Translations under genes and position numbers: made by a program | Shown: positions 1-35,276 of the stretch, piece after piece | How positions within the stretch are numbered: position 1 is the first letter of the stretch | How the letters are laid out: each line of letters opens with the position of its first letter | Notes under the pieces: generated by a model | What the model was told of the DNA's origin: nothing | What the model saw: only the letters and a program-made list of their open reading frames with translations | Database searches by the model: none | From: Candidatus Micrarchaeia archaeon | Lineage (GTDB): Archaea; Micrarchaeota; Micrarchaeia; Burarchaeales; JAVZCV01 | Assembly: GCA_038874215.1 (NCBI GenBank) | Contig: JAVZCV010000012.1 | Span: 1-35,276 of the forward strand | Length of the DNA: 35,276 nucleotides | Reading direction: 5' to 3'

Positions 1-1289
1 CAACAGGGGGGTACGAAAAAATAGCAGTAAAAACATTCGCAAAATTCTATTCTACGAAACCAGAAAATTTTGACGCTCTTCTACAAGAAGAAAAAGAGAG
101 GCTTCAATACCTGCTGCACACGTTCAGCAAGAGAGAGCTTCCAAAGAAAGAAATGATAGAGCAGCTCGTTCTCTCCTCAGATGCTTTCATAGTAGAAAGA
201 AAATCAACGAATTCAAAATCAATAATCGCAGGTTATCATTGGTTTGGAGACTGGGGCAGGGATACCCTCATATCACTTACGGGGCTTACTCTGGTTACAG
301 GAAGGTTTAACGATGCAAAGTCCATACTAAAAACCTTTGCAAGCTATATGAAAAACGGACTTGTTCCAAATACATTCCCCGAGCATGGTATTGAGCCAAT
401 ATACAACACTGCGGATGCATCTCTGCTCTTTTCACTGGCTTTATACGACTACTACCAATATACAAAAGACATCTCATTAATTCGTGAATTACTCCCAAAG
501 TTAGAGGAAGTTGTTGATTGCTACACGAACGGCACCGATTTCGGCATAGGCGTAGACAGCGATATGCTCGTCCGTCTTTCTAACCCCAATATCCAGCTTA
601 CATGGATGGATGCAAAAATAGGAGACCGCATCGTAACACCAAGGAATGGAAAACCAGTTGAGATAAATGCATTCTGGTATGCCACGCTAATGGTTTTGGG
701 CAAATTTTACGAAATTCTAAAAATACAAAAAGATGTTGAGGATAAAGCAGAAACGGTAAAGAGAAGCTTCCAAAAATTCTGGAACAGCGATGCAAACTAC
801 CTCTTTGATACAATAGACCCGCATGACCCATCAATAAGGCCGAATGCGCTCTTTGCCCTAAGCATCCCATTCAGGCTTCTTGACGAGGAAAAAGAAGCTA
901 AAATAATAGAGAAAGCATACGAGGAACTATACACTCCATACGGCATTCGGACTTTATCCCCAAAGGATCCAAGATATCATGGCTCATACACGGGCGATCC
1001 TGTTTCGCGGGATGAGGCATACCATCAGGGAACCGCATGGCCATATCTGCTCAGGCCTTTTATCACATCATACTGCAGAATAAGGCGTCTTACCCTTGCC
1101 GATGCTTTCAACAAATTTTTCATCCCCTTTGAGCAGCATTTAGCAGATGCAGGCGTAGGCTTTATATCCGAGATATTTGACGGCGATTCTCCTAATCCGC
1201 GTGGGTGCATAGCACAAGCTTGGAGTGTTGCTGAACTTTTACGCGCGTACGCAGAGATAGCAGGGTTATCCAATGAACATAGAGGATAG
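1..1289 (+). CDS. Amylo-alpha-1,6-glucosidase / glycogen debranching enzyme (GDE_C domain), 5'-truncated by the window
   Basis: Motifs AGYHWFGDWGRDTLISL, YNTADA, TWMDAK, TPRNGKPVEINA, YHQGTAWP, GCIAQAWS. The frame is open from position 3, so the ATG at 153 is probably internal. Confidence 0.92.
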   Translation, partial: TGGYEKIAVKTFAKFYSTKPENFDALLQEEKERLQYLLHTFSKRELPKKEMIEQLVLSSDAFIVERKSTNSKSIIAGYHWFGDWGRDTLISLTGLTLVTGRFNDAKSILKTFASYMKNGLVPNTFPEHGIEPIYNTADASLLFSLALYDYYQYTKDISLIRELLPKLEEVVDCYTNGTDFGIGVDSDMLVRLSNPNIQLTWMDAKIGDRIVTPRNGKPVEINAFWYATLMVLGKFYEILKIQKDVEDKAETVKRSFQKFWNSDANYLFDTIDPHDPSIRPNALFALSIPFRLLDEEKEAKIIEKAYEELYTPYGIRTLSPKDPRYHGSYTGDPVSRDEAYHQGTAWPYLLRPFITSYCRIRRLTLADAFNKFFIPFEQHLADAGVGFISEIFDGDSPNPRGCIAQAWSVAELLRAYAEIAGLSNEHRG

Positions 1290-3147
1290 ACGCATTCTAA
1301 TAGGGGGCATAATACTACGCCTTCTGCTTATACCTTTTGCAGCTCACGTAGACCAAATCGTACTTCTCTGGATGTTAAGCAAATCAGTAACGCAATTCAC
1401 CCTAAACCCATACGAATATCTCTACTCGCTTGGTCTACCCTATCTCTTTCCCTACCCGCCTATTTTCTACTTCATGATGTTGCCCTATTTTTATCTTCTT
1501 CACATAACTCATTTGATAGACTTAGAGATTGCCAATAGCCTCGTCAATCCTAATCTTCTGGCGCCAACATCGTGGGTTATAGATAGCAATATCTACCACA
1601 AAACCCCAATAAACACCTTCCTATTTTTCTCAAAGCTTCCTTACCTTGCATTTGATTTGGCAAGCGCCCTTATACTCCTAAAAATTGATAGGCGCTTATT
1701 CAATTTCTGGATTTTCTGCCCAATAACAATCTACACCTCCTACATCTGGGGTCAATTTGACATCCTTCCTATATTCTTTGTAGTTCTTGCTCTATATTTT
1801 GCGAATCGTTTTTTTGAAGGAAATAACGATAGATACGCAAATCTTTCTATGCTTTCATTAGGGGTTGGCGCAGGAGCGAAAATTTTCCCGCTTTTTTTTA
1901 TCCCATTCTTCGCAGTCATGATGGGAAAAAGGAGTCCTCCACGAATCCTTTTTCTTGCCTTTATTGGTTTCATGCCCTTCTGCATTTCATGTTTGCCTTT
2001 CATTTCATCAGATGCTTTCATTCGGGCTCTTCTAAAGAATGAGAACTTCAAATTTACTGAACGAATAATAAATACGTACAATCTCCCACTTTTTCCAGCT
2101 TCTCTCTCCCTGCTACTCTTAATTTCTTTCCTATCCTCCCCCTCATTCAAAAAAATACTACAATACTGTTTCCTTACGCTCTCTTTCTTCTACATATTTG
2201 TTTATTGGCACCCACAATGGTTTACATGGATCATGCCTTTCATGGCATTTTTAGTCACAGAATATAAAGCCTACTCATTGCCATACATATTCTGCGTAGT
2301 CCTATGGCTGTTTTATTTGCTATTGTATGGTTATGGCCCCTATTTCTTTTCGCCGCTTATACCCCCCCTTGCAAGTTCCGCCAATATTCTTGCCCTCCTC
2401 CCCTCACTTATCACCTACTACTATTATATTCTAAACATATTACTTGCGTTTGTTCTCCTTTTTGGTGCTTACCTGTTCATTAAGAAAGAAAATAAAGCGC
2501 CAATCAGTGATAAAACTTATACACTGATACCCCTCATCATTTCCATACTGTTCCTCCTGCTCCCACTCATAACTACTCCCATGTACTTTCTGACGATGGG
2601 AATACGCGAAATACAGGTACCCATGGGCGAGACCATCATATCAAATGCCTCTCAATCCTTTGTTTCACACAACAACGGTCTCAGTAGAATACGTGTTAAG
2701 CCAGCGGGCGACTACACAAACGCATGTCTCTACCTTTTTGATGGACAATCTGGTAAAGAAATTAGAGCCTCCTGCATTAACTCTACAAAACACAAGATAT
2801 TATTTTTTGAAATAAACCCGCTTAGCTTAGAGGGCCTCCTCTCTTTTTTCTTTGAACCAATACAAGACTCAAAAGACAAAGAGTACCTATTTAGAGTTGA
2901 AGGTACATCCATCTACTACTCACAGAAGGACCTTTATGCAGAGGGAACTGCGTATCGTGATGGACAAAAAATTGCAGGTGATACACATTTTGAGACTTAT
3001 TACATCCCCACATTGATAGACCTTGTACTCAACATTCTCAAAAGCATCTTGGGAAAAATTGGAATGCAAAAAGCATTCTTCTTATCCTACTTTGTATTAC
3101 TGCTTATCATGCTCTGGGAGTTATTACGCACATTTAAATATAAATAA
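1273..3147 (+). CDS. Multi-pass membrane protein, putative GT-C fold glycosyltransferase (GT87/mannosyltransferase-like) with a soluble C-terminal domain
   Basis: Many hydrophobic helices. Motifs FPYPP, KLPYLAFD, WGQFD, AKIFP and HPQWFTW resemble polyprenol-P-sugar-dependent transferases. Confidence 0.65.
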   Translation: MNIEDRRILIGGIILRLLLIPFAAHVDQIVLLWMLSKSVTQFTLNPYEYLYSLGLPYLFPYPPIFYFMMLPYFYLLHITHLIDLEIANSLVNPNLLAPTSWVIDSNIYHKTPINTFLFFSKLPYLAFDLASALILLKIDRRLFNFWIFCPITIYTSYIWGQFDILPIFFVVLALYFANRFFEGNNDRYANLSMLSLGVGAGAKIFPLFFIPFFAVMMGKRSPPRILFLAFIGFMPFCISCLPFISSDAFIRALLKNENFKFTERIINTYNLPLFPASLSLLLLISFLSSPSFKKILQYCFLTLSFFYIFVYWHPQWFTWIMPFMAFLVTEYKAYSLPYIFCVVLWLFYLLLYGYGPYFFSPLIPPLASSANILALLPSLITYYYYILNILLAFVLLFGAYLFIKKENKAPISDKTYTLIPLIISILFLLLPLITTPMYFLTMGIREIQVPMGETIISNASQSFVSHNNGLSRIRVKPAGDYTNACLYLFDGQSGKEIRASCINSTKHKILFFEINPLSLEGLLSFFFEPIQDSKDKEYLFRVEGTSIYYSQKDLYAEGTAYRDGQKIAGDTHFETYYIPTLIDLVLNILKSILGKIGMQKAFFLSYFVLLLIMLWELLRTFKYK

Positions 3148-4529
3148 ACCTCCAATGGGTATATCTGCTCTTTCTTTATAAGCCTACAATTAGTATCAAA
3201 AAAATTTATTACCTCTGCGGGGACTTCCGACCAAGATAACCTAACAAACCACACGCGTTCATTATTGTACACGCATCTTTCCAATTCTCTCCAACCGCTC
3301 TTCCAATCAAGACGACAGGACGTTACATTAACATCAGAGTAATACCAAAAAATATCTACGAAGTACGGATAGAATACAACAATGTCCTCCTTCTGGTAAT
3401 TCATATCCAAATATTTTACTGCAGGATGCTTGCCATCGTAATACCTCGCCCCATAGTAATATTTCAACATAACAAAAAACACAAGCATAAATACAAGAGC
3501 TACGAGTATCCTCGTCCTCCAACAAGTCTTTACAAATCTATTCGCTAAAGATATGTACAAAGCAGGCACAATCGTTATGAAATAGCGATTTACCGATACC
3601 AGATGCATTTTTTTTGTAGAAACCCCAAGCATAAAAATTACAACCCACAAGAGACATAATTGCATTAGTATGCAATAAGCTAGAAACAACCCCTTTTTGT
3701 CTGTTTTGAATAGAGCAGGGATCGCAATAGCGATTGATACAGCACCTAGCGCAACCTGCAAAAAGAAAGCAGAAGGGTGCGTTACATTGCCTAATATCAG
3801 CTGTCCCAAAACCACGAATGGTGAATACAGATAAAAAATCAATGGCTGTCCAGCCATAAACCTTTGGTATACTCTAAATTCCCCAGAAAAACAAACGTAT
3901 AGCTGGCCCATTATATGCCCAATCTCCAATACAACTGGCAAAATCGCAATTGCGAAAAAAAACCACCTGGCTTTCAAAATACTGCGATTATTTGTATAAA
4001 GCCAAATGACTTTAACAATAAGTAGTGGAAACGTCAAGTAATGCGTGTACATTAGAGCAAACATTGAAATACTCCACAAAAACCAAACTTTCGCGTCGTT
4101 TTCCTCCACACCTCTGATAAAAAAATAAATTGCAATTATCTCTATCAATAAGGTCATGGCATACATCGTTGCGTTTTGAGAATAATAAACAGCAAACGGA
4201 GAAAACGTCATGAGAATGGAAGCGACAATCCCTGTTTTTTCATCAAACATTCTCTTACCAAGAAAATACATAAAAATTATGCCCAATACTCCAAAAATAA
4301 ACGAGGGTAATCTTGCCCCATACGGAGTTTCGCCAAAAAGCCCAACAAAAGAATCATTAATAAAATAATACAGTGGTGGGTGTGGGCGATCCAAAAATTT
4401 CCTTACCTGCTTAAGAGATGCTATCTCATCAAATTCAAACGCAGAATCAAGCTTATAAAGTCGTAGAAGCACACCGCACAAGAGTAAACCAATAATCACA
4501 AACGTGCATCTCTCTTTCACGCTTTCCAA
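3087..4529 (-). CDS. GT39/ArnT/PMT-like membrane glycosyltransferase
   Basis: LRLYKL...FDE, HPPLYY, ARLPS, SPFAVYYSQNATMY, YTHY, RY motifs; TTG start. Confidence 0.85.
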   Translation of the reverse strand: MESVKERCTFVIIGLLLCGVLLRLYKLDSAFEFDEIASLKQVRKFLDRPHPPLYYFINDSFVGLFGETPYGARLPSFIFGVLGIIFMYFLGKRMFDEKTGIVASILMTFSPFAVYYSQNATMYAMTLLIEIIAIYFFIRGVEENDAKVWFLWSISMFALMYTHYLTFPLLIVKVIWLYTNNRSILKARWFFFAIAILPVVLEIGHIMGQLYVCFSGEFRVYQRFMAGQPLIFYLYSPFVVLGQLILGNVTHPSAFFLQVALGAVSIAIAIPALFKTDKKGLFLAYCILMQLCLLWVVIFMLGVSTKKMHLVSVNRYFITIVPALYISLANRFVKTCWRTRILVALVFMLVFFVMLKYYYGARYYDGKHPAVKYLDMNYQKEDIVVFYPYFVDIFWYYSDVNVTSCRLDWKSGWRELERCVYNNERVWFVRLSWSEVPAEVINFFDTNCRLIKKEQIYPLEVYLYLNVRNNSQSMISSNTK

Positions 4530-4575
4530 GGTATGTGCCTCAACTTTAATATATGTTTATTCTAATCCTATTACC

Positions 4576-5529
4576 GTGGCATACAACAACTTGCGCGCTG
4601 GTAAAAAAATAGCAGTTGTCATACCAGCATTTAACGAGGAGAACACAATCGCCAGCGTTATATCCCAGGTTCCTCGTTCTATCCAAGGCATAACGAGTGT
4701 TGAAGTCATAGTTATTGACGATGGTTCTACAGATTCAACAGCAAAAAAAGCGAAGGATGCAGGTGCCGATATCATAGTCACCCATAAAAAAAGGAAGGGG
4801 CTTGCTGCTTCTTTTTCTGATGGTATAGAAAAGGCACTAGATGAAGATTCAGACATAATAGTTAATATAGACGCGGATGCTCAATACGACCCCTCAGAAA
4901 TACCAAAATTAATCCAACCCATAATATCTGGCGAGGCCGATGTCGTTCTTGGCGTGCGTTCTGGCGAAGGCATCACCCATATGCCTCTGAGCAAAAAAAT
5001 AGGAAACAAGATTGCCACAGCAGTCATTTCCCTTCTATGCCAACATAGAATACGGGACGCCCAAACTGGTTTCAGAGCTTTTTCAAAGGAAGCGGCAACG
5101 ATGCTTAACATCCTATCTGATTTTACATACACTCACGAGATGTTGATCATCCTAATAAAGAAAAAGATGAAAATACTTGAATTGGACATAAACTTCAAGC
5201 CAAGGCAAGGCAAATCCCGCTTAGTCGAAAGCGTTTTTGATTACGCTTTACGGGCAGGCGTCACCATCCTAAGGACATACATGTTTTACCACCCTCTTCG
5301 CTTATTCCTTGTCCTAGGTTGCCTATTCTTTGCTTTTGCCGCCATCACTCCCCTATTACTTTTATATCAGCAACCAAAAATCACGGAATTGTTAATTTAT
5401 TTGGTGCTAATGGCGATGCTTGTGGGAGCAGGCTTAGAGATAATTGCCATAGGAATTTTGGCGGATATGATACGTTACGAAAGAGAACTTTTAGACAAAA
5501 TAATACGCATGATGAGAAAAAACGAATAG
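4576..5529 (+). CDS. GT2 glycosyltransferase (dolichol-phosphate sugar synthase-like) with two C-terminal TM helices
   Basis: VIPAFNEE, IDDGSTD, DADAQY, DAQTGFRAF, RQGKSRL. A GTG start at 4576 is more plausible than 4504, which overlaps the divergent gene. Confidence 0.9.
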   Translation: MAYNNLRAGKKIAVVIPAFNEENTIASVISQVPRSIQGITSVEVIVIDDGSTDSTAKKAKDAGADIIVTHKKRKGLAASFSDGIEKALDEDSDIIVNIDADAQYDPSEIPKLIQPIISGEADVVLGVRSGEGITHMPLSKKIGNKIATAVISLLCQHRIRDAQTGFRAFSKEAATMLNILSDFTYTHEMLIILIKKKMKILELDINFKPRQGKSRLVESVFDYALRAGVTILRTYMFYHPLRLFLVLGCLFFAFAAITPLLLLYQQPKITELLIYLVLMAMLVGAGLEIIAIGILADMIRYERELLDKIIRMMRKNE

Positions 5530-5540
5530 GAGTGTTAAAA

Positions 5541-6618
5541 ATGCGAATATGTTTCATATGCGGTCGTGAGCCAGAATACTCTCGGAATGCTGTTTTTATC
5601 AAAGGTTTAAAAAAAAAATGGTGTTGTGGTAACTCAGTGCACCAGTAGCAATTCTTCATTCCTATTGCGAAATCTGTCAGCATTTTCAAAATTCCTTCTA
5701 TCCAGGGATTATGATGCAGTCTTTGTAGGTTTTATCGGTCATCATTTGGTACCCGTAATACGAAAATTGTCAAATAAGCCAATACTGTTTGATGCATACC
5801 TATCTGTTTACGACACGATGATATTTGATAGAGGTTTGGCAAGCCCTAATTCATTTGTTGCTAAAGGCGCTCGTTTTATAGACCACTGGGCTTGCAATTC
5901 TTCACACCACATCGTTGTGCATACACATGAACAGTTAAAATTCTTCACCAAAGAATTCGGGTTAAGCGAAAAAAAATTCTCAGTCATTCCATCGGGCGCA
6001 GACGATACCGTTTTTTACCCGCGCAAAAAAGCCCAACACGAAAAATTCCGCATCCTTTTCTATGGTTCTTTTGTTCCTGTGCAGGGCACAGAGTATATAG
6101 TTCGCGCTGCGAAAGTCCTTGCGGAAAGAGGATATCACGAATTAGAGTTTCGGATGATAGGTGATGGCATAATGCGAGATACTTGCATTCGTCTGGCAAA
6201 AAAGCTTTGCTTAACGAATGTACGTTTTTTAGGTCGTGTGAGTGATAGCGAACTTGTCCAAGAAATCGCCGAGGCAGACATCTGTCTGGCCGGGCATTTT
6301 GGTTCTTCTATGAAGGCATTACGTGAAGTACCAGGAAAAACATTCCAAATGCTTGCGATGAAAAAACCAACTATCGTCAGCGATTCCCCCGCATCAAGGG
6401 AATTTTTTGAAGATGGCAAGAACACAGTGTTCTCAAAAGTTGCAGATGAAAATGCTATTGCGGAATGTATACGTATGCTATTTGAAAGCGAAAAAAAAAG
6501 GCAAGAAATAGCGTGTGCAGGTTTCAATTTGTTCAAGAAAAGATTTACTCCCCAGGTGATAGGGCAGGAGCTTGCCAAGGTTATCGGCGTGCTCATATCT
6601 TCACGTGGCTACAATTGA
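5541..6618 (+). pseudogene. GT4 glycosyltransferase interrupted by a +1 frameshift in an A10 run (5609-5618)
   Basis: ATG 5541 with upstream AGGAGTG gives MRICFICGREPEYSRNAVFIKGLKK. The GT4 body (FYGSFVPVQG, IGDG, VPGKTFQMLAMKKP) continues in the +1 frame. Removing one A gives a continuous ~358-aa protein (..GLKKNGVVVTQC..). Confidence 0.8.
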
Positions 6619-8018
6619 TCCCAGAAATTTAAAGCCAAAATGATAGCTTCATACGGGTCAAGGCAGAGTGACATAATCCGAGGAATACCATTATTCAAGT
6701 AATACATCATCTTGAACAACGGATTCGGAGGCAGCCTAATAAGCAGTTTGACGATCGGGAATATAAAGGGAAACTTTACTACAGGATAGAGAAATACTGC
6801 TAGATTTGTAATTCTATCTATGTTTTCCTGCTTTATTCTTGTTCTACCGCCGTAAAAATCAATGCAGTCCGCGTCATATTCGGGGTCAAGAGCATTCCCC
6901 CTAACGGCAATTTCATAGATATCGGTTCCTGGGAATGGTTGGAGGACTGAACACGAGGTATAGTCTACCCCTAGCTTAATGTTCATATCTATAGTTTTAT
7001 ACGCTTCTTCAAGCGTCTCCGTAGGTGTCCCAAATATGTTGTATGTGAGAAATTTGATTCCATATTTTTTTAAAAGCCTCCCACATGCAAATATTTGTTC
7101 ATCGCTTATTCCGCGTTTCATTATCTCATTTCTAACCCGTTCACTTCCCGACTCAACACCGATGCAAAGTAGATTACAACCTCCTTCCTTAAGCAATTTT
7201 ACCACACTTTCGTTAATCTCATTGGGTCTTCCAAGGCACGTGAATGGGAGACCTATTCTATCCTTATACAACCGAATGAATTTTTCTAGCCATTCATGAT
7301 CAAGTGTCATTGTGTCATCTGGAAAACGCACTATTTTGAAGGGATACTCCCTCCTTACCTCCTCTATCTCCTCTATTACATTTTCTGGGCTTCTCCTCCT
7401 TACATACTTGCCTTTACCAGCGTAAATGCGCCTGTATGCGTGGTTAAAACAGTATGTACACCTATATGGGCATCCTCTTGATGTCAGGAAACGCTTTACA
7501 GGTATATCCCTGAGAATTCGGTATCTCCCATAATACAGTTCTCGGTCTGGCACAGGCAGTTCGTCAAGATTTTCTATGAGGGGCCGTACTTCGTTCCTAT
7601 ATATCCTACCATTATGTTTAATATGTATGTTGGGGATATTCTCAATCCCGCTATTTCTTTCCAAAGCATCAGCGACATCCCTCATCGCATACTCTCCTTC
7701 TCCAATACATATCATATCCACGTTTGGGTCTTCCAAGATTTTTGGATAAAAAGTTGGATGAGGGCCACCCACCACAACAGGCACCCCTATCCTATCTTTT
7801 ATCTCTTTAATTATCAGCTTGTAGCTTTTCCAATGCGGAGTTGTAGTAGAGATTGCAACTATGTCTGGATTCAAATATTGAACCCTCTCAATCCAGTTTT
7901 TTTCATTCTTAGTTAATACCATGCTACATTTATGCCCTGATGTTTTGAGTACAGCAGAGATATATTCTGGCCCAAGCGCCTCCCAGAGATAATTCTGCAC
8001 AAAAACAACATGGGTCAT
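6609..8018 (-). CDS. Cobalamin-binding radical SAM protein (class B methyltransferase-like)
   Basis: N-terminal B12-binding domain (GGPHPT, GEGE), TSRGCPYRCTYC (CxxxCxxC), GVESGS, PFPGT. Confidence 0.92.
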   Translation of the reverse strand: MTHVVFVQNYLWEALGPEYISAVLKTSGHKCSMVLTKNEKNWIERVQYLNPDIVAISTTTPHWKSYKLIIKEIKDRIGVPVVVGGPHPTFYPKILEDPNVDMICIGEGEYAMRDVADALERNSGIENIPNIHIKHNGRIYRNEVRPLIENLDELPVPDRELYYGRYRILRDIPVKRFLTSRGCPYRCTYCFNHAYRRIYAGKGKYVRRRSPENVIEEIEEVRREYPFKIVRFPDDTMTLDHEWLEKFIRLYKDRIGLPFTCLGRPNEINESVVKLLKEGGCNLLCIGVESGSERVRNEIMKRGISDEQIFACGRLLKKYGIKFLTYNIFGTPTETLEEAYKTIDMNIKLGVDYTSCSVLQPFPGTDIYEIAVRGNALDPEYDADCIDFYGGRTRIKQENIDRITNLAVFLYPVVKFPFIFPIVKLLIRLPPNPLFKMMYYLNNGIPRIMSLCLDPYEAIILALNFWDQL

Positions 8019-8113
8019 GAATGTCGCCCCTCCGCGTTCAACAACATGGACAAACCTTATTAAATATTATACATATGATAAAACTATCCCTCAGATTTTT
8101 ATCGGGTGGTTGC

Positions 8114-8503
8114 TTGACAAAAACATTTGCAACGCTGAAAGACCTTAAAGTTGGAAAACACGTAATCATAGACGATGAACCCTGTAGGATAGTTGAAGTG
8201 CAGACTTCTGCACCCGGGAAGCATGGCGCAGCCAAAATGCGAGTTGCGGCAATAGGCATTTTCACAAACTCAAAGAAAACCCTGCTTAAGCCCGCCGATG
8301 CAGAAGTTGAAGTCCCGATAATTGAGAGAAAAACAGGGCAGATAGTTTCAGTCCAGGGCGAAAGTGCCCAAATAATGGATTTGCAAACCTATGAGACATT
8401 TGAAATTACAATGCCAGAGGAGCTGAGAGCGGGCGCCGAGGCTGGAAAAGAAGTCGAGTACATTGAGACGATGGGACGCAGAATGATAACGAGGATAAGA
8501 TAG
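8114..8503 (+). CDS. eif5a: Translation factor aIF-5A
   Basis: Hypusine motif GKHGAAK, QIMDLQTYETFE. TTG start at 8114 after GGTGG. Confidence 0.95.
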   Translation: MTKTFATLKDLKVGKHVIIDDEPCRIVEVQTSAPGKHGAAKMRVAAIGIFTNSKKTLLKPADAEVEVPIIERKTGQIVSVQGESAQIMDLQTYETFEITMPEELRAGAEAGKEVEYIETMGRRMITRIR

Positions 8504-8511
8504 GTGGTTCA

Positions 8512-8838
8512 TTGACCAACTTTGATCTGCAAATAGAAAGCGAAAAGTTAAACCCGCTTTTGAGGAGGAGAGAAATATCCTTCTCAATTTCTTTTGATGC
8601 CGCAACTCCCTCTCGTAAGGATATTCTGGCTCTTCTTTGCTCAAAGATGAACTTAGACCCAAAGCTCGTTGTTATAGACAAGCTTGACCAAGAATACGGC
8701 ATGAAGAAACTGAAAGGCTATGCCAAGGCATACGCTGACGAGAAGTCCATGAAATTAGAGAAGAGATACAAAATTGCCAGAACTTTAGGAAAAGAAAAGC
8801 CTGAAAAAAATGAAGAAAAGAAACCAGAAAGGGAATGA
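8512..8838 (+). CDS. rps24e: 30S ribosomal protein S24e
   Basis: NPLLRRREI, ATPSRKD, GYAKAY; TTG start after AGGTGG. Confidence 0.93.
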   Translation: MTNFDLQIESEKLNPLLRRREISFSISFDAATPSRKDILALLCSKMNLDPKLVVIDKLDQEYGMKKLKGYAKAYADEKSMKLEKRYKIARTLGKEKPEKNEEKKPERE

Positions 8839-8850
8839 GTGGTGTTGGAA

Positions 8851-9003
8851 ATGGCAGATGAAAAAGGTAGCAAAAAAGAAAAGAAAATTGCCCCATACAA
8901 GAAAAGGCGCTCATGTCCGAAATGCGGTGCGGGCGTGCGTCTCGCAGAACATGAAGACAGGTTTTCGTGCGGTAAATGTGGCTATACTGAGAAAAAAAGG
9001 TGA
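8851..9003 (+). CDS. rps27ae: 30S ribosomal protein S27ae (eS31), 50 aa, not in the ORF track
   Basis: Manual translation [55 protein letters not shown]...CGKCGYT zinc ribbon; follows rps24e as in the conserved archaeal order. Confidence 0.95.
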
Positions 9004-9006
9004 AAA

Positions 9007-9966
9007 ATGCTACTTGAATCAGCGTTCATTCTACTACTTCTTTCATTATTATCAAAAAAACCTTCCCTCTTTTTAGATTTTAGGGGATTTGTTTGCGCTA
9101 TCATGCTCTCTTCTCTATATTTCTTCTCATCTTTTATGTTAGGCTTTTCAGATTTACCAAAAGCCCCTCATCATCTTGTCATTCTTTTCTATTTTGCAAG
9201 AGAACTTTTTTTCAGGCATGCACTTCTTGAGATTGGAATCTTCGCTTCCGCACTCCTCTATGCCCTACCCATTCCTTTGCTGTTTGCAAAAGATTTTTCA
9301 TCATATTTGCTCCTGTTCTTCTTTTTTCTTGCAACCGGTCTTGCTCTATCTTTTTTTGCAAAAAAGCACGGACTTCTCACAGCGTTTATCGCATCCACGC
9401 TCTCATATATATTCTATTTAGGTTATCTCAACTCTCCGTTCTTCTCATCAGTTATACTCGCCCTACTGCTCCTTTCTCTACCACTATATATCACAATTGA
9501 CAAAAACGAGGGCTTAGAAAAGCTTGGGTTGACTTCCAGAGGTTTTCTAAAGAACGCACTAATAGGGATTTGCTCTGGCGTAGGGATACTACTCATAACT
9601 TCTTTGCTTCTTTTTATATTCTCATATTTCGGAGTTGGGGATACAGAGAAGGTCGCACGCAAAATCGCATCTGCACCTCCATACATTGTTTTGGTTGGCG
9701 TAATCATAGCCCCCATATCCGAGGAAGTATTTTTCAGGGGCTTTCTCATGCCAATTCTCGGAGTTTTCCTCTCTAGTCTCATATTCGCAATAGCACATAT
9801 TCAATACGGCTCTGTTGGGGAGATTGTCGGCGCGTTTGCTATCGGCCTCTTGCTTTGTTATTTATATAAAAAGACTGGAAGCATAATCGCCCCGATATTT
9901 GCCCACGCAACCATAAACACAGTATCTTTTGTTGCGTTGTATCTATCAAAAACCGTGGTTTTATGA
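9007..9966 (+). CDS. CPBP (Abi/CAAX type II) intramembrane metalloprotease with a degenerate N-terminal repeat
   Basis: C-terminal motifs EEVFFRG, FAIAH, HATIN; multi-TM. Confidence 0.85.
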   Translation: MLLESAFILLLLSLLSKKPSLFLDFRGFVCAIMLSSLYFFSSFMLGFSDLPKAPHHLVILFYFARELFFRHALLEIGIFASALLYALPIPLLFAKDFSSYLLLFFFFLATGLALSFFAKKHGLLTAFIASTLSYIFYLGYLNSPFFSSVILALLLLSLPLYITIDKNEGLEKLGLTSRGFLKNALIGICSGVGILLITSLLLFIFSYFGVGDTEKVARKIASAPPYIVLVGVIIAPISEEVFFRGFLMPILGVFLSSLIFAIAHIQYGSVGEIVGAFAIGLLLCYLYKKTGSIIAPIFAHATINTVSFVALYLSKTVVL

Positions 9967-10943
9967 TGAAGAGGCCAGTTGTTCTAGGCATTGAATCTAC
10001 TGCGCATACTATGGGTATAGGCATAGTACGGGAAGGGAAAATAGTTGCAAATGAAAGATGTGCTTACAAGCCCAAAAAGGAAGGCATAATGCCGCGCAAG
10101 GCAGCAGAACATATCTCCAATTCGCTCGGCAAAGTCCTCTTCACGGCCCTCAATAGAGCCAATACATCGCTCTATGAGGTTGATGCAGTCGCATTTTCGC
10201 AGGGTCCTGGGATAGGTGCGCCTTTAAAAATTGGTTGTGTTGCTGCGCGCATGCTCTCGCTCATAGCAAAAAAACCGCTCGTTGGCGTGAACCACTGCGT
10301 TGCGCATGTTGAAATAGCAAAAGACTATGCGAGCTTCAAAGATCCGCTTGCGGTTTATGCGAGCGGCGGCAATACGCAGATAATCGTTAGAATAGGCAAT
10401 CGCTACCATGTTTTGGGCGAGACGCTTGATATAGGAGTAGGCAATCTTCTAGATACAGTCGCAAGGGCGATGGGGGCAGTCTTACCGAGCGGGCGTTTCA
10501 TAGAGGAGCTGGCAAAAAATGGTTCATACATAGAAATGCCATATGTAGTGAAGGGCATGGATTTCTCATTTTCAGGCTTGCTAACCGATGCAGTAAAAAA
10601 GCTTGGGAAATACGAAAAAGAGGATATCGCATTCTCTCTTCAGGAGCATGCATTTTCAATGATAACCGAAGCGGCAGAACGTGCGCTGCATCTTACTGGT
10701 AAAAAAGAAGTAGTTGCTTGCGGCGGAGTTGCTCAGAATGCACGCTTCCAAGAGATGCTTCTGAAAATGTGCGAAGAAAACAATGTTTTTTTTAGTGCAC
10801 CACCCCCAGAACTTACAGGTGATAACGGAGCGATGATTGCGTACACTGGCGCATCAATGTTCTCAAAAGGCATCACAACACCTTTCCGCAAGGCAGTTGC
10901 AATCCAGAAATACCGCATAGATGAAGTGGTGCTATGGTACTGA
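9963..10943 (+). CDS. kae1: KEOPS t6A synthase Kae1
   Basis: LGIESTAH, FSQGPG, VNHCVAH, SGGNTQ, GETLDIGVGN, DNGAMIA. Confidence 0.96.
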   Translation: MMKRPVVLGIESTAHTMGIGIVREGKIVANERCAYKPKKEGIMPRKAAEHISNSLGKVLFTALNRANTSLYEVDAVAFSQGPGIGAPLKIGCVAARMLSLIAKKPLVGVNHCVAHVEIAKDYASFKDPLAVYASGGNTQIIVRIGNRYHVLGETLDIGVGNLLDTVARAMGAVLPSGRFIEELAKNGSYIEMPYVVKGMDFSFSGLLTDAVKKLGKYEKEDIAFSLQEHAFSMITEAAERALHLTGKKEVVACGGVAQNARFQEMLLKMCEENNVFFSAPPPELTGDNGAMIAYTGASMFSKGITTPFRKAVAIQKYRIDEVVLWY

Positions 10944-11533
10944 ATATGCGTATATTTGCAAAAGGAGCCGAAGCTGTTCTCTACAAAGGCAAACTTTTCG
11001 GGATACCCATTCTCGTAAAAAGCCGCCTTGAGAAAAGGTACAGAATACCACAGATAGATGAAAATTTGCGGAAGCATAGAACTCGTAAAGAGGCCATCCT
11101 TCTCCATAGGGCAAAGGCTTGCGGTGTCCGCTGTCCATATGTTTTCTATGTCGGGAAGTTTGACATAGTGATGGAATTCTTGAAAGGTCGTCTCATGCGA
11201 GATAGCCGTATAACTCCTTCCATAACGAGAGAGGTTGGCGAATATCTCGCAAAACTACACAGAGGCGGAATAATTCACGGTGATTATACCCCAGCAAACA
11301 TTCTTGTTGGAAAAGAAATAGCAGTTATAGATTTCGGTCTCGGTTCATTCTCCACAGATATAGAAGATAGGGCGACCGATGTGCTTCTCATGAAAAAATC
11401 AATACCTGAGAATATGTTTAGGGCTTTTCTAGACGGCTACTCTATAAATGCAGATATACAACTAATTCTTAGGCAAGTTGAAGAAATAGAGAAAAGAGGT
11501 AGGTATGTAGTGAGAAAAATGGCAGAAGGTTAG
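10934..11533 (+). CDS. bud32: KEOPS kinase/ATPase Bud32
   Basis: KGAEA, KRYR...RTRKEA, HGDYTPAN, IDFGL, EKRGRY; directly after kae1. Confidence 0.94.
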   Translation: MVLNMRIFAKGAEAVLYKGKLFGIPILVKSRLEKRYRIPQIDENLRKHRTRKEAILLHRAKACGVRCPYVFYVGKFDIVMEFLKGRLMRDSRITPSITREVGEYLAKLHRGGIIHGDYTPANILVGKEIAVIDFGLGSFSTDIEDRATDVLLMKKSIPENMFRAFLDGYSINADIQLILRQVEEIEKRGRYVVRKMAEG

Positions 11534-11643
11534 AGCTCACCCACACGCCTCTTCAGCTTCCTCTTCATTCTTTTCCTCCTCTTTTTCTTCCATTTCCAGC
11601 GCATTCTTCCTTTCTTTTTCCATTTTCTTGGAATAGCACCCAT
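11530..11643 (-). CDS. rpl41e: Ribosomal protein L41e (eL41/eS32), 37 aa, not in the ORF track
   Basis: Manual translation MGAIPRKWKKKGRMRWKWKKKRRKRMKRKLKRRVGEL; PRKWKKKGRMRWKW matches the archaeal L41e pattern. Confidence 0.85.
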   Translation of the reverse strand: MGAIPRKWKKKGRMRWKWKKKRRKRMKRKLKRRVGEL

Positions 11644-11688
11644 GGTAGCAAATTTAAAAAGGCAACAATATAAAGTTTTGGTGCTTCT

Positions 11689-12732
11689 ATGGACACAGAA
11701 AAGAAATTAGAACTGGTTATGAAAAAGCCCACAGAAGAAGTCCTTACACCAGAAGAGCTTCGCAATCTTTTTGAAACGAACAGCAGACCAAAGCACTATA
11801 TAGGCTTTGAAATAAGCGGCATGGTTCATCTCGGTACAGGCTTGGCGTGCTCAATGAAAATAAAGGATTTCTTGGAGGCGGGAATAGAAACCAACATTCT
11901 GCTCGCAGATTACCACACGATGCTGAATAAGAAACTTGGGGGGGACATCAAAAAAATACGAAAAGTCGCTCTCGGGTACTTCAAGCATGCTTTCGTCTCA
12001 CTTGGGTTGGATGAGGAAAAAGTGAGGTATGTTCTTGCGAGCGATATATACGATGATGATTACTGGCAAACCGTTATAGATGTCGCTCGCAACACCACTC
12101 TGAAAAGAATGCTTAGATGCATAACGATAATGGGCAGAAGCGAGGATAGTGCTGATGCCGCATCCATCCTATATCCAGCGATGCAGGCTGCAGACATATA
12201 CAAACTAAATGTGGATATAGTCCATTCAGGAATGGACCAGAGGAAAGTGCACGTCCTTGCACGCGAACTTTCAGAAAAGCTCAATAAGAAGAAGCCTATT
12301 GCAGTCCATGGGCACCTGCTCATGGGTCTTCAAGGACCAAAAAAGATGGGTGTGGAATTTAGCGATAAGATGAGCAAAAGCAAACCCGAAACGTGCATAT
12401 TCATACACGATAGCGAAAGCGAAATAGCTGAAAAACTAAAGCGCGCTTACTGCCCAGAAAGGCAGACTAATGAAAATCCCGTGATAGACCTTTGCGAATG
12501 GATACTCATGCGTGAAGGTGGCCTTCTCGTTGAAAGACCACAAAAATACGGCGGGGACATAGAGTTCGGCAGCTTCGCCGAACTAAAAAAAGCATACACA
12601 AACGGCGAGCTGCACCCTGCCGACTTGAAAAATGCCGTTGCAAAGAGACTTTCCGATGTGCTGAGACCATGCAGGGAGTACTTCAACAAAAACAAGCATC
12701 TTCTTGATATGATTAGCAATCCTAATTCATGA
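11689..12732 (+). CDS. tyrS: Tyrosine--tRNA ligase
   Basis: YIGFEISGMVHLG (HIGH-like), YPAMQAAD, GMDQRKVH, KMSKS, LHPADLK. Confidence 0.96.
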   Translation: MDTEKKLELVMKKPTEEVLTPEELRNLFETNSRPKHYIGFEISGMVHLGTGLACSMKIKDFLEAGIETNILLADYHTMLNKKLGGDIKKIRKVALGYFKHAFVSLGLDEEKVRYVLASDIYDDDYWQTVIDVARNTTLKRMLRCITIMGRSEDSADAASILYPAMQAADIYKLNVDIVHSGMDQRKVHVLARELSEKLNKKKPIAVHGHLLMGLQGPKKMGVEFSDKMSKSKPETCIFIHDSESEIAEKLKRAYCPERQTNENPVIDLCEWILMREGGLLVERPQKYGGDIEFGSFAELKKAYTNGELHPADLKNAVAKRLSDVLRPCREYFNKNKHLLDMISNPNS

Positions 12733-13189
12733 GAAAATTTGTAGTGTAGTTGGCAATCTTCATTGCCATGCTCTCATACTTCTCCTCTGTTTTCCTACAC
12801 TTCACTTTCTGCACATAATCCCTAATTATACGAAAAGACGCGATCAGATCTTCAAGAGTATATTCCCCGTGTTCTATTCTTGCATATAACTCATGGAATA
12901 CAGATATTCCTAAAAATTTAAGATTTCCGTTTGCATCGTTATTCTTAAGCCTGTTTATCTCCTTCCTTATCATGCAAGCTATGGTATGGAGATCGTTTTC
13001 TGAAAGCCCTAATACAAAGGGTTGTTGAAAATACGGGTTACCGCAACGGGGGCACATATCCTCATCAATTCCTACGCTCGCGCTGCACATCAGGCAATAT
13101 TTTCTATAACCCGAGAACAAACCACAACGCCCACAGTAGTACTCCCAGCTCCTTACAGCGCCCATGCAGAGAGGACATTTCTTGACCAT
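12722..13189 (-). CDS. Double zinc-ribbon domain hypothetical protein
   Basis: Four CxxC pairs (CPLC, CGRC, CLMC, CPRC) followed by a helical C-terminal part; purine-rich SD-like sequence upstream. Confidence 0.6.
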   Translation of the reverse strand: MVKKCPLCMGAVRSWEYYCGRCGLFSGYRKYCLMCSASVGIDEDMCPRCGNPYFQQPFVLGLSENDLHTIACMIRKEINRLKNNDANGNLKFLGISVFHELYARIEHGEYTLEDLIASFRIIRDYVQKVKCRKTEEKYESMAMKIANYTTNFLMN

Positions 13190-13350
13190 CCTCTCCCCCT
13201 AATAATATTGTAGATTTTGTTGTATAAATATCTACCCTCTTTATGTTACCTGAATCCGAATTCGTCAAATACCGAACATCTATCCTAATTCTACCTGCTT
13301 GGCCCGATTTGGCATAGAGATACCTTAAAAAGTTTTTCACAAATAGATAT

Positions 13351-13713
13351 ATGCAAAAAATATTTGTTGACACCAATTTCCTAATGTCTATTCTCAAATA
13401 TAAAATAGACATTTTTTCCGAGCTTGATAGGCTTGTTGGCGGAAAATATACTCTTGTGGTATCGCGCGGGGTTTTGCGCGAAATTGAAAATCTGGGCAAA
13501 GGAAAAGGAAAGAGTGGGGCTGCAGCAAGGCTTGCAACCTCTCTAATAAATAGGAAATGTATCGTAGAGGAACATGATGGGGATGTGGATGCGTGGTTGT
13601 GCGGAGTGACGGGAATAGTATGCACAAACGACAAAGAACTCTGCAAAAAGTTGCGCGCGAATGGAAAACGGATTATCGTAGTCCGTGGAAAAAGTAAGCT
13701 GGAATTCTACTAA
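13351..13713 (+). CDS. PIN-domain ribonuclease (Fcf1/Utp24-like)
   Basis: VDTNFLM, VLREIE, DVD, VCTNDKEL; position upstream of rpo7 matches the conserved archaeal cluster. Confidence 0.88.
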   Translation: MQKIFVDTNFLMSILKYKIDIFSELDRLVGGKYTLVVSRGVLREIENLGKGKGKSGAAARLATSLINRKCIVEEHDGDVDAWLCGVTGIVCTNDKELCKKLRANGKRIIVVRGKSKLEFY

Positions 13714-13725
13714 CTGGGTGAAGCT

Positions 13726-15726
13726 ATGAACTACTATCTGGCTTTCTCTTTTGGTGCGAGCCTCATTGCCCTGCTAGTAGCTTTTCTTCTTGCATATATA
13801 GTAATACGAAAGGAGCAGGGAACAGAGAAGATGGTTGAATTAGCGCATTCAATAGAAGAAGGCGCATTCGCATATTCAAAGCGACAATATACCATAATAG
13901 CCATTTTTGCTATCATATTGGCAGCAGTTCTATATCTCTCATTGCCGAACGGCGGGACAATCGCCTTTGGTTTTCTCCTCGGTGCTTTCTTCTCTGCTCT
14001 TGCTGGCTTCATCGGGATGCTCGTTGCTGTTAAGGCGAACGTGCGCACGGCCAATGCCGCACGCGAGAGCTTCAGCAATGCGCTTACCACTGCTTTTCAG
14101 GGCGGTGCAGTCACAGGAATGGCAGTAGTGGGATTGGGACTACTCGGTGTATCCCTCATTTATTACATAACTGGCGAGCCTAAGCTTATTGCAGGCTTTG
14201 GATTCGGCGCGAGCTTAATAAGCCTTTTCGTCCGTGTTGGTGGAGGCATTTATACAAAAGCGGCTGATGTTGGCGCAGACCTTGTAGGAAAAATAGAAAC
14301 AGGAATTCCCGAGGATGACCCAAGGAACCCTGCTGTTATAGCGGACAATGTCGGCGATAACGTAGGCGACTGTGCGGGCATGGGCGCAGACATTTTTGAA
14401 TCTTATGCGGTTACACTGATCGCAGCGATGATACTTGGATTCTCAATATATCATGGCAACACAAGCTATGTTATCCTGCCTCTCTTAATATGCAGTGCAG
14501 GCATTCTCTCCGCGATACTTGGTCTATTGGCTGTAAGGACGAAAAAGGAAAACCCAATGGATGCCATAAACAAGGGGACGGTAGCCACCACCCTGCTTTC
14601 AATAATCCTCTCCTTTGCAGTTATAAAAGCGCTCGGTTTAGGTATCAATCTTTTCGTGGCAGTTTCATGCGGAGTCATCATAAATCTCCTTCTTGGTTTA
14701 ATTACTGAATACTTCACTTCATATACGCACAGACCCGTTCAGGAAATAGCACGAGCTTCGCAGACAGGAGCAACCACAAACATAATAACAGGTTTAACCG
14801 TCGGTTTGGAAAGCACAATTCTCCCCGTTTTGGTCATATGTGTTGCGATAGCGGTTTCATACTTAAGTGCGGGCATTTATGGAATTGCGCTTGCCGCAAC
14901 GGGTATGCTCTCAACGATAGGCATGACTCTTGCTATAGACGCATATGGCCCTATAGCAGATAACGCTGGGGGAATAATATCAATGTCTAAAATAAAAGGC
15001 GATGCGCGAAAGATAACAGATAGGCTTGATTCTGCGGGCAACATCACGAAAGCAACAACGAAAGGAATAGCGATAGGCTCAGCAGCCCTATCCGCGCTTG
15101 CGATATTCGTTGCATACAGGGAAGAGATAAATCTGATGGGTGCTTCAATAACGCTTGACATCTCCCAACCTTCAGTTACGATTGGGCTTTTGATAGGTGG
15201 TGCGCTACCCTTCCTCTTCTGTGCCTTTTGCATGCAAGCTGTCGGAAATGCGGCTTCAGACATGGTAAACGAGGTTCGGAGGCAGTTTAGAGAAGCTGGC
15301 ATTTTGGAGGGCAAAGGGGAGCCCGATTACGAGAGGTGTGTTGCCATAAGTACGGCAGCGGCCCAGCGCGAATTGGTGCGCCCAGCCCTTCTTGCCGTTC
15401 TCTCCCCAACAGTTGTTGGATATCTATTAGGCCCTGCAGCCCTTGGCGGAATGCTCGCAGGCAGTATCACTACGGGCTTTTTGCTTGCACTCATGATGAC
15501 AAATACGGGAGCGGCATGGGACAACGCAAAGAAATACATAGAGGACGGAAACTATGGCGGAAAAGGGACAGAGACCCACGCCGCAGCAGTAGTTGGTGAT
15601 ACTATAGGAGATCCCTACAAGGACACTGCAGGGCCATCAATAAATGCGCTTATAAAAGTTATAAGCATGGTTGCCCTATTGTTTGCTTCCTCAATAGTTG
15701 CATATGCACTTAAATTAGTTCCGTAG
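13726..15726 (+). CDS. hppA: Membrane-bound ion-translocating pyrophosphatase, probably K+-independent H+-PPase
   Basis: GGGIYTKAADVGADLVGKIE, EDDPRNP, DNVGDNVGD, DAYGPIADNAGG, GNITKA, WDNAKKYIE, GDTIGDPYKDTAGP. Confidence 0.96.
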   Translation: MNYYLAFSFGASLIALLVAFLLAYIVIRKEQGTEKMVELAHSIEEGAFAYSKRQYTIIAIFAIILAAVLYLSLPNGGTIAFGFLLGAFFSALAGFIGMLVAVKANVRTANAARESFSNALTTAFQGGAVTGMAVVGLGLLGVSLIYYITGEPKLIAGFGFGASLISLFVRVGGGIYTKAADVGADLVGKIETGIPEDDPRNPAVIADNVGDNVGDCAGMGADIFESYAVTLIAAMILGFSIYHGNTSYVILPLLICSAGILSAILGLLAVRTKKENPMDAINKGTVATTLLSIILSFAVIKALGLGINLFVAVSCGVIINLLLGLITEYFTSYTHRPVQEIARASQTGATTNIITGLTVGLESTILPVLVICVAIAVSYLSAGIYGIALAATGMLSTIGMTLAIDAYGPIADNAGGIISMSKIKGDARKITDRLDSAGNITKATTKGIAIGSAALSALAIFVAYREEINLMGASITLDISQPSVTIGLLIGGALPFLFCAFCMQAVGNAASDMVNEVRRQFREAGILEGKGEPDYERCVAISTAAAQRELVRPALLAVLSPTVVGYLLGPAALGGMLAGSITTGFLLALMMTNTGAAWDNAKKYIEDGNYGGKGTETHAAAVVGDTIGDPYKDTAGPSINALIKVISMVALLFASSIVAYALKLVP

Positions 15727-15752
15727 AAAATAAAACCCAAGGTGGTGATTGC

Positions 15753-16346
15753 TTGTATAGGGTTGCGACCATTAAAGATCTCGTGCGCGTACCCCCAAAC
15801 TTTTTTGCGATGGATATAAAAGAAGCAATAAAACAGCTTTTAAGGGAGAAATACGAGAGAAAAATAGACCGTGATCTTGGCGTAATTCTCTCCATAGACA
15901 ATGTGCGGGATATAAGCATAGGTAAAGTGATAGCAGGAGACGGCGCTTCTTACCATTGGGTAACTTTTGACGCTCTTGTTTTTATGCCTGAGGTAAATGA
16001 AATAGTTGAGGGCGAGATAACGGAAGTTGTTGAATTCGGCGTTTTCATGAGAATGGGACCGCTTGAGGGACTCATCCATCTATCACAGATAACCAACGAT
16101 TTCTTATCATACGATAAGAAGATACCTGCCTTCATAGGAAAGGAAAGCAACAGAATAATACGAAAGGGCGATACCGTAATTGCGAAAATCTCCACTGTAA
16201 GCCTGAAATCAAGCATTCCAGAGACGAAAATCGGTTTGACGATGAGGCCCGAGGGGCTTGGCAAGCACGATTGGATTGCTGAGCAAAAAGAACAAAAGCC
16301 TAAAGAAAAAAAATCTGGTAAAAAGGCAGAAGAGGTGAAAGAATGA
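15753..16346 (+). CDS. rpo7: RNA polymerase subunit Rpo7 (RpoE')
   Basis: VRVPP, GDGASY, S1 domain VEFGVF..GLIHLSQI, GLTMRPEGLG; TTG start after GGTGGTGA. Confidence 0.95.
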   Translation: MYRVATIKDLVRVPPNFFAMDIKEAIKQLLREKYERKIDRDLGVILSIDNVRDISIGKVIAGDGASYHWVTFDALVFMPEVNEIVEGEITEVVEFGVFMRMGPLEGLIHLSQITNDFLSYDKKIPAFIGKESNRIIRKGDTVIAKISTVSLKSSIPETKIGLTMRPEGLGKHDWIAEQKEQKPKEKKSGKKAEEVKE

Positions 16347-16531
16347 CTGCAAAGGCGTGCAAAAAATGCCACCTAATAGTAATGGGCAACGAATGTCCTG
16401 CATGTGGCAGCGGTTCAAAGCTCAGTGAGAAATGGAGCGGCTACGTTTTCATAATAGACCCTGAGAAATCTGAGCTAGCCAAAAAAATAGGCGCTACTGC
16501 TCCTGGAAAATATGCAATTAAAGTCAAATGA
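16343..16531 (+). CDS. spt4: Transcription elongation factor Spt4 (RpoE'')
   Basis: KACKKC...CPACG, WSGYVFIIDPEKS, PGKYAIKV. Confidence 0.95.
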   Translation: MTAKACKKCHLIVMGNECPACGSGSKLSEKWSGYVFIIDPEKSELAKKIGATAPGKYAIKVK

Positions 16532-16546
16532 AAAAGGAGGGAGAAC

Positions 16547-19204
16547 ATGGCAAAGCGAATATATCTCTTTGAAGAAGGTTCTGCAAAAATGCGAGATCTA
16601 CTCGGTGGGAAAGGCGCAAACCTCTGTGAGATGACACGCATTGGCCTGCCCGTGCCATACGGTTTCGTTATAACTACCGAAATGTGCAAGGAATACTCTA
16701 AAACGGGCAAACTACCCAAAGGCCTGATGGACGATGTAAAAAAGGCGATGCAAAAGCTTGAGAAGAAATCGGGCAAGAAATTTGGGGACCCGAAAAACCC
16801 GCTACTCGTTTCTGTTCGCTCTGGAGCTGCAGTTTCAATGCCGGGCATGATGGACACCGTTCTAAACTTGGGCTTGAACGATGAGACGCTACGCGGTCTC
16901 GCTGAAAAAACGCAGAACGAGCGATATGCGTACGACTGCTACAGACGTTTCATAAACATGTTTGGCGATGTGGTTATGGGCGTTGAGCACAATCTATTTG
17001 AGAAAGAGCTTCAAGCCGTGAAAGATAAGAAGAAAGTAAAGCTTGATACAGAACTTAACGCCGAAGATCTGAAAGAAGTTGTAGAGAGATACAAAAAAGT
17101 TGTTAAGGAGCATGCGGGCAGAGACTTTCCGACAGACCCTTATGAGCAGCTCCGCATGGCTATAGAGGCAGTTTTCCGCTCATGGGACAACCCACGGGCA
17201 AAAACATACAGGAAAATAAACAAGATACCCGAGGACCTCGGCACCGCTGTAAACATCCAGATGATGGTTTTCGGCAACATGGGCGACGATTCTGGAACTG
17301 GCGTAGGTTTTACACGAGACCCCTCAACAGGGGAAAACAAACTCTATGGTGAATACCTGATGAACGCTCAGGGAGAGGATGTTGTTGCGGGTATAAGAAC
17401 CCCAAAGCCCCTCTCTGAAATGAAGCAGGAAGCCCCAAAAATATACGCCGAAATAGAGAAGGTGGCAAAAACACTTGAGAAGCACTACAAGGATATGCAG
17501 GACTTTGAGTTTACTATAGAGAAGGGAAAGCTATACATGCTACAAACGAGAACGGGCAAGAGAACTGCGCAGGCGGCGGTCAGGATTGCAGTTGAGATGG
17601 TAAAAGAGAAGCTAATAACGAAGGAAGAAGCTGTAATGCGCGTAGACCCAGCACAAATAGACAAGCTTCTCCACAGGCAAATAGACCCGAAGGCAAAAGT
17701 GAATGTTATAGCAAAGGGTCTGCCTGCTTCTCCGGGCGCTGCGGCAGGACATGTTGTTTTTGATGCGGACCTTGCAGAGGAAAAGGGCAAAAGTGGCGAG
17801 AAGGTTATACTCGTGAGGCCCGAGACGACACCCGAAGACATACACGGAATAGTGGCGGCGCAGGGCGTTCTCACATCAAGGGGAGGAATGACATCGCACG
17901 CAGCGGTCGTGGCACGAGGTATGGGCAAACCATGCGTTGCTGGCTGCGACGCGCTTATAATTGATTTGGATGCAAAGGAATTCCGCGTTAAAGATACAGT
18001 CGTAAAGGAATGGGACTACATAACAATAGACGGTGGAACTGGAAACGTGATACTCGGTGAAGTGCCAACAGTAGAGCCAACGCTAAGCCCTGAGTTCAAA
18101 ACCCTGCTAAGCTGGGCAGACAATATAAGGAGGCTTGGAGTGAGAGCGAATGCGGATACACCAGAGGATGCAGCGCGTGCTTTTGAATTTGGGGCAGAGG
18201 GAGTGGGCCTTTGCAGAACAGAGCACATGTTTATGGCACAGGACCGTCTTCCCGCAGTTCAGGAGATGATAATGGCAAGCAGTGAGGAGGAGATGAAGAA
18301 AGCACTTGACAAGATACTTCCGATGCAGCGCTCAGACTTCATAGGCATATTCAAAGCCATGAAGGGCCATCCAGTGACTATACGCCTCATTGACCCGCCG
18401 CTTCACGAGTTCCTTCCAAACAAAGAAGAACTTCTCGTTGAGATAGAGGTTGCGAAGGCAAAGGGAGAAAAAGTTCCAGAAGAAAAACTGAAAGTATTCA
18501 AGAAAGTCCAGCAACTCTTTGAGTTCAACCCAATGCTTGGTCTCAGAGGTTGCAGGCTAATAATAGTAAACCCATTGATAACGGATATGCAAGTCAGGGC
18601 GATATTTGAGGCAGCTGTGGAAGTGAAGAAGCAGGGCGTTGATGTAAAGCCTGAGGTCATGATACCGCTCGTAGGGCACGTTAACGAGATAAAGGTGGTC
18701 CGCGAGAGAATAGAGAAAATAGCAGAGGAGATAATCAAAGCATCAGGAGTAAAACTTGACTACAAGATAGGCACTATGATAGAGCTCCCACGGGCTGCAC
18801 TCACAGCCGGCGAGATAGCGAAATATGCAGAGTTCTTCTCATTCGGAACCAACGACCTGACGCAGACGACATTCGGTTTCAGTAGAGACGATGCAGAGGG
18901 AAAGTTCCTTGCGCTATATGTTGAGAAGAAAATACTGCCAGAAAACCCATTCGTTGCTCTTGACAGGGAAGGCGTTGGCAGGCTGATGCGCATGGGCGTA
19001 GAAGAAGGAAGGAAAACACGCAAGAACCTTAAAGTAGGTATATGTGGTGAGCACGGCGGTGAGCCGAGCTCTGTTGAATTCTGCCACATGATAGGGCTTG
19101 ACTATGTCAGCTGCTCACCGTTCCGCGTCCCGATAGCGCGTCTTGCAGCAGCACAGGCAGCACTCAGGGAAAAAGTCAGGCAATCCTTCAAAGATCAACT
19201 CTGA
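16547..19204 (+). CDS. ppdK: Pyruvate, phosphate dikinase
   Basis: LLGGKGANL, SVRSGA..SMPGMMDT, catalytic GGMTSHAAVVAR, GLCRTEHMF, FSFGTNDLTQ, GICGEHGG; strong AGGAGGG SD. Confidence 0.97.
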   Translation: MAKRIYLFEEGSAKMRDLLGGKGANLCEMTRIGLPVPYGFVITTEMCKEYSKTGKLPKGLMDDVKKAMQKLEKKSGKKFGDPKNPLLVSVRSGAAVSMPGMMDTVLNLGLNDETLRGLAEKTQNERYAYDCYRRFINMFGDVVMGVEHNLFEKELQAVKDKKKVKLDTELNAEDLKEVVERYKKVVKEHAGRDFPTDPYEQLRMAIEAVFRSWDNPRAKTYRKINKIPEDLGTAVNIQMMVFGNMGDDSGTGVGFTRDPSTGENKLYGEYLMNAQGEDVVAGIRTPKPLSEMKQEAPKIYAEIEKVAKTLEKHYKDMQDFEFTIEKGKLYMLQTRTGKRTAQAAVRIAVEMVKEKLITKEEAVMRVDPAQIDKLLHRQIDPKAKVNVIAKGLPASPGAAAGHVVFDADLAEEKGKSGEKVILVRPETTPEDIHGIVAAQGVLTSRGGMTSHAAVVARGMGKPCVAGCDALIIDLDAKEFRVKDTVVKEWDYITIDGGTGNVILGEVPTVEPTLSPEFKTLLSWADNIRRLGVRANADTPEDAARAFEFGAEGVGLCRTEHMFMAQDRLPAVQEMIMASSEEEMKKALDKILPMQRSDFIGIFKAMKGHPVTIRLIDPPLHEFLPNKEELLVEIEVAKAKGEKVPEEKLKVFKKVQQLFEFNPMLGLRGCRLIIVNPLITDMQVRAIFEAAVEVKKQGVDVKPEVMIPLVGHVNEIKVVRERIEKIAEEIIKASGVKLDYKIGTMIELPRAALTAGEIAKYAEFFSFGTNDLTQTTFGFSRDDAEGKFLALYVEKKILPENPFVALDREGVGRLMRMGVEEGRKTRKNLKVGICGEHGGEPSSVEFCHMIGLDYVSCSPFRVPIARLAAAQAALREKVRQSFKDQL

Positions 19205-19230
19205 GCTTGCAGAAATTGGCAGAGGGAATA

Positions 19231-19247
19231 AGGGGGCAAAGCCCCCT
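19231..19247. terminator. GC-rich hairpin between the convergent ppdK and trmB genes
   Basis: AGGGGGC-AAA-GCCCCCT (7-bp stem, 3-nt loop) immediately before the trmB stop codon. Confidence 0.45.
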
Positions 19248-19952
19248 CTACTTTGTTTTATTCCATACTGTTTCAAAATATCCCCTGAAACCCTCTGCGG
19301 TCGCCTTGTCTTTAAGAGCTATTGCCAAATGCGGCTCTGCATCCCAGAAACAGAGAAGCACAAAATCCCTGCAAACTATAAAATGAAAGGGGAATCCTTG
19401 GATTTCGGTTTTCTTAGAGAGCAACGCTATACTGGGTTGTGCAAATTCTTTTTCAAAAATCGTTTTTCCGCCTACATTCATCTTTCTAATATGCTTTTGC
19501 CATTCCATCCAATAATCGGGCATTTCTCTTGCGAATTCATTCTCATTGAAACTTAGAATCTCACCGCGAAATCCTGCATAGTCAACGATCTCTGAAAGCG
19601 CTGTTCTTATATCCCTATCGCCAGACCTAACCTCTACTTCTTGCTCATAGCGCGATAGCGAGCGCTTCTTTATCAGAAGCGGAAGGATCCCCTCTATTTT
19701 CCTCTTCCTTTCTTCTATGATGGCAAGGAGTGCGTCTGGGCTTGCCGCCCTATATCGTTTTTTATTTTTGATAAAAACCGTGAATGCAAGTCCCTTCGCA
19801 ACCAGCCTGTTTAAATTCTCATAAACTCTCGGTGCATGAAGTCCGGTTTTTTTAACGAGCTCTTTTATATCCGCTGTCCCAATCTCGTTGAGCGCTATGT
19901 ATACCTCTGCCTCATTTTTTGTTAGCCCTGTGCTGACAAGTTCTTCTATCAT
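19248..19952 (-). CDS. TrmB-family transcriptional regulator
   Basis: GLTKNEAEVYIAL...RVYENLNRLVAKGL..KKRYRAASP winged HTH, coiled-coil, C-terminal effector-like domain. Confidence 0.85.
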   Translation of the reverse strand: MIEELVSTGLTKNEAEVYIALNEIGTADIKELVKKTGLHAPRVYENLNRLVAKGLAFTVFIKNKKRYRAASPDALLAIIEERKRKIEGILPLLIKKRSLSRYEQEVEVRSGDRDIRTALSEIVDYAGFRGEILSFNENEFAREMPDYWMEWQKHIRKMNVGGKTIFEKEFAQPSIALLSKKTEIQGFPFHFIVCRDFVLLCFWDAEPHLAIALKDKATAEGFRGYFETVWNKTK

Positions 19953-19986
19953 CGCACTTCCTTTATTTTATGTTGTTTATAAATTT

Positions 19987-20059
19987 TACTATTAATTAAT
20001 AGTATAAATTTATTATAAGAGAAAATAACTAGAAACAATAATACTACTAAACAATAGTA
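19987..20059. promoter_or_regulatory. Two TACTA-N8-TAGTA palindromic boxes (19987-20004, 20042-20059) in the divergent trmB/phosphoesterase promoter
   Basis: TACTATTAATTAATAGTA (perfect 18-bp palindrome) and TACTACTAAACAATAGTA in a very AT-rich 154-bp intergenic region. Confidence 0.55.
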
Positions 20060-20106
20060 ATATTTCAGAAAAGCAGAAATAAAAAACTCTAACGGGATAT
20101 CCCCTC

Positions 20107-20829
20107 ATGAGGTTTTTAACCGATAAGCCAGCAGTACTGCTCGGAGATACCCTCGTTATCGCCGACATTCATCTTGGAATAGAGCGTGAAGTTTTTGGCG
20201 TTAGGGTGAGCTTTACAGAAAATACGCGCGATGAGATACTTGGTTTGATACAGAAAACAAACGCAAAAAAGTTGCTCATTCTTGGGGATGTAAAGCACAG
20301 CATAGCGGGCAGGCGGGTTTTGGGCGGTTTTGAGATAAAAAATTTTCTTCAATCCATTAACCGCGTTGCTGAAGTTGAAATAGTAAAGGGCAACCACGAT
20401 GGACGTATAGAGTCTTTAACCAATGCCATAACCATACATGGAGCTGGCGGTGTTAAGCACGGGAAATACGGCTTCGTGCATGGGCACTCATGGCCAAAAA
20501 GCGAAGTGATGATGGCCGATTATATCTTCCTCGGGCATGTTCATCCCGTAGTGGATGTGGCCGATATTTCAGGCTACAGAAAAAGGATGCGCGTTTGGGT
20601 CGTTTGCAAAATGAATGTAAAAAACGCAAAGAAATTCTACAAAAGAATAAACCCCAAAGCAACTTTTATCATCGTGCCAGCCTTCACAGAGCTTGCAGGA
20701 GGCGGCGTTCTAAACGATTTAGCTATAAGGAAGCTCGGCCCCCTGCTGCGCAATGAAATATTTAAAATAGATGACGCCGAAATCTATCTGCTTAGTGGTG
20801 TAAAATTATCATTGAAATCAAAGAGGTAA
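20107..20829 (+). CDS. Calcineurin-like metallophosphoesterase
   Basis: ADIHLG, LGDVKH, GNHD, HGH, GHVHP, VPAF. Confidence 0.9.
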   Translation: MRFLTDKPAVLLGDTLVIADIHLGIEREVFGVRVSFTENTRDEILGLIQKTNAKKLLILGDVKHSIAGRRVLGGFEIKNFLQSINRVAEVEIVKGNHDGRIESLTNAITIHGAGGVKHGKYGFVHGHSWPKSEVMMADYIFLGHVHPVVDVADISGYRKRMRVWVVCKMNVKNAKKFYKRINPKATFIIVPAFTELAGGGVLNDLAIRKLGPLLRNEIFKIDDAEIYLLSGVKLSLKSKR

Positions 20830-20833
20830 TGCC

Positions 20834-21070
20834 ATGGGAAAGAGAAGAAGAAGGGGAAGAGAGAACATAATGATATGTGCTTCATGTGGGCGGAGGATAC
20901 CGAGGGACAAAGCCGTTGCGTATTCTCGCCGTGTTCTCTACACTACCGACCTGAAAACGGCCGATGATATAAAGTATCTTGATAGCTATAAGGTCTTCTA
21001 CTGCATAAGCTGTGCAAAGCATAGGAAGATATTTGAGAAAAAGAAGCAGATGATGCAGAGGCGGTGGTAG
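20834..21070 (+). CDS. rps26e: Ribosomal protein S26e (eS26)-like
   Basis: Basic N-terminus, CASCGRRIPRDKA ... YCISCAKH matches the eS26 CxxC...PxDKA...YCxxCA(x)H pattern. Confidence 0.8.
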   Translation: MGKRRRRGRENIMICASCGRRIPRDKAVAYSRRVLYTTDLKTADDIKYLDSYKVFYCISCAKHRKIFEKKKQMMQRRW

Positions 21071-21074
21071 GGCG

Positions 21075-21572
21075 ATGCGCGTTGAGGCAAAACTAATCGT
21101 AAACGATGTGCCAGGAGCTCTCCTAAAAGCGATAGAACCGATATCAGCGCATGGTGGCAACATCATCAGCGTTGCGCACATCAGGACGAGAAAATCTGGA
21201 AAAGAAGTACCGCTTCTCATATACTTTGAGATAAAGGATATGGAAAGCCTTGATGCAATAAAGTCAGGCTTCAAAAAAAACAGGGTCAAACTAACAGAGA
21301 TGAAACTTGACGGGCATCGTTTTCTTAAACGTCGCTCCTTCTACATCATGCTTCTCGGGCACGTTATGGAAACAGACGCACGCGATACGCTGGATAGGTT
21401 GCATGGCGAAGGTGCGCAGATATCTGACTTTTCTGTCAGCATAACGAGCCCTGAGCTTCCATCTGCCGCTTTGCTGAAAATAAATGTGGATGAAAGAAAA
21501 TGCGAGGATATATTAGAGACGATGCGAAAGACCTGCAAAGAAAAGAATCTCCTCTGCATACGTGAGATATGA
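21075..21572 (+). CDS. ACT-domain protein (putative allosteric regulator of homoserine dehydrogenase)
   Basis: DVPGALL..I...GGNIISVAH ACT motif, LLGHV..D..DTLDR; directly upstream of hom. Confidence 0.8.
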   Translation: MRVEAKLIVNDVPGALLKAIEPISAHGGNIISVAHIRTRKSGKEVPLLIYFEIKDMESLDAIKSGFKKNRVKLTEMKLDGHRFLKRRSFYIMLLGHVMETDARDTLDRLHGEGAQISDFSVSITSPELPSAALLKINVDERKCEDILETMRKTCKEKNLLCIREI

Positions 21573-21582
21573 GGTGTTAAAT

Positions 21583-22578
21583 TTGAATAAGCGCGATGTC
21601 CGTGTGATGCTTGTTGGCTATGGTGTTGTTGGGAGAGGCGTCGCAAAAGTTCTCAATCTAAAACAATCAAGTTTTATAAAAAAAGGCGTAAAATTCAAAA
21701 TCGTCGCTATGTGCGAAAAGGACGGCTCAATTTTTGACCCAAATGGTTTGTCTCTCAAAGAATTGGATAATTTTAAAAAACACCGTAGTTTTACCACAGA
21801 GACTGCATTGAAGCTTATTCCAGAGATTGAAGCAGACATCCTCATAGAGGTAACACCGACAAACATAATAAACGGAGAGCCGGGATACTCCCACATAGTA
21901 AGCGCATTGAAAAGCGGTAAGCATGTTGTTACCTCAAACAAGGGTCCGCTCGCTCTATACTACAACAAGCTCATGCATATAGCCGAAAAACACGATAGAA
22001 AATTGTTATTTGAAGCAACCGTTTGCAGCAGCACGCCCGTCTTTAGCCTCGTGCGAAAAACCCTCCAACCAAACGACATACTATCTATCGTAGGCATACT
22101 GAACGGTACAACTAACTACATTCTTACAAAAATGCATGAAGAGGACATCAGCTTTGATACCGCTCTAAGAGAGGCATGCGAAATGGGTTATGCCGAAGCC
22201 AACGCATCATATGATGTAGATGCGATAGATCCCGCAGCCAAGCTCGTAATACTCGCTAATGCTCTAATGGGCATGAAAATCAAATTCGCCGATGTCAAAA
22301 AAACAGGAATACGTGAGATAACGCCAGAAGCCGTAGAGCTTGCAAAGTCCAGAAACCGCGTTATCAAACTTGTGGGCGAGGTTTCAGATAGCACGGTTGA
22401 GGTTAGTCCCCGTCTCGTCCCTGCAAGCCACCCACTGAATGTAGGGGGCACGCTTAATGCTCTTATGTTTAGGCTTGATTTGGCTCATGACCTATACATC
22501 GTAGGCAGAGGGGCAGGCCAGATTGAAACAGCAAGCGCAATAATCTCCGATATGCTTGATATATGCGGGTGTTTATAG
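21583..22578 (+). CDS. hom: Homoserine dehydrogenase
   Basis: GYGVVG, HVVTSNKGP, GILNGTTNYIL, GYAE..YDVDAID.AAK, GRGAG..ETASA; TTG start after GAGGTG. Confidence 0.93.
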   Translation: MNKRDVRVMLVGYGVVGRGVAKVLNLKQSSFIKKGVKFKIVAMCEKDGSIFDPNGLSLKELDNFKKHRSFTTETALKLIPEIEADILIEVTPTNIINGEPGYSHIVSALKSGKHVVTSNKGPLALYYNKLMHIAEKHDRKLLFEATVCSSTPVFSLVRKTLQPNDILSIVGILNGTTNYILTKMHEEDISFDTALREACEMGYAEANASYDVDAIDPAAKLVILANALMGMKIKFADVKKTGIREITPEAVELAKSRNRVIKLVGEVSDSTVEVSPRLVPASHPLNVGGTLNALMFRLDLAHDLYIVGRGAGQIETASAIISDMLDICGCL

Positions 22579-23120
22579 TGGCAAAGTGCGTTAATCATCC
22601 TCTTAAAGACGCTGTTGCTTCCTGTTCAGAATGCGGCAAGCCCTACTGCGAAATATGCATAGAGAAAATAGGAGACCACCATGTCTGCTTTAATTGTCTG
22701 AGAAAAGTGATACTCACTTCAAAAAGCGCAAATTGGCCCAAATCTCTAACGCTAAGGTTGATAATAGCAGGCGGTGCATTTTTCCTACTCGCCATTTTCA
22801 GTGCAATAGAGGTGTTGAAGTATATGGCATTATTTGTAAATGCTATATTCAAAAATCAGCTACCCATATTCATAAGCACTCACGGCGAAGCTACAGGTCT
22901 GGCATTGGTTGAGTTTCTTAAAGCGGTTGTGTATTCTCTGGAAGCATACGGAATTGTGATGAACAAAAATTGGTCCTTCATTGTTGGTATTGTTATATGC
23001 ATTCTCTTGCTGCTCTACAAATTAGGCGAGGGCTTTTCTGTGGAAACCCTTTGGGGCATTGCATCACTATCCTTCCTTATCCTTATTTTGCTAACGAGCA
23101 GACATGAGCTGCACGGCTGA
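22578..23120 (+). CDS. B-box-like zinc-finger membrane protein
   Basis: CVNHP...CSECGKPYCEIC...CFNC followed by about 4 TM helices; GTG start overlapping the hom stop codon. Confidence 0.65.
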   Translation: MAKCVNHPLKDAVASCSECGKPYCEICIEKIGDHHVCFNCLRKVILTSKSANWPKSLTLRLIIAGGAFFLLAIFSAIEVLKYMALFVNAIFKNQLPIFISTHGEATGLALVEFLKAVVYSLEAYGIVMNKNWSFIVGIVICILLLLYKLGEGFSVETLWGIASLSFLILILLTSRHELHG

Positions 23121-23159
23121 AGGATTGATAGATGCTACGTTGTATATACACCCCAATAT

Positions 23160-23684
23160 TCACGAGCTAACAAGCAATTTGGCAATTCTCCTTGCCGATT
23201 TTGTTTTTAGGCTTTTGCAACCATCCAGCGCCCAGCGTAGCGCATTTTTGTTCCCCGCTTTGTAATAAGATACTGCCTTCGCTATAAAGTCCAGCGTATC
23301 CGCATCCTTTGCGACTATGGCTTCTTTTGTTTTTTGTGCGCAGAACTCATCAAAAAGGGATAACAAATTTTCGGTATCCTGCCTGTCTCCAATATTTGAC
23401 AGGATATCGGCAAGCGCTCTTCTTTCATCTATCTTTGCATATTTTTTTGCCGTACGGTGCAAATCTCCCGTTCTGCACTCTGAAATATCATGAATTAAAA
23501 TCATTCTGATTACCTTATTCCTGTCCGCGCCTTCAAGCCCTGCCAGAACATAACCTGCAACCATGGCGCCGAATACATGGGCCGAAACGCTTTCAGGCTT
23601 CTCAACACCTATGCAAAACCAGCCAGTTCTGGGGAAGAGTTTAAGCCCATCTATTTCAAGCAAAAAATCAGCAATCCTCTTCAC
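23160..23684 (-). CDS. HD-domain hydrolase (YfbR/HDDC2-like 5'-deoxynucleotidase)
   Basis: LKLFPRTGW, ESVSAH, IHDISECRTGD, KDADTLD. Confidence 0.88.
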   Translation of the reverse strand: MKRIADFLLEIDGLKLFPRTGWFCIGVEKPESVSAHVFGAMVAGYVLAGLEGADRNKVIRMILIHDISECRTGDLHRTAKKYAKIDERRALADILSNIGDRQDTENLLSLFDEFCAQKTKEAIVAKDADTLDFIAKAVSYYKAGNKNALRWALDGCKSLKTKSARRIAKLLVSS

Positions 23685-23696
23685 GGATTACACCCG

Positions 23697-24899
23697 TCAA
23701 AGAAATCCCATCTCTATAATTCTTGCCACTTTGTCAGCAGGGTATTCTATGTGTATGAACCTTGTTCTCCCCCTCTGGCCTTTCCCGCTCGCAGTCATCG
23801 TTATAAGTCCGAGCATCTCCAACTCGTTAAGATAATGTCTGAACCAGCGGGCGCTCCGCGGCTCCTTGCCAAAACGCCTTGCACATACTTTATATCTCTC
23901 ATAAACATCCCCCGATAGAATAGATTCAACGGTATCTCCGCTCAGCTTAGAATACTTCCCTCCTTCAAGAGAAAGCGATGCTACTGCATACAGGACGAGT
24001 TGCTGATGGTCTGGCAGACTGCATATTGCATCAACCGCTATATCCTCATCAGCGCTTCTTCTTGCAGCCTCAACATGCTTATCTGTTATAAGAGAGGCAC
24101 CCATCTCATCAACGAGCTCTCCTGCTTTCAATAAGAGCTTGAGAGCGTATCGAGCGTCTCCCGTTTCCTGTGCTGCTATCGCGGCGGCGAGATTTATAGC
24201 AGACTGGTCAACGCAGCCCTCGTGGAATGCAAGAGAAACACGCTGCTCAAGTATGGATTTAAGTTGCTTGGCATTATACGGTGTAAAAACAATCTCCGAT
24301 TCAAAAAGTGTGCTCTTACTCCTCGGGCCAAGCCTCTCCTTCAGGGATATCTTGTTTGAGATGCCAACAAAAGAGATGAACAAATTTTGTAAATCATCAT
24401 TAGAGCGCGTTAGAACATAAACGAGCTCATCTATATCCTGAACCATATCTATCTCGTCAAGCACGACTATCAGATTCCTATTTTCTTTTTTCATCCAATC
24501 CGTTAACCACTCATATATTCTTGAGAATCCATGCCCTGTTGTTTTATTTCCCAGCATTTCTCTCACGATCTTCTCAAATATTCTGTATGTAGTTGTAGCT
24601 TTTGAAACCCTGCAGTTTATATAGAAGCACGTCGTTCTGCTTTCAATCTCCGTGAATTTCTTAACTACATGTTTAACGCAACTCGTCTTGCCCGTTCCCG
24701 TCCCGCCGTATATAAAAACGTTGCTGGGCCGCTCATTCTTAAGAGCAGGAGAAATAAGCTTCATTATACACCTTATCTCCTCCTCTCTGTGCGGCAAGGT
24801 TTCGGGTATATATTGCGGAAGCAGGACGTTGCGGTTCTTGAAAATGGTTTTTTGAGATAATATAGTCTGAAACGAATCAGTCAAAACGATCACCAGCAT
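23697..24899 (-). CDS. cdc6: Orc1/Cdc6 replication initiator
   Basis: YIPETLPHREEE, Walker A GGTGTGKT, VLDEID, FTPYNAKQL, GDARYAL, C-terminal winged helix LEMLGLI...GRTR. Confidence 0.95.
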   Translation of the reverse strand: MLVIVLTDSFQTILSQKTIFKNRNVLLPQYIPETLPHREEEIRCIMKLISPALKNERPSNVFIYGGTGTGKTSCVKHVVKKFTEIESRTTCFYINCRVSKATTTYRIFEKIVREMLGNKTTGHGFSRIYEWLTDWMKKENRNLIVVLDEIDMVQDIDELVYVLTRSNDDLQNLFISFVGISNKISLKERLGPRSKSTLFESEIVFTPYNAKQLKSILEQRVSLAFHEGCVDQSAINLAAAIAAQETGDARYALKLLLKAGELVDEMGASLITDKHVEAARRSADEDIAVDAICSLPDHQQLVLYAVASLSLEGGKYSKLSGDTVESILSGDVYERYKVCARRFGKEPRSARWFRHYLNELEMLGLITMTASGKGQRGRTRFIHIEYPADKVARIIEMGFL

Positions 24900-24979
24900 A
24901 GAGTTTTTATAGGAATGGTTTTATAAGGATTGCTGATATATCTAAATTGTTGAAATACACTCAAAATAGAGGTGAGCAA

Positions 24980-25345
24980 ATGGGCATACTTGGAGACTTG
25001 TCTCGTGCTCTTGGTCTGAGTAAGGAAATAGATATTGAGGAATATCTTGACACCATGGAGCTTGAAGAAGTTGATGTTCTGCATGAACCCGCCGACTTCT
25101 ATGTTAAGCCAGTAGCCCTTGAGAGTGAATCCGACATAAGGGTTATACAAGAAGAACTTAAGAACAGGAACATCATCCTTCTGAATGTAACTCCCATGCG
25201 GAGAAATACAGCAAAGCTTAAGACGCTTGTTAGCGGGCTTAGGGATTTTGTGCTGAAAATAAACGGTGATATAGCGAGAATAGACAACGAGAAGATACTC
25301 CTAACACCATCAAAAGTTAAGATAGTCAAGCACAAGAAGCAATAG
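24980..25345 (+). CDS. sepF: Cell division protein SepF (archaeal type)
   Basis: NIILLNV...INGDIARI...ILLTPSKVKI; ATG 24980 after GAGGTGA. Confidence 0.85.
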   Translation: MGILGDLSRALGLSKEIDIEEYLDTMELEEVDVLHEPADFYVKPVALESESDIRVIQEELKNRNIILLNVTPMRRNTAKLKTLVSGLRDFVLKINGDIARIDNEKILLTPSKVKIVKHKKQ

Positions 25346-26051
25346 CCCGCTTTCCACCTTCTTCTTTTAATTTTTTGAATATGCACATGAGCGAAGCCAC
25401 CTCATTATCGTTTGCGAGAGACTTACCGAGAACGCGCTTAAACGCCAATTTGACTTTTTGAGGGTTGCGCAGATGCTTTTTGTGCAAATCCACAATCTCG
25501 TTAAACATTCTCAGAAGGATATCTCTTTCTTTTCTCCGTGCCATTCTGGTTTTTTTAAATCCCATGGTCTTTTGGCATGCAGTATGTACGGAATATAGCA
25601 CGATAGCCATCGCATGGGTTATGTTTAGCGATGGGTAGTGGGGACTCGTCGGTATTGATATGAGAAAGTCGCATTCCTTTATCTCTTCTGCATCCAAACC
25701 CGTCCCTTCCCTCCCAAAAACAAGGGCTATCCTTCCATGCTTCCCATATATTTTTTTGACAAACTCCTCCAAATCCATCGGATTGCGAAGGGTTTCCCTT
25801 CCATTTCTTATTGCCGTTGTTCCTACTACAACATCGCAATCTTTTACTGCTGCTTTAAAATCCCGAACCACCACCGCCCGCTCCAATACTTCCTTTGCAT
25901 GCTTTGCAAACATCTTCGCCTCAAAGCCCGGCTTTTTTTTAGGATTAACAAGGCAAAGATTCGTAAAACCAAAGTTCTTCATAACTCTCGCTGCATAACC
26001 CATGTTTATTTCGTACTGCGGCTCTACTAAAACGATAAGAAAATTCCTCAT
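25326..26051 (-). CDS. trmJ: TrmJ/LasT-family SPOUT tRNA methyltransferase
   Basis: VLVEP...NMG..ARVMKNFG, VVGTTA, FGREGTGL, YPSLNITHA. Confidence 0.88.
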   Translation of the reverse strand: MRNFLIVLVEPQYEINMGYAARVMKNFGFTNLCLVNPKKKPGFEAKMFAKHAKEVLERAVVVRDFKAAVKDCDVVVGTTAIRNGRETLRNPMDLEEFVKKIYGKHGRIALVFGREGTGLDAEEIKECDFLISIPTSPHYPSLNITHAMAIVLYSVHTACQKTMGFKKTRMARRKERDILLRMFNEIVDLHKKHLRNPQKVKLAFKRVLGKSLANDNEVASLMCIFKKLKEEGGKRAIASCA

Positions 26052-26665
26052 TCCCGCACCGCCTTTATCACGACAATTTCCTCAAAAAAAGCCCTGAACC
26101 TATCCTCTATTGAGCATGCAAAACCTCTCTTGCCGAGCATCCTAATCGTCTTCTCATTATCGCACAAAGAACTAGAAACCATGTAAAGGCATCCGCCTTC
26201 ATTAAGATAATCGGGAAATTCCTCAATAAACCTGTCTATAACTTTTCTTCCATCAGCGCCACCGTTCCAAGCGAGGTCTATAGGGCCGCTTACAACATCC
26301 TCTTCCCCTGTTGGAAGATAAGGAGGGTTAAAGGCTATGCAGTCAAAACTTGCGCCAACATTCTCAAAAAGGTCGCTGACAAAGAAACTGCATTTTTTGC
26401 CGTTAATCCTTGCGTTGAATCTCGCATTCTCTACTGCAATGCTGCTTATATCAACACCAACCGCATGGGCTTTCGTTGATATTGCGACTATACCACAACC
26501 AGTCCCCATATCAAGAAGTTTTCCTTTAACATTCTGAACGCTTCTCGCAAGCATAAAAGAATCCTCAGCAGGCTCGTAAACATCATCAAAAACAAAAAAC
26601 TCACAATTCCCAAAGAAGCATTTGCGCCACTTATTTCCTATTCTCAAAAGCTTTCTCGCTTTCAT
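26048..26665 (-). CDS. HemK2/PrmC-like release-factor glutamine methyltransferase
   Basis: VYEPAEDS, LDMGTGCG, FNPPYLP, GGADGR. Confidence 0.9.
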   Translation of the reverse strand: MKARKLLRIGNKWRKCFFGNCEFFVFDDVYEPAEDSFMLARSVQNVKGKLLDMGTGCGIVAISTKAHAVGVDISSIAVENARFNARINGKKCSFFVSDLFENVGASFDCIAFNPPYLPTGEEDVVSGPIDLAWNGGADGRKVIDRFIEEFPDYLNEGGCLYMVSSSLCDNEKTIRMLGKRGFACSIEDRFRAFFEEIVVIKAVRE

Positions 26666-26679
26666 ACTTCATCCTTTAT

Positions 26680-28239
26680 TCACAATTCTCTCACATCTAT
26701 CCTAAACCCCACCTTTTTTTCCATCTGGGCTATCCTCTTCCCCTTCCGCCCTATAACGCGCGGCACATCCTCCGTGTGCAAATATAATACGACCTTTTTT
26801 CCCTCCACCCTCACATCAAAGTCCCTTCTCGCAAATTTAGAAACGAGCCTCCGTATAACAGCCTCAACCTGAACAGAACCATCTCTCTTTAACTCTTCTA
26901 TCGGCGCAACAACAACCTCCTCACCGAATTTGTAGAGTTCATACTCTATGTAGCCAGTTTCAAAGTCCTTCACTTCTATAACGGGTCTTGCCAAGTCTTC
27001 ATCAGACATTCCGTGCGGAACCTTTATCTTCATGTTCAGATCGTACACCTTCGCTATATCACCGTTTGCTATATGTATTACCGTATCAACTATCTGCGGT
27101 ATCATCCCCATGTCAACCCGCCCGACAAACCTCTGTATCGCATCTATCGGCCGTGTTGCATGCACAACGCCAACCATGCCCACCCCTGAAAGCCGCATAT
27201 CCGCAAAAATTTTGAAATCCTCTGTTTTTCTCATTTCATCATATATTGTGTAATCCGGTCTGGCGAGAAGAAGTATATCTGATGTTTTCTCAAAACTGCC
27301 TTCAAGAGGCGAGTATTGCGTTATCTCATCAGAAACCTGCAGATCGCGCGGCGACTCCATCGTTTTCACTATCTTCCCCCTGCCCATGTAAAACTCTGCA
27401 AGGGCTGCAGTGAAAGTGCTCTTGCCAGCGCCAGGGGAACCACATATAACTATTCCCTCCGCCCTTTCAGACAGCCTCCTCATAAGTTTCTCAGAAATTG
27501 TGTAGCCCTCAATGTTCATCTTTGCTATCGGCCTTACTATTGTTATCTCCATTCCATCTGAGAAGGGCGGTTTTGCTATTGCTATTCGGAATTCTGAGAG
27601 TTGCACGACCGTTGCACCCCGCCTGTCAAGCTCTATATATGAATTTGGTGAGCGTTCGGCGCTCTCAACAATCTCTTTTGCAAGTGCGCGCAGTTCAGCT
27701 GCGGTGCATTTCCTATCGGATAGCGTTACCAGCTTCACATCACCTGGTTTCCCGATTTTCGCTTTCGGGACAACATTCTCCTTAAGATGCACAGAGAGCG
27801 TATCTCTCGTAAAATACTTCTTAAATGACAACTCCTGCTTTGTCTGAATCGGCTCAAGATACATCACTTCCAATCCCTCTGCCTCTGCTACTGCACACTG
27901 CACCCTATCAGAGCTTATCAGAGTAGCGTTCATGTGGGCGGCTATCTCACGTATTTTTGCATCAATTTCCCCATATTTCGCCCCCCTTATCTCTTGGTAT
28001 GTCGGTCTCTTGCCCCCGTATTCCAGCGTTATCTCCCCTCTCTCTGCCATTTCCAAAAGCGTATTTATCTCATCTATCCCAGTAAACCCTATCTCCTTAT
28101 TCATGTTTGCTTGGTGTTCAAGCTCTGCTATAACAGCATACGGCACTATTACTTTTGCACCCCTCAGTTCCCCATTCTTGACTAACTCAGTTATCCTGCC
28201 GTCAATTATTACGCTAGTATCAACAACAAAAACTCTCAT
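26680..28239 (-). CDS. PINA ATPase (PIN - PilT-like ATPase - KH)
   Basis: VDTSVIIDG PIN domain, GSPGAGKST, ESPRDL, DEMR, GVVHA, C-terminal KH VIGRKG. Confidence 0.92.
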   Translation of the reverse strand: MRVFVVDTSVIIDGRITELVKNGELRGAKVIVPYAVIAELEHQANMNKEIGFTGIDEINTLLEMAERGEITLEYGGKRPTYQEIRGAKYGEIDAKIREIAAHMNATLISSDRVQCAVAEAEGLEVMYLEPIQTKQELSFKKYFTRDTLSVHLKENVVPKAKIGKPGDVKLVTLSDRKCTAAELRALAKEIVESAERSPNSYIELDRRGATVVQLSEFRIAIAKPPFSDGMEITIVRPIAKMNIEGYTISEKLMRRLSERAEGIVICGSPGAGKSTFTAALAEFYMGRGKIVKTMESPRDLQVSDEITQYSPLEGSFEKTSDILLLARPDYTIYDEMRKTEDFKIFADMRLSGVGMVGVVHATRPIDAIQRFVGRVDMGMIPQIVDTVIHIANGDIAKVYDLNMKIKVPHGMSDEDLARPVIEVKDFETGYIEYELYKFGEEVVVAPIEELKRDGSVQVEAVIRRLVSKFARRDFDVRVEGKKVVLYLHTEDVPRVIGRKGKRIAQMEKKVGFRIDVREL

Positions 28240-28260
28240 TCAACTACCTCCGCTAAAAGG

Positions 28261-28404
28261 CTATTCAACGGTTCCTGCAACACCCAATTCAGCCGCGGCT
28301 TTGCTCACTGCCCTTGAAACGTTTTTTACAACATTTGGATTAAAAATACTTGGCACAACCCTCCTTTCGTTCAATCCTCCCTCGGAATATTTCCTATTCG
28401 TATT
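28261..28404 (-). pseudogene. Probable remnant of the C-terminus of a malic enzyme
   Basis: Stop-to-stop frame reads ..SEGGLNERRVVPSIFNPNVVKNVSRAVSKAAAELGVAGTVE*, resembling the malic enzyme C-terminal pattern (IIPSxFxxxVxxxVAxAVAxAAxxxGVA). An in-frame TAA lies upstream at 28405-28407. Confidence 0.5.
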
Positions 28405-28493
28405 TTAAAAACGATACTAATACGATGCCTTTTAATTGTTTGTTGGCCCTAAATTTAATGCTGGTGGTTTTTTTGATATCCGGCGAGGAAGTA

Positions 28494-28955
28494 ATGGACA
28501 AGATAACTTCTATTTTTTCTAAGAAAGAGAAAAAAAGGCGAGATAGGTCAATCGCCTTTTTTGTTGACGGGCCGAACATTATACGCAAAGAAATGAACGT
28601 AGACCTTGCCGATGTAAGGAAAAAAGTTGCAGAGTACGGCGATATAAAAGTGTGTAAGGTTTTTCTTGATCAATACGCTTCTGAGAAATTGATAGAAGCG
28701 ATGGTAAACCAGGGGTATACACCCGTTATAACAACAGGAGATGTTGATGTTATGATGGCTGTTGAGGCGACAGAGCAGATATTCAACCCAAAAATAGATA
28801 CCATAGCGATCATGACACGCGATATAGATTTCAGGCCCGTTCTCGTGAAGGCAAAGGAAATGGGGAAGGAAACCATACTTGTTGGTGTTGAGCAGGGATT
28901 TAGCGCCGCATTAAAGAACACTGCCGACATTTTAATAATAGCGAAGACACGATAG
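28494..28955 (+). CDS. NYN-domain protein (TIGR00288-like)
   Basis: FVDGPN, GDVDV, TRDIDFRP, GFSAALKNTAD; start at ATG 28494 or TTG 28473. Confidence 0.88.
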   Translation: MDKITSIFSKKEKKRRDRSIAFFVDGPNIIRKEMNVDLADVRKKVAEYGDIKVCKVFLDQYASEKLIEAMVNQGYTPVITTGDVDVMMAVEATEQIFNPKIDTIAIMTRDIDFRPVLVKAKEMGKETILVGVEQGFSAALKNTADILIIAKTR

Positions 28956-28998
28956 TGTTTTTAAACTTCCCATTTAATATTCCGATGTGGTGGCTTGA

Positions 28999-29220
<222 letters not shown>

Positions 29221-29234
29221 AACGCAAAATAAAG

Positions 29235-29406
29235 TGGGCCCGCGGAGGTTTCCGCATTTTTGGAACCAACCGCATCGAACTCCGAATCTTCACCGCTCCA
29301 AGCCTTTTGGCAATCAGCCAAAAAGCCTGTCAGGGTGACGTCTTACCATTGCCGAACACAATTCTTTCTTGAGTTCCAAGAAAGAAAGTTCTTCGACTAC
29401 GGGCCC
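29235..29406 (-). tRNA. tRNA-Val(GAC) containing three BHB introns (15/16, 37/38, 59/60)
   Basis: Exons 29406-29392, 29348-29328, 29295-29274 and 29248-29235 join to a 72-nt cloverleaf GGGCCCG TA GTCG AATGGTA AGAC G TCACC CTGACAC GGTGA AGATT CGGAG TTCGATC CTCCG CGGGCCC A. Introns are 43, 32 and 25 nt, each with a 4-bp central helix and 3-nt bulges. Confidence 0.9.
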
Positions 29407-29428
29407 ATTCAGTTTACAACCTAACTGC

Positions 29429-30121
29429 CTATTTTGGTATTATCAGGGCAGCGAGCAGCAAAACCAACACAATTGCAGGGATAGGGCAGCAGCAAAGACC
29501 CCCCCCAGACTCCTTTTCATACACTTCCTTCAACGACCTTTTTAGATCCTGTGCATTTGAAGCGTTATAATATTTACCGCCAGTCACATTTGCAACTTGC
29601 CTGAGCTGATTCTCTGCATTTGAACCGGGGGATACATCATAGCCTATAGTGTGTATAACGCTTACCCCTCTGCTCTTCGCATACTCTGCGGCCTTTGCTG
29701 GCGCGCTGCTTGAATCGCACGTTTCTTCACCATCCGAGAGCAGTATTATAACCTTCTTGCTGTAATGGGCATTTGAAACTGCATAGTCAGTCGCGTTTCT
29801 TATCGCGCGCGCAATCGGCGTACTGCTGTCTGGCTCAACACTCTGAACGGCAGATTTCAAAGATTCAAAATCTGTGGTGAATTCGCTTACGATTCTTATA
29901 TCATTGCAATCGTAGAAAACGATGAGCGCTACCTCATCGCTTGTACTAACAGAATCAAGGAACTCTACCGCAGCAGATTTTGCTGCATCTATCTTTCTTT
30001 CGCCTGTATCAAGCTCCTCCTCCATACTTCCGCTCGCATCCAACAGCAGAACATACGATGTTCCCGCCACCGTAGTGGCACATAAAAACAACAGAAACAA
30101 GAAAACCAATCCATTCTTCAT
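29429..30121 (-). CDS. Secreted, membrane-anchored vWA-domain protein
   Basis: Signal peptide, MIDAS DASGSM, STPIA, LLSDGEETC; C-terminal GGGLCCCP plus TM helix. Confidence 0.88.
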   Translation of the reverse strand: MKNGLVFLFLLFLCATTVAGTSYVLLLDASGSMEEELDTGERKIDAAKSAAVEFLDSVSTSDEVALIVFYDCNDIRIVSEFTTDFESLKSAVQSVEPDSSTPIARAIRNATDYAVSNAHYSKKVIILLSDGEETCDSSSAPAKAAEYAKSRGVSVIHTIGYDVSPGSNAENQLRQVANVTGGKYYNASNAQDLKRSLKEVYEKESGGGLCCCPIPAIVLVLLLAALIIPK

Positions 30122-30185
30122 TTAAACCACCGTGCTAATATCCATATAAAGTTTTAAATACTCTCCTCCTTACCTTCTCAAAAAG

Positions 30186-30257
30186 TGGACCGAGCGGGAT
30201 TCGAACCCGCGGCCTCCTCGACGCCAACGAGGCACGCTACCACTGCGCCATCGGCCC
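30186..30257 (-). tRNA. tRNA-Ala(GGC), intronless
   Basis: GGGCCGA TG GCGC AGTGGTA GCGT G CCTCG TTGGCGT CGAGG AGGCC GCGGG TTCGAAT CCCGC TCGGTCC A; G3:U70 alanine identity pair; no encoded CCA. Confidence 0.95.
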
Positions 30258-30326
30258 AGAAAAAAGCGATATTCTATTTTACGCTACATTTATATTGGTT
30301 ATGCGCGCAATCACTCTTGTGAGTTA

Positions 30327-30791
30327 ATGGCAATGAACCTCAAATTGTACAAGCGTCCTCTTGCAGTTCTGACCATTACTGGCGAGAATGTTCGGATAAC
30401 ACCAGGAATTCTCGCCAAATTCTCAACCGCACTCGCTGAGAAAATGATAAACATATACAATGTTTCAATAGGGGAATACTCCATGAGCTTTTTTGTTGAT
30501 GAGGATGATACCGAAAAAGCGAAAAAAACCCTCTATGATGTCGTAACCAAAAGCCCTTCATTCAGCTCGCTTACATCACGTGGCAGCATAGGTATGCTGA
30601 GCATAAGCAGCGCAGAATTTGTTGATACCCCCGGGGTTATAAACAGCTTAACAGAGCCTCTCGCAAAAAACAAAATAAACATAATCGCACTGTCATCCAG
30701 TTTTGACTCAATACTCATCTTTGTGGACTGGAAGGATGCACGGCAAGCATACGAAGCACTCCACGTTGCAATTCTGCAGGGTTTAATCTAA
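30327..30791 (+). CDS. Stand-alone tandem ACT-domain protein (aspartokinase regulatory-domain-like)
   Basis: Two repeats TPGILAKF..AL....INI and TPGVINSL..PL....INI, each followed by S.S...FV. Confidence 0.8.
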   Translation: MAMNLKLYKRPLAVLTITGENVRITPGILAKFSTALAEKMINIYNVSIGEYSMSFFVDEDDTEKAKKTLYDVVTKSPSFSSLTSRGSIGMLSISSAEFVDTPGVINSLTEPLAKNKINIIALSSSFDSILIFVDWKDARQAYEALHVAILQGLI

Positions 30792-30819
30792 TTCTGAACT
30801 ATTCTACCCAACACTATGC

Positions 30820-30984
30820 TTACGCTCTCACAATGTTGGCCTTACTTCCCTCCCCACCGCCTTTTTTCATCTCCTTATATATCCTCATAATAACACAGTC
30901 CCCTTCAACATACCACATGCACAGAGGCATGCATGGGTTGGGCTCTTCAGCAGTACTCAGGAGAGGGCAGAATTTACTCGTCAT
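30820..30984 (-). CDS. Small Cys-rich hypothetical protein (54 aa), not in the ORF track
   Basis: MTSKFCPLLSTAEEPNPCMPLCMWYVEGDCVIMRIYKEMKKGGGEGSKANIVRA; GGTGA SD 4 nt before the ATG; fills an otherwise empty gap. Confidence 0.6.
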   Translation of the reverse strand: MTSKFCPLLSTAEEPNPCMPLCMWYVEGDCVIMRIYKEMKKGGGEGSKANIVRA

Positions 30985-31089
30985 GCCATCACCATGAAAG
31001 CTAATCTATTCCTCCCCTTTTTACATCTTTCTACTTTTACTTATATATGGGTAGTTACCTTTTAATATGTTATAGGATAAATTTTGCCT

Positions 31090-31551
31090 ATGGCCATTAG
31101 AATAGGCGTTGTTGATACAACGTTTGCAAAAGTAGACATGGGTGCGGTTGCCGTTTCCGAGCTCAGAAAAAACGGAGTAAAGTTTGAACGTGCCACTGTT
31201 CCGGGAATAAAGGATCTGCCCGTTGAATGTAAGATGCTCCTTGAGAATGGTTGTGACGTATGCATAGCGCTCGGGATGCCAGGGAAAAAAGAGATAGACA
31301 AACAATGTGCCCACGAGGCCTCTCTTGGTATAATTATGGCGCAACTTCTAACAAATAAGCACATAGTTGAAGTATTTGTTCATGAAGACGAGGCAGAAAA
31401 CGAAGAAGAGCTGTACCGGATATGCGCTGACCGTGTGAGGAAGCATGTGCAAAACGCCCTGCTCCTAGCACAAGACAAAAAAAATCTCATAAGGATGGCT
31501 GGAATGGGCCTGCGCCAAGGCTCGGAGCATGTGGGACCTATAAGGAGGTGA
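31090..31551 (+). CDS. ribC: Archaeal-type riboflavin synthase
   Basis: [45 protein letters not shown]. Confidence 0.93.
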
Positions 31552-31555
31552 GCAT

Positions 31556-31996
31556 ATGGTTAGATTGGGTTTTGTGGTCTCTGAATTTAACTATGACATA
31601 ACCAGCCTGATGCTTTCAAGGGCAAAAAGCCACGCCGATTTCCTCGGTGCTACTGTTGTGTGTACCTTCTGGGTGCCAGGCGCGTTTGATGCACCTCTTG
31701 CAGTCCAGAGCCTTCTTGAAAGAGACGACATAGATGCGGTTGTCATGCTCGGCGCAGTGATAGAAGGGGAGACAGAGCATGATGAGGTTGTGATGCAGCA
31801 TGCGGCACGCAAGGCCATGGACCTCTCAATACAGTACAAGAAGCCAGTTTCTCTCGGAATATCGGGGCCTGGCATGTCAAGATTGCAGGGACAGGAGAGG
31901 ATAGACAGCTACGCAAAACGCTCTGTTGAGGCGGCCGTTAAGCTCGTAAGGCGCATAAAACTTGCAAAGGCATCAAAAGAGAAAGAAATAGCATAA
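31556..31996 (+). CDS. ribH: 6,7-dimethyl-8-ribityllumazine synthase
   Basis: [36 protein letters not shown]. Confidence 0.94.
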
Positions 31997-32476
31997 CTAT
32001 AGCTTATACCCTATCTTCCTCAGGAATTCTTTACGTGCCTTCGCGTCTTCGTTCCCCTCAACCCCCTTCGGCATGCTCCCATCTATAACCCCCAGTATCC
32101 CGCATCCTCGTTCATTCTCTGCGACAATAACGTCCGTTTCATTTGCAGTAGCACAGAAAACCTCACAGACCTCTTGGATATTTTTCACTGCGTTCAGCAT
32201 GCTTATCGGGTAGGCTTCCTTCATAATTATTATGAAAGTATGACCTGCCTTGAGTTTTTCAAGATTCCTTGCTGCCAATTTCTTTAACGATTCGTCGTTT
32301 CCTTCAACTCTTATGAGGCATTTTCCCGACGCTTCCGAGAAAGCAATTCCGAACTTTGCATTTGGGCACGATGTTATAACTGCCTCATACAAATCCTCAA
32401 CGGTTTTTATGAAGTGCGCATGCCCGAGTATGAAATTGTTCCCCTCATTCTCTATCTTCACCGTCTTTATCTCCAT
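31997..32476 (-). CDS. Adenosine-specific kinase family (DUF355)
   Basis: GHAHFIKTVEDL, FGIAFSEASG, GHTF, FCATAN, GVIDG, RKIGYKL. Confidence 0.88.
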   Translation of the reverse strand: MEIKTVKIENEGNNFILGHAHFIKTVEDLYEAVITSCPNAKFGIAFSEASGKCLIRVEGNDESLKKLAARNLEKLKAGHTFIIIMKEAYPISMLNAVKNIQEVCEVFCATANETDVIVAENERGCGILGVIDGSMPKGVEGNEDAKARKEFLRKIGYKL

Positions 32477-32484
32477 ATAATCCC

Positions 32485-33783
32485 CTATGGAGTCAGCCTC
32501 GTTCTATCTCGTGGGAACATCGCAACTTCACGTATATTCTTAACACCGCATATCATCATCGCTATTCTTTCAAGCCCTATGCTCCATCCCGCATGCGGAG
32601 GCGCACCCATCCTAAAAGTTCTGACATAAAATTCAAAATTCTCGGGGTCAAGGCCACGCGCCAAAAGCTGCTCAACAAGAAGTTCGGGTATGTGTATCCG
32701 TTGTGCTCCAGATGCTATTTCCACCCCCCTGTACATCATATCAAAAGCATTGCAAACCTTTTTGTTCCCATCCTTTGGCATAGAATAAAATGCCCGCACG
32801 TTTGTTGGCCACTCCGTTATGAGATATGCCTCCTCTCCTAAAATCTCCTGTAGCTTTCTCTCATGCTCTCTTGTGAAATCCTCGCCCCATGCCATCTCAT
32901 AACCGTGCTTATTAAGCAATTCAACGAGTTCTGTATAAGTATGCCTCTTTATCTCTTCAGGGACCGTTATCTTCATGTTTATAGCATCAAGGTCATCGCT
33001 GCATCTCTCCTTTACGCATTTCAGTATATGTATGAGAACTGCCGAAAGCACGTCCATAACATCGTTGTGGTCAGCAAACCCCATCTCAATATCCATCTGC
33101 AGAACCTCGTTTAGATGCGTTGTGGTGTTGTGCTTTTCTGCCCTAAAGGCTGGAATCGTCATAAAAACCTTGTCCATCCCTCCAACGACTGCCATCTGTT
33201 TGTACAACTGCGGGGACTGGGCCAAGAAAGCTTCTCTCTCAAAATAAACTACTGGAAAAAGGTTTGACCCGCCCTCTGTTGCAGCCGCAACGATGCATGG
33301 CGGAACAATCTCCTGAAAACCAAGAGAGATGAGCTTTTCCCTAAATGCCCTAAGGATTTCGCTCTTTATCCTAAAAATTGCCTGCGTTTCTATTCTCCTA
33401 AGGTCTATGTGTCTGTTGTCAAGCCTTACATCCAAATCCGCAGGGACTTTGCCAGTAACCTCAAATGGTATTCTCTCTGTAACGCGCCCCAATACATTTA
33501 TCTCGTTCGGTATCAGCTCCCTGCCTCCCATCGCCTGCTTTTCCGCAACCACTCTCCCCTTTACTTGTATGACTGTCTCCTTCACAAAGTCTATTTTATT
33601 GAGTATTTCCTCACTCACTACTCCTGCTTTGGCCGTTATCTGTAAAAGCCCCGTCCTATCCCTCAGAATTATGAACTTCAGTTTTCCCATGTCCCTTATT
33701 TCGTGAACCCAGCCCGCAACTGTTATCTCACCTTTAGTCTCGGGCGTAACCTCTTTGGCGTAGTGGGTTCGCATCACCATCAA
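32485..33783 (-). CDS. aspS: Aspartate--tRNA ligase, archaeal type (probably non-discriminating)
   Basis: MRTHY, GWVHEIRD, LAQSPQLYKQ, FRAE, SGAQR, PPHAGWSIGLER, FPRDRTRLTP. Confidence 0.96.
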   Translation of the reverse strand: MMVMRTHYAKEVTPETKGEITVAGWVHEIRDMGKLKFIILRDRTGLLQITAKAGVVSEEILNKIDFVKETVIQVKGRVVAEKQAMGGRELIPNEINVLGRVTERIPFEVTGKVPADLDVRLDNRHIDLRRIETQAIFRIKSEILRAFREKLISLGFQEIVPPCIVAAATEGGSNLFPVVYFEREAFLAQSPQLYKQMAVVGGMDKVFMTIPAFRAEKHNTTTHLNEVLQMDIEMGFADHNDVMDVLSAVLIHILKCVKERCSDDLDAINMKITVPEEIKRHTYTELVELLNKHGYEMAWGEDFTREHERKLQEILGEEAYLITEWPTNVRAFYSMPKDGNKKVCNAFDMMYRGVEIASGAQRIHIPELLVEQLLARGLDPENFEFYVRTFRMGAPPHAGWSIGLERIAMMICGVKNIREVAMFPRDRTRLTP

Positions 33784-33788
33784 AAAAC

Positions 33789-34289
33789 CTACTCAAAAGT
33801 TATCGCAACCGTTGATTCCATCACTGAATTAAGCGCTTTCTCAAGCGTGTTTATATCAACGGGCAGCTGCCTTATCTCGCTTTTCAATAGCCTTACCTTG
33901 TAAACTTTCTCGCCATCTTTTTTGTACAGCACATTTATACCGACAAGCTTGACGGGCACAACCATATCCGAAATCGTTTTTCGCATATCGCCGCTAACCT
34001 CTGCTATCCTAACTTTCTTCCCAAGCTTATTTGAAAGTTCTGCAACTACTTTCCCATCTTTGCCTATCAGGAGGCCGACATCCCCTTTGGTAAGAATGAG
34101 AACTACCCTTCCCAAGTCTACAACTTTTGTGACATCGGCGTTCTGGAGATTGAACTTATCGCTGAGTTTCGTTAATATCTTGCTAACCTCAACATCAAGC
34201 TCTGATATCTTTCCTGCTTTAAGCTTGTTCTCGCACCCTGAACAAAGCACCCCTGTCTTCGCGCATAGCTCACAGATCGGGATCTTCAT
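33789..34289 (-). CDS. NusA-like KH-domain protein with N-terminal Zn finger
   Basis: PICELCAKTGVLCSGC, KH motif LIGKDG, LGKKVRI. Confidence 0.8.
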   Translation of the reverse strand: MKIPICELCAKTGVLCSGCENKLKAGKISELDVEVSKILTKLSDKFNLQNADVTKVVDLGRVVLILTKGDVGLLIGKDGKVVAELSNKLGKKVRIAEVSGDMRKTISDMVVPVKLVGINVLYKKDGEKVYKVRLLKSEIRQLPVDINTLEKALNSVMESTVAITFE

Positions 34290-34293
34290 AAAC

Positions 34294-34581
34294 TCACTTG
34301 GACAAAAGTATTTCTATCGCAGATACCTTTGATTTGCTGCCATCCTCGGAAGCAAGCTCTTCAGTCATTATTTTTATGTCTTTGATTTTCAGGTCTGGCA
34401 TAAACCTGTTCCTGACTATCTCTGCAACATCCACCGCTCTTGATATTACTTTTCCTCTCGCCTTTACGCTTACCTCCTGTGCGCCATCGTTAAACTGGGT
34501 CACAACGGCCAGCACATAGCTCATAACTCCTTTCTTCCCGACATAAACGACGTTCTCGTCTCTTGGTTTTGTTTCTGCCAT
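34294..34581 (-). CDS. albA: DNA/RNA-binding protein Alba
   Basis: [34 protein letters not shown] 34581 after GGAGGTGA. Confidence 0.95.
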
Positions 34582-34616
34582 CTCATTCACCTCCTTCATA
34601 AATCACTCTAAAATGC

Positions 34617-35276
34617 TCATGCTTTTTTTACCCTTCTCTTTTCCTTGTATTCCCTTACAATCTCCTCTATTATTTTGCTACTCAATCCTTTTAAAACATG
34701 CCCTTGCGGTTTCCCCCCATTTTGCGGGCTATATCCCCTTTTTATCTCTTGAATCGTCTTTTTAAGCCTTGCTATCTCACGCTCTCTACGTCTTATCTCC
34801 CTGCTCATCATCACACCTTCCCATACACCCCGCTTAACTCTATCAAGCTCTCTCCTTAGCACATCGTTTTCCCTCATTAGCTCCTCCACTCTTTTTCTCA
34901 ACTCGGTGTTAGCGATAACCAGATTCCTGAGCTTCCTATAGTACTCATCCTCTCTTCTCCCCTCTCTTCCGCTACCTATCCGCACGGGCTTATACGCAAC
35001 AACGGGCTTCTTTTCCAGAAGAAGTAGCGCATTTTTAACTGAGCAGCCATTCAAGACAAGATGCTTTATCTCTTCAATCTCCCCCGCCGCATTGTTTTCT
35101 CTTGCAACTCTCTCTATCAATCTAAGTTTATTCTCAAAACTCCTGTATGCCTTCACAGCGGATGCGATTGCATCCATCTCGTGTAGGTTTGAGTATCGCC
35201 CCTCCCACTCGCACGCAAGCTCTCTCTTCTCCTTGTAGCGGAGGTCGCGGGGCGGAGTATATAAGCGGGAATTGAA
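34617..35276 (-). CDS. DUF460-like coiled-coil protein, 5'-truncated by the window
   Basis: Frame open to the window end: ..LYTPPRDL..KEK....NLHEMDAIASAVKAY.. followed by a long coiled coil. Confidence 0.7.
   Translation of the reverse strand, partial: FNSRLYTPPRDLRYKEKRELACEWEGRYSNLHEMDAIASAVKAYRSFENKLRLIERVARENNAAGEIEEIKHLVLNGCSVKNALLLLEKKPVVAYKPVRIGSGREGRREDEYYRKLRNLVIANTELRKRVEELMRENDVLRRELDRVKRGVWEGVMMSREIRRREREIARLKKTIQEIKRGYSPQNGGKPQGHVLKGLSSKIIEEIVREYKEKRRVKKA

Follow-up and report, generated by a model that had tools for sequence, protein, structure and literature searches.

A tRNA-Val(GAC) gene of a Micrarchaeota archaeon with three predicted bulge-helix-bulge introns that escapes standard tRNA finders

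The genome of a tiny, hot-spring Micrarchaeota archaeon (1.13 Mb, 45% G+C, 91% complete and 1.1% contaminated) contains a single detectable tRNA-Val(GAC) gene, and we hold with high confidence that this gene is functional and carries three protein-spliced bulge-helix-bulge (BHB) introns, which would be cut by an epsilon2-type splicing endonuclease (EndA) and whose flanking exons would be joined by the ligase RtcB. The gene was analyzed within a window of 35,276 nucleotides, i.e. the whole stretch of DNA under study, where it occupies positions 29406-29235 of the minus strand, 172 nt that include the discriminator A at 29235. The initial annotation of this DNA had described a 172-nt minus-strand segment bounded at both ends by a perfect acceptor stem, and its coordinates and letters proved correct: the gene begins with GGGCCCG at its 5' end and finishes with CGGGCCC and the discriminator A at its 3' end, and CCA is not encoded.

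The gene is divided in four exons and three introns, all read on the minus strand. Exon 1 (29406-29392, 15 nt) includes the 5' strand of the acceptor stem, U8, the 5' strand of the D-stem, A14 and A15; exon 2 (29348-29328, 21 nt) contributes the rest of the D-arm, the 5' strand of the anticodon stem and the anticodon loop through A37, with the anticodon GAC; exon 3 (29295-29274, 22 nt) includes C38, the 3' strand of the anticodon stem, a variable loop of 5 nt and the 5' strand of the T-stem, and runs into the T-loop through position 59; and exon 4 (29248-29235, 14 nt) completes the molecule with position 60, the 3' strands of the T-stem and the acceptor stem, and the discriminator A. Intron 1 (29391-29349, 43 nt) is placed in the D-loop between positions 15 and 16, intron 2 (29327-29296, 32 nt) at the canonical site 37/38, and intron 3 (29273-29249, 25 nt) in the T-loop at 59/60. 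The exons sum 72 nt, and when they are joined by coordinate ARAGORN names the product tRNA-Val(gac), which bears out the earlier claim that a 72-nt cloverleaf remains after removal of three inserts. The introns account for 100 of the 172 nt, that is, the 58% that had been estimated; their G+C content is 37-50%, and that of the exons 61%. Just 3' of the gene there is a T-rich tract (29219-29233, minus strand) that is likely a transcription stop. T-tracts of a similar kind were observed 3' of many of the other tRNA genes detected here.

With respect to the genomic neighbourhood, a run of RNA-related genes (26683-29217) lies beside the Val(GAC) gene and includes those for a PIN + ATPase + KH protein (26683-28239, minus strand), an NYN-domain nuclease (28350-28952, plus strand) and an LSM/Sm protein (28999-29217, plus strand). 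Upstream there is an intronless tRNA-Ala(GGC) gene (30186-30257, minus strand), and a 230-aa vWA-domain gene (29432-30121, minus strand) is placed between the two tRNA genes. In several relatives (e.g. loci L006 and L011) the Ala(GGC) and Val(GAC) genes are approximately 100-165 nt apart.

Each of the three introns shows the features of a BHB motif, and the bulges, central helices and register of the cuts that had been proposed from the letters were all present. The central helix has its four base pairs in every case (GTCG/CGGC in intron 1, CTGA/TTGG in intron 2 and TTCG/CGGA in intron 3), it is flanked by bulges of 3 nt (AAG/AAT, CAG/AGC and ATG/AAC, respectively), and at every junction the predicted cut falls after the second bulge base. 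The motifs differ in their accompanying helices. The motif of intron 2 is a strict hBHBh', with an outer helix (h) of 5 bp provided by the anticodon stem and an inner helix (h') of 10 bp, and its BHB score of 18 is the highest value that our finder (see below) can assign; intron 3 uses the T-stem as an outer helix of 5 bp and has an inner helix of 2 bp. Intron 1 has no outer helix (0 bp), as implied by its previous description as relaxed, and includes an inner helix of 3 bp plus a hairpin of 10 bp; it is therefore of the relaxed HBh' type, which needs an enzyme of broad specificity. The three motifs can be drawn at once on non-overlapping segments, with 54 of 54 standard pairs and an energy of -54.4 kcal/mol; this conformer is not the minimum-energy fold of the unspliced RNA, which is of -78.9 kcal/mol. 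A C/D-box guide was not found in any of the three introns, and no other genomic copies of them were found except for intron 1, which is homologous to the intron that the Val(TAC) paralogue has at 15/16 (92.6% over 27 nt). In one relative of the same class (G034) the pyrimidine/purine hairpin of intron 1 (query positions 20-45) gave weak repeated matches in at least 8 places (87-88% identity, E 0.02-0.28; e.g. C5:27489-27551 and C19:7036-7097), some of them approximately 40 nt apart, which could represent a repeat family or just low complexity.

The unspliced gene escapes standard searches. ARAGORN gives no tRNA on the 172 nt, and Rfam gives none at the gathering threshold, nor for tRNA when the region alone is searched at E <= 10. 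A SNORD49-like Rfam match at E 6.6, well under the threshold of that family, was taken as chance, and the Ser and Lys identities that the ARAGORN intron option returned on partly spliced versions of the gene were discarded as wrong. The gene was recovered with a custom finder that starts from any 7-bp acceptor pair with a U8, takes out as many as three segments (five in later runs) that follow a BHB rule, and scores the remainder as a cloverleaf with a maximum of 25. Applied blind to the region, this program ranked the same set of three introns first, with a score of 24/25. The anticodon stem (5/5), the T-stem (5/5) and the T-loop motif (5/5) were complete, and the sole deduction came from the D-stem (3/4 pairs), in which the mismatch G13-A22 accompanies three pairs and is identical in all orthologues. 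On the reversed sequence of the region the finder gave nothing. In the genome-wide analysis, which covered 296 kb on both strands after ORFs of at least 150 aa had been trimmed and masked, 33 loci were obtained on the real sequence versus 4 on the reversed one, and 27 versus 0 at a score of at least 24; an earlier and narrower run gave 23 versus 3 loci, and 19 versus 0 at that score. The control loci, 3-4 in number, had scores of only 21-22.

The DNA itself was confirmed by a separately assembled contig from one sequencing run that spans the whole stretch and that shows two differences in the 451 bases compared, a base change at 29376, in a hairpin loop, and an extra base at 29387/29388, in an internal loop. 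Both are in intron 1 and none is in the exons or in the BHB cores. Given that this run may be the source sample, the contig confirms the sequence and does not count as independent biology.

Related genomes provide a comparison between interrupted and uninterrupted versions of this gene. A DNA search of 40 relatives of the same order or class revealed that the exon blocks recur, either abutting or separated. The finder was run on 19 of the loci from these relatives, and under strict settings 14 of them gave a valine tRNA gene; relaxed settings on the five remaining loci yielded only G013 (D-loop and 37/38 introns with unsure boundaries) and an ambiguous case, G017. Thirteen of the 14 are Val(GAC) genes that share 62-69 of 71 bases with the predicted product. 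Nine of these 13 are intronless, 71 nt in length and identical to it at 62-68 of the 71 bases (G022, G014, G024, G007, G026, G004, G025, G002 and G012). The other four are interrupted: G008 and G018 once, at 37/38; G005 twice, at 15/16 and 37/38, with 69/71 identical bases; and G001 also twice, at 15/16 and 59/60. The fourteenth gene, from G021, is a Val(CAC) gene with introns at 15/16 and 59/60. The intronless orthologues, including that with 68/71 identical bases, reach 65.9-69.7 bits on the Rfam model RF00005 (cut-off 29), scores that belong to the orthologues and not to the spliced product; for the intron-bearing valine genes at loci L006 and L009 there was no Rfam match, as occurs with the gene studied here.

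Exon 2 is 100% conserved in 13 of 13 Val(GAC) genes of the relatives, exon 1 is equal to that of the intronless orthologues except at acceptor positions 5/6, and mature positions 7-43 are essentially invariant among Val(GAC) genes. The introns found at the same sites in G005, G001, G021, G008 and G018 (2-4 introns per site) are unrelated in sequence and nonetheless keep their central and inner helices. The strand that pairs with GTCG is CGGC, TGAT or TGGC, that which pairs with TTCG is CGGA or CGAA, and each inner helix is formed by entirely different bases.

Three other readings of this locus were considered. One of them accepts a real gene and questions the number or boundaries of its introns; intron 1, for instance, could have its cuts displaced inwards by one or two bases, or the D-loop insert could be excised in another register. 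The finder indeed allows three other boundaries for intron 1 (29390-29350, 29389-29351 and 29395-29355) with similar BHB scores. This intron has no outer helix, and the D-loop of the orthologues alone decides among the boundaries. That evidence is uniform: the D-arm produced by the 29391/29349 splice is present in 14 of 14 related valine genes, intronless ones included, and the D-loops of 9 or 11 nt that the alternatives would generate are present in 0 of 14. Given that positions 7-43 are essentially invariant, the D-loop is fixed and the three shifted boundaries were rejected. In favor of this reading it can also be noted that exon 1 and intron 1 share a terminal AA, as a result of which an identical RNA is obtained whether the cut is made at 13/14, at 14/15 or at 15/16. 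Altogether, we consider a different set of introns very improbable. Another reading is that the cloverleaf is a chance resemblance created by fitting three deletions to intergenic sequence. Three free deletions can force many sequences towards a cloverleaf, and the reversed control did yield its few loci; however, no control locus reached a score of 24, the product is 62-69/71 identical to real orthologous tRNAs, and the unspliced RNA has a fold z of -6.45, with none of 200 shuffles folding as well. We regard this explanation as effectively refuted.

It could also be argued that the locus is a decaying tRNA pseudogene whose insertions are not removed, and that another tRNA reads the valine GUY codons. 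The incompleteness of the genome (91%) gives some room for this idea, given that the assembly could lack another copy. Nonetheless, a decaying gene is hard to reconcile with exons in which all stems are intact and which are identical at 69/71 bases to the gene of G005 and at 68/71 to an intronless orthologue, or with the preservation of a 4-bp central helix and 3-nt bulges at three junctions. The two strain differences described above are both in the interior of an intron and none is in an exon. Furthermore, GUU and GUC represent 58.5% of the valine codons in the long ORFs of this genome and another GAC gene was not found, and 24 of the 27 tRNA genes detected with high confidence are built alike. 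This reading was therefore left with a very small probability. With regard to the missing copy, one of the checks proposed together with the initial annotation was whether another Val(GAC) gene exists; neither ARAGORN, nor BLAST of the gene against the genome, nor the finder revealed a second one, a result that favors the three-intron gene and that, in a genome 91% complete, leaves a small chance of a second copy. The gene is almost certainly essential.

The preferred reading, a functional gene with three BHB introns, requires an endonuclease able to cut relaxed motifs, and a candidate for such an enzyme is encoded in this genome. There is a single EndA gene (contig C2, 35656-36813 of the genome under study, G000), whose product of 385 aa has its closest homologues in proteins that carry the source name Candidatus Micrarchaeota. 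In Pfam the protein shows the N-terminal domain and two stretches of the catalytic-domain family, and its residues 5-385 align to residues 7-387 of PDB 4fz2, the three-unit epsilon2 EndA of ARMAN-2, with an E value of 1.3e-138. When the 4fz2 alignment was read against the numbering given in the published description of the ARMAN-2 structure (Hirata 2012, PMC3488258), the catalytic triad Y233/H248/K279 aligned with Y236/H251/K282 of ARMAN-2, and K158 with K161 of the specificity loop, which is of equal length in both proteins. The architecture of this EndA, which had been singled out for classification, is thus of the single-chain three-unit epsilon2 type, which comprises alphaN, alpha and betaC units. 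For the ARMAN-2 enzyme, cleavage of relaxed BHB substrates by the homodimer has been reported (PMC3239211; PMC3488258), and in these accounts the loop with K161 confers cleavage of relaxed BHB motifs in vitro, including that of a T-loop intron at 59/60. The relaxed-specificity endonuclease that the initial annotation had predicted is consequently supported, at the level of sequence, by a full-length epsilon2 homologue in which the triad and the specificity lysine are kept. An RtcB ligase is also present in the genome.

From these elements we infer the following pathway in vivo. A precursor of approximately 172 nt would be transcribed, with one intron in the D-loop at 15/16, one in the anticodon loop at 37/38 and one in the T-loop at 59/60; the single three-unit, epsilon2-type endonuclease would cut each bulge after its second base; RtcB would then join the four exons to form the 72-nt body; and CCA would be added after exon ligation.

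The structure of the Val(GAC) gene is not an exception in this genome. ARAGORN or Rfam detect only 16 tRNAs, and the finder adds genes with multiple introns, in agreement with the suspicion that standard annotation misses this tRNA and others. At a score of at least 24 the finder census comprises 27 high-confidence genes, 3 of them intronless, 11 with one intron, 7 with two and 6 with three, so that at least one intron is present in 24 of the 27. The genes with three introns are those for Ser (GCT), Ile (TAT), Gly (GCC), Val (GAC), Lys (TTT) and Leu (TAG). It had been stated previously that three introns in one tRNA are rare; this holds in general, and it does not hold in this genome, where 6 of 27 genes have them. 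Regarding their location, 18 of the 43 introns are at 37/38, 11 at 59/60, which is the second most used site, 3 at 56/57 and 2 at 53/54; the D-arm contains another 8, and the anticodon stem the remaining one. From these counts, Val(GAC), with introns in the D-loop, at 37/38 and at 59/60, follows the triple pattern that is typical of this genome. In 27 of the 43 introns the dinucleotide AA is right before the 3' cut; the finder selected neither for this ending nor for the frequent use of 59/60. The two other valine tRNA genes are a Val(CAC) gene at C1:84557-84668 and a hidden Val(TAC) gene (C4:3094-3253, plus strand) with an intron of 46 nt at 15/16, another of 43 nt at 59/60 and an uninterrupted 37/38 site.

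Misplacement of the introns explains why ARAGORN, run with its intron option, misnames several genes: 'Stop(tta)' at C6:39441-39554 is Gln(TTG) when the BHB boundaries are used, and by the same procedure 'Gly(ccc)' at C1:68719-68810 becomes Arg(CCG) and 'Ser(cga)' at C13:20247-20377 becomes Thr(CGT). Approximately 19 anticodons of the standard archaeal set, among them those of Glu, Cys, Trp, Gly TCC, Pro TGG, Ser TGA and a second Met, were not found by ARAGORN, Rfam and the finder census, which is partial. Low-scoring Rfam or ARAGORN loci were observed at C14:21279-21437, C21:3770-3940, C29:3125-3255 and C3:15560-16092. Candidate genes with four or five introns appeared only as solutions with scores of 22-23, the level of the reversed-sequence null, and were rejected. 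An identical stretch of 18 nt is shared by the 37/38 intron of Pro(CGG) (C1:80290-80321) and the D-loop intron of Gly(GCC) (C4:38446-38501); by analogy with what has been proposed for Thermoproteales, this hints that introns may move between tRNAs and between positions. Across the 40 relatives, the number of tRNAs detectable with Rfam goes from 2 to 44 per genome. Families f2, f6 and f7 have low counts (7-17) and most members of f8 reach 22-37, and these ranges hold even among genomes reported as at least 90% complete; the differences between families indicate that fragmentation varies by lineage.

The Val(GAC) genes of the sister genomes, with 0, 1, 2 and 3 introns at the same three sites, may constitute a natural series from which the gain and loss of BHB introns at 59/60 and other hot spots could be worked out. 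What is useful for such a study is that closely related genomes differ in the presence or absence of introns at fixed sites; both the mechanism and the enzyme have already been described. For annotation, the correction adds a tRNA that reads over half of the valine codons and that standard pipelines miss. Any survey of Micrarchaeota genomes based on ARAGORN or Rfam will yield badly incomplete tRNA sets, and the resulting low counts might mistakenly be taken for genome reduction or host dependence.

The type of gene and the enzyme that cuts it are already known from Micrarchaeota, given that T-loop introns and the endonuclease were described in 2011-2012. In Candidatus Micrarchaeum acidiphilum ARMAN-2, 56% of the tRNA genes are reported to be disrupted, with introns at various positions (Fujishima 2011, PMC3239211); the examples given there include an intron at 59/60 in tRNA-Cys and introns at 53/54 and 59/60 in tRNA-Pro, and the same report describes the epsilon2 EndA as active on canonical as well as relaxed motifs, and the presence of a tRNA-Ile(UAU) in ARMAN. 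Reviews place ARMAN-1 and ARMAN-2 among the lineages with multiple-intron tRNAs, and the maximum of three per gene that they mention is described for Thermoproteales. A paper dealing with three-intron tRNAs in Micrarchaeota was not found in the literature searched, whose scope did not extend to the supplementary gene table of ARMAN-2. The present genome is like ARMAN-2 in its phylum, as indicated by the names of the EndA homologues, in its three-unit EndA, in its varied intron sites that include 59/60, and in having a tRNA-Ile(UAU). It differs in the extent of the disruption, which affects 24 of 27 genes, six of them with three introns, compared with the published 56% and the examples with one or two introns that accompany that figure.

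In the Thermoproteales, up to three BHB introns per gene have been described, at canonical and non-canonical sites (Sugahara 2008, as cited in PMC4033280 and PMC8450103), and among the complete genomes assessed in the tRNAscan-SE 2.0 paper the highest density given is that of Pyrobaculum calidifontis, with 71 introns in 46 genes. Our archaeon resembles them in that its genes carry multiple BHB introns and are hidden from plain tRNA finders; the density of its tRNA set, 43 introns in 27 genes or approximately 1.6 per gene, is comparable to that published maximum or above it. Somewhat doubtfully, the tRNA gene set of this lineage may be the most intron-dense yet seen, and its undetected genes may include some with more than three introns, with introns in the stems, or in split or permuted form. 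Unlike the Thermoproteales, it belongs to another phylum and has an epsilon2 EndA with an ARMAN-type loop, whereas theirs is described as an (alpha-beta)2 enzyme with the crenarchaeal loop. Finally, an arrangement in which introns interrupt three arms of the molecule is also found in one eukaryotic nuclear tRNA gene; the endonuclease in that case is different, and the similarity in layout implies no evolutionary link with the gene described here.
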